Positions 1 through 64,000 of a stretch of 64,000 nucleotides of DNA are shown in pieces. The translations under genes and the position numbers were made by a program. Position 1 is the stretch's first letter; every line of letters begins with the position of its first letter. Source of the DNA: Klebsormidium nitens (lineage: Eukaryota > Plantae > Klebsormidiophyceae); assembly GCA_000708835.1 (NCBI GenBank), contig DF237089.1:62001-126000 (forward strand). Direction: 5' to 3'. The notes beneath the pieces were generated by a model that saw only the letters and a list, made by a program, of their open reading frames with translations, did no database searches and was not told the DNA's origin.

Positions 1-1469
<1,469 letters not shown>

Positions 1470-1811
1470 TCTTTTCTCTTCGCCTTTGCCCAAGGCGTTC
1501 CAGAAAATAGATGGTCCGCAGCTGAGCTTTTGGCTGCCCATGAAATTTTGCTACAGGGTTTCTTTCCTTCCAGCCTAGTCAGGGTTTTGCTATTTGGGGT
1601 TTGGAGTTTCCCATGCAGGACTTCCCCTTTACGGCAGCCTTCGGTTGCCTCGTCAGCATCTGCTAGGATTTTGAACTGTGCAGTGTGAGAAGCTAGTGTT
1701 GAATGTTCTCTTGTTGTGGGGAGAGCGTCCCCAGACGGCTGGAAGCAACCCTTTGCTTCAACTGTTGCATCTTCTTGTTTGTGGACTTGCCTTGCACGAA
1801 CAAAAGGAAGG

Positions 1812-4800
1812 ATGGACCGACTTCGCGTGTTGGCCCGGCACCTGCGGCCCGAGGAGTCTGCTGGCGCTGAGCAAAGTAAGTGTTCAAAGCCTTTCGCAGC
1901 TTTAGGCTTGATGCCCTTGCCAGAGATGTATGCAGGTCAATTGGGGACTGTTGCAAAATTGGCAGATGCAGCTGAGCAAGGATAGTTCCACACTTTTATT
2001 CTATTGGTCTGCAGCTTTGACTGTTGACGCGCACGGCTCTACAGGAAGAAGTTCCTTCCAACAGAAGCTTACTTGCTGACACAAGTGCGCTTTGCCCCAG
2101 CCGCAGTTGCTCCTTCAAGTACCTCAGCACCTGGGGCATATGTGGAAAGAGGGGCAGATTTTGTGCCAGCCGATGATATCACAATCAAGTTCCCCCAGGC
2201 AACTCCTGCTTCCTCATTCCCAAAGTCTGGTAAGCACAAAAGGATTATACTAGGGAACATCGCTGCTGCTATGAAAGTGCTAAATATTTGACTGTTGTAG
2301 AACTCTTTGGGGTGTTGCTCCTAAAGGAGCTGTAATGCCTACTCCATTGTGGCGCGCATGCTGCGGCTAAAGAATTTATATAAGCCCCTGTTTCGTTCAT
2401 TGGCCAGATGTGATTCAGTGAGGACAAAGCCAGCATGACTTTTCCCTAGTTTGCAGTGTCCGACTACTTCCAGTTTGACGATCTCCTGACACCCGAAGAG
2501 CGAGCACTGCGGGTGAAGGTCCGAGCATTCATGGAGAAGGAAGTCGCTCCCATCATCTGTGTAAGTTCCAGAGGGCCACCACCCTAGGGATCATGGCTCA
2601 CAAGCATGTACTTTGGCTTTGTCTGGGCGGGAGCACATGCTCCCGCCCAGAAGTTGTAGGGACGAGGCCACTCTATTACCGTATGAGCAATCCGATTTAC
2701 GTTTAGACCCTCTGTGTCGTTATGCTGTTCAGGGCTACTGGGAGCGGGCGGAGTTTCCCTTTCAACTTATCCCCAAGATGGCCAAGCTCAATGTGGCAGG
2801 TTTCACGATCCAAGTGAGCAAGCCAGCAGGACGAGCCCTCTGTTCAATTCAACGGGCCCGACTCGTCTGGGTTCCGGTGTAGCAATTGCATGTTAAAAAC
2901 AATCTTAACTGTAGTTCCTTGCTGCATTCCATCCGTTGATGCATCCTCTTCCGGTGGGCCGCAGTCATCTGATAACAGAAGCTCGAGATAGTTGTGCACA
3001 TTAGCGAAGGCTCACGCGCTTGATAACGTCCATCCACAGGGCTATGGGTGTCCTGGCATGTCGACAGTGGCGGCTGCCATGGTGAGCGGCAACACACTCC
3101 CCTTGTTTGTTGATTCTCATGGAGTGGAATTTGCAGTGTTGTACTGGCGAGTCTCCACACCTTGTGTTGTTTGCCTGGTCGTGTGCCTCTGTCTAGAACT
3201 GATTGGGCTTGGGCCTTGTTGTGTCTTGCGGAGTGTACAACAATTTCGGACCAGAGAATTCTGCGAATCTGTTTCTTTGAGTTCTCTGGTCGAGCGCGAC
3301 ACTTCAACCAGCCCCTTCCTTCTAAGCAAACCATCTTCTTTTCCAGGTCGTATCGGAGGTTGCTCGGGTTGATGCATCCATGTCTACCTTCATCATGGTG
3401 CACACGTCCCTGGCCATGAGCACCATCGGTGAGCAACTGCCGCGGAAACACTACACATTCAGGCAGTGCCAAGGGAAATTCCGATGAGGCGCAGAATGTG
3501 GACAGGGCAACCACGGCAATTGTTTTGTAGACAGTCTCATTCTTCCATCGGACCGATGAAACATGCCGCGGCGTTTTCTGTCTTATTACGGCTCGAACTT
3601 CGCACGTGTGAAGGCTGAAAGGTGACAATGACACAACGACTGCTGTGTCAGTCGTTGAAAGATGCCGCACAGTAAAGTCATCGTTGTCCGCAGAGTCGTG
3701 GGTCCGTTCTGACGTCGTCATTTCTTGATGCAGCGATGTTGGGGAGTGAAGAGCAGAAGCAGCGCTACCTGCCATCGCTGGCACGCCTGGACGGGGTTGC
3801 TTGCTGGGTGAGGAAAGGGAACAACTTCAAAGGGGTGTCTCGTCTCTACTTTTCTACGAATGTTGCGGCCCTTGGAGAAGGTCTGGCACGAGTCGACTTT
3901 CATGAAAGTGCTTTCGATCTACATTCGGGAATCGTATACAACGAGGCTTCACGCCTCATCTTTCGACGATTCGAATAGATGTGTCTGTCATACTGCAGTT
4001 TAGCTTTCCCTCCCAGCCGCAATTGTCTGAGCGCGGATCACACGTTTAGAAGCAGATTCTTTATCTGTCAACTACAACTGGGGTTCGAACGCCCAGCTCG
4101 TACCACTTGCAGGGTCTGACCGAGCCCGATTATGGAAGCGATGCAAGCTCCCTCAACACCACGGCAACGAGAGTGGAGGGCGGTTGGGTGCTCAATGGGC
4201 AGAAACGTTGGATAGGCAACAGCACCTTTGCTGACGTGGCAGTCATCTTTGCCCGAAGCAAAGTCGACAACCAGATCAACGGGTGAGGCCAACGACCGTG
4301 TCGCTGAGCGCTCCCTAGCATGATTTTACAGCCGGTGCTATCAAAAGACAGGCTTTCATCAAAGCCCAATTCACTCTCGTTAGGAGTGGCCTGGACCCCT
4401 TTTGTCGAAGTCGGCGTTGAGCTGACGGCTCAGCTGGAATAAGGTGCATGTTTCTGGGCCTCGAGAGAAGATGCTAACAGTGTCTTGGTGCACTTTGCCA
4501 GCTTTATCGTGAAGAAAGGCACGGCGGGCTACCGAGCAGAGAAGATGGAGAACAAGGTGGGCCCGCCTCTCGAACCTACAAAATGAACGTCGGCCGACAA
4601 TCTTTCTGCGCCGATTCATTTGCTGGTCCGATTCGTGCACTGTGAGATTTTAGAATTTTGTCTGCTTTTCGTAAGAATGCTGACGGGTTCTGCTTCGCAG
4701 ATCGGGCTGCGGTGCGTCCAGAACGGTGACATCACGTTACAGAACGTCTTTGTACCGGACGAGGACCGCCTCACCGGCGTCAACTCCTTCAAAGACACCA

Positions 4801-6760
4801 ACAAGGTGGGCACTGAGTATCGGTGCAAACTCTTGACAGCGTCCGGTCGAACCACTTACCTCCTGCCCTTCGCGGGATGTGCCAGCCTCTACACGTCACC
4901 TTTGCTACTGGGAAGGTGCTTCATCCCCACTTAGCTCTCATCAAAGGCAGAGGGGGCGCGGGGCGCTGTTTTCGCTTCTGTAAGCAACCTCGGTCACCCG
5001 AAGTTTCAAGAGGAAACAGGTTGTGGCCCCTTCTCAAGCGGCCATGCGGGTCCCCTAAGATGACCAAACGAGAGTGGTGTTTTTTATTTGATCTCGTAAT
5101 CTCCGTTGCAGGTGCTGGCGATGTCCCGCATCATGGTGGCCTGGCAGCCGGTCGGCATCGCCACGGGCATCTACGATATGTGCAACAGGTAAGGCGTGGG
5201 GCCAGATATGCGTTCCGAAAGTCGGTCTGGCAGGGACTGGCAAGGGTTGCGGGGTTCCTTCGAGTAGGACGCCCCGGTGCTAGGAAACAAAAGATTGGCC
5301 GCCTCTTTTACCTGAGCATACTCGATTTCGTCTGATCAGCCCGCAGGCTCTTGACGCATCTGAGAGTTGACTTACTGGTTGATTGCACAGTTTTTGCATA
5401 TTGACTGCTTTGTTCATACCTATCCGGCCAGCTGCGAGGAGACTGCGTCTTTGGAGTCCGTGTAAACGCACAGTCCCGTTCGACCGTGTGCCAATGTCCT
5501 GAAGGCGTGGCTTGACCGTCCCGCGTGCGTGCAGGTACTTGTCGGAGCGGCGGCAGTTCGGCGCGCCCCTGTCAGCGCTGCAGATCAACCAGGAGAAGCT
5601 GGTGCGCATGCTGGGCAACGTGCAGGCCATGCAGATGATGGCCTGGCGCGTCAGCAAGCTCTACGATGACGGCACCATGACGCACGGCCAGGCCAGCCTC
5701 GCCAAGGTGCGCACTCCGCAGCCCGACCGCCCCCTTCGGAGGGCTGAATCCAGTAGGGGAATTGTGCTGGCTGACTGTGTCAGGGCTGCCTCCTCCAAGA
5801 AGTCCTCTTCACATTCCTGCTAGCGTGTCTCTTAGATTGACTGCCAATTGCAGTCTCGCTCGAGCGCTGTCATGGTGTCGGCCGGCCAGCCCCTTCCCTG
5901 CAGACGTGATGTTTCTAGTAGTAAACGCTCAAGCAATCATCCTCAAATGGTCAAGCAATCATCATCAATTGAAGACACAAGTCACAGCTAGTTCAATGTT
6001 TTGCGCACTGCAGATTAGCGTTTGTTAGTTGAATGATGCACTGGCTGCCATCTCGCTCCATGTCGCAGATTGGAAGGCGGGCTACTCAGCATAGGCACTA
6101 ACGTCTGCCGTCTCTCGCAGGCCTTCAACACCCTCCGGTGTCGTGAGTGTGCGGCGCTGGGTCGGGAACTGCTCGGGGGCAACGGTATCCAGGTGGACTT
6201 CCACGTGGCCAAGGTCAGTCATGTGGCACCGCTCTCCTTATGCTGAAGACGGGGAGTCAACCCCCACATTCTTCGACGACTTTATTATCAGCCTTAAGGC
6301 AGATATCCTACCTATTATACTTTCGAGAATGTCGGAAGTTCGCTAATCATGCAGAGTGCCCAGTTGGTCTGCAATGACTTCACGAGGACCGAGGAGTTGC
6401 TTGGCTGAGCAACATTGGCCGTACGTTAATGTGCGTCCATGCTTGTTCAGGCATTCTGCGACATTGAGCCCATCTACACCTACGAGGGGACGTACGAGGT
6501 AAAGAAACCATCCTTATGAATGACATTGTCTTTGGCACACGTGTGCTGCCCGCTTGTGTGATGCCAAAGCCTGCGGATTTTCTTGCGGACTTTTAATCGT
6601 CAGATCAGCGCCTGCTATGGCCTACGACTCTTCGAAGCAGCTTTCGCCTCTGCAAGGGCTGTAACACCAGGTTGTCTTGAGCTCGCAGGTGAACTCGCTG
6701 GTTGTCGGAAGAGAGGTCACAGGAGTCGCTGCCATCAGACCAGCAAAGAGTCGGAAGTGA
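1812..6760 (+). CDS. ACX4: Short-chain acyl-CoA oxidase of the ACAD fold (ACX4 type)
   Basis: About 15 exons (1812-1875, 2101-~2229, ~2457-2560, 2732-2812, 3041-3082, 3348-3429, 3733-3806, 4113-4282, 4502-4556, 4701-4805, 5112-5188, 5535-5706, 6121-6213, 6451-6498, 6689-6760). They give [81 protein letters not shown] and [28 protein letters not shown], collinear with plant ACX4 as I recall it. Confidence 0.95.
1818..1844 (+). other. Peroxisomal targeting signal PTS2 (RLRVLARHL) in ACX4 exon 1
   Basis: ATG 1812 opens [21 protein letters not shown], an exact R-L-x5-H-L nonapeptide. A strong phase-1 donor (A|GTAAGT at 1876) matches the phase-1 acceptor at 2101. Confidence 0.8.
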
Positions 6761-7848
6761 CGATAATGCATAGGGAAAGGTGACCTGTATATACTCCAGA
6801 TTGTATCGTTCTGTCGGAGCTGCCGGCTGGCACCAGTGTTCATCTTCATTCTGGATAAAAGTTCCGTTGTCCTGGTGGCACAGCAATGCACCAAATATAA
6901 AAAGTGGAGTTGCCGTCTTCTGTGTTGAAAGCATAAGAATCATTGCAATGATTGAGGAACTTGTGTAGCGCCGATTCGAAAGCATTGCACTGCCGCCGAG
7001 CTGCATATTGATTATACACATAAGCTCATATTACTCAAAGTAGTTCTGTGATCCAAACTTGAAAGATATGTTTCAAAGCCCGGGTTTCACTCAGCCCGCG
7101 GCACTTGAATTTCTGAATCTGATGGAGGTGTCGGAATTACCAGTACAGCATGCAGCGGCACATATGCAGCTAAGCATCGATCTGTATCCTCTTCTTGTGC
7201 TGGTAATTATCGGACATGCGCGGCGCCCACGAATCAATCATGATGTGTGCAGGCTATATAGCACATCTATGTATGGATCGTCGTTCTCCATGTACGCCAT
7301 GTCATTTCCGCGCATGCGTGCGCAAGTTATCAGAGGTCATGATGCAAGGGCAGGTTGTGATACGTGGCAATGTAACCCCATCTTTGGTGCCTACATACCG
7401 TGGCATTTCCCATGTTGGATCAATGCAACATCCAACAATGCCTTAGACAACACGATCAACCTCAGCCGGTGGCACTAACTTGAAGCTTGCTTGAGGACTC
7501 TGTAGCTCTCTCGTTATGGAAGGAGGCGCGCATGTCGACCTTCACTTCAGACCTCAAAAACAAAGAGGGTCTTAATAGGCTGTGCGCGACTGATCAATTC
7601 AAAGCCCAATATAAAAGCGACGCACCTTGACAAGACCATTGAGAGCATTTCGACTCCGTGTAATCTGAATCCTATGCACTGTGCCTTCCCAGAGGCAGCG
7701 CTCTACAGATCGATGGAGGGATCTCGTTATATACACCTGCTTGACACCCGGGCATCACGAGGCGTCCGCCAGTACCAGTATAGAGGTCGCTCCGACGTGA
7801 TCCTTGTCACCACTCTAATCTTCCGTTGAAACGTTCCTGGCTACAGAT

Positions 7849-10800
7849 CTACAAGCCTGTCACATGAGAATGTTTCAATGAGAGGCGATATTGTGTGAGA
7901 GGCATTGTCTCAAGCAAAGGACACGCTGATATTTGACAACATTGCGGTTGCCGCAGTCCGCATTCGCGCCAAATGGACAGCATGCCCACTTGCAACCGAA
8001 AGGCGATGCAGCGGGAAGAGCCATGAGTGCCAAGCAAGCATATTGCAACTAGACTAGACAAAACCGGAGATACAGTAGGTGGCGTCGCACCTGGCTGCAT
8101 GGCCGTCAGCTTTCCCCCGCATAGGGCGCTCCCGCAGTGGCACTCGAAGGCCTTGATAGGATGGTTTTCGTCTTCGAAGTCTATGCCTGAGACAAGATAT
8201 GAAGGTGTCAGCAAGAGCTAACCAAATGCAGACACCAAGTACAGCACTTGCGCAGGTGAACCAGAACGAAGCTACCTCCTGAACCAACAGCAAACAACCA
8301 CTGCAGATCCAAACGTCAGCAGCGAAAGTGGTCAGCATGACTCGACCCTGCCAACGGCGGTCGAGAGATGGAAGACAGAGGGCGCACGTGCGCAGCGCAG
8401 AGGTGCCAGCGTCGCTGACCGTAGTCCCACGTCAGCTCGGTCCCGGCCTCCACGAAGCAGTTTGTAAAGAATGCGAGATGGTAGTAGTTGTGTTTCGGCC
8501 CCTCGATCTCCACTGGGACGTCGATCAGCGTTGCGTCCTCACACCGATGGTTGAAGAACCTGCAGCCAGGAAACCGGGCCAAAGCAACTTGCTCAGTTGC
8601 TTGCATCGGAGAACGCATACGTAGTTGCTTCCTGACTAGGAAGAATGCAAGCACGCCGGCCAGTCTCCTCCAAGCACAGTCTGCCGCTAAATATTAGTTC
8701 GTCAAACAGGGGAAAGAACACGAAGTGCAAGAAGCAAGCGTGGTTCGCAAGACGGGTTAACAAGGTGGGTTACGGTGAGTGCCCGACCTGGCGACGTTCC
8801 CTAGCTTTGTGGCGTCCAGGCACAGCCCCGTTTTGTTGTCGATGCAGTCCTCAGTGACCGGGCACGCATTCAGCTCGGTTGGGAAGTGCTTCTTCTCGTT
8901 TCCCAGTGCCCGGTTTCTCGTGTCCAGTTCGTCCGTCGTTAGTATCTCCCCCACATACTCGCAGACGAAAGTGCCCGCGGGAAGGTCTTGTAGGCACCGC
9001 ACGGCCCACCCTTTGCCCACCGCCCAAAAGACCTACAATATCCAAAGTCCCGGTCAGTGAAGTAGTGCAATGTGCGTAGATAAACGGGCGGTAGAGGAAG
9101 CCTGCTTCGAAGAGAAGCGTGGTGCCGGGAGGAGAAGGGTCGCATCGTCTTGCTATTTGCCAGCTTCTCAACAACCGCAGGGCCGAGAAAAACGCCAAAA
9201 GCGTTGCTGCGCAGGCAGACTCATACGAAAGCCCACGTGTCCAGATCACGAAAGCCCACTGAAATTATCCGGCATCTTTTGCAACAAACGTCTAGACCAA
9301 GACGGACGGAAAAACGAGCGACAAACCAGCTCCTACTCCCACAGCATGTCTTAAAAAGGTGTTGTCAGAAAACAGAACAACAATTCCTGACCTCCAGCTT
9401 GACCGCGATGCCCCGCTGGACCACCCGGTTGCCGCACGAGGTGTGACAGAGGCACTTGATGGAGCACTCCTTGATGAACATGCGGTGGCCCTCACAGGGG
9501 GGCACAGTCTGCGTGAGCCGCTCCTCTGGCTTCATCTGCACATACGACCTGAGGCAGTCAACCACCCGCTGACGTGGCACTGGCCGACGAGAATAGCTTG
9601 CTCCGTCTCAATTTGCTCAGTCTGCATTACACTGTCAAAGGGACGCTGTTGTTTGTCAACAATTTCCGACTTGCTGGGTTGCTGGGAAAACCAGCCTCTT
9701 GATCTCTTGAAGCTTTCTCTACTGAATGGACGCCCGTGAACCTTGTTGTGCTTTTAGAATTAACTCTCCATGGTCAGACTCCGGGAATACAAAAATCACT
9801 AACGTCCCTAACCGCATGCCTTCGAGCAGTACGATGATTGGCAGAAGCGCCAAATGCGTAGCACAGGAATGCCAGAATATGAAAAATAACATGCCTCCCG
9901 ACTCTGCCGTTAAGTAAGGGGAGCACCGTTCTGCACGGACCGCCTGCCAGTGACGTCTTTATTAAAAAGCTGGTCGTGTATGGAAAGCGTGGGCGTACCT
10001 TAGCCTTCTGGGTGAGGCAGACGCCGGGACAGAACATCATGTCCATCTGTAACGAGAATCAGGATTAGGGTAAGCCTGCAGAGCGGCAGCGATTGCAGCC
10101 ACCGAAGGACGATTGGTGGGTCCACCGGAGGACTTCAAAGAGAGCCAATCATTAGGAGAGGGGCAGGACGGGGCAGAGATCATCCTTCAGATGTTTAGCT
10201 GCTTGCCCGATTACCTATTACAGGTTGAAAGCAGGCATGGAACACGTCGACAGCGAAATCTCAATTTTCAACAACCGGAATTACCGTTGAATTGGAAGGA
10301 CCAAATGGGTGCCAGGATTAAAACGTCCGTGCTTCGCCACACCAGCCCACCTGTTTCTGGAGGAAGGCGCCGTCGAGGCAGCCGTTCTTGTTATAAGCGT
10401 AGCATCCGCGCGTGTCGACCGTGCAGCCGCAGGGGACTTCGGCATCCAGGCAGTTTCCCTCGCAGTCGCACTGCGCGTTGTCAGGTAGCAGGGCCAAGCA
10501 GCTCGGAGCATGCGGCTGGGCGTCCTGAGAGAGAGCGAGACGGGGTTTTTGATACGGAGCCAAACGTGAAGCAGCCGAGCTAACAACTGTTTGAGCAAAA
10601 GCGGAAGGAAAAAGGACTTGGCTAAGAAGACAGAGCCTTGATTGTAGCAGGCAACCGCGTATTCGGGACGACATCCGGCAGCTTGCGTCTTCCAGAAAGC
10701 AGGTTCGGAACGTTTTTGTGCATTTGAATACCTGTTAAAATCAAAATGAAAGGCTTAGTAAAAGAAGAGTGCTCTGCTCTCTTTTCAAAGAAACACACCA

Positions 10801-13800
10801 AGGGTGCCCTCTGCGCAGGTTGTCAACACAAGATCTCGGTGCGCGGACTCGGAAGAGAGCTTCCAGCGCGCACGTTAAAGCAAACCTCCCCCATTGAGAA
10901 ACTCCAGAGAGCTCAGTTGAAGGCGCAGGGACAGCTCGCTATTGGACGGCTGCGGCAACGACTAAATACCCCAACCCTCGCTGCGCTCACCTCGTAGACC
11001 CTTGACTCCCGCATGTAGCGAAACCCTTTGGGAAGCCCTTCGTCGTTTACCCCGTTCACACAGCGGATCTTGTGCCTTTCCAGCCCCCGGGAAACGTCCT
11101 CCGACACGACCCGTTCTGCTCCAGCCCCAGTGCCCTCCCCCTCCACAAGAGCAGTCGCCCCAACCCCCCCCTGCCACTTTTTCAGGCCGTTGTCACCAGT
11201 TGCATGCACACCCGTTCCACGCTCGACGCCTTCATCCTTGATTGCAATGCACCTCACATCTGCTAAAGGCGCCGCCCGTCTCTCTTCCACCCTGCCTGCT
11301 TTATGCGGCCCCTTCTTCTCGTCGCGCTTTTTTTTGTCCGACGCCTTGACTATCGCGTTCAGGCTCTTGTGCTTGCTGGTGCGCGGCTTCGACTCCATCC
11401 CCGGACCCCAGATCTCCTTGTTGGCTTTCGCTGGTTCTTCAATCCCGACTCCCACCGCGCCTTTCTCGTCTCCTCCATAGCCCTTATCCCCCGCTTCCCG
11501 ACCGCTCTGCTTTTCAACGAAGCGCTTTTCTGCCGGCTTGATCTCTCTTTCCACCATAACCGTCGTACGTACTGCCGGCGTTGTCTCCCCTACTTTCCGG
11601 ATCCGCTTCAGCTTCCTCCTTCCTCCCTCCTCCTCCATGCCGAACCCGCTTCCTTCACCCGCGTCCGCTCCTCTGGCCTCCTGTGCCGGGGCAAGGGCGT
11701 GGTTCTCCCGACTCAAAAGCGCATTGCTTTCAACAGAACCCGCTCTCACCCCCAAAGGCTGCTCCTCTGATTTTCTCTGTAACATAACTTCCCCGTTAGC
11801 TACTTTACGACTGAGCTCTCCTCCCCTGTGAGCGGCGGATTCTAAACCGTCCGCCTTCCTATTTTCTAACGACAAGCCCTCCCTTCTCAGTGCAACCGAG
11901 TCGTCGGCTTCATTCCTACCTCCAAGAAAGGGCTCCCCCAAGGTGGCGCCTCCTCTTTCGACACCCGCTTGCTGCCCCCCGTTGTAACCGGGTCTTTCCA
12001 ACCCTCCAGGTTGGCTCGACCCTACTTCGTGCAGTTTTTTCAGCGCCTGCTCTAGCGCTCCGCCTCGGGACCCCTCCGGGCCTCTTGTTGGGCTCCGCAG
12101 CCCCGCAGAGTTACCACATACATCGCGCTCCACTTCCATCCGTTTTGAGCCCCCTGCTGACACTGCCTGCGGGCCGGCGCCCGCTTTATCAAAAGCCTTC
12201 TCTGCCCCGCTACCTTCTCTTCTTTCTGGCACGTCCGCAGACGCAGCCCCATCCACGCTCTGCTGACCCGGCCGCAATGCGCCCGCTTTCGCGGGCAGCT
12301 CCGCTTGGTGCTCGAGCGCGCGCCTCCGCTTCCGCTGCGATTCCTCCGTGGCTTCCTGGCTCTTCTTCACTAGCGACGCGTGCTGCGGGAGGCTGCTCGT
12401 CGACTCCAGCAACTGGGCGCCCCGCCGGTGTTTCTCCCATCTTCCCGAGGTGGCCCCGACCGAGTTCGGTGTGCTGTCTAGCAGGGGGCCATTTGACGAC
12501 TGGGGATCTGGAGGGTGAGAGGGGAGGGCTGGTTCGCCCCGCAAGGACGGAGAGACTATGTCGGACAGGTGGGGGGACCGGAGGCCGTGAGGGGACACTA
12601 TGCGCGCCGCCTGTCGGGTGACGTCATCAATCACAGCCTGCTGGTCAGGAGTCGCACTTGGTACCGGTTCTGGCAGACCGCCCTTTCTGTGCAGCCCGTT
12701 TGTGTGACCCCGGGGCGAGAGGGGTCTAGCAGCTCGTTTGAGCGGTTCCGCGGAAGAGTGACTGGAAGAGCGTTCAGGATGATTGCCGGTTTCGGAATGG
12801 GTGGGGCGCCTGGGGCTGGTTGTACCCCTGGAAGGAACGGATCCACCGCTGGGCTGAGGCGGCCAGTCGAATGGCAGTTCTGCATGGGACATAATTGAGG
12901 TTCAAGGCACCTCCAATACACAACATAAGTACGACCGATGTAGAGCCTCAGCACAGCGAAAGCACGACTATACAAAAGGGCCCAGGAAATCAATAATTCC
13001 TGCTTCATGCTGCTTCACAGGGCCTGGAATTAAAGTTGAACTTTCCTCAAGTTTCGAGCATCGAGTGCATGGCTCCTTTGCTGCCACTCAATGTGCTTAA
13101 GAGAGGCTACCAACAGGCAAACCGGCAGGAATCACTTACCAAACGAAACTTGTGCGGGAGGGCTGGGTCGAGTTGGGTCCTGATCAATGTACTTGATGAC
13201 CTCAGCCCAAAGGCCGTCTGGGTCCTGATCACTGCCCTTGATGAGATCCCACACCCCAGGCAGGCCTCCATAGTTCTGGAACAACAGATCGACAAGTTGC
13301 AACAACGTCAGCCTTTGCCAAGTTGGTTGCCAGTCCAAACAGATTGGGGCTGCACCGAACAATTGTAATGAGCCTTAGGTGGTTGATTGGCTAGTGCGTG
13401 TGTAGATGCTGGTTGAGGCCCACGCAAACTTGAGACCCTTGCAGTGATTGCCAGGATCCTTCCGGGGAAGAAAGCACTTTTTGTTGGCTTCATCAAGATC
13501 AGACCAGAATCTTGCCCTCCTACGCTCAAGGAAACGAAGAACGTCCGGTTCTACAGTCCATTCACCTGATATATCTCTGCGAGTACACGGCGCAAATACT
13601 CCAATGGGACTGCCATAAGGTCGCACAGCACCTCCGCCTCTGCCAGCTGCGCCTCGCTGGGACCACTCTTGGCCCCATCCGTATCCATGAGCTTGGCCTT
13701 CTTTGATTGCTTGCCCTCCAAAAGCTCCCTTACTTTCTTGTAGTTCTGGGCCTTGATTGTCGTCCATGCCTCCTCCCGGCCATATTGCTGTGGACCAAAA

Positions 13801-14336
13801 TAGTGCTGAGTTAGATATGCTGGCAATCAAGTCCCTGCCAATTTGAATGTGGAAATTATCCTCGCGGTCTCCGTTCAGGATGCAGCTACTATGTGCATAA
13901 TAACCTTTCAGCTGAAAGAAAATGTCTCTTACCATGACTGCACGTATCCTGCGATCTAGACGCGTTCTTAGTCTGAGGTTAGGGCAAATCGCCTGCAACA
14001 TTAGGCAGATGATAAGGAGAGACGTTCAACCACTGGCAGATTGCAGGGCTTTGAGTTTTGATTTGGATACCTAGTGAAAGTAACAAAACCTCGAACAGAA
14101 ACAGCTCCACAGGTCTTCTTCGCACTGAAAAACAACTAATCATGTAACAAGAGACAGAGTATCCAACGTGTGCCAGTCATCAAAGGGTGTCAGCGAGCTT
14201 CCTTTCTACTCACAGAGTACAAAGTATCCAGGCAGTCCAGGATGGCTGCCTGGGAGACCCCGGGCTCTCGAAGGGCGCCCACCGCTTCTCTGCATTCAGG
14301 CCTCTCCTCAAACTTTGGTGCCGTCGCCCGTGTCAT
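7849..14336 (-). CDS. SUVR1/2/4-type SET-domain histone H3K9 methyltransferase with two WIYLD-like domains
   Basis: Exons 14336-14214, 13787-13566, 13275-13140, 12879-10991, 10524-10351, 9568-9392, 9032-8788, 8559-8420 and 8186-(7849) join in frame. Pre-SET: EDVSRGLE...CDCEGNCL...CGCT...IKECSIKCLCHTSCGNRVVQRGI. SET: GKGWAVRCL...FVCEYVGEILT...LCLDATKLGNVARFFNHRCED...ELTWDYG. Post-SET: AFECHCGSALC. The C-terminal end after the post-SET is uncertain (possible extra intron near 8090). Confidence 0.9.
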
Positions 14337-14491
14337 ATGGTGGGAATCTGAGCGGTCGATTCGCAAGCCTGCGTACAGATTGAACAAAAGCTTGAAGAGG
14401 ATGTTTTCAAATCTACAAATGGAAAGGTCTGCCAGACTTGGATGTCATTCACAGAGAGATTTTTTGTCTTAGTACCCTCAGCTTGAAGCCC

Positions 14492-15300
14492 TTACTTGTC
14501 CTGCGGAGAGCGATTGCTAGCCGAAAGGTTGCTCCCTGCTGCTGCTGTTGTGGGAGCACGTTCATTGGAGATGGAGTTCGCACACATATTGCAGATTGAT
14601 TTAGCCCCTGATTTGAAAGCGACCCACCCAAAGCTTCTAGTGGTATGGAAGCAGGCTGAGGCCCAGGGTGACCACTTTCTTCTTAGGTTGGAAAGCAACT
14701 TTGCATTTGAATTTTCTTAACTGCCATTGGTTGCACCACCTGAGTGCACCACCATTTTCTAGACAGTGTGTCACATCATCACTACTTAGTATGCTGCCCG
14801 CTGTTGCATGTGCATCAAATACTCCATGCTCATTTGCAAGCTAGTCATGTCACTTTCAGCCAACTTCAAGGTGAAGTGACCCCAAAGTGCACCAAACAGC
14901 TTTTTGAAGTTTCTGAAGTTGCTGGCATCCCCTTGCGCTGAAATGTGGTGTGACATTGATAGCACACATGCTTGACAAGAAGCTACCAAGATCCTTCCCA
15001 CACTCTTTTCATGGAATTGGTCTACAAGGCCAAAGTGGGAGGCACATTCACCTTGAACCGTCGAGTCTTCACCAGGTCAACATTCATCCACATCAAGACT
15101 GCCACTGCCAGACCTCAAATACAGGACAGGCAGACCTTTTGGCCCTCTGGTGCAGCGTGAGGGGGATTGCCAGCATTGATGTTGACTTCTCTCGCCAGCA
15201 TTGATGGACTCGAGTACCATAGTTTTCAGCTCATCCGCCGCCTTGTTTCATGCCATCTCCTGTAGGTAGACGTGCCGAGCATCATGGGCAGCCTGCAGGG
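14492..15300 (-). mobile_element. Possible decayed DNA-transposon (hAT-like) coding remnant
   Basis: Broken minus-strand frames include WSPWAS..SFGWVAFKSGAKSICNMCANSISNERA, loosely like the hAT dimerisation motif (WW..P.L..A..il....SS..ER.fS), with stops and a frameshifting 25-bp duplication. It lies next to inverted-repeat termini. Similarity is weak and judged by eye. Confidence 0.3.
15169..15206. repeat. 13-bp direct repeat GCCAGCATTGATG (period 25)
   Basis: Identical copies at 15169-15181 and 15194-15206. Confidence 0.9.
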
Positions 15301-15483
15301 CGAAGAGTGCATGCAGCATACACGAGTACCTACAACCGGGTGGCCATTCCACTCCCGAGATTCCCGAGTTCCACCTCCTCTGCAGTGTGCACCAGCCTTT
15401 TGCAGTTTGCACCGACAGCCTCGGGAGGACTATACCTAATTATTACTATCCCGCAGAGTTTCGATCCCACAGCCGGACCTCCA

Positions 15484-15827
15484 GGGAGGGCGGGTGTGGA
15501 GAATAGCGTACAGAACTTGATCTCAGGTTCCGGATCTCAGCCTCAGTCAGGACATTCCGGATCTGAGGAAACAACCGCCGGGGGTTCAGCTCTCCCCTGT
15601 TGTGTAACCCCTCTTACAATGTCTGCGAATTTCACTCGGCCGCCCGGTGAAAGTCGGAATACGATCGGAACCGTTCGATGCAAGTTCAAAGCAAACCTAA
15701 GGGCTTAGATTCTTTTTCCGGGACCGGCGGAGTCGTACGGTACATCTACAGGTGTTGCCGGTCCCGAGATCGGGAAAGGTTCCTGAGATCAGGAATTTTG
15801 GACGCTATTCTCCACACCCGCCCTCCC
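15484..15827. mobile_element. 344-bp fold-back / MITE-like element with terminal inverted repeats
   Basis: GGGAGGGCGGGTGTGGAGAATAGCGT at 15484-15509 and its exact reverse complement at 15802-15827. An inner TGATCTCAGG/CCTGAGATCA match extends the imperfect repeat to about 45-55 bp. No target-site duplication was found. Confidence 0.6.
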
Positions 15828-16774
15828 AGGTGGCCGGCCAGACAGGACCCCGGCCGGTGCCGAAGGCACCCCGCCGGCTGGTTGGCCGGCAAAGAAGGCA
15901 GGCATTTGGCCGCTGGCGCGCTCAGCCGGCCGGTAAAGCCAACTACCGACTACCGAGCAGACAGAGCCGGGGGGGTGCCGAGAGCTGGCTGGCCGGGACA
16001 AATTAAAACCCATGAGAAAGGAAGTCCTGACTCCTGAGTCCTTGCCCGGCGCCCTGCGCCCGGTTAAAATATCCATGTGGCTGAATTCAACCCACGTGCG
16101 AGGGGAAGTAATATCATTGGTTGAAAATTCGAAAACATATCCGAGATCGGACCGGCCCATTTCCTCTTTGTTCAGGGCCCAGGCTGTAGCCTGCCACTCA
16201 GTCTCAGAATTATAGTATTGATTCCCGACTCCCTGCCCCATTGTGATGCCATGAACTCACGGCTACCTACCTTCGTCTTCGACATGTGTCTTCAACTTGA
16301 TTTCTCCTGGATGCACAGCAATTTTGACCAACGGCAAATGTGACGACGAACCTTAAACGCAAATCGTGAAGCGTTGGCAAGCCCTTCTTGGTTCGAGTTC
16401 AAAAACACGTTCTGGATGCATAATACGACATGAAGTGTCCTTAGTAGGCTCGCCCTTGACTGCAAAGTGACATGCAGAATATCCTGCTCGGATCGAAGGA
16501 TAGGGCCTTCTTGGCAACCCTTGAAAGTGATCGACCCCATGTCAAGTGTGAATTCACTGGCTGTTAGCTTACAAATATTGAAAGTAACCGACATAGTAAA
16601 CGTCTCGAGTGCTGTCCATGGTCTCGTTGTGACCAGGATTGTTCATGGTGGTGGTCGGCATAGAAAGGTACACACTGAGCTCATGCAGAAGCAATTTGAC
16701 CGTTGGCCTACTGTTAGGCTCGTCCTCATGAGCTAACTTGACGCATTGTATGAGGTGCCTTGTCGGATGCCTGG

Positions 16775-19171
16775 TCAATGATGACCATCAGGGGGTCCGC
16801 CGGGCCCAATGACCTTAAGCTGCAAACAGTCAAAAGAATGTTGCTTGACATAAGAAACGCTTGAAAGGAACCTGGAACAAGATACTGCATATAAAGGAGC
16901 ATTGCAATCAAGTGAAAGAGACCTACTGCATCAAAGCATCCAAGAGCTCTTCCTTGCACACACGCTGCTTACCTGGAAGACTTGCGTGCAAACAGGACAC
17001 TCGAAGGTCTCGTCTTTCTTCAAATGGAACCACAGGACATCATGTTCATCATCTGCACATAAAGGTGGACAGTCTGTTACTTCTTCCTTCATAGCTTTGA
17101 ATGCAAGCGTGAAAGAACTGAGCGAAAGCGAGGTACAGCTCAACTTAACCAAGAAATAGCTTTAACAAGTTGAAGGTGAGAATCAAAGGACCAGTTGAAG
17201 ATCACAATCCTGTCAAGCTCATTCTCCTGACACTTTAGCCTTGAATACTGGTCAGATTGCACGTGCGAGATGACAACAACTTAAGACGTGAGTAAGTGAT
17301 TCCACAAAGTCAATTTGTCGCTGAACCGATTGCACTTAGCATCTGCTTAATTTCACGCATCCTCACAGTTTGGCCTGAAGCGATGCATCTTGTACGCCTG
17401 CAGTTTTTTAACATCTCTGGCCATTGATCCAAAGAGGCAGAATTGGCGAGCTTACCCCCCACTCCACCAGGGCAACCGACAATCCGTTCATCAAAGTGTG
17501 ACTCCACAATTGCAGGGGCTTCCTGTCCACCAAAGAAGGATCATCAGCTAACACAGTCTTGCGGCATTGGACTCAGATCTTCAAATATTTCAGACTGCAG
17601 AGCTTCAGCCATTTCTGCACGAAGCCCGCTTCAATAAATGTGCAAGACTGATTCTCTGCTGCAAGCCAAGCAAGGGCTGCAGCCAAGCAAGGGCAACTGG
17701 AAATACACAAAGTCATCGAGAGACTCTTGACCTTCTCGAAGCCATTGGGTGCAACAAAAACAAAGCTTGTCCCCTGACTGAAGTGCCTGCGTTAGCATCT
17801 CAATCCCTGATAAACCTTGCTTTGCAAGTAACTCACATTCAATGAATTGTTTTGTTCACTTTCAGCAGCCACAAGCAAAGATCGCCTTCGTATAGGAACT
17901 ATACGGCTGATCATAATGATGCTAAACAGGTCAAGAAGCAAGATGTGCAAGTTTCAAGAAGGCCATACCTTGGTACCAAAGGGTCCGGTTGGTGGAGCAG
18001 TCTCGAACCTTGACTTGCCCTGCAGATATAATTCCACTTATATCAACTTGCCATATTGCGGTCAATGCAATCAAAGGCAATCAGTTCGTTGGCTGCACTG
18101 GGTCAACAGGTTAATATTAAAATATCTTGGCCAAAGGGCACCAAGGAACAAATATAAATTTAGGATGCCCAAGATACATCAACTCATCAGAGATAGTTCC
18201 TTGGTGTTTGTCTCACCTTGCCCAATCGATTCTCACGGTCAGATCCTTATTGATGATAGATTGCACTTTTCAAGCCCATTTTTCAAGCACACGACCAAGA
18301 CTTCAAACATGAAAGCTGATTGCTTGAGAGAAGGTGTTGGCAATTCATACCTCCATCTCGGCTTCCAGCTCTTCTCTTTCCAGTCCAGTTGCGTTGCCCA
18401 GAGATTCGACTATCTTATCTGCATAGCAAGGACATAATCGTCCTTTTTGTATAATCAATCCTCCCTTTCCATTTTACAAAGGTTCGGTGTTTTGCAATCA
18501 GAAGCGTTGGCCAAAAAAGATGGAAGGAAATTGCTGGCTCAATGAAGGCATTCCAGTCTTACAAAGGCAGATAGAGAAGACAGCGAAATCACTCTGTACG
18601 TCGTGATGTGAACAATTACTATAAGTCAAAACATATTGCTCCTTTGCAAATGCAAGAGAGGTGCATATACACTGGTGACCATCTGGCCAGGCCGCGGGTT
18701 ATTTGATGGTGCCAGAATGTCAGCTGTAGACAAGCAGCAGTCTCGCCTTTTAAGTCTCATCTACGATCATAATGTAGGCTAGGGAAGAGTGCGACCATTA
18801 CCAAGGGACCATTTTGATCTCAAACCAGCAAGAAGAGCTACGATCTGTGTACTAAGAAGACTTGCGATCCGATATCACTTGGACCTCAGGGGTTGTCCAA
18901 CCGAACACTTGATCGAACCGCAAACCAGCATGCGCAGCTTGTGGAGGATTATAATGAGCTTACCATCAGCGAGCAAGGGTCCATGCCAAGCAGTAAAGCC
19001 CCTGGATGCGAATCCATACTCCGCCACTGCACATTTCAGACCAGATTCTAGCACAACACTATTTGTTGCAATCCTATGCTGCACCAGATTGGCCCCATTC
19101 GAAGCAACTACCGACACATTCTGCCGCAAAGCATTTTGAACGGCCCCGTTCTGCAAGATATTCCGGAGCAT
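16775..19171 (-). CDS. COX5B: Cytochrome c oxidase subunit 5b, mitochondrial
   Basis: Exons 19171-18964, 18723-18673 (tentative), 18418-18351, 18019-17969, 17522-17456, 17052-16973 and 16819-16775. They give an Arg/Ser-rich presequence, then ATGLEREELEAE|GKSRFE..GPFGTK|EAPAIVESHFDERIVGCPGG|DDEHDVLWFHLKKDETFECPVCTQVFQ|LKVIGPGGPPDGHH*, which includes the zinc-binding Cys residues. Confidence 0.93.
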
Positions 19172-19818
19172 CGACCTGGCGGACATTGTGCATGCACGTC
19201 CCAAATCCACGGGAGGCTACGCCAATATGATCCCACCACCGCCCACCTAATTCAAGGCTAGAGCGGCGGGTTAATTGATCAACCTCCTGTGGCCCTCCTA
19301 TCCGTCCGCACCCAACGTACAAAAAACTGAGCAACGGCGTTCCGACTTCAGGGCGCCCCAGCAGTGAGCACTATTTTCCTACTGAAAAGCTTCTCTTCTC
19401 GTGGCACAAACCAGACTCCATGAAGTAGCATTCACGAAATTAGATGCTGGGGCTCCAATCATCTCTGAGTCCTTTTGCACCGTCGGATCCGTCAGAGATC
19501 CAATGTAGATGGTTGTAAGTTGCTTCTACATGTCCCGATCACCAGACATACGTACCGCCTAAATCCATTTGGTCAGATCTGCGGTCCGGGGAGAATGCTC
19601 AGAATGTAGGTACACCGTAGACCTGAGCGTTCGAGCCAATGGCAAAAGCTGGCGAGGGCCTGGGAAAGAAAGTTTCCTCATTGGCTTTGCCATTGGGTTA
19701 CGCGCCAGTGCTCAGGAAAGATTGCTGGTAAGTAGTACCCTTCAGACCTCAGCAGCATCACATCGGAGTTCTCGTTGGTTGCTCACTCACGTAGATCCTG
19801 ACGATCCCAGGAAGGGTG

Positions 19819-22800
19819 ATGGGTTCGCGCCTCGTGCCACAACCCAAGTCCTCCGGGGAGGTGGCCGCAAGCTCGGAGAATGCTGACGAGCCCCGGGAGG
19901 TCCCTGCAACAGGAGTGTGCAGTCGTACAGAGGAAGCGGGAGAGGCTGCAGTGTCTAGTGGGGATGCAAATGGCACAAGATGCGCGGGGAGTCGACATGG
20001 AGAGTCTGTTTCGCATAGTTCAGAGTATGAAGATGCGGTGTCTGACAGTGGCACGGAGGACCAGCATGCAGGGGACGCAACAGAGGGAGAACTAGAGGAG
20101 CTCGCGGCTAGCTCCGAGGGTGGCACTTCGGACACCGAGTACAACCCCGAGGACGACATGGACGTCCAAGGTGGGGCCTCTGCCATGCATTGAAACCCTC
20201 AGTTCAGTGCCATGTTTGTGCTCTGAAAATGTTTTGATGCTGATCGCCAGCAACTGTGGATACCATGGCAGGGTTGCAGCGTAGAATGGATAATGCCGAA
20301 CCTTGTGTACTTTCCTGCATGCCTCAGCGGGCACATTTCTTCAATGCAGTGGCGGCAGACCTCATTCTGGACCACCTGGTGGGCTATGAGGAGGACGACG
20401 ATGATGATAGTTTTGAGCCGGACGACGAAGAGGGCGAGGAAATTGAGGAGGGCGAAGAGGAGGACGAAGACGAGTATGACGATGACGAGGTGCTGGAGGA
20501 TGGCCGTAATGACCACTTGGAAGATCTGAGTCCTGAGACAGCGCCGCTGGACCATGTCCTGGCGGACGAGACGCGCATGAAGACGGCGCCCTCCCCCTTT
20601 GCTGCATGGCTCTGGAACATCGCAAGGGACCAGCAGGGGGGCACTAAAAAGGTGAACGCTCGTTTAGGGTTGGTGCGGGGGTTGCACATGTTTCGTCGTG
20701 TGAACGGGCTAGGTATTCTTCGGGTTCCTGGGTGGTGGCCGGGCAATGTGTCCAGCTTCAGAAAGTCTGACAATCAAGGGAAGTGGAGCAATGACATGCA
20801 GAAACAGAGGCATTGTGGTACCTAAGCGTTATTCTTCGTCTCATAAATGGCTGGCCGGTTTCTATGAGCGATTATTTTGCGGTCTTTGAAGTGCTTAAAG
20901 ACCTCAAAAGAAGTTGCATTGTCTTGGGGTTCCTGAGTGTGGCGCTTTGGAGTATGCTTAGATGGTGTTTGTTGGCAGGCTTCTTAGCCCCAAGAAAGGC
21001 CAGTTCAGAGCAATCTGTGGACTCAACCTGTCTGACTAAGAGTTCCAAGACCCGCTCGTTTGTGCAGCAGTGGGAACATGATTTAAGGAAGTGACACTTA
21101 GCCCCTTCCCGCTCTGACTCTTTCAAGATGGTGTTCGGGGCACATTTTGACCCTGCGGAAGTTTTGCACGGGTATCAAAAAATGGTTGGAAGCTCCCCAC
21201 CCAACGGTCGTAATGTATGGGGTTTCAAGCATTCGCGGTGCCTGAACGGTGTCTCAAGGCTGAGCGTACCCTCCCTCTTGTGGCAGCTCAACACTTGGCA
21301 CATGCTGACTGGCCGGCAGCAGAATCTGACGGGGCGGGGGGCGTTCTCGGCAGCCGAGAGGTGCCAGGTGGCGCACCGCTATTTGCCAAACGGTGGCCCC
21401 GACAAGGTCGACTTCATGCGCAGCAGGGCCTACATTGGGCAATTCTCGCAGGACGGGTCAATGTTTGTGGCAGGGTTCCAGGTGAGTGATGCCGACCTAG
21501 TCTTGGTTGCTTACAAGAGTTTTGGTGGTCTTTCAGATTCCACCGCTGTAGGCTTTGATCTGCTATCTATGATTGTCTTGTGTTGGGTGGCCACAAACAG
21601 GTCTAAACGAGACAAAAGCCCGCAAGTTATACCTCCAGGGTTTGAAAGGAGCAGTGGCTTCAATGTGGTAATTTGAAAGAATCAGTGCTATCACCTGGCT
21701 TGCGCGTCGATGTATCCCACCAGAAGCGAAGCAGGCTCTTCAGCTGATCTTGGCAACTTGGGATCGCCACATCTAACATGGGGGCCATATTGTGGTGCGC
21801 AGGACCGGAGGATACGCGTGTACCAGGTGGACCGGGGCTGGGCGCTGCGCAAGGACATCAACTGCAAGGACCTGCGCTGGACTGTTACCGACACTGCCCT
21901 CTCACCCGACCAGAAGTTCCTGGTCAGCTATTCCCTCTGCACTTGACAGTCAACCTACAGTTGGACGGGCATAATATAGCACAATATTACGGACGCTTGG
22001 TATTCTTAGTTAACTAGGTTTGGTTTCACTATCTTTTTATTTCTCTTTACCAATGATATGTGGAGAGGCCCACTTGTTTGACTCAGTTGACAAGCACCTG
22101 TGTGCTCTGATGGGCTTTGCGCAGGACTGCTCGGCTGGGTCCTCGCCGTAGCGCCTGAATTTGCGACCGACTCAAGCCCCTTTTTGCCCCTTATCGGGCC
22201 GTGTTCAGGTATACTCGTCGATCACGCCCACCGTGCACTTGGTGGGCATTGGCCCTGGGGACAACGGGGTGGAGTCAATTGCAAACGTGAATGTAAGGAC
22301 GCCTTTCCCTGGTTTCAAGTGCCAGTCTCGGCTGTGAAGGTGATTGGCACGACCTGTCTTCATGTACCTAGGTTTGCTCTTTCGACCAGCATTTCTTCCA
22401 GCCGGGCCATCTGTAGCAAGGCTCGCTATGCTGGTCACGACTGGCTAGCTTGACGTATGAGCTCCTCACCGAGGGACGTCTCTCGCGCTCAATTCCGTTC
22501 TTGCTACGGGTTTTGCCTCAAGATGTCCCGCCAAAGCTGGTTCCAGGCTGTTCCTCAGCATAATTTCCGCTTCTTACATTCGAGAAGTCACCGAGCTCCT
22601 TTGTTGCTTGCAGGAGATACATGAGCCCCTCAACTTTGCTGGCACAGGGGCAAGCCGCGTATTTGGGTTGTGGTCGCTCCAGTTCTCGACCGATGGGCGA
22701 GAGATCGTTGCGGGGAGCAGCGATTCCTCCTTGTACCTCTATGATGTGGAGGCAAATAGGCCGACCCTCAAGTGCAAGGCGCATGAGGTAGGGCTTGAAG

Positions 22801-25800
22801 CATGCGAAATCGCTGAGCTACATGCGGATGTTGTGTAGTAATGCGGGGACCAACGAATCCTTATTAGAAATTACCACTGCGGTTAGGTTGGTTGTGTCGG
22901 CAGCTCGTATAACGTCGATAAAGGATTACCATCTTATGGTCCTTCCGACAACGATCGGTCGTTCATTCTTGAAGCTGGTTTGAGAAGTTTGGACTCCCAG
23001 GACAGAGGAGCACTTTTACTCAAATGACGGCTTCTACGGTGAAAATGACGATGTGCTTATCCTGCTCTTTTGGCAGGACGATGTAAACGCTGTGGCGTTT
23101 GCGGACGAAACTTCGAACGTGATCCTCTCCGGGAGTGACGACAAGCTCTGCAAGGTGCGCCTCCCCTCAACTGGATGTCAGCCTTTGTCTAGTGCACTTT
23201 GGAAAGTAACGTCTTGTTGCCAAGCAACCTCGCCACCACAAACCAAAACCGTAGACGGTCGCAAGTTACGTGACGAGCGACGGAAGAGGTTGTACTTGTC
23301 ATCTGCCATTACAAAATGGGACTTGTCGAGCTTGACGTCATACATATCTACATGTCTTTCTTGGGTCCATGGAAGCGAAATTCGCGCAGTTCGACTTTGA
23401 TTTGGTCATCCGATAAGTACTGGACGTTCTAACGACGCAGTCCCTGCTCTGCTGATCCGCTCTTCCTAGCATACTCCTTGCTTAGGTTCGACTTTGTGGT
23501 GGCTTCTCAGGGTTGTCAAAGGCGCTTAAATATCGCTTCGCTCCCACAATGACATCGTGACACTAGGTAGTCTGATCAAATCAGCGCGGTCATCTCATCA
23601 AATGCTTCACCAGTCATATTTGCATTCTTAATACACACCATCGAGGATATACCAATCTCGGACGTCTCCAAGATGCTTGTGGTAATGCACGCCAGGTGTG
23701 GGACCGGCGGGTGCTGAAGCGCGACGGCAAGAAGGGCTCCCCGGTGGGCGTTCTAGTGGGCCACGTGGAGGGGCTGACGCACATCGACAGCCGCGGCGAC
23801 GGGCGGTACCTCATCACCAACGCCAAGGACCAGTGCATCAAGCTGTGGGACATGCGCAAAATGGTGGACGCCAAGACGCACGCCGAGTGAGCGCGACACG
23901 CCTAATATTCGACTGCTCGAACTGCCCATGTGCAACTCTTATAAACCAGGGAAAGTCTGTTGCCAAGTCGGCGGAACTTCAAGTCCCTTCACTTTCTCTG
24001 GTTCCAGGAGGCATCAAGAAGTCTTTAAACCCAATTCTTGGATTGACTTCTCAGAGATCAGGTATCAGTCGGAAAGGGTAATGTGCTGGGATTGGCACTT
24101 GAAGAAAGGGTCTCCTGATACAACTGGCTGATCGGGGTGCAGCTTTTGCCGTCCTGATTGCTTCGAAGTAGACGGTGGCTGTAATCATGACGTCAGCGTG
24201 GAGTATCTAAATCCGCTTGCAGGAAGGCTGGCTGTTCGTCGTTTGAGGCCAGGACCATGCACTGCGATGCAAGAGCACAGACGATCCTCAAATCGCCTTT
24301 GATTATGAGCAAGAGTGAAGTCGTATCCCATCTTCAAGCCATAACGTCTCTGCAGACACCCCGGCTCGCTGAGACATTATGCGCAAGGTCTCGAAAGCCG
24401 TTTAATCTTGCAAGGGGGCTCCCACGCTGCATTCCAAACTTCTGTGCTGACCCCCCCTCCCTTGCCCGGGTGCAGCACCCCCCCGGCGCAGTACCGGCAG
24501 TTCCGGTGGGACTACCGGTGGATGGACTACCCGGGGAGCGGCAAGAACATCCGGCACCCCCACGACACGTCACTCATGACTTACCGCGGCCACAAGGTGC
24601 TGCAGACGCTGATCCGGGCCTACTTCTCGCCCGCGCACACGTGAGCAGCCCCGTCTCTTGTCTTGTAGATTTTCTTCCTGGTTGTGCCCCTTGTCTTTTG
24701 GTCTTGCCTATGTCCTCTCATTGAATGGGTTCGTACTTGCATCGTTGACTTCTTATTGTTCAGCTTTTCGAAACCTACAGGCTTTGACATGGTCTGGACA
24801 GTTGGGCTCAGTTAGCGCAGGGGTCACACTGTGCATTGCGCTTGTGTGCAGGACGGGGCAGCGGTACATCTACACGGGATCTTACGATGGCAGCATCTTC
24901 ATCTATGACGTCGTAAGTGCAGCTTCGAGAATCAGCACATTCCGTTTGGATCATTGCCTTATTGATCCTGAGGGCCTGAGGACTCTATATTCCGCTTGCT
25001 AGCATAAAGACGTCACATATGCACACTTGTCTTTTCCCTTCTTTCTGCCTCTTTCTGCCGCTTTTGGGCAACAATCTTGCCGAAACGGGTTTGATATGGC
25101 GAGCAAGCTTTCTTTTCTCTCGAGCATTCGGCCGGCACTCAGAACTGAATTGTGAAGGGCTACTCTGGTCCGAGATGATTTTTTAACTCCAGCTATTTGT
25201 TGTCACAACCTTCTGGAAAGACTTTTAGCCCAGAACAGATTCTTTACTTCTCAATACTCATGTCAAGGCAGCCCTAGCAGCGTCTGGCTGTTTTGCCATG
25301 CACATTGACTGCACTCTACAAGTGGGTGGTGAATCGATTGAGTGCCAGCGGTCAGATTAGCCCCTGTACCGTTTGGCACCCCCGTTTACTCGCGGCGGAT
25401 CGTTGAAGGTTACGGTGTTCGAAATAAGATCTGGGCAGCTCAGTCGCGTTTGGACACGGTTTCGCAAAGGGTTCCGGCAAAAGGAAAGAGCCACATCTTG
25501 AGCGCCCATCTATGGACTTGAACGATAGACACCATTCAGCGCCATCCCCCAAGCCTTTCAAACTCCTGCGCGCCGCCTGACCCCTCTTCCACTGCGGTGC
25601 AGCTCACGGGGCAGGTGGTGTCGAAGATGCAGTACCACGTGGCAGCCGTACGAGACTGCAGCTGGCACCCTACGCTGCCAATGATGACCAGGTACGGCCG
25701 AGCAGCTGTTACTTGCGCACTTTTTGAATTGGAAATCTGCAGATGCGATTCCTCCTTCATGCAGAGATGGAGTAGCGGACGTTCTCTTCTCTTTTCAGGG

Positions 25801-26145
25801 GTTTTGAGTCTTTCACCAGACGAGATTTGAAGAGACTCCTACGGCAACGCCCTTAGTCACGGACCAAGTTTTCGATTGCTCTTAAACATGTCTGGGTAAT
25901 AAGACCGCTATACAATAATCTAGCTGTTGGCTCAAACGTGGATTGCAATCCAAGCCAGCAAAAATAAGCGCAGAGATCACTCCTTCTCAGACCCTCTGCT
26001 TTTCGTCCCCCGCAGTTCGAGCTGGGACGGGTACATTGCGCGTTGGGAGCCCCAGACGGGGCCAGTCGGTCGGCGGGTGTCGAGTATTCACGACCATGGC
26101 TACGACATCGACACGCTTATCGAGGAAGGCGACGACTTCAACTAG
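19819..26145 (+). CDS. DCAF11: WD40 protein, DDB1-CUL4-associated factor 11 (WDR23/LEC14B homolog)
   Basis: Spliced exons give an acidic N-terminus, then MLTGRQQNLTGRGAFSAAERCQVAHRYLP..SRAYIGQFSQDGSMFVAGFQ, WTVTDTALSPDQKFL, AHEDDVNAVAFADE, VWDRR, GHVEGLTHIDSRGDGRYLITNAKDQCIKLWDMRK, WDYRW, TYRGHKVLQTLIRAYFSP, TGQRYIYTGS and VRDCSWHP. Stop TAG at 26143-26145. Confidence 0.92.
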
Positions 26146-27547
26146 TTGCACACTGCTGGGCCCAGGTATGAGACGCTATGCACACATATAGAAGGTACGT
26201 ACGTCGCGAGGATAAAGGCGCTTCCAAGTGCAGAGCTGTGGGGTGTCAATGGAGTCCTGTACATATTTGATCAAGAACGTACAGTCGCGTATGCATTGAG
26301 ATAGAAGCATGTAACATGAGCACCACTTCGAACAAGGCTCGTTAATTTCGATCGAATGAGCGAACAAGGTGGTAAGGTCCGGTCACTCCATATTATCCAA
26401 CTAAGCAAGGTCAACGATGGTTGTTGCTTGTCGTCAAGCATCTCCTGTCGAGCGGCACAACTACACACATTTCTGTATGACCTGGCCATCTCAACAATCG
26501 TGAACACCGGAAATCATAGGGGACAACATTTGGCTGCGGCTTCAGACGTGGCGGATGCTTTTCCAGGTTGTCTCGTTGCGAGACTGTTCTAGCTGCCGCC
26601 CCATCGGCACTCTGTAAGTGACGGTTGCTTCAACACGTAGATATCATAGTATTTGCGTTAGCACGTTATACCGAACTCTCCAAAGCTCTAGCGCAGGCTG
26701 CCCGCTGCTTCCATCCACATATGTGCCCATCATTGGCATCTGTGTGATCGAGGTGTTGTGGCACGCGATATATATCATCATGCTAGCTAGCTTGACTTTG
26801 CATGATTGGACTAGTCGCATGCGACCTGCGACCATTGGCTATATAATTGCTATAATTACGCGAACCATATCATTGTAATATGGTATACTGGCGATATTGT
26901 GCGTGAGACCTATTGGACGGTAGGGTCGTGAACCATAGATAAATTGTCCAGACGCATAAACAGGCCGGCTGAAGCTAGCCTGTGACTGCATATGCACTGC
27001 GCAATCGACGGTGTAATGCGTTCCAATGATGACGAAGTTAATTGTTACACAGGAGCCGCACTTACCCTGATGACTGCCGCCGCATGCTCGAACGGACTGC
27101 AGATCATGCAGGCTAACGATGAGCCGGGCGCCGATCGACAAGTCCGACCGGCACGCACCGTACTTATCAGGCCGCCAACTTTGATTTCTATGTTCGTATA
27201 ATAGTGCAGCGGAAGCTCCGTATAAGATGCGACTTTTTGCTTGTAACTCCAAATAATTCTACAGCCCCTGAAAAGCGAAAGTGCGGCTCGCTGATTCTGC
27301 GTTGGGACACCTCCAAGTCTCGATATTCGAAACGCTCGCCAAGTTCGCTTTGCCATGGTTAAAATATGGATTGGTAACTAGCGTTGTCCCAGGCTAAGAC
27401 ATAGCGTCAGCTACAGACCTTTGACAGTCAATCTCGTTTCAGCTTGTTGTAGCTACCCTTGTTACATTCGGCGCGAGAATCTCTCGCTCACATCCCCGGT
27501 GATCAGAGGTTGGAGCAACAAGCACTTGAAATAAGAATGTATCTAAC

Positions 27548-30500
27548 TTAACGCCTAGCTAAAATAGCTGCTGTATGCTGGAAACCGCATGCAATCTGTA
27601 CTACTCGAACTTCCGGATCTTCTAAGGCGCCCAGCTTTACTTGAGTTGGTACCAAGTAGTCAAAGTCGTTGCCGAGGCCCTGTACTCGGATGAAAACAAG
27701 ATCAGGACTTCGACCAAAGAGGTGATATATGTTCAGTTTGCGCAACAGCCATTTCTTTGTGGCAGATCGCGGCTGAGTCGCAAAATGTACATAAGATCCG
27801 ACGCTTTGCCATCCCGTCGCGACGAACTTGAGTTTTTGGTTGTCGAATCAGCCCCCCTTAAGCCAGCCCCTAGTCCTGATTTACCAATTTCGAGCTCACC
27901 AGATACTCGCGGCTCATCTGCATTTCAAGTCTCCGAGCATACAGTCTCTCGAATACTTCTGCTTTCCAACCTTCCAGAGCAAGTAGCGTCCCATGCCACC
28001 AGTGACTCAACGGCGGCAGTCGTTTCAGCCAGCGCCGCCTATTCTTCAGACCGGGAGCTCGACTTCGTGACAGACGAGCTTTCGCGAAAGATGAGTGTCT
28101 TGTTTCCNNNNNNNNNNNNNNNNNNNNNNNNNNNNNNNNNNNNNNNNNNNNNNNNNNNNNNNNNNNNNNNNNNNNNNNNNNNNNNNNNNNNNNNNNNNNN
28201 NNNNNNNNNNNNNNNNNNNNNNNNNNNNNNNNNNNNNNNNNNNNNNNNNNNNNNNNNNNNNNNNNNNNNNNNNNNNNNNNNNNNNNNNNNNNNNNNNNNN
28301 NNNNNNNNNNNNNNNNNNNNNNNNNNNNNNNNNNNNNNNNNNNNNNNNNNNNNNNNNNNNNNNNNNNNNNNNNNNNNNNNNNNNNNNNNNNNNNNNNNNN
28401 NNNNNNNNNNNNNNNNNNNNNNNNNNNNNNNNNNNNNNNNNNNNNNNNNNNNNNNNNNNNNNNNNNNNNNNNNNNNNNNNNNNNNNNNNNNNNNNNNNNN
28501 NNNNNNNNNNNNNNNNNNNNNNNNNNNNNNNNNNNNNNNNNNNNNNNNNNNNNNNNNNNNNNNNNNNNNNNNNNNNNNNNNNNNNNNNNNNNNNNNNNNN
28601 NNNNNNNNNNNNNNNNNNNNNNNNNNNNNNNNNNNNNNNNNNNNNNNNNNNNNNNNNNNNNNNNNNNNNNNNNNNNNNNNNNNNNNNNNNNNNNNNNNNN
28701 NNNNNNNNNNNNNNNNNNNNNNNNNNNNNNNNNNNNNNNNNNNNNNNNNNNNNNNNNNNNNNNNNNNNNNNNNNNNNNNNNNNNNNNNNNNNNNNNNNNN
28801 NNNNNNNNNNNNNNNNNNNNNNNNNNNNNNNNNNNNNNNNNNNNNNNNNNNNNNNNNNNNNNNNNNNNNNNNNNNNNNNNNNNNNNNNNNNNNNNNNNNN
28901 NNNNNNNNNNNNNNNNNNNNNNNNNNNNNNNNNNNNNNNNNNNNNNNNNNNNNNNNNNNNNNNNNNNNNNNNNNNNNNNNNCCCCCCACCCCCAGGTGAA
29001 GAGAAGCCCCCCCTCGGTGCGCGCCGCGGTGTGCTTCCAGCCGCACGCGACCTGCGCCACGCTGTGCAACTGAAGCGCATCCACGCGCGCGGGCTCGCGG
29101 CTGAACGCGTGCATCTCCTCGCTGCAGGAAGGGACGGCACGTGTGGGTGCGTCACACGGCATGCCAAGCAGTACGTCATCATGACATCCCGAGTTTCGCA
29201 GATGGTTTGCGAGCACTTCTGTAATGAAGAGCGGCGATTGCGCAGTTGTTTTTGAAAATCTTGCCGCTTTGCTGGAGACACTCATGGGTGAATAATGCTC
29301 TTCTTGAGAGCACGACCAATCGGTCGAAGTCATTTGCACAAGTGCCTGTTGACGGGTTGGGCGATTGGATAGGCAGCACAACCGTCTGAAGGGTGCACAG
29401 CAATATAAGGAGCTACCTGTCCCGATTCGTCGTGCACAGCGATCCCCACACGATGGCTGCTGTCTTCTCAAAGTCAATACGATGACTTTGAAAGGCCGGA
29501 GACTTGTGGTCTCCAAAGGCGAACTAAGACGGAGCAAACGGAGACTGCGGGGCAGCCCTTACCCGAGCCCCAGGCAGCCCTCCTGGTTAGCCCCCCACAC
29601 GAACACATCCCCGTTGCCTGCAGAGAACTCACAAATGTGAGGTAAATACCACAATCCACGAATCGCTACGATCCGCCCAATGATGCAGCAGAGTCTGCGG
29701 CGAAAAACCTACGAACAGTGCCGGAATACTGGCAAAACTTTGATCATTGCAACAGACCAGAGAACGTATAATGCAGGGCTTTTCCCCTTCAGTCGGCACA
29801 GTCAGTAACTTGTAGCCTTCATGAAGAGGGCCGGCTCCCTGCTGGTGGTGATGAATGCGGGTTAGTGTCTGTTGCCTTCCACTTGACAACCCATCAAATC
29901 ATTGATTTAGTGCTTGCGGCTAGATGTGACTGTACCAAAATCGTACACGCTGTAAGTGCCCAAACGCCCCGCAGAAGATGCCAAGCTTGCGAAAACATGC
30001 AAACCGAGAAACAGATCAATCGGCGTGTGAGGAGCTCACTGCTGACAGCGGCGGTGTGCGCGCCACCGCCGGCGACCCCCGCCGTTCGGAAAACGACCGG
30101 AACGGCGGCTGGAATGTGCACGTCCTGTTCGAAGCCCGTGCCCTGCACCAAGACCAAAGAGCGGCTCAGCCAGAAAGCCCACTGGGCCAAAATTACATCC
30201 GCATTTGCGGATTGATCTGAGGAACAGCTGGGTTGTGAGGGACCTGAAGCTACGATGCTAGCGAGCAAGAGTCCTAAAGCAGCCTCCTGGTGATCGAAGC
30301 GTGCAGACCAGCAAAGGTCCGCAAGTGCCGGCTATCCGATGGCAATTCGCGTGATACTAGATCAGCTGTCTGAGAAAGAGAGCCTCTGATCCAAAGCAAT
30401 TACTGGCCATATTTTGAAGCTTCAAATGCTGTGAATTCGGGGCCAATGCTATCTGGCAGAGAATGGACTTTTTCCAACCGAGCTTTGCGAAGCAGGAGTG

Positions 30501-33500
30501 CTTACTAGCTGCCAGAACCTGCCATGCCCCCACGAGAAGAGGACACCGTTCTCTGCACGTCAGAAATACTCAGTTAGTCGAAGCTCGACACTCGGCAGAA
30601 CAGGAGCCCAGTCCACCCTCCAATTGTAATGGTGGATCAAGTCTGTTCTATGGGCCTGCAACTCCGCAAGCAAGAATCAGACCATTTTATGATGTGCCGC
30701 TCTTTAAGGATAGGGCGACTATAACAGAGGCGGCTCGAATTGATGGGGAATCATCTGGCAAGCGATTGGAATCCAGGACCGGACTTAGGAGATAGGTTAC
30801 CATCGATGCAGGCGCTGTGCATGTGCCCAGCACTGACGCTCTGGATCGCCTTGCCCTTGAGAGACCGCAACAAGCGCGGCGCCGATTCACTGAAAGGAGG
30901 AATGAGAGGATGATTGGAAACATTTTCGAGCGCTTGGGAGCAGAACATCGTTCGCAGTGTTTTCCAATCCCGAATGTTCAACCCGTATTATAAGGAGTTT
31001 TGGAATGTCTTCGACGGTTCCACAGCTGAGAATACAGGCAAGGGGTCACTCTCTCCTCCCTTTCCGTCGTTTTCGCCTGGGAACTAGGAGCTTGACGACT
31101 GTCTAAATTGTACTGAAAGCTGTTTTTTTTGTTCTCAAAATCAGATCCCAAGACGGGCTCATTTGCATCGACTTGTTCTTTCGAGCGCACGATGCAAAGG
31201 AAAATGGTCGTCCGTTCCATATTCATCGCATGCCTTCCGGAGTTTACCAGAACGCACACTGAAAGACTCTTCGCTGTTTTGCGCTCGCGTCCTCTTTATG
31301 CGAATGAGGTGCCCAATGGGCAGAAGTTAACCTGCCGTAAAATACATCATTCAACTCGTCGAGGAGCGTCCTTCTCACCTGCCCTTCCACTGTTTCAGCA
31401 GGTGCGTCTCCTGGCCATGCCCCAGTCGCCCGTTCGCCCGAGAGCCCCAGCTCAAAACCTCGCCAGAATCTGCATACAACGATTGATGAGCATGGGAGTG
31501 CAGCGACACCTCAGGACTGAAAAGGATTGCATGGTACCGCAAAAGACTGATTACTTCAATTTTAAATGCCGGGAAATGGTTCATAATCGGCCTGCATATA
31601 CAGTCACGTAGCGAGCGGGCCTGCATTTGGCATCTGAACACTCGTGCAAGCCGGGCCCAGATCAGATCATCGAACCTTGATCCTCCTTGAATGGAACGTT
31701 CATGTTAGTAAGCCCCAGTCTATCAGGTCAGAAAAGTTAGCTCCTCCATGAGTTCTATCATGACTTGGGCACTTGTGCGCATGCATCTTGATAAAGTGGG
31801 GGAGTGTTTTACCTGTAAGCGCTAGCGTGTGCTCCGCTCCGCATGCTGCTTGGATGACCTTTGCCTCTCCTAGTCCCCCAACTTTTGCAGGCATCCACTG
31901 CGTTCTTTCGGAGGAGTCGCCAAGCCCAAGCTGGCCACTCGTGTTGTCCCCAAAGCTCCAAACTCCGCCGTCAGCTGCAGGTTCATAAGGCCTTTGTTTG
32001 CCAGACTTTCAGGGGACATCAGACTCCTCTCCTGGTGCTTGAGAGAGTTCCTGCCACAGGAGACATCAAGATGTGCCATCCGCAAACAAACTCCAGACGC
32101 AAAGGTTTCTCAGGACACCAACAAAGAGGCATGAGGGTGGCATCGGTAGGCATCCTGCACAAATTAAGCTAGGGAAGTTTTTTTTATAATCTCAGCATTC
32201 TTTCTGGTATAAAAGACTCCCTGAGCTCCTGGCAGAGTCTGAAAAGCAAAGTTGGGCGTTGGTGCGTCTCACCATCGATGCACACTGTGTGATGGTGGCC
32301 TGCCGACACCTGGACTATGGCCGGATCAAAACCATCGACTCTGGTGGGCACCTGGGTGGAGAAAAAGGCGACATTAGTGAGAGGCGGTGGATCCAGAGTC
32401 TGTGGAAATCTGAAATGCGTCGCTCTAGAATACACGTGCAAGATCAACCCAAGTCGACACAATTGACACATGGCTGACATAGGAGCTCAGAGCTGTCCAG
32501 TGGCTTGCAAAAAAGATGGTGGCAATGTGGACGTGCAGAGGCTGTCAAGTTCAGAAGCAAAGCTTTGAGTACCTCACATCGGCCTTACATTCTTGGATGA
32601 ATCTTTTTCCCCTGTCCCCAGCTGGCCCCTTTCGTTGAGGCCCATGGTAAACACCTCACCGCCATCTGCAGCTAGTAGAGCAAGTCAGCGACAGTGCCGC
32701 AAATGAGAAGTCATCTTCCAAGAAACTCCATCGCTCCAGCTTAAGGAAGACCTTCAGCACAGCCAAGAAAGGAAGAAGTAGGGGAGAACTCATCGTTGAG
32801 TAAGAAGTCAATGAACGACAGCTCACGCAAGAAAAACGCACCTGTCAGGACTACTGAGTGCGCACCACCGCAGGCCACTTGTTTTATGGAATAGTCCTCC
32901 AGTGCTTCACAGATTGCTGGCTCCTCAGTTGCCCTTTGATTGCCATGCCCCAAGCGCCCAAAGTCTGCATTGCCCCACAGCGCCACCGAGTGCTTCGCTC
33001 GCTTTGCTTCTTGTCCTGAGGGCGTGGTGGCTGTGGACAGGTGTCTGATCCTTGAGTAAATAGTTGGGGACAAGCTGCTTGCCACAATGCCAGCTATCCC
33101 TGGCCTGTTCCCAGGAGCGATCAGACTCGATGTTTCTAGAGAGGTCAAAGTATCTCCAAGGGCACAGCAGCTCGGGCTTCTCCAAGCCACTCGCTGGAGT
33201 CTAGAAGTGAGAGGTAGACTTCCATCATTTGGCCCCTGTTGATTCCCCCAGGATCGAAGTGACCGGTAATCAAGAAAGTTGCAAGTTAGAGTGGAAGGAC
33301 AAGGGTGGTGTGCTTTCTCTGTGGTGGGGCTAATGGGCGCAGCATTGCTATGTCTTTTTCGGAGCACGTCGATACAACCGCTTGTTGTATCGAAGTTTTG
33401 ATCCACATTTTTGGTCAGAGACGAGAGGATCTGCTCCTGCTGCTCTATGATGGTGCAGCTCCGGGCGGCCTGGCACAACCAGCTCCGGACAGATTCCACT

Positions 33501-33541
33501 TCAATGCTGCTAAACTGCTTCAGCGCATGCACCAAGAACAT
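27548..33541 (-). CDS. RUG2: Organellar RCC1-repeat protein, RUG2-like (RCC1/UVR8/GEF-like)
   Basis: Successive RCC1 blades: VALWGNADFGRLGHG..VACGGAHSVVLT, EVFTMGLNERGQLG, VSAGHHHTVCID, VWSFGDNTSGQLG, AACGAEHTLALT, EVLSWGSRANGRLGHG, VSAGHMHSACID, VFVWGANQEGCLGLG, VACGWKHTAA..FTWGWG, and GLGNDFDYL..IACGFQHTAAIL. The order and the terminal motifs match plant RUG2 as I recall it. One exon is cut by the N gap; the start at 33541 is tentative. Confidence 0.87.
28108..28981. other. Assembly gap (874 N)
   Basis: Run of n characters. Confidence 0.99.
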
Positions 33542-34203
33542 CTTCGTGCACCTTGCGCATCAAAAAAGACCGGAATCAGGAAGGACCTTCCTAGGAGAAC
33601 ACGAAGCAGAGAGACTCAGAGTCAGAGTCAGCTAGGTAGATGTATTATATGGCAAGCAGTTGCCAGTGGACACCATTCAAGTGCGGAGGCCCGCGAACTG
33701 CACTGTGAAGACGGCCGCGCCGTCTATTCGCCCGGCCGCCGGCGGCAGGGCACGCTTCGATTTCAAGAGCCATCAAGCTGCGCGCGCGTTTCGCTAAAAA
33801 ACGGTTAGACGCGAGCGCCACATGTGGTCTTATAAATCAACTATCTTGACGATCAGAGTCTGATCGGACTCTAAATAATGAATCAGACAAGATAATTTTC
33901 CAGAAGCCGCTTTCTTAAAAGCAAACTTAGAGAGACGGCCAGCTTCGCCCTGCTGATGAGACCATGGCTGAATGGCAGCACAATGTCAAAGCACTGGTCG
34001 GCTTCTCAACCAGGTACCCGGGATAACGGACTGGCAAGAAATGCCAACATGGTGGCGGACGGATGCAAGCCTGCCTCCAGGGGCAACGAGTAGTGATTTG
34101 AAAGATGCAGTATTGAAAGGAATACTTCAACTTCAACGGGTGTCAATGATGCTGGCACTGCACCTTTTGATGCCGGAGCTGGCAAGTTATTCCTTGAAAG
34201 TAG

Positions 34204-34306
34204 GGGGCCGTCAAGTATGTGGCGAGTTCGCTAGCTGCTGCTCTAGTTTGAATCAAGGGGCCGTCAAGTATGTGGCGAGTTTGCTAGCTGCTGCTCTAGT
34301 TTAATC
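34204..34306. repeat. Tandem duplication, period 53 bp
   Basis: GGGGCCGTCAAGTATGTGGCGAGTT(C/T)GCTAGCTGCTGCTCTAGTTT begins at 34204 and 34257, with one mismatch. Confidence 0.95.
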
Positions 34307-34572
34307 TAACGAGCTGGGCTCTTGTCCACACTGATTGCTCGGTTTTCTCAAGAATTCTTAGGTGCCTGGTAGCCAGTGCCTTGCTGGTGCACTTTGTGAC
34401 GCGGCACAAGGTGTGGAATAGCGGCTGCCACAACAGCTCGATGCAAGAATGAAGGAGCAGCACAGATTAGACTCGTGAATTGCGATTGAATCCATGGGCA
34501 TCTTTGCACTCTAGAAACCAAGAGCTTATCCCACATATTCGAATTGCAAAGGGTTACTCCAAAGTTGCAAGA

Positions 34573-37500
34573 ATGTCGGACCGGGGGTCAGTCCCGCTGA
34601 GTGCGCGCAGCCAGGCGTCGCGCGCCCCCAGCACCTTCCGCTCACAGAGCAGGAACACGGTCGGCCCGGTGGAGAGCAAGTCACGGACCTCCTTCATGTC
34701 ACACTCGAACAAGTGAGTTCCGCATGCTCGTAATGAATGCAGCTAATGCAAGATGTTATCACGAGCTGCAAACAGGAAATCGACCAATTGACAGAGGCTC
34801 TCCATGCTGTGTTGAGGGCCATACCATTGCAGCTCTTTGTCAGACCATGTGAGCTATGTCTACAAGTTACTGGAAAGTACTCTGGCCTGAAAGATTCAGT
34901 CTACGATTCCTTTGGCTGCCACAGCATCCTCAGTCCACCTACCCAAAGCAGAACAAGATTTGTGCATTTGTTGCCTTAAAGAAAGTCAGGCAGAAGCAAC
35001 GCTCAAGCATTGGCTTTGATTTGCATACTTTGTTTGCCACCTCTGCAGCAGTGTCATGGGTCGCAAGAGCAAGGACCGCCGCAGCACTCGCATGTCCCAC
35101 ATGCGGAGGAAGGGCAAAGGCTTTGAAACCACCGATGAACAAGTCCAGGTGAGAAAAGCTTACCACCACATGTTTTTCTCCCATATCTTCAGCTTTCAAA
35201 CCTGGAATTACTGGCATTGCGTTGAGCATTCAAGGCGCTAAGACATCCAGTGTCTGGGCCCACATCAGAGAGCCTCTGGATCAAGTAGTTCACTGGAGTC
35301 TGCCCGAATCGGGCCCCCAAGCCTTAAAATCTGGGCCCCGACTCCGGGAGCGCTTTTCATCTCTTACTTCAACACTCGCTTGCCACAGAAGCCTCTGCAG
35401 CCACCACGTTCTCTGCACAGACACGGGGCATATGTCCTCTTCTCATTGCCCCCAGGTGGTGGATGCCTCTGGCCGCGACGTGACCCCCAAGCCGCTGCTG
35501 TCGATGCGGCCCACCGTGCTGCACGAGCGGGACCGCCTGATGCACACGCCCTCCGCGGCGCACAGCCCCGTCAGCGAGCTCAACGACAGCTACGACAGGG
35601 CCTCGTCCATCTTCAGGTGAGGAGTCTCATCCTAGTGATGGCAGGCTGGTTGAACTCGACAAAGGCCAAGACAGGGCCTAACCCATCTTCAGGTATTACC
35701 AGCGAATCGATTTGGGCATGTGGTGGGTATATAGTAACAGCCTCAATGAGCCTCTTACGAAATTATCAGTCAACAACGTTTTCAGCCTTAGCGTCCTGGT
35801 TTGCTTGCTTTAATACTGAAGTTGTCTACAGTCCCTTGGATTTTAACCCCGTCATGACCTACCGGGAGACCGCTACTGGCAAGCATGCCACTCAAGACTG
35901 CACCAGCGTCTTATGATCGACTCTTTCGGTCTTCAGGAGTCGCTTTGACAAAGAGAATAGAGAGGATCCGCAGCTTTGTGATGAACGGTTGGAGCTCGCA
36001 AATGATCATCCACTCTTCGATTGCCAACATTTCACTCTGCGCAAATCTGCCTGAGCCCTCTAAGAGTTTGCGTTAACCGAAAAGCGGTCGATCTCTTGGG
36101 ATTCAACTACAATGGCACTGCTGAAAAGCAGCGTATACACCTGCCAGAATTCCCACATCCTTGCATAACCTACGGTCAACATATTCTGCTGACGTGATCG
36201 TGACCTCAGCCAGTTGGCTGACGCGGACCCTCGTCTTCCTTGTCTACAACAGCTATAGTCGGCGGAGCAGCATCAGCAGCATGAGCCCAGACGCCTTGGA
36301 GGAGGCTAACGAGGAAGAGGGAGATTCTGAAGGAAAGGCAGCCAAGCCTGGGAACAAGCAGGACGATGGTAATAGGCGCGCGAGTGGGGCGGAACTGGGA
36401 AGGACGCAAGTGGTGGTTGTGAACGAAGCAGCTCCCATCAGACCAGGGACCAGGGGGCAGGTGGGAAGCAGAACCATCGGGTGATACGTCCCAACCGTTT
36501 TCTACTTTTCCACCTCAAGAGTTCTTGTGTCCAGAAACTTTCCTGCAACATTGTCAAATGGCAGAAGAGCAGATATAGTCGATAGAAGAGCGGCGCAGAG
36601 AGTACCTGATGAATCTGGGGACACTGTTGAGGTTTCGGAGACCGAGGTAAGACACTTGTCGAAGACGGAGGTAAGACACTTGTCATTGAGGACTCTTCTT
36701 TGACATTGCTCTGGATTGCAATGGCCAAAACCGATGCTCTCCTTGACGAGTCACGGGCTCGAATGAGATGTCAACGGTAAGCACTTGGGGTTTCTCTCCG
36801 GGAACGGCTTTGTCGCGCTTCTGCTCATGCACTGATCTACACCGGTTTTTTCGCTCACCGCAGGACTTTGAGGGCATGATCCGCTTACGGCTCCGGGAGA
36901 GTCCCACCGTCTGCCTGCTCCACCTGCCAGGGGATGCGGTCAGCACCGAGGACCCCGGCATAGCGGCTGTGACGGCAGCAAACGACCGGTAAGTTCCCAG
37001 ATAAACAACAATTGGGTCGTCCTGCGATCGTAAAAGTACGGGGCTACTTTGCATGTCTAAGTAGCCCCGTACTTCAGATTAAACGCTAGGAACCATGATC
37101 GTTGCTTCCTCAGTTGCTACGGAGGATGAGAGCGACGAGAGCACGATCGGGGTTCTGACGCGGCTTACGTGAAACGCAAGCGGAAACTCCCGTCAGTAGT
37201 CTATTTTTTTTTGCGTCCGTGCAGGTATGCGGCGCAGGTGGCCGGCAAGGCGGGCAGCGAGAACTTCGTGGGCAAGGCGGCGCAGACGCTGCCCAGCATG
37301 ATGAAAGCGAAAGAGGTGCAGATGCCGGCCGTGGGAAAAGCGGAAGCGGCGTGTCAGGTGAGGGAAAGGGTTAGGGTCCAGGTTTAAAATGAGCGGTCAA
37401 CGATTAGGAAAGGAATATCTAGGTCATGAAGCCGAGACAGTATCTGTCTAGAGGCCGATTGCTACTTTCAAACAGTTACGTACGTTTGGTGGTCCTCGCA

Positions 37501-40500
37501 GGGCCCGTCTATCGGAGCCTCCCCGTTTCCAATTGTTTGCTGAGCTGAGCTTTGCTATAAACCCTGGTCCTATGCAGAAGTTCAGAATAACCAAAAATTC
37601 CTGTAAGACTGTGGTAATCACCACGTTTTAAACACGCAAGTTCAGTCAGAGACAACGTGATCGTCTTTTGTGCGCAGTCAAGCTCGTGGGAGCTGTATGA
37701 CGCATTTGAAGCCGCAGACGCGGCAGAGGCGGAAGCAGAAGAGCGGGAAGCAGCGACAGAAAAGGAGAACAACGCCGCCGGGCCAGCCGCACAAGCACGG
37801 ACGGAAGAGGCGGTCGCCTCAAAACGATACTCGGACAGCGTGAGTCAAAGTGACTTCGAGATGAGTATTTGCTCACCTGCCGTTGAACTGCCTTGGCCTC
37901 TAACTGACCCACAGTGCGGAGCGGCTTCCGTTCCAAGCTTTGCTTCGTCTAATCCAGCTCGCTTCTTAATCCCGCACTCTACTTCAAGCAGGCTCGGAAG
38001 ATTTTCGATCATTGTGGATGAACGAGCTTGAAGTCAAGCGCTTAGCCGCTTTGCCCCTCCCTTTAAAAGCACGCAGGTGCATCAGCCCTCTGCTTGCCAC
38101 TTCCTTTGCATTACATTGAACATGTTTGACTACAGCACTCTCACTGGTCTCTACCGCTTTTCCGGGGCAGGCCTATGACTGTCATAGGGGCTCTCTTATT
38201 CAACTCGCTTTTACCTTTTAATCTATGTTGACGGAGGAAAGACTTCCGGCCCCCACAGGCGTCCGCGTGGGCGTCCGCGCGCACGAGCCGGCGCACGAGC
38301 GCGATGAACGACGACGCGCAGTCGTCGTACGGGGGCATGGACGGCGTGAGCGTGATCGTCGGCGGAACGATGGACGGGCGGAGCGTGGCAGCGGACACGG
38401 ACCTGGGCTCGCTTCTGCCCGAGGAAGAAGTTGCGGATCTGACGGTCGTCAAGGGGCTGGACAAGGCGCTGCAGGTCATGGAGCGCGCGCTCGCGCAAAA
38501 CGTGTTCCACACCAAGGTGAGGCGCGGGAGTGGATCAGGCTCTGGGGCGCCAAGAGAGCGCTAGGAAACTCGGGATATGGATCCTGTATCTTAATCGAGG
38601 TGTACTGAGACCGGGGCTTATGAACTGCGTATTTATTTTGAGATGATGTGGAGGAAAGGATCCTGCTTGGCAGAGCAGCCGTGCATCTAAAGTTGCAAGG
38701 TAAGTACTGCTCACCTCCCACGTTGGGTTTGAGTATACTTCCAGTAACCTTTGCAATTGCACGAGTAAGCGATAGCCGAACATTCTGGGGAGTAAAAGAA
38801 AGAGACGATCAATTAATCTTTCGAAACCAGCGCGTTTGATCACCTTCCTTTCAAATTTACTCCCTCATCTGCAGCTCATCGAGTACCGCGACTTCCACGT
38901 GGCGCGCCCCCCGGCTCACGACGACGGCGCGCCCGCGGACCCGTCTCTGAGCACGCTGCGCAGCCTGCAGTCGCTCTCACTCCTTTGGGAGTTTTCCGCG
39001 GAGATTACGGACGGCCGCCAGGTGTCAGGCATGACGTGGAACAAGGGCTGCCGCGACATGCTGGCGGTGGGGTACGGCCAGTTCGAGTTCGAGAAGCAGC
39101 GCGGCGGCTTGATCGCGTTCTGGTCGCTCAAGAACCCGCAGTTCCCGGAGTGGACTATCAGCACGGAGCAAGGGGTCACCGCGCTCGACTTCAGCGCGGC
39201 CAGCCCCAATCTGCTCGCAGGTGGGCGGCGCGCCGCCTCGTTTTCCCTCCTGTCTTCTACCTCTTCTGGGTCCATTTTTTGAGCAATTTGAAAGAGCTTG
39301 AGACGCTGACAGCGACCTCTCTTGTCGTCCAGAAAAATGTACCTTTTCAGCTTTGGAAGTCTGATCGTATTAAAGCTTTTGACGAAGACCGAGTTTCAGA
39401 CCTTGAAGAAGAGGAGTAACTCGGTTCAACCACCTCCCAATGTCTAGACCCTTTTCAACATTTTCAACGTAGATTAAGTTACAAACCCGTTAAGGAAGCG
39501 GAGTGATTTTGCACCTATCTTTCAAGGTCTACATTGCCTTTCAACGATTCTATTGCCGCCTAAGCTTCACACTTTGAGGAGGAGGATTGTACCTCGATCA
39601 CACCCTCCCCGTTCTTGTTCTGAGCTTGCTGACGAATCAATCATCTTCTTCGTTCATCTGGCAGTCGGCTTCTACGACGGCGCGGTCGCGATCTACGACG
39701 TGCGCGGCGCGGCGACCGCGGAGCCGCTGTACGCGGCGGTGCACGGCGCGGGCAAGCACACGGAACCGGTGTGGAAGCTCAAGTGGGTGGACCGCGGCCA
39801 GGACCGCGGGGAGCAGCTCGTCTCCATCTCCACCGACGGCAGGGTCACGCAGTGGGCGCTCAAAAAGGTGCGCGGACGCGCGCGATTTTTGGTTGACAGA
39901 AGCCGTTGCTACAGGCTCGCCTAGGTGTTGTATGAGGTGAAGAGTTCAGTAAGAGAGGTTTGATTGCGCTTGCGCTTGCGAGTTCGTGATCTAATCTCAC
40001 ATGCAAGAGAGTCATTTGGCTCCCTTGTAATGTTGCTCTGCAACCGTAGCTTGCTAAAGAGGCGATTGGAAATGGCGCGACGTGTGCTCGCGAGCCTGAT
40101 ACTGAGTCGTTTTGTTGACATTTTTCAGGGCCTTGAGTACTCCGACCTGATCAAGTTGAAGCGGGTGGCACGGCGGAGCAAGGCGGGCAGTACCGCGCAG
40201 GCTGAGGCATTCATCTCGCGAAAAGCGAGTGGAATGTGTTTTGACTTCAGCCCGGCCGATCCTAGGTGATTATTCTCCCCCGCTTTTACATACTACCTGT
40301 GAAGTCAGTCTTCGTCCCAGCTGTTACTTTTGAAAAAGCGCAGGGGACAGCAAGTCAAGAGTGTCAGTGTTTTTGCGGACTGCTCTGCTCGTGTCTACTT
40401 TTCAAAAGGACTTGCAAGCGGGCATACCATTCCTCCTTGTCACCTCGCCCTCAGGGCCTACAATTATTTTTGCCCCACACTTCAGACTCGGTTTGACCGT

Positions 40501-41815
40501 TGTCCGGAGCTCCTATCTCAGCTTCTGATCTGGATTGTTTTTCTCGGGGCTTCGACTTGTGCCCCGGACCTTTTGGCGCTACCCAGGGCTTCCAACCTTG
40601 CACACTCATCCTCATTGCAGCATCTACATTGCCGGCACCGAGGAAGGGGCCTTGCACGCGTGCTCGTGTTCGTACAGCGAGCAGTACCTGCGGACGTACG
40701 TTGGCCACACGGGGCCCGTGTACCAAGCCCACTGGTCGCCCTTCGCACCCAACCTGTTCTTAACCGCCAGCGACGACTGGACCATCCGGCTGTGGGCGGA
40801 AGACCAAGTAAGGCGCGCGCAGCTGCGAGAAGTGTTCAAGCCGTAAGGCGTTAATTGGGACTGGATATCTTCGCTTAATTTTATTATATTATTATTATTT
40901 CATAGGCCCAGTGCAAGCCTTGTAATTTATTTCGCATAAGAGAATAAAAATGTCCCAAGGAAAAAACATGGGAAGCAAAGAGCCTGGGATGATTTTAAGA
41001 GCTTTGATGCTTTCCCACGTCGCACTATCCGAGTCAAATTATGTCCCGGATTCTGCAGTCGGTTGAAAACGAAATCTCAAAAGCCTGGGGGTCTTGATAC
41101 GAAGAGGTAGAAGTAATCTGAAAAGCTCTCTCGCTGATCATCGCCAAGGGATCCCTTGCAGGAGACGCCGCTTTTGGTCTTCCAAACGGGTACGCACTAC
41201 GTAAGCGACGTCCAGTGGTCACCCACAAACTCCACCATATTCGCAACCGCGAACGGCGAAGGCAAGCTGGAGGTGAGATTAACATCTCGTTCCGTTTGTC
41301 TCGTTTAGCGGTGACTGTCTGGGAGAAAGTTTTGCCTGAACCACTCTCCTGAAGTCGCATAGAGAAGACGCGTGCATAGTCATTGCATAGTCATGTGATT
41401 TCAGAATCGAGCTCGTCAAAGCAAGAGCAGAAGTAAGCTTTACTTCGATCCAACCAAAAAATAAAAGGACTATCCTTGGTGATGCCGACACCAGCTAATC
41501 TTTCCCCACGCTTCCTTCCAACAACATGAAAGTTGCTTCAAAACGAAGTGAACTACGTCACAATTCTGAAAGCATTTGCTTATGCAGATCTGGGACCTGG
41601 CTGCCTCCGTGATCAAGCCCGTTTTGTCGCACAGCGTCCTGGCCAGTACTCTTTCCACCGTCCTGTTTGCGGAGGACGCGCCCATAGTATTGGCAGGCGA
41701 CAGTAATGGCGGGGTTAGCGTGTTCAAGGTCACCGGGTTAGAACCAGTAGACGACCTCACGCGCGAGGAGCAGAGGGCGAGGCTGGAAGCGTGCGTGGGC
41801 AAGAAAAAGCCGTAG
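34573..41815 (+). CDS. DNAI4: Axonemal inner-arm dynein I1/f intermediate chain (WDR78/DNAI4, IC138-like)
   Basis: Exons give VVDASGRDVTPKPL, IRLRLRESPTVCLLHLP, SWELYDAF, LQVMERALAQNVFHTKLIEYR, LLWEFS..GRQVSGMTWNK..DMLAVGYGQFEFEKQRGGLIAFWSLKNPQFPE, HTEPVWKLKWV, LVSISTDGRVTQW, GMCFDFSPADP, YIAGTEEGALHACSCSYSEQYLRTYVGHTGPVY, and WSPFAPNLFLTASDDWTIRLW. The WDR78 assignment rests on the DVTPxPL and SWELYD motifs. The start is tentative. Confidence 0.87.
36644..36684 (+). repeat. Duplicated 17-mer GAGGTAAGACACTTGTC (period 24) containing a splice donor
   Basis: Copies at 36644-36660 and 36668-36684, with GT donors at 36647 and 36671. Confidence 0.92.
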
Positions 41816-42950
41816 TTACCTGCAAAAAAAGTAAACCTGTTGCTGGGCTTAGCAACACGTGCTTGAGTCATGCACGCTAAAACCGTCGAGATGAGTCTAG
41901 TTAAGCGTAGGACTGGGAAGTGTGGGACTGCTGAGTTTATTAATGTGCGGTGCACTGTGCCTACAAGTTTGACCCTTGTGTATCATACATGGATCCATCT
42001 GTCCGGACATCAATCGTTGAGGCGCCGGACTCAGCTCTGTGTACGGTACATCGCGGTCAATCTCCGAATGAATGATGCGCTGTGAATCGGTTCAAGAACT
42101 TAGGCGTTCATCTCCCGATCGTGACTCGCTGCTTATAGTGTATAGCATTAGTATATACTACCTTTGCTTGGTGGCTCAGGTACTGCAATATGGTAAGTTG
42201 ACAAATCACTTACTAAGTAGGTATGCGGCCACCGTGTGATCCATATCTTCAGGTCTCCCTTCGATCTGCAACCTGATGCTAAGGACACTAAACTATCCGA
42301 TAAGTACGTCTGATCTTCCGGCTAGCTATGCATGGAACAGTGTTGAAGGAGAGGCAACGATAGCAAAAATGCAAATCCGAGCAGCTCTTATATCACAACT
42401 ATCGAGCACCCACTCGAGCGTGTCTGTACGTGGTCACTCCTGTTCGATGGCTAAACTGCCACGCTGCCTTGAGAGGTAAAGTGCTGTTCTCGTGCCACCC
42501 TGAAGTACTGTCTACACGCGTCAATTTGACTACTACAATGCACAACCTTTATTTACAGCTGGGCCTTCCGTCGGTCCTACCTCAATTTCTCCAAGTATAA
42601 GCAATCACCTGGCGAGCATCTGGTCTGATACCGTCATTCGCCCTATACTTGTCGCTCATTATCTCAACAGTGTCTAAATAAAGCTAAATCCTGTCAATGT
42701 ACTCCCCACGGGGCCTTGCTAATCAGAAACAAGGTACCTATCAATGCTAACAAACCTTTGACAACCTGCATAATCAAAGCCCAATCGTCAATCGTATACA
42801 GCTATGGCCACCATGTGATGGCTCTGACAACAGGGGCGTCAGATTTTCGTTCGGCGCGTCCCCTTGGAAGCTGCGATGCAGCGCTAAGCATACCCGCTAA
42901 CACTTGGTCTCGTCTCAAATTAGCCCCAAATTCGACGACTCCTGTGCGGC

Positions 42951-45900
42951 TTAGAACCCGTCCAGGTGTCGTTCAGCCGCCTTGACGCACGAATCTTGCT
43001 CGATGGCGCGCACGGGATCTTCGGCGGTCAGCGGGTCGGAGACCGCTTCATCGCCCATCTTCGGCACGCACATGACGTCAGGAGCGATGCCGATCTTGTC
43101 AATGGCGTGGTACGCGGGGGAGAGGTACTTGGCAACGGTGACGAACATGGCGGACCCGTCCTCGAGCTCAAACACGCTCTGCGCAGCGGGTTCAATAGAA
43201 AAGTCAAGCGGCCTCGAAACCTGTAATTCTTGGTGAAAGTGCATACCAAGCGCTGTTCTACTTTGTTTCCACTCAGCTCAATTAGAAGGTTCAGCTTTCT
43301 ATTACGGCTTTCTACGCAAATCTGCAGTAAAATCAGGCAACTGAGCTGGAACAGGTTGAAATCGGCATACTGCAAGTCGCATCCGCAGAAGTCGGCCCGC
43401 TACAACTCAACGCAAAGCGCTCGTTCAAATGATTTCAGGGTCACAACTCAATAGACAACCTACCCTTCCGAGCAGCGACAGCAACCTTGGGGGCAGACCA
43501 CAATCGGGGTGAGCTCCCGGGGGCGACAAGAAAGATCCCAAAAAAACGGGTGTCCAGAAGCAAACCCGGCCCAAAGAATCGCCCCCCCCTCACCTGGATC
43601 CTGCCCTTGCCAAACGTCTGCTGGCCCACCAGAGCCGCGCGCGCGTTGTCCTTCAGCGCCCCCGCCAGGATCTCGCTCGCGCTCGCGCTGTTGTTGTTGA
43701 CCAGGACGACCAGGGGGTCTTTGGTGAGCGGCCGCGCGGCCGCGGTTTCGATGGGCGACGTCTCGCCGGCCCGGTTGATGGTGTGCACGATCGTACGCGG
43801 GATGAGGCTCCCGTCCAGCCACATGTCGGCCACGTCGAGCCCCGCGCGGACGAGGCCCCCCGGGTTGTCGCGCAAGTCCAGGATGTACTCGTCGGCGCCT
43901 TGCTCCTGGGATCACCGAAGAAAGACCAGTCAGTATACTGGCTCCGGGCATGGTCGGAAAAAGCGGGCTCATGCTTTGGAATACAGCAAAGCGGAGGAGG
44001 CCGACACTTTCTCTTTGTCACAAAGTCGGGACAAAGCGGTTGGAGAAACCATTCCCCTGCTGTCACGTGGAGAGCGGAGTGGCACATACAAATGGCGCAG
44101 ATGGCAGAAGGAGCCAAACCAAGGAACAACCTTGAATCAGAAGAAACTGGCAGCGCTTGAGAAATCAGCTGCTACATTTGGCAACTAGGAGCGAGGAAGT
44201 CCCGAGCGGACAGGAAACGGAAGGTACCTCCATTTTGTCGATGGCTTGGTGCATGTCTGCAGAGGCATTTTGGCTGAAGGACGAGAGCTTGATGTAGGCG
44301 GGGTGAACCAGCTGGCCGTCCCGTTGCAGATGGGGGGGAAGCATCGTTGCAAACACGGGCGAGAAGACAATCGTCTCGCGGAGCAGCTGCGTCTCAATGT
44401 CCTGCGGTGAGCAATTGTGGATGGCATGAGGGCAACTCAGCGAAAGGAGTTAACACCTGATGTAAAATTCGACGAATGTTCGACGCTTGCAGGGGTGCGA
44501 GGCGACATGAGAGTAGTGGGTGACTGTAGGCCAGAAGTTCTGAACAGCCTCAGTTATTCTATCCTACGGGCTTCCAGAGCTGACGAGGAGACTTCAAAGA
44601 GCGATGCGAGATGACTCTGGCACTGACTCAAATGCAAGAGGGTCACTTGCGATAGCGACGCGCTCAGGAAACATGCCCACCTGTTCCGTTTCTCCCCCCT
44701 GCCTCCTGATCGTGATCCGCACAGTAGTCCCAGCCTTGCCCCGCAGCTTCTGGGCGACCTCCTCCCCCTTCACCCCAGAGAGGGCCAGCCCATCCACCTT
44801 CACCAGCTGGTCGCCCTTGCGGATGCCCGCACGCGCCGCGGGGCCACCCTCGACTGGGGACAGCACGACCTGGCACAGAAAGGCCGTGGGGGAGTGAGAC
44901 AGGGCACAAGCGCAAAGTCAACACTAAGAACGATGACAATACTGTTCCAGCACTGATTATGTTGACGAAACGGCTGAGCTATTTAGCAGTGCCCTCTGGA
45001 AGGTAAGTGGTGCTAAAGAGCCATCACCTAGATAGAAGGACAGAAGGGCCGCTCCCTCTCGTCACAGATTGTGCTCTGCTTTTGGCATGCAATTCACATC
45101 TCAGACAGACAAGTGAACGCCACTGCACCGGCTCAGATTACTTTCTGTCCTCGATCTTTGCACCCATCAGGAGGCAACAGCCCAATGTCACCTTCACCAA
45201 GCTCTTTTGACGCGATTTCCGAAGGCACCCTACACGGCAATGGAGCATTTCTCGTCATCTACAGCAAAGGTTGCTTACCACGCTGCCAGTTGATGGATCC
45301 GAGGCAATCATGAGCCCCACTCCCTCCAGCGAACCGTCGTTGCTGATACGGAACGACTCGTACTCCTGCACATGCAATTTCTTTTCAGAAGAAGCCTTCA
45401 CTAAGATATTTCGGAGGTCGATAGGGATTCACTGTCAGCTAGCACAGGTCTTAAACAGGCTTGCTTGAGTTTACTAACATTTGCCTCCTGCTAACAAGCC
45501 CCTCAACCAGGAAGACGCCACAATCTCAAGCGGCCCATAATTCTGCACGCGGGACACCTCAAGATCCTGCACAAAAGAGATTCAGCAGGGGCCTGGCTGC
45601 CTGACAGAGAGCTAACATCCTGAGCGATGCAGTTAGCGCTCACCTTTGGAGTCGCAAAGCGAGTGAAAGGGTCACCCAGGTTTCCTAGCATGGCTTTGAT
45701 GCCCGCATAGGCACTATCGGTTGTTGCTGCAGTCCCAACGTGAGCCATTGTCTTCCGAAGCAGACTATCCCAATCTGTGGTGAGAGTGTTGATGTTTACT
45801 GATCTTCCTCATACATTTCTCGGAGCTTCCGAGATCTTTTGCACTTGTAATTTCTGAGGTCAATGTTGTGACACAGCAGCAGACACCTCAGAAAGTTTAG

Positions 45901-47072
45901 TGGGCCCAACCGTGTGCGCGCATGCTCACAAGGGACCCCAGTTGACAGGAAAAACCAAGCTTCTTGTTAGGGGCTTCCAATTCCTGACCACCTTGCGCGC
46001 TTCTAGGCACTGCCCTTAATTCGTATCAGAGGTGCTGAGAAGAGCATACCCACCTGCGTGGTTCAACTCTGGATCCACAAATAGGTTCTTGGCAATGCTC
46101 CAGGCCTCCACCACAGTCATTTGAATGTCGGAAGCCTGTGATGGGACGTGCGATTTATCATTAAGAGAGACACAATACTCTGCCATGTGCACACGAACAT
46201 GCTTCTAGGTGACACAGTCGATGCGTGCCTTGAAGGGTCGCTTGACAGGTCTCATCTATGATCTACCATCTGGTTTGACCGAAGATCTGAGCACCGTGAC
46301 CAGCTCAGTCGGTTACAGAACTCTGGACTAATGATAGGCTGCAGCATAAGTTTCTGAGGTCAAAGAGCAATCTAGTAAGGCCCTTGGAGATCTTGGCTGC
46401 TATGGTTCTGGGATGATTGTGTACTCTTAAAGACTTGATGCCATCCTTCAGTTGAGCCAATCTTCCAACAGAAATGTGTGCAAAAGTGAAGCTTCTCTTG
46501 GAGTATCTTGCAGCCTGAACTTCAGGCACTAATGGTTAAGGATGCACTTGATCATTCAGCACAAGCAATCGTGTGAGCTGCTCTATCGAGATGCAAAACC
46601 TTACCGGGGAAGTCTTGCCCTCCAGTATTTCAGCTCTTGGCGTCACTGCATCTGCCTGACCCATTGGCACCAGAGTTAGGGCCAAAGCAGCAGCAGATCC
46701 AACAACAGCCTTTCCCACAACTTGCCTGACAGCTGTCAGACACTCCTGCCAGCTGTTGGCGTCAGATTGCTGCTGGTTATGATGGTCAGTCTTCTTACAT
46801 TGCACTTTAAGCTTTGGAAGTTGCTGCGGACTTGCAGTGATTCGTGTGACTTCATTTGAGAACCGTGTGTTCTGAGAAGACTTTAAATAAGTTCTATTGA
46901 GCCTGAAGCGTTGGGCCGATTGCAAAGTTCGCCCATGTGAGCTCAACTTGAAAGTCAGCCTGCTGCAACTCAGAACTGCTGGCCTGGAGCTGAGAAGAGC
47001 CCTAGGTGGTGATGAGATGGAAGATCTGCCAAGATTTGGTGGACTTGCTACCTTCGCTAATGCAAAAGCCAT
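42951..47072 (-). CDS. CTPA3: Carboxyl-terminal processing peptidase (S41A, PDZ), thylakoid lumen, CtpA3-like
   Basis: Ser/Arg-rich transit peptide plus hydrophobic lumen signal ending GQADA. Then AMLGNLGDPFTRF, PDZ (VVLSPVEGGPAARAGIRKGDQL), YIKLSSFSQNAS, YILDLRDNPGGLV, catalytic SASASEILAGAL and TFGKGRIQ. The tail DGSAMFVTVAKYLSP..IGIAPDVMC..EQDSCVKAAE resembles plant CtpA3 rather than CtpA1/2 as I recall them. Confidence 0.92.
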
Positions 47073-47640
47073 GTCAGAGGAGCCTTCTGTCTACCCGAAG
47101 ACCAGTTGTCTAAGAGCTGATCCTCCAGATGAATAGCGCAGGTATGGGCTCTGCCTGCAAAAGGTGCTACCCTTTGCAAGCTGCCCCCTCCTTCTGATGT
47201 CTCCTCAATTGGTCTGGATTACCTCTAGGCCTTTGCATAGAGCTACAACTTGCAGATCAGCTAGGACAGCTCCTTCTTGCCTGCTGATTCTGTCACTGCT
47301 TTTGAATCTAGATCAGAGCAAGCTTCACGATAAAAATCTCTAAAGGAACTATCTGGATGCCCTATTCTTCGTGCTATTCTTTGCAGGGTGCTCAGCTCGC
47401 CATCCTCCTGCCAAAGACCCTGTGTTTTGACAGTTGACTGACCAATCGTGACCTTCTTTTCTTGCCCTTTACTCTGCCAAAGAGACAAACGTCCTTCTCT
47501 AGAAAGCGCCGCCAGCACTAGCTGGTTTGAACAGCAATGGAAGTGCCCGCCAATCTCCTGCGCAACCGCTTTGATCTGCTGGCACCCACTGTAACAAACT
47601 GCTGTCACAAGAGGCCCTCACATAGACTCGCGCGCAATGA

Positions 47641-47791
47641 ACCAATCAGCGGGCCGCAAGTCAAAATCACATGGTCCACGCGGGTCTGTCAGACATCTCA
47701 ATGATTGTCATCTGCATCGGTCTGATTCGGCATATCACTTCAGTTGCGTGTTTCGATTGGTTCGAAGGCGCCTTATGACGTCATTTCCCGC
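47641..47791. promoter_or_regulatory. Candidate bidirectional promoter elements between CTPA3 and the SHIPPO-repeat gene
   Basis: AACCAATCA (CCAAT at 47642), reverse CGATTGGTT (ATTGG at 47756), palindromic ATGACGTCAT (47775-47784), and overlapping TTTCCCGC (E2F-type, 47784-47791). Motif matches only. Confidence 0.4.
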
Positions 47792-48328
47792 GCGGCGAGT
47801 GACCATTCGTCTCAGAACGCGCGCGCAGCAGACTGTTCCGCGGCCAAAATCCATTCAGCGCGGCACAGTCGTAGAATTCACCTCGCGGCCTGAGGGAGCA
47901 CGCCAACTCTAAAAGTTGCTACTGTATACCATAATACCGGGATTCTGATATGCAGTGCACCGAAGTTAGTGACACTGCCAATTTCCACACCAGATTGGCA
48001 AGTCACTTATATGTTTAATTCTGATGCAGTGGCGCCGTTTTCCAGCCATTCATTGCTGCTTTAACACTCCATCAGCACCACCTTCTTTCTATCAGGGAAT
48101 TTTTGGAACGAGCCATTGTCTTCAGCATCCTTGGCATATCCCTCACAGGCTGGCCGTATGCCAAGTCACGGTTGCCTTCTTGTTGTAAACCACTCTTCAA
48201 TCCAGTACAAGCATCCCGATAAGACCCTCCATAGGTCTCAACTTCTAACATGACATAGGGATTGGCACAAGGGCTTCGACATTAATTAGACAAGCACCAG
48301 ATCGTCGAGATAGCCTACCAAATGCATT

Positions 48329-51300
48329 ATGGACACTCATTCAGAAGACGCTGTAGTAGAGGGTTCTGGGCACTATGCAAACGAAGCATTTGAAGGGGAT
48401 GAGAAACACGAAGCACCCAGCACGGGGCCAGGCAATGCTGTCACATCGGAGAGCAAGTCAGAAGCAGAAGAAGCCGGAGTTGTAAGGAGTTTGAAAGACG
48501 GGCAAACTTCGACATTCTCGCGAGCAAAGCCTGAGGAAACGATGGAACAGACAAATGCTGACTCTGCCGAGACCCGGCACGAAGACGGCGAGCCATCAAC
48601 GTCGATGGAAGCATCTAGTAAACTGGGAACCGAGGAAGAAGTCGGGGCAGGCTACAAAGACAAGACTGGTGCAATTGGAGCATTAGAATTAAGAACAAAG
48701 AAAGTCACGCTGATGGATGGGGACCCGGCAGAGGTCAGGCCTGGGGAGGGTGCGGGAGCCAGGGATGGAGGAGGGCCACAAGCGGGACGCTTTGGAAACG
48801 GAGTGTATGCGCGGGAGGAATATGTGAGCATGCTAGCGATCAGTCCGACTTTGAATGCTGGGGCAGGGTCATCAGATTCGGCAGTGCCGTTCCTCAGGCA
48901 GCTGTTTACCAATTGGATTCACAGGGACTGGGCCGGATCAACCAGCGCTGACCACGAAAGAATGGCACTCAACCAGGCACTGTCGAAGTCCGTTGATGAA
49001 GAGTGCTTGCTTCGAGTGTAGCTGTCCTCTTTCCTCTACGTGAGTCCGTTGAGAGCAGGTATAAGTTGTTGCAGATTGTATTGGCTCGTCTTGGAGCTGG
49101 ATAGCTAATCCGGCGGCCATCCATACCGTTTTCCTTTTTCCTTTTAAGGAGACAGTAAGAGGTCAAGCAATCTGCTTATCAAGCTGCACCGCACAGCGTG
49201 TAAACAAGCCTAGCCAACGGTCCTTTACAATCAATCCTTCCAATATATATATATTGGCTCAATGACTTTCTGAATTCTGTGATCCAACCTGGACGCGTTG
49301 AGAAAGCGTGAACATGCTCTAAACAATTGTCAATCATGTTATAGAATTTGGCCCTTGCAGAGTCCCCCAGGACACGTGGACAGGCCACTCGCGTCGCCTA
49401 CCGGCAGCACCGGGAGAGGGACTGCTTTTAAGACTGGAAAGCGGAAGGACCTGAGCAAAAGCATGCAGCGGAGCCAGTTTGGAAAGATGGTGAGGCATCA
49501 AAAGGAAGAGCTCATGAAAAGAGCCTTGAAAGCAAGCGCAGTCCATCAGGAAAATAACGTTTCAACTTTTTAGACCTCTGTAAATATGCATGGGAGAAAT
49601 TTCTGCAGGAGCCCATCTTAATAGGATTAACCTGTTGGTGCTGAGGCTTCTTTAAGCAACACACTATAAGTTCAAACCGCTGTACAAGAGTACAGAAAGC
49701 TCTCGCATGTCCAGATCAGAACGAAAATGAAAGTCAAGGGACTTTCATTCCTGAATGGTGCTGAAATTTCCCTTCAAAAGCTTACATGCTGTGTTCCGAG
49801 CCATCTCTGTGACTATCTTGTCCGATCCTCTATTCGTACCTTTTCAGGTCGACTCCATCAAACAGTCTGCACCCTCGATAGCGTTTGGGAGTGCCGACCG
49901 CTTCTCTCACGGCAGCATAGGCTATGTACCGAGCGGAGAGGGGGTTCCGGGGCCCGGCTGTTACGAGACCGTCAAGGACCTCGGAAAGTAAGGCGTCGTA
50001 CGTGGCAATCTATCATTCGGATTGCTAAGCAAGAGCGTCTTAGAGTTCTGCTGCAAAGTTGCTGGTATCAAGGGGAAACATCGGTCTAGCGCAGAAACTC
50101 GCCCTTTGTGCAATCAAGGTTGACGTAAGGCTCACCGGATTGAGGGGCAGTAACGTGAGAGAGGACCAGTAATTTTGGCGGCCGGACAAGAACCGGGCTT
50201 ACTGTGCCTATGATAACTACGTCAAGCGGAGGGCAAAGGGACATCCGCTACAAAAACAAGGGGGCATGTTTGTGAACTAGTCTGCTGATCTTATGCGCAG
50301 GGACATGGGCTCGTCCGAGCACAGTCACCATCCCGCGTACCACTTCGGACATGACGAGCGCTTCAAGGGGCCGGGCACTAGCAGCCTCGTCAGGGTGAGC
50401 TCCATCGCAAAAGTCGGTTTCTTCCTACTGTGCAAACGCGTTGCTTTTGTCGTCCAACGACCACTTGCAACTCGACCAGGATCACGAAAGAAGGTCACGG
50501 CTACAAACGAACAACGGCTGCCAGGGCTCCTGCCAAGACTCAGCTGATCTGTGCTTAGAAGTGCGAGACGAGCTCTGCGCACTTCTCGTGACACAGAGCG
50601 AGCATGGATGATGAAAGAGCACCAATGAGTATCTAGCAACAAAGGGATCCCTTTTCCGCTTCAGATGCCGGACCCCGGCAAGTACGACATCCCGCCGTCA
50701 ATCGGGCGACAGACGCTGTCGACCAAGGAGAGCGCGTCGCCCAAGTCGTTCGTCAAGGCGACGCGCAGCGTCAAAGTGTCCATCGGGAAGGGCTTTGAGG
50801 AGGATATGTACGGCCTGGATGCGCCGGGCCCGGGCACGTACCCCACCAAGTCAGGCTTCGGAACGCAGGCACGTGGCTGCACCCGCCTCTTTTGATTGCG
50901 ACAACACACAATACTTGCTCTTTACAGCTTACCTTTTCACGAGCATGTAATCGGACATTTAGAACCATCTGCAAGGAAGGAGTACTCAAAGGAAGGAGTC
51001 AATCTACACGACGAGAAGATTTTCCTGTAAGAACGCCGGGAACTTGGGCTGGAGAGTGGGCAACCAGGTCGACAAAACGATTCCGCTGAAGAAGGTCAAA
51101 CGGTTGGACTTGCTGAGACTACAGCCAAAGAAAAAATCAAGCCCTCTATTCCAGCACTTGAAGCCGAGCTGAAAGCGCGTCCTCGCCAGAGAAACCGCCA
51201 TCCTCATCCGTTAAATGCACGTGTCAGAATCTGATTGTGCGCTGCATTTTGCAGGCTGCTTCTGAAAAGTCGACTTCGCCAAACTTCGGCTTCGGAACCA

Positions 51301-52667
51301 ACGCCAGAGCGGTGAGCTTCTGAGCACCTATACAGAGACCCCGACACTTGCGGGTTACGAGCGCGCCCCCCACAGATTGAATAATTGGATTGCAAACGTC
51401 TGTTCAGGATCTTGATTCGCGAAACTTTCTACTTAGCCTGACGCCAGTCCCATGTCTGATATCGCGTGACCGCTCGCCGCTTGTCTGCTTCCAGTAACAT
51501 GGTCAAGGCGCGGACTCATTGATATTAACCCTTCAGTATTTTTTTTTTGGTAAATGAAGGCGCTCTTGTCTTTCTGCAAAGTATCTGGCCGAATCAACGA
51601 GTCGTTTGTATGATTGATATACACCGACTCTGACGCGAAGCCAAATGCCTTCTTGAATACCTTCTAATCTGGTCAAACGCGAGGTATGTTGGGAACAACA
51701 AAAATTTGACCATGAACATCGTTAAGCGCTCTAGGCCGTCAATCACGTGAGCGCTGCTCCACTCTTGACGCCTCAATGACCTTTGATCAGGATACTTCTC
51801 CTACTTGCAGGTTGGTGGAGGCCGGAGCCTGGAAGAGCGGAAGGCCTCCGAGCTTCCCGGCCCTGGGGAGTACGTCACCGTGTCTGCTGTGGGGCCTCAG
51901 GTGGAGTCCTCCCGGCCGTCTAAACCGGCCTTCCCCTTCGGCAGCGCGGGCCGGAACAGCGGAACTGGAAAGACCGCGGCTCCCGGCCCGGGCGCTTATA
52001 AGAACGAGAAATCCGGGTTTGGGGCCCAGCTGACGTCGCCCAAGCGGAGCATGCCCGCCGTGTCCTTCACGAGCGCGAGCAGGTTTCCCAGGTGGGTTGA
52101 CGGCTACCTGTGGCGGTTAAGGATGACTCGAGATTCGTTCTGCTCTGGGTTCAGATTTCCGGGAGACTTGCAGGATATAGAGGAACCAAAAAACGTTTCT
52201 GCGGAGAAGCGCCGAATGACTTTACAAAATCTGCACAGTTTCAAAGCCTTGGACTTTATCGGCCCACAGCGAAAGATTGTTTGAAGTGCCCCGCATACGA
52301 AAATGTCTGTCATTGAAATCCCTCTTTGATTGAGAGTAAACGAATTTTCATGATGTTGTTAAGGGAAGCCACCTGAAGAATCAGATATTTTGAGGAACAA
52401 AGTGAAGACCTCTGGGTCATGCCTGCTTCTGCCAGAGGTCCAAAAAGAGGCTGTCGATCTTCAACCATCCATTTGTTTCTCTGCTCTCAAGCCTTCGTGG
52501 TTTGCGTATGAGATTTTCAATTAGTACGAGGATGTCAATCAGGTCAAGCCAGGTTTGCTACATTGGGACGTATCAGCCGGTACGGTAGACTGGCGACAAG
52601 AAGCTTTGCACTGCCTTGCAGGTCCGCCCTCGAGAAGACGCCTGGTCCCGGCTCCTACTGCAATTGA
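48329..52667 (+). CDS. Sperm-tail PG-rich (SHIPPO/STPG, ODF3/CIMAP1-like) repeat protein
   Basis: Spliced exons carry repeated [P/A]GPGxY motifs (VPGPGCY, MPDPGKY, APGPGTY, LPGPGEY, APGPGAY, TPGPGSY), each followed by G-x-Q..S..S.P..xFG spacers (KQSAPSIAFGSADRF, KSTSPNFGFGT, RPSKPAFPFGS). The last exon 52622-52667 ends KTPGPGSYCN*. Confidence 0.85.
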
Positions 52668-53652
52668 TCAAGAATACGAAGTAGGACGGAACGGAAAAGC
52701 AAAGCGTTTTCCCGGGATAGTGGGTGGCAACTGCTGTTGAAAAGCTCTCCGGACTCGAAACGATGCACAATCTGCATGAGTGACCCAACTTTGACTTGAA
52801 TACGACGTCGGGTATGCGAAGGCGCCCTTTAGGAAATCGTCAATCAAGTGCATCATCTTCGGAATCACTTCTTTAAGTGGTGTGCATGCATTTCCGAGCT
52901 GGCAACAAATTTTGCTTTGGTCGTTAACCAAGCCACGGCGGCATTCTATATGAGCCGGACTATTTGGCAAATCGTGCCGCATCTTTCCCTCCGATCCCTT
53001 TCGAGAACGAATGATCTTAAACGTGCAGTCAGCTCGTTAGTCGTGCTGCAGAAAGTAACCTAGTCTTCAAATTAAGTTGACTTGGCATTCAAGCGTAGGT
53101 ACTCCGTAAGCATTCGAAAGATAATGTGTGTAGGCCGTAATGTATCCCGTGCGCGCTTATAACGAGGCCACCCCGGTCGAGTTCACGTGTGCTACTAAAT
53201 AAGCAGACAGAAAGGTGCTGGTGATGGTTACTATCCCAATTTGGAAAGGTTCTGGCCATGAAAATATAAGCGGACTCATTGCAGGCTTGCTAAAAGTGCG
53301 TGTCGGATGCGAACTCATCGAAACAAAAGTGGTGGAGCAGCGCCCTGACACATGGCGCCCGCTCACGGTAGAGAATAGAGGTGATCATGTTTCCGTAAAG
53401 AACGTGCTCCTAGTCTGCTAATAAGTGCCGCACCTTTATACCTATGTCAGTGTATTCTGTCCTACTCAACTCGTTGTATACATGTTTTTGGGATCCATCC
53501 ACTGCAACAGGACGTTGCGCAGGCTCCCAGTCCTGTCATGAAAGCTTCGCTCAATAAACCGCTGTTGTTTTGCTTGAATAGCTCACACAGCTCACTACTA
53601 CTTTGACTACTCTTGGGCTTCTTGCTACTTTTGACGTCGTTCAGTGCCGCTT

Positions 53653-56600
53653 CTAGCGCGCATGAGATGCGTGGGCATCAAACACGAACCCCTCCGCCTC
53701 TTCAACCGCAACGATTCTGTCGTCGGAAATTTCCGCCTTCTCGTCTTCCGGCTCCTCAAACGACACGCGTCTCTGCCGACCGCTCACCCTCCGGACATAA
53801 TTCCCCCCCGGGGGCAAAGAATGATTCAGCCGCTTCCAAACCGAGTCCATCGATTCGGTAGTTTCACCCGGTTTGTTTCGGGGCGATCCTTCCTCGGGAC
53901 TCGGATTTACGCCCGGCGGATGCCCAACCGCAAAATGGACAGTCCGCGACCTTCCTAAATCGCCGCTGGTTCGTTCCAGTAATCCGGCCACGTCGCTCGT
54001 CCCCCGGGCGAGCCCCCGGGCGGGTCTTTCCCCCGGGAGCAGTTCCGCAGAGCTTCGCAAGCTTTTCAGCAGCCCCGACGCCTCGCTCTGCGCGCGCGCG
54101 GGCCCGCCGCGCGCGACCGACGACACGCTGCTCATCAGGAACGCCGACGCGCCCAGCTGTTTCGGGGGGGCACTGAGCGCGGTCTGGATGCCCCCCGGAC
54201 GGAGTGAGCGGCCAAAAGCCCCGGCCGAGACGTCATTTTCGGCCCGGAGCATGGGGGAGTTCATCGGGGTGAGGGGCATCAACCCCTGCTTGCGCAGCCG
54301 GATGCGGGTCACAATCCCCCGAGCATGGGCCTGGGGAAAACAAGGTTAGGGGTAAGTTTACGTGAAACGAAGCTCCGAATTTCGAAACCGCAGCGGAATA
54401 AGCGGGTTTGTGGTTGTTCTAGTCTGCAAATTTTGGGTCTTGAAAGCTCGCAGGTGAGCTCGTTTTCAATCAATGGGCCCTTTTCTCTTTGATGTCGGTG
54501 CATACACGTGTTGTCGACAACGGGAGGGGTTGAGAAAGGCCGAATTATTCCTAGGCTCTCCTATTTGAACCCATCAGCCTTCATTTCGTGATTAAAACAA
54601 ACTTAAACGGGCAATTTGTGAGATTCCGAGTGGGTCGGACGCAACTCATGAAGACTTCACGATGATGTAAGTGCCGACTGACGTCAGCCCTCAAACATCG
54701 TCTCAAGTCCGGCCCTCACCTATAGGTCTCGATTTCATGTTGACTAGGCGTACGTTGACTAAATGAAAGCCCCCTATGGACGGGTAGGGCCTGGGGGTTA
54801 GGGTGGGTACGGGTGCGGAGCGGGTGTCATTTATCGGTTTAGGTTTTTAGGTTTGTTCGTTCCCCGAGCACTATCCTTAGTCAACATGCGCTTGGTCAAC
54901 ATGAAATCGAGAAGTATCCCTCACCTGGATGGTCATGGCCGCAATGGCCTTGGAGACGGACATGGTCTTCATGATCTTGGCCGGGTCATGGTTCTTCTTC
55001 TTCTCCAGCGCCTGCAGCCTTTTGGGCAGCGCGTTGAAGAACTTGCGCCGTGGGGACTGCAGCTTGTTGTGCAACAGACGGCGCAGACGCTTCTCCGCTT
55101 GGTACTGCACAGGGGAAGCACATACGCATGTTTTGAAGGCTCTTACAACCAATCCCATCCACTTGCAAGCAGGCGTATCGACTTCGCTTGATCAGAGGAA
55201 AATCCTTCAGTCTAACGAGACATCGGAATTTATCAAAGCGGGAACCGTAAAAGGCCGCTGCACCTCTGTGAATCTTAAGGAATCTGATGGACATTCGAGA
55301 GCGTGTGGAAAGTAGATAAAGAGAAAACAGCGCTTCGTCCAAGAGATGACTCGCTTTGAGTCGGCTCAACTTAACGACTTGAACGCCTTCTATGAAACCG
55401 AAGCACTTTCTAATATCTCTCACCCGGTATCTAAGTAGGTGGTTATCGACTTTCGCACTGGTGGAGAACGAAAAAGGGGTGCACTCACGTTCTTACAGAA
55501 ATTAAAAACTGCCAGAAAGATGTTCGTGGAATCAGAAGCCAAGCAACGGTGCAGTGACTGGTCCGCAAGAAATAGTTGGCAACACCAAGGGCGCCACATC
55601 TGCGCTGTGATCTGTTCCCCGCCCGCTCACCTCGCACCACTGCGTGTTGAAAATGCTGGCCCCCAGCCTCTTGCTGTTCGCCGCCACAAACGCGATCGTC
55701 ACCAGCGAATGCAGCACCAGATCGTACGGCACCCCGCGGCTGAAGATGGGAATGTTCATTTTGCTCGCGAGCGGCAGGACCGCGCTCGGGCTCGGGCGCA
55801 GCGCGTTCTCGTCCGCGCGTTTCACCCCGAGGGGTTCCCCCAGGTCCGTCAGCAGCAGGTACAACTGCTCGGGGGTGATCCAACCGGTCGCGGTCGGGTC
55901 GTGCCGCGTCCACACCGCGTCGAACTTGCGGAGGACCACAGTGTTCACCACCCGGGAGTCCTGCGGGCGTCGGCCGAAACAAAGCTGGATCCCAAAAAGT
56001 GCCGATCTCGCAACAGCGCGGCGAAACGGTTAAAAGTGGATTATCTGGTTCATCTGGTTCACCTGTGTTTTCCTGAAACGTTCTCTCTCGTGCAAAAACG
56101 GCTAGTATTAGACAGCAAGATGATCACCAAAGATTGTGCGATTGGTCTGAACACTCTTCGCTCAGATGTGGATATTTCTTATACGACAGATATTTCCGGA
56201 AAAGGTTTTGCCAGGGACATGTAGCACAAGGCACGAACCTTGACCGCCAATCTGGCGCCAGACAACGACGATGCACGTCGAATAGACAGCGGGTTTGAAC
56301 AGAGTGAGGGAAACAAGGAAACGGGTCGCGATCCGCGCGCGCGCACCTCGTCCTCGACCTCGCTGAAGGCCTCGATGATGATGGCGATCACTAGGTTGAG
56401 CAGCACGAACTGGCCCAGCACCACGAACGTCACGAAGAACGGCACGGCCAGCCACGTGACGACCATGCAGTCGTGCATGATGAAGTTCCAGTTCTCGCCC
56501 GTCAGCATCTTGAACATCACCAGCAGGCTGTACGGGAACGTCGTGAAGTTGATGAGTGACGTCATGGACTCCAGCGGCCCGTCGGGCGGCACGTGGCCGA

Positions 56601-59600
56601 AGAGCGCAACGCCGAAGATGGCGAAGATGTACAGCTGGAGCAGGAGCAGGCTGCCGACGGAGTACAGGTTGGGCAGCGCGGACACCAGCGACTTGAGCAG
56701 CTTGTTCAACCCGTGGTGCGTCCTGCGCAGGGGGAATACAAGACGCTTTTCAGGACTGGGTTGTCAGAATTGAGCTTTCAAGGTCGAGTTTCAGGATCGA
56801 TTTTCAGGACTAGGTTTGCAGATGGCTATTCAGGATTGAGTTCCAGGCTTGGGTTCTCAGGATTGCGTTTCCAGGGGTGGGTTTTCAAAAGCTTGAGCAG
56901 GTGGTCGGACTCTGTGGCCTTTTCTTGAGGTTCTTAGGTCTCTTGAGGTTCTTAGGTCGCTTTCTGGCCTGGGGAAGCGGCGAAGGAGTGAAAGAGGGCA
57001 GAGAGCAAAGAATCACTTGCAGAGGAAGCTCGGGTCTGAGTCCAATTGTTGTTGTGATTATACGGTCAGCTTTGAAGCCACCAAGTGTGTGTCATTCATA
57101 TCTCTAATTTGATCCGTTTGCGTTAAAAGGAACACCTGCAAACAGTCTGCTTTTGCTTTGATCGGTCAAGGCGTCAAGCCTTTCGGGGTCGAGCCACTCG
57201 GCAATCCTTCAAGATGCTACTGATAAAAGGTTTCCAGCAATTCAAATGACAGCGGCGGCAGTAGTAAATGCGGGAACATCAATAGGCAGAATTCCAGAGG
57301 GTTCACAGCGCCCGTGCCGGTTTGAAATTTTGCACAAATTGAATCGTCTCGCGGCGGCTTGCCTGGCCAGCTTGAGCATTCTGAGCACCCGGAAGCACCG
57401 CACGAGCGGCGCGCCCGGCCGCGCGCCCATGGCCTCCCCGGTGAAGGTCATGACTAGAATCACCAGGTCAAATAAGTTCCACCGGTGCTGGAAAAACTGG
57501 CGGACGCCCAACCCGAGCAGTTTCGCGGCGACCTCCGCCGAGAACACCCCCGCGAAGATCCAGCCGGAGTACCGCGCGAGCGCGCGCGTGCGCGCGCCGG
57601 GGGGCACCTCTTGCGTGCACAGGATGACCAGGTTCAGCGCAATCGCGGCCGCGAACGCGCGGTCGAAGTACGGGTGCTGGACCAGGTTGAAGAAGGACGC
57701 GCGCAGCGCGCGCGCGGGGGAGCGCTTCGCGGGCGGGCGCAGCGCGGCGTGCGAGCGCATTTTCTCGATGGCCTTTTGGGTCTCGACCCACTCTTGCTGC
57801 ATGGGGGTGAGGCCCTCGATCTCTTTGTCCTTCTTAATGTTGCCGAAGCTCTCGATGACGATACCTGCGTAGGAAGGGGCTCCAGAGATCAGGAAGCTGG
57901 GCTGACGGTGGCAAGCTGCAAAGATGGTAACGGGAAGACAGATACTCCTGCGTTGTGAGCGCTTGCCTGTACCACCAGACCCATGATTGGCAAAGCGGAA
58001 ACATTTCTTGGGCGGGGAAAGATCCAAAAAAACGTCACCACAGCCACATAACAGCTGTGCTTGACATAAGCGTAATAAAAGCAAACGATTCGGGGTCGTA
58101 GTTGACTCTGAAGCAACCATTCTAAGTTCCGTTCTGCATACGAAGCGTTGTAAAGATATCCGATTGGGCTGCGTCCGCTCACCTACGAAGAGGTTGATGA
58201 GGAAGAGCGAGCCGATGGCGATGAATGCGATAAAGAAGAGCGACGCGTAGGGCCGGTAGTTGAGGATCGGCGCGTGGTCGATGGCCACGCTGTCCATTCC
58301 CGGGTACATCAGGTAGTTGGCATTCTCCGTCGTGCTCAGCTCGAAAAGAGTCAAAGCAGAAGCGCCCAGGTTGTCAAACGTGTAGGGCACCGAATTGACC
58401 CACCTGGATCCGAGCAACGGGGAAATCAACGTTCAACCAATTTCGACTTGTCAGCTTTAGAGCTTTGTGAGTCTGTTTGCACGGATCTGGAGGGAAGTCG
58501 GATCAGCTTCTCGAAAGGAACAGGGATTGGATCTCGATCACTCGGAACAAACATCTGATGAGGACAATGAGACGGTTTTCAAAAGCCTTTAGTCATCATA
58601 AGGCAGGAGTTGGTAAGAAGAACAAGGTATCAATGGCTTACACGCTAAGATCAACACGGTGGCAACGCTTACACGCCCAAGCATATAGGAAACTGACAAT
58701 CAAGATGACCGGCATGAAAACAGTCGGGATCTTCAGATGTTCTTTGAAAAGCTGAGAGCGACCCTGTCGAGATCACGACGCGAGATTGAATGATTGAGAG
58801 GCACTCAAAATCTGGTGTGACGTCAGCGGGCTTACTCGCGCGTTTTATTGTACGCGTCCACGCCCGCGCAGTCCGCGCGCAGTTGGACGTCCGGGTCGGT
58901 GCACATGGAAAAGGCGCCGCCGAAGATCTGGACCCCCAGCGTGGCGAACACCAAAAAGATGACGGCGCCAATCATTACCACGCTCGTGCTCGCGCGGAAC
59001 GCGCCCAGCAGGGCCGCGGCCACCATCTGCAGCCACGTGGAGAACCTTATCAGCCGAGGGGCGGCTTAACTGATCACCATAGCACTGCGAGACTGGAAAC
59101 GCGAGGAGCTGAAGCCGTCGTTGAGGTAATTAGAAGCGGCTTGATACTAAGGAGAGGTTGCGGACCGCGAGAAAGACAGGAGAAGCTCCACAGGATTCAT
59201 TCACCAGTACAGGCCTCATTGGAGCTGCCTCAATCTTTCTTGATCTTAACTGATATCTGAAGCTTCATTACTGTGCTTGCAAAACCTCCGACTTGCCAGG
59301 AGACAATGCTTGCAAACTATCCTTGCGTTTCATATTGCAAGGATATGTCTTTCGAGGACCCATGAGGGCCCCTCAGAGCTGAGGATTCCAGGTCCTCTTC
59401 AACAATTGAAACTTGCCCGGTGACCTCTTCTTCGGCGACCACTCACCCTGAGCCCCGGGGCGGTCTGCGCCAGCCTCAGCGCCCGGAAGACTCGGAAGAC
59501 GTGCAGCAGCGGCCACCGGTTCTTCGCCGCGACGCTGATGAGAGTGGTCAACGTACAAAGCGCGTCCAGAACGTTCCAGGGATCCCTCAGATACGCACCC

Positions 59601-62600
59601 GGCTCAAAGAGGACGCCCAACTGCAATTTCAGCGAGGGCTTCAGAGCGGAGGATGGAGCGATTGGTAAACTCAAGCCTGGAGTGCAAATGGTCACCCTAG
59701 GAAAGGCCTTAAGAGGAGGGCAAAATTGAATCCCTAGTAAGACCGAGATGGACCTCTGAGTAGCAGCCAAACTAGGTATCTACCACCGATTGTAGCGTGA
59801 TCTACCGTGAAGCTAGCAGCAGACATAAGAGGACCGGAAGCAAAGCAAAACTTGGAGAAGCCGTCTGCACTGCAGGCTTCCGAGTGAAAGCTTTTTCGAA
59901 GACTAGATGAATGCTCCCTTTTCCTATCATATCCGCTTTCAAAGACCTAACCTTATACCTCAGCGCAGCGCCTCAGCCGTTCCTCGATTGAAAATCAATG
60001 CTGTGAGTTGCAGATCGATCTGAAGGATCCGGGGCCTCTATTTTGATGAAGCATTTGGCAGCTTGCCCCTAAAACTACCAAGAACGACCCGCCTCACCGC
60101 CGTCATCTTGAGCAGCACCTCGGTCGTGAAAAGCGCCGCAAACACAGCGTCCATCAGAACGATCGCCCTCCACTCGCGGCCGCCCTCGCGCATGGTCGGC
60201 CGGTCAGCCATCAGGATGAAAGTGCTCACAACCACGACAGCTGGCACCAGCCTCGTGAACCGCTTATCTACAATGAGCTGGTGAATCTTTATCCGGAGGG
60301 GGTGCTGGTCCTTGAGTAGGAAGAAGGCTTTGCTCGACCCCCTGCGGAGAGGGCCCTTCTCCCTGCCACGTGTCGCCTTTCTGGCCAGGATCGTGATGGG
60401 GTCCGAGCGCAGGTGTAAAGAAGGGATGTGGGCGAACGACAGGTGGCGCGCGAGCGACGGTTTCTTCAGCGGCCGCTGATCGATCAGACGGATCAGACTC
60501 TTCCACTGCACTTTCGGTTTCATGAGAGCGGTGATGCTCAGCCTCCGAGTCAGCCTCCGCTTCTCCGTCGCCTTTGTGTGGCCTCCCTTCGCCGGGCGGA
60601 GCATGATGTGCGGCGAAGACGCGCTCCGCTGCAGCGCGCGCGCGCCCTTCCCGTCGGCTGACGTCACCTTCGCTCCCGGCATGTGCAGTCGGGGCAGGTT
60701 GGGAACCGGCAATATTTCCATTTTTGACACTTCGCCTGACGGGGGCGGTGACACCACCTTCTGAAAGGAAACAGTGTTAAGTCCCGCTACGAACCGAGCC
60801 GTCCGCTGCTTCCGTCCCCGAAGGCCCCTCGGAACGGCGGAACTGGGGGGATCCTCGGGAAGATCTCCCGAGCCCGATGATGACGCGGGCTCGTCTGATT
60901 GCGGCGTCACCCGAGAGGAGTTGGGGAAACTTTCGGCGTCCAGGTCAAGGGCGCTGTCAGACTGCCCCGTCAAAAGAGACGACGCAGCACGGGGGGAGAG
61001 CGAGTCGACCCCGTTTTGCCCCTCGGTTGAAAACCCGGGCCCCCCCTTTCGCCCCTTCAAGCGGCTCCCCGCTCGCCACGTGGCGCTGAGGTCCATGGGC
61101 TTCGCCAGGTCGATGCCCAGCTTGGCGCACGCGGCGAGCGCGGCCGCCGATGACGACGTCATGCCTTCCTGCGATGACGTCATCCTTGACTTGCGCCGCT
61201 CGTGGCCGGCCGCGAGCTGCGGCAAAGCGTTCGCGAGCGCGCTCTTGTCTTCCGGCCGGAACCGCGTGTGATTTCCTTTCCGCTCGCTTTTACCTTCTTT
61301 TATGATTCTAGCCAAGTCCCCCGGGTCAAACCGGGCGCTGGCTTGGGGGCTGATGGGAGGGGTGGCGGCCAGAGAATTCAGTCCGGTGTTTAGGGGGGTG
61401 CTTCCGGCGGAATCGAACACTTCAGGGTCGATGGGGAGGCCACGGAGCGAAGCCGACAACGGGAACGCTAGCTGCATCTCATTCTTGACTTTTGATTTCG
61501 CGTCTTTAGCCGCTGCTGACGTCGGACTTGGGGGCTCGGGTGGCGAAAGAAGGTCACGAGCCGCGTCAGCCGCGGCCGGCTTGTGCGCGCTCTGGTCGCG
61601 GATGCGCCGCAGAAACGCGCGCGGAGACAACATGGTCGCGAGGGTTTTGGGGGAGATCGGCTCGCTCACGTCGGCGCTCTTGCCGCGGAGGAGGTTGTTA
61701 GTGGAGCGCATCTTGTGCGCGCGCGCGCGAAAGCGCGCCATCTTCTGCTTGAGGGCCATGCCTGCGGGGTGACATTAGGGTAGTCGGATGAGAAACGATA
61801 AGGTAGCTTTGAGAAAAGGTCAAGGAGTTGCTTGCGACTCAACTATGTTGACGTTGACTTCTCCCTTTAAGTGAGTGAGCTATGAGCCTCTTGTACAAAC
61901 TGAGACCATACGCTTTTCGTTACATTACAGAACGTGAAGGCGACGACTAAGAAGGCACGGGTTATGTGAGCTGCTTTTGTGCTTATACAAGACGAGTTTT
62001 GTGGTCAGCTTTTTAGGAGTCCTGTCTACGGCACTCATCGCGTGACCTTTCCTGTTTCCTGCAGCCAATAACCAGGAGCTTTACCAAACAGTAGGGTTAT
62101 GAGTATCTGACGGTGCGACTACGGATCGCTCTGAAAACTCCCCTGTAAAAAGCCATACTTTCGGGTAGATTGTCCCCAATTCCCTCATCATCAACCATCT
62201 GAGACAGGTTCCTGCGATGCGACATGACGTCATCCTTCAATTTAAAGCCAGCCCATGTTGAAATATTGTGCGGGCGCGCTTACCCGCGGAGAGAAACTTC
62301 TTCCGAAGCTCTCCGCTGAGGAGCTGCTCCCGCTGGGTGTTCTCCTCGAACGACTCGATAAGAATGGCCAGCAGCAGGTTCAGCAGGATCGTTCCGCCGG
62401 CCACGTGTACGAAGATGACGTAGGGCGCCGCCCACCAGCCGATGCCGCGGACCGCGGACGCAAGCACGTCGTTCCAGTTGTAGTTTGCAATCACCTGACA
62501 CGTCGAGCTTTCTAAGCTTTGAGTGCGTGGCCAGTTGTTTTAGCAGACGCTATCTTGAATCACAATGGTTTTGACTTTGTCATGGATCAGTCACGGAGCC

Positions 62601-64000
62601 CTGCTTTCTGACGAAAGGCCCGAACATGGTCTTTACGTGACACCCAAACCCACGGTATTGCAAATGGCAGTAGTTTTCAGATCCGAGCATAATGAAGCAA
62701 ACATGTCGTCTGCTCGGCAGACTCGTATATGTTGATGAGCATAAGACAACTCGTTAGACTGTTTCTCATGGGAAAGAAGGGCAGATTTCTCTGCTTATTT
62801 GCTAACCGAAGAAAGTAAATGGTACACAAATGTAATCCGACAGCTTGTTGGCAAATCGCGGTCATCACCTGGAAGGTGGTAAGGCATGCCCAGAAGAAGT
62901 TGTCGTAATTGGAGCGCGGCTCGCCGTCCGGGAAGCTGAGCTTGCCCGCCAGGATCTGCATCCCCAGCAGCGCGCTAACTAGGATGAAGAGCAGCAGCAG
63001 GAACGCGAACGGGCGCACCGCGCGCAGCGCGCTGAAGACGGACGACAGGAAGATGGCCAGCGACGGCCACTGGCCCGCCAGCTGGAAGACCCGCAAAACG
63101 CGGAACGTGCGCATGGACGCCACGTTGTGGATGACGCGGCCGCTCGTGCCGAAGTCGACGAGCGCCATGACGAACATCGCGCCGTCGAAGGCGGTGAACG
63201 GGTCGCGGCAGAAGGGCACCGGGCCGTGCGCGAGCGCGCGCAGGCTGGTCTCCAGCAGGAACACGATCGTGCACGCCTGCGGGGGAGAGCTTTCTCTTTT
63301 GGTTTGTCATATTGAAAAGAACGGCGTTTCTAAGACAGAAGTCGTGAGCTTCCAGTTCCGGCGTTTTACCCGCTCTGCTCAGAGCAGGTGATTAGAGAGT
63401 GCGGTTGTCTAAAGATCATCTCTTCCGAAAGCTGGTCCGAGCGGCAGAGCCTGAGTTCGCCAAGTCCGGAGACAGAAGAACGCAAAAGGAGCAGCTGAAA
63501 GGCCCAATGGCCTGCTCGGGTGAAAGACTGAATGAGCAAAATTCAGCGGATTTGAGGGAATGTAAATTCGTTGCGATCAAAGCAGGACGTTGAGCACTCA
63601 CGAGGTCAACTCCGTTGATCGCGCTTCGCAGCTTGCGCGGCGCGCCCTCGTAGCGCAGCGCGAGCACCAGCAGATTGAAAACCACCACCAGAATGAAGCC
63701 GATGTCGACTCGCGGCCGCGCTAACGTCACCCGCAAATCCCTCCGCATTCTCCGCCACTTTCTCCGCACCAAGAACAGCCGGTGCCGGATCCGATGCTTC
63801 CACGACACTCGCTCCTCGATTGTTTCGGTCTCCTCTAGTTCGTCCGTTTGCCGGAAGTGGGAGGAGTAGGAGGGGGTCCCGGGAGCAAGTTGGTCGTGCG
63901 CGTTTGCAATCGACTTCGACGACAAGGACTTTTGGCTAGACTTTCGAAAGCGCTGTCGAAAGCTGTCGAAGGCCTGCTTGGGCGAGCGCAGCGCGTTCCA
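53653..64000 (-). CDS. Four-domain voltage-gated cation channel alpha subunit (Nav/Cav/NALCN superfamily), domains II-IV and C-tail; 5' part off the right edge
   Basis: Exons 64000-63602, 63276-62869, 62494-62284, 61761-60098, 59620-59447, 59026-58836, 58403-58183, 57864-57363, 56722-56347, 55960-55631, 55104-54925 and 54330-53653 join in frame. They give three 6TM repeats with S4 helices (MRTFRVLRVF, HVFRVFRALR, VRCFRVLRMLK), pore loops, S6 ends (LLNLLLAILIESF, LINLFVGIVIESF, LLNLVIAIIIEAF), an EF-hand-like WTRHDPTATGWI, and the IQ motif AAMTIQ|AHARGIVTR. Confidence 0.95.
54782..54824 (+). other. Potential G-quadruplex-forming tract in a channel intron
   Basis: GGGTAGGGCCTGGGGGTTAGGGTGGGTACGGGTGCGGAGCGGG contains seven runs of three or more G. 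Confidence 0.4.
56750..56958. repeat. Degenerate 13-14 bp minisatellite (about TTTCAGGAYTGRG x10) plus a perfect 18-bp tandem duplication
   Basis: Units such as TTTCAGGACTGGG, TTTCAGGATCGAT, TTTCAGGACTAGG, TTCAGGATTGAG and TCTCAGGATTGCG between 56750 and about 56890. TCTTGAGGTTCTTAGGTC occurs twice at 56923-56958. Confidence 0.65.

Follow-up and report, generated by a model that had tools for sequence, protein, structure and literature searches.

A constrained four-repeat cation channel gene in Klebsormidium nitens with tyrosine at the domain II filter site and alanine at the domain III pore tryptophan

The selectivity of four-domain channels has been explained almost wholly from rings of Asp, Glu, Lys and Ala (EEEE, EEDD, DEKA, DEEA and EEKE). 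In a recent classification the ring site is Asp or Glu, or Lys in animal Nav1 and NALCN channels (PMC10120453). High-voltage-activated (HVA) Cav1/Cav2 channels have EEEE, rarely EDEE, together with an Asp at the domain II +1 position; this Asp is described in every Cav3 channel but a cnidarian isoform, a Cav3 channel in which it is neutralized becomes sodium-conducting as a sodium channel, and Nav2 channels (DEEA) are nonselective for Na+ and Ca2+ (PMC10120453). Cav3 (T-type) channels combine EEDD with the domain II +1 Asp, Nav1 channels have DEKA (some lineages carry the Lys in domain II instead of domain III), and NALCN and Cch1 have EEKE, EKEE or EEEE with an Asp at the domain IV +1 position. 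Among protists, rings of A/G/K/E and S/S/K/E have been described in oomycetes and D/D/K/D in a cryptophyte, from a data set that contains no streptophyte alga (Pozdnyakov et al. 2018). Beyond the ring itself, replacing the +2 pore Trp of domain IV in Nav1.4 (W1531A) lowers selectivity, while Phe or Tyr there keep it (Tsushima et al. 1997, PMC2219431). No relevant publication on four-domain channels of Klebsormidium or streptophyte algae emerged from a literature search. Land plants are not known to have four-domain channels, and Klebsormidium, as an algal relative of land plants, is of further interest for the roles of such channels there.

Here we describe a gene, intact, spliced, transcribed and under purifying selection, whose product is a voltage-gated cation channel with four repeats that belongs to the Cav/Nav superfamily; it lies in a 64,000-nucleotide stretch of K. 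nitens DNA (the window; contig DF237089.1, positions 62,001 to 126,000). Repeats II, III and IV lie within the window (Table 1); repeat I lies beyond position 64000 and is known from related loci (L002, L003 and L010).

Table 1. Features of the channel gene, in window positions; borders 62284/61761, 57363/56722 and 56347/55960 are inferred, without read support.
Feature	Positions	Strand	Content	Evidence
Exon Ea	63602..64000	-	End of I–II linker, domain II S1 and start of S2; extends past window edge	Frame open from 64000; 64-82% identity with relatives
Exon Eb	62869..63276	-	Domain II S2-S5 and first pore helix; terminates ...T-T-F-Q	Both junctions in contigs; Pfam Ion_trans E=5e-23, profile positions 46-183
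Intron	62495..62868	-	374 nt, GT..AG, phase 0; domain II junction doubted by the initial annotation	
Exon Ec	62284..62494	-	Domain II filter V-I-A-N-Y-N-W and S6	Ion_trans profile positions 189-241; 3' end inferred from GTAAGC donor
Domain II Tyr codon	62482-62480	-	TAC	Read directly
Exon Ed	60098..61761	-	Long, poorly conserved II–III linker and domain III S1-S2; within ORF 60038-61759	Mostly contig-covered; 5' end inferred; ~50% identity to one relative, numerous indels
Exon Ee	59447..59620	-	Domain III S3-S4	Both junctions in contigs; Ion_trans match
Exon Ef	58836..59026	-	Domain III S5 and turret	Both junctions in contigs; Ion_trans match
Exon Eg	58183..58403	-	Domain III pore loop S-T-T-E-N-A-N and S6	Contig-covered
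Domain III Glu codon	58327-58325	-	GAG	Read directly
Domain III Ala codon	58321-58319	-	GCC	Read directly
Exon Eh	57363..57864	-	III–IV linker and domain IV S1-S4	Ion_trans match; 3' end inferred, GC donor
Exon Ei	56347..56722	-	Domain IV S4–S5 linker, S5, pore loop T-G-E-N-W, S6	Ion_trans E=1e-25; best solved match Cav3.2, E=2.6e-35; borders inferred from AG and GT sites
Domain IV Glu codon	56496-56494	-	GAG	Read directly
C-terminal exon start	55535..55960	-	GPHH / EF-hand-like region	Weak Pfam GPHH match (E=1.5e-5, 25.3 bits, slightly below the 26.8 cut-off); 78-95% identity in relatives

Filter residues and family placement

All exon pieces of the channel gene match Pfam Ion_trans, and the S4 segments carry Arg or Lys at every third position (RTFRVLRVFQ in domain II, HVFRVFRALR in domain III and RCFRVLRMLKLAR in domain IV). 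Cav3 is the best solved match at all three pore exons (E = 1e-11, 3e-26 and 3e-35 for domains II, III and IV) and outscores Cav1, Nav and NALCN at each; NALCN matches domain IV more weakly than Cav3, Cav1 and Nav do, falls below Cav3 in domain II and has no match in domain III. The alignments to Cav3 are gap-free, and the domain III post-filter loop MY.G.D.V..D..P..N..P is common to both. Cav3 channels also have a helix-loop-helix gating brake, and no beta-subunit AID, in the I–II linker, which in the alga lies mostly beyond the window.

Pore columns were assigned by HMM alignment of all S5–P–S6 modules together with alignments to solved structures. Across the modules, N-Y-N-W falls on G-E-N-W and T-T-E-N-A on T-x-E-x-W; the Tyr pairs without gaps with the domain II Glu of Cav3.1, and in equally gap-free alignments to domain III of Cav3.1, Cav3.2 and Cav3.3 the Ala pairs with Trp and the Glu with Asp. 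The initial annotation of the locus had placed a Tyr at the domain II filter position, a retained Glu and a Trp-to-Ala change in domain III, and a canonical TGENW in domain IV; these alignments and the codons themselves agree with it at every position that it gave. The pattern T/S-x-[E/D/K/A]-x-W is present in domain IV and in domain I of relatives (SLEGW), while domain II reads ANYNW, without the acid, and domain III TTENA, without the Trp. In domain II the neighbours of the ring residue have changed as well (TGE to ANY), the +1 residue is Asn and not Asp, and the Trp is kept. With the domain I Glu supplied by relatives, the ring is E/Y/E/E in sequences with ANYNW and E/P/E/E in a group with TGPNW.

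This combination differs from each family compared. The EEEE or EDEE ring and domain II +1 Asp of HVA channels are lacking; Cav3 has EEDD and the +1 Asp, whereas the alga's channel has Glu in domains III and IV, Tyr in domain II, a +1 Asn and Ala for the domain III Trp; there is no ring Lys as in Nav1; and relative to NALCN/Cch1 the domain IV +1 residue is Asn and Lys is again absent. The Nav2/DSC1-type DEEA ring likewise has three acids, one neutral residue and no Lys, but its neutral residue is an Ala in domain IV and not a Tyr or Pro in domain II, its domain II filter is one residue shorter, a shortening that the alga's channel lacks, and the sequences are not close. The protist clades of Pozdnyakov et al. 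(2018) are also lineage-specific with rings that depart from EEEE, yet through Lys, Arg, His or small residues, and their text mentions neither a Tyr nor a Pro ring. Nav1.4 W1531A makes the same +2 change from Trp to Ala, but as an engineered mutation in domain IV of a DEKA channel, whereas the alga's replacement is natural, in domain III and fixed across the whole lineage.

Among the 150 nearest representative channels, no repeat has Tyr at the filter position or Ala at the pore Trp, and an E/Y/E/E-type ring is listed in neither of two published filter surveys (Pozdnyakov et al. 2018; PMC10120453). The annotation's reading of a ring unlike those of Cav, Nav and NALCN is supported, and no earlier description of this filter from a known algal clade emerged. 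With Tyr or Pro at the ring site and Ala at a near-invariant Trp, in a gene under constraint as set out below, the channel falls outside the current classification.

Relatives and selection

The same gene is found at at least five related loci from other samples. ANYNW is read in three sequences (the window, L003 and L004) and TGPNW at four loci (L001/L002, L005, L006 and L010), and every locus that reaches other repeats keeps TTENA in domain III, TGENW in domain IV and SLEGW in domain I. Among the SLEGW relatives is one with 95-98% identity in most exons and 82% in the linker exon. Since the sister lineage has Pro, the conserved trait is the missing acid in domain II combined with Ala in place of the domain III Trp, and not the Tyr itself.

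Over about 717 codons, omega is 0.081 against L003 (dS 0.25) and 0.22 against L002 (dS 0.61). Constraint is tightest on the pore exons: omega within the ANY group is 0.02-0.08 for them, and 0.019 for that of domain II. Within A-N-Y, the codons for Ala and Asn vary synonymously among the three ANY sequences (GCA/GCG/GCC and AAC/AAT), which indicates that the new filter state is itself maintained. Three of the six amino-acid differences between the ANY and TGP groups in the domain II pore exon are the filter residues (P=4e-4 for three specified filter sites, in a test chosen after seeing the data).

The gene is part of a small lineage that is confined to close relatives of the source alga. An exhaustive search of representatives with the domain IV exon returned one close cluster (P0001, 86% identity), beyond which matches are at most about 46% identical in that exon, so the search supplied no outgroup with the ancestral domain II state. 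More distant orthologues were absent from a first JGI metagenome scan, and a second gave chance 9-residue matches only (L007-L009). The nearest full-length relatives are scattered protists (Fabomonas, Micromonas) and metagenome proteins, at about 30-45% identity per exon.

Permeation of the predicted pore

We infer that the protein still works as a voltage-gated pore from the S4 arginines, S6 asparagines, pore helices and three glutamates that it has kept; its permeation probably differs from that of every channel characterised so far. Our preferred reading, to which we give a probability of roughly 60%, is a functional channel with an E/Y/E/E ring that would be Ca2+-permeable yet poorly selective, or Na+/K+-permeable, and not classically Ca2+-selective. 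The ring would present three carboxylates without an acidic +1 'beacon' residue, and the filter wall of domains II and III would be loosened; Ca2+ binding would then be weaker than in EEEE and monovalent cations could pass. Nav2's nonselectivity is the behaviour predicted here for the alga's channel, and Nav1.4 W1531A and Cav3 with a neutralized domain II +1 Asp are precedents for such a shift. In which direction selectivity would move is conjecture.

The two unusual sites may be connected. In NavAb-type structures a hydrogen bond joins a repeat's pore Trp to the filter Thr of a neighbour; once domain III had lost its Trp, the domain II filter may thus have been released from constraint. We tentatively suggest that a streptophyte-algal lineage with a working channel, Tyr or Pro in domain II and no domain III Trp could represent an independent natural route away from Ca2+ selectivity, unlike the lysine route of Nav1 and NALCN. 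The Y and P variants may differ in permeation and reflect adaptive tuning. The two already exist as natural variants with which the roles of the domain II acid and the domain III Trp could be probed, and the reading, if true, would offer a natural test of the asymmetry that a four-domain filter tolerates.

Alternatively, the channel could still be essentially Ca2+-selective, with three Glu, backbone carbonyls and the Tyr hydroxyl sufficing and the odd residues nearly neutral. Three of the four ring glutamates, the pore scaffold and the domain II Trp are indeed kept, and the natural three-acid DEEA rings of Nav2, although nonselective, still pass Ca2+ (PMC10120453). We nevertheless regard this as unlikely, given that the domain II +1 Asp, described as the key Ca2+-selectivity residue (PMC10120453), is here Asn and no other repeat supplies a +1 Asp, that the domain III Trp is lost and a W-to-A change at +2 lowered Nav1.4 selectivity (PMC2219431), and that the Pro of the sister lineage offers no oxygen.

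It is improbable, in our judgement, that the central pore is non-conducting and that the protein is kept as a voltage sensor or scaffold, or conducts by a different path. Tyr against Pro is a radical change between sister lineages whose surroundings are fixed and could mean that the position no longer matters, as in a non-conducting pore; a near-invariant structural Trp is missing, and expression is low or conditional. Against this, all relatives keep three ring Glu, the Asn residues of S6 and, in domains I and IV, T-x-E-x-W, which should drift in a dead pore; A-N-Y persists despite synonymous change, and selection is strongest on the pore exons.

Transcript support and the domain II junction

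Five GT..AG junctions of the gene are present in transcript contigs of runs X1-X4, all from one study and at low contig depth (about 3-6); in twenty further runs with the same species label almost none of the stretch is present. Junction 63602->63276 (Ea to Eb) occurs in contigs of three runs and 60098->59620 is also seen, while a contig's loose end at 58181 runs on into ATCGTCATCGAG, which is exon Eh. Contigs over 58181-58401 show no differences, so S-T-T-E-N-A-N is transcribed as encoded.

Junction 62869->62494 had been predicted by the initial annotation as one to be verified in RNA, and contigs of X1, X2 and X4 are spliced exactly there, giving F-Q-V-I-A-N-Y-N-W. An 8-base ambiguity (CAGGTGAT on both sides) leaves the product unchanged either way. 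The stretches on either side of the junction together make up the whole length of each contig, so no letters lie inside it, and the five residues that bridge Ion_trans profile positions 183 and 189 leave domain II without a gap. Four related loci have an intron at the same place, of 237-731 nt.

A gene-model or RNA-processing artefact, in which TGE-x-W in domain II is restored by RNA editing, by a minor isoform or by an exon that escaped notice, would have some room in that contigs drop rare variants. We consider it very improbable: three runs agree on one junction, without added letters or base differences, none of the three introns that surround the domain II exons contains a pore-like reading frame, the domain II pore exon matches nowhere else in the domain II region of the window, and the same exon structure with a non-acidic domain II residue is common to five related loci. 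A hidden micro-exon or alternative pore exon is ruled out by the contig sums, these three introns and the single copy of the exon in the domain II region, and retention of the intron, giving F-Q-V-M-T, yields a frame that runs 63 codons to a stop without E-x-W. The annotation had cautioned that V-M-T at the start of this intron mimics a canonical filter; spliced contigs skip the intron, and in relatives its start reads VTA, VGS, VRF or VRS, so that the mimic, absent from them, is chance.

Lastly, a decaying pseudogene, to which the loss of two hallmark pore residues might point, is scarcely credible and had already been disfavoured by the initial annotation: no frame is interrupted, spliced RNA is present, and omega of 0.08-0.22 indicates a channel gene that selection maintains.

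An expressed channel gene and its domain II junction

A multi-exon channel gene on the minus strand runs past the edge of the window. It encodes a voltage-gated cation channel of the four-repeat type; repeats II, III and IV are contained in the window, and repeat I is predicted to lie past position 64000. Every exon-sized open frame of the gene matches Pfam Ion_trans, and a weak GPHH match (Pfam) lies downstream of repeat IV. The S4 charge ladders are intact in repeats II–IV, and conservation extends to the pore helices, the Asn residues of S6 and three glutamates of the ring (the four selectivity-filter residues of domains I to IV, in that order). Three exon borders are predicted. GCAAGC (minus strand, 57362-57361) is the sole in-frame donor joining the domain IV S4 (…KLA-R) to the next exon (THHGLNKLL), which predicts a GC-AG intron at this point. 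Elsewhere in the window, a low-GC island in the composition profile is only apparent, because it coincides with an assembly gap of 874 N.

Transcript contigs from four public runs of one study under the same species label, aligned to 58050-64000, skip five stretches, each bounded by GT..AG on the minus strand, and are thus assemblies of spliced RNA. At the domain II junction, the minus strand reads ...ACC TTC CAG / GTGATGACC... at 62869/62868 and ...GTCAG / GTG ATT GCA AAC TAC AAC TGG... at 62495/62494. The joint from 62869 to 62494 occurs in contigs of three runs, ambiguous by 8 bases (CAGGTGAT on both sides) with the encoded product unchanged; in each contig the two sides add up exactly to the full length, and therefore no micro-exon lies between them. 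The mRNA thus encodes F-Q-V-I-A-N-Y-N-W, as the initial annotation had read it, and the hidden micro-exon that might have restored an acidic filter residue is absent from these contigs. No pore-like frame was found in the three introns flanking the domain II exons, the frame of a retained intron meets a stop after 63 codons, and the domain II pore exon occurs just once in the domain II region of the window, its only other real match in the window being the domain IV pore exon. Contigs cover 58181-58401 with zero differences, so the domain III loop S-T-T-E-N-A-N is transcribed as encoded. The positions first assigned to the domain II Tyr, the domain III Glu and Ala and the domain IV Glu (loop TGENW) were all correct, the Tyr codon being read directly on the minus strand.

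This transcript evidence comes from a single study at low contig depth, and 20 further runs filed under this species label yielded next to none of the channel stretch; among nine studies listed under the label, it is the only one with transcripts of the gene. In all four runs, the match of some contigs to the gene is confined to two short segments. These contigs have depths of 15–50, against 3–6 elsewhere in the gene, and run on into 152–255 loose letters, neither 30-mer of which occurs in the window with up to three mismatches allowed. They may be chimeric, or may derive from other transcripts, more highly expressed, that share a brief near-identical stretch.

Coordinates of the channel gene and associated features in the window
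Feature	Position	Strand	Remark
Channel gene	at least 55535-64000	-	continues past window edge
Intron	63601-63277	-	skipped in contigs
Intron	62868-62495	-	skipped in contigs, 3 runs
Intron	60097-59621	-	skipped in contigs
Intron	59446-59027	-	skipped in contigs
Intron	58835-58404	-	skipped in contigs
Intron	57362-56723	-	predicted, GC-AG
Domain II filter Tyr	62482-62480	-
Domain III filter Glu	58327-58325	-
Domain III Ala (pore Trp position)	58321-58319	-
Domain IV filter Glu	56496-56494	-
Segments matched by deep contigs	62914-63024; 60627-60835
Assembly gap	28108-28981

Placement of the filter and its relatives

Three independent alignments agree on the placement of the filter. The Pfam profile leaves the domain II exon ending in T-T-F-Q at position 183 and enters the filter exon at 189 with five residues between, so that no gap falls across the junction. 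In an HMM derived from S5-P-S6 modules (150 related channels), N-Y-N-W aligns with G-E-N-W and T-T-E-N-A with T-x-E-x-W, and TGENW matches itself. Against solved Cav3 channels, N-Y-N-W-N-D-V-L pairs gap-free with Q-E-D-W-N-K-V-L of Cav3.1 domain II; in domain III, S-T-T-E-N-A-N pairs gap-free with A-S-K-D-G-W-V of Cav3.3 and correspondingly in Cav3.1 and Cav3.2. Tyr therefore occupies the filter position, as originally proposed.

A search with the domain IV exon returned one close cluster, the fragment P0001 (86% identical); all other matches reach at most about 46% identity in this exon and 30–45% per exon overall. Genomic loci of relatives from other samples, obtained via P0001 and word searches, split into two groups.

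Loci of relatives
Group	Loci	Identity to window	Domain II loop
A	L003 (Logan SRR23617307), L004 (SRR23617210)	94-99% in most exons, 82% in linker exon	V-I-A-N-Y-N-W
B	L001/L002, L010 (two contigs, JGI sample 3300060285), L005/L006 (SRR14092358/60)	64-91%	V-I-T-G-P-N-W

In group B the filter residue is Pro, and the canonical Thr-Gly before it is retained. Domain III is S-T-T-E-N-A-N and domain IV is T-G-E-N-W at every locus reaching the relevant exons, and both groups share the Trp-to-Ala change of domain III; domain I reads S-L-E-G-W in L002, L003 and L010. Together these loops make the ring E/Y/E/E for group A and E/P/E/E for group B; the window's own domain I Glu is taken by proxy from L003. 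At the position following the ring residue (+1), repeats II, III and IV carry Asn, and repeat I, as read in the relatives, carries Gly. The intron after F-Q has an identical position in all relatives, with lengths of 237–731 nt and unrelated sequences. In JGI sample 3300060285, contigs Ga0590115_0002003 and Ga0590115_0000381 (66 kb and 160 kb; L002 and L010) each hold a complete TGPNW channel gene, and the two copies differ slightly. The pair may stem from a recent duplication, or from the presence of two strains or haplotypes in the sample.

Rarity and maintenance of the filter

The domain IV exon search that returned P0001 was run exhaustively with phmmer against 1.84 billion cluster representatives and produced 5544 matches; every pore loop in the best 150 was inspected. 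Glu or Asp fills the filter column in the large majority of these loops; Ser, Ala, Gly or Thr turn up occasionally, and Tyr is absent from every repeat; the Trp two residues after the ring (+2) is substituted in just nine loops (eight Tyr or Phe, one Met) and never by Ala. The 2023 classification gives the ring site as Asp or Glu, with Lys in animal Nav1 and NALCN (PMC10120453). Pozdnyakov et al. surveyed 277 four-domain channels and described odd rings, including those containing Lys, Arg or His; neither a Tyr nor a Pro ring appears in the text of that survey, which is without streptophyte algae.

Seven gap-free exon alignments, totalling about 717 codons and summed exon by exon, gave Nei–Gojobori dN/dS estimates of 0.081 between the window and L003 (dS 0.25) and 0.22 between the window and L002/L001 (dS 0.61). 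The gene is expressed and constrained, bearing out the view that it is not a pseudogene. Within group A, the domain II pore exon has a dN/dS of 0.019, and the A-N-Y codons vary synonymously across three sequences (GCA/GCG/GCC, AAC/AAT and TAC), which indicates that the new residues themselves are maintained. Between groups A and B, the 68-residue domain II pore exon shows six amino-acid differences, half of which are the filter residues, and these required at least five nonsynonymous changes (P = 4e-4 for three specified filter sites, in a test picked after the data were seen). This concentration, together with the maintenance, argues that the repeat II filter underwent at least one round of remodelling while the remainder of the pore stayed frozen, and was kept thereafter.

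Predicted permeation and known families

In NavAb-type structures, a hydrogen bond connects the +2 Trp with the filter Thr of an adjacent repeat. If the domain II Thr partners the domain III Trp in this channel, loss of that Trp could have freed the domain II filter to change. In Nav1.4, replacing the domain IV +2 Trp with Ala reduced selectivity, while Phe or Tyr at this site retained it (PMC2219431).

Ca2+ selectivity has been linked to the domain II +1 Asp, and a Cav3 channel with that Asp neutralized becomes a sodium channel (PMC10120453). With only three predicted ring carboxylates and no +1 Asp 'beacon' in any repeat (repeat I judged from relatives), this channel should bind Ca2+ less tightly than EEEE or EEDD channels do, and should let monovalent cations through. 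Among solved families, Cav3 comes nearest to each of the three pore exons, but its EEDD ring and domain II +1 Asp are both missing here, so the channel is not a Cav3 member; nor does its ring match those defining Cav1/2, Nav1 or NALCN, in keeping with the first impression of a filter foreign to these families. By predicted behaviour, the nearest functional analogue would be Nav2, whose DEEA ring likewise has three acids and which is nonselective for Na+ and Ca2+ (PMC10120453).
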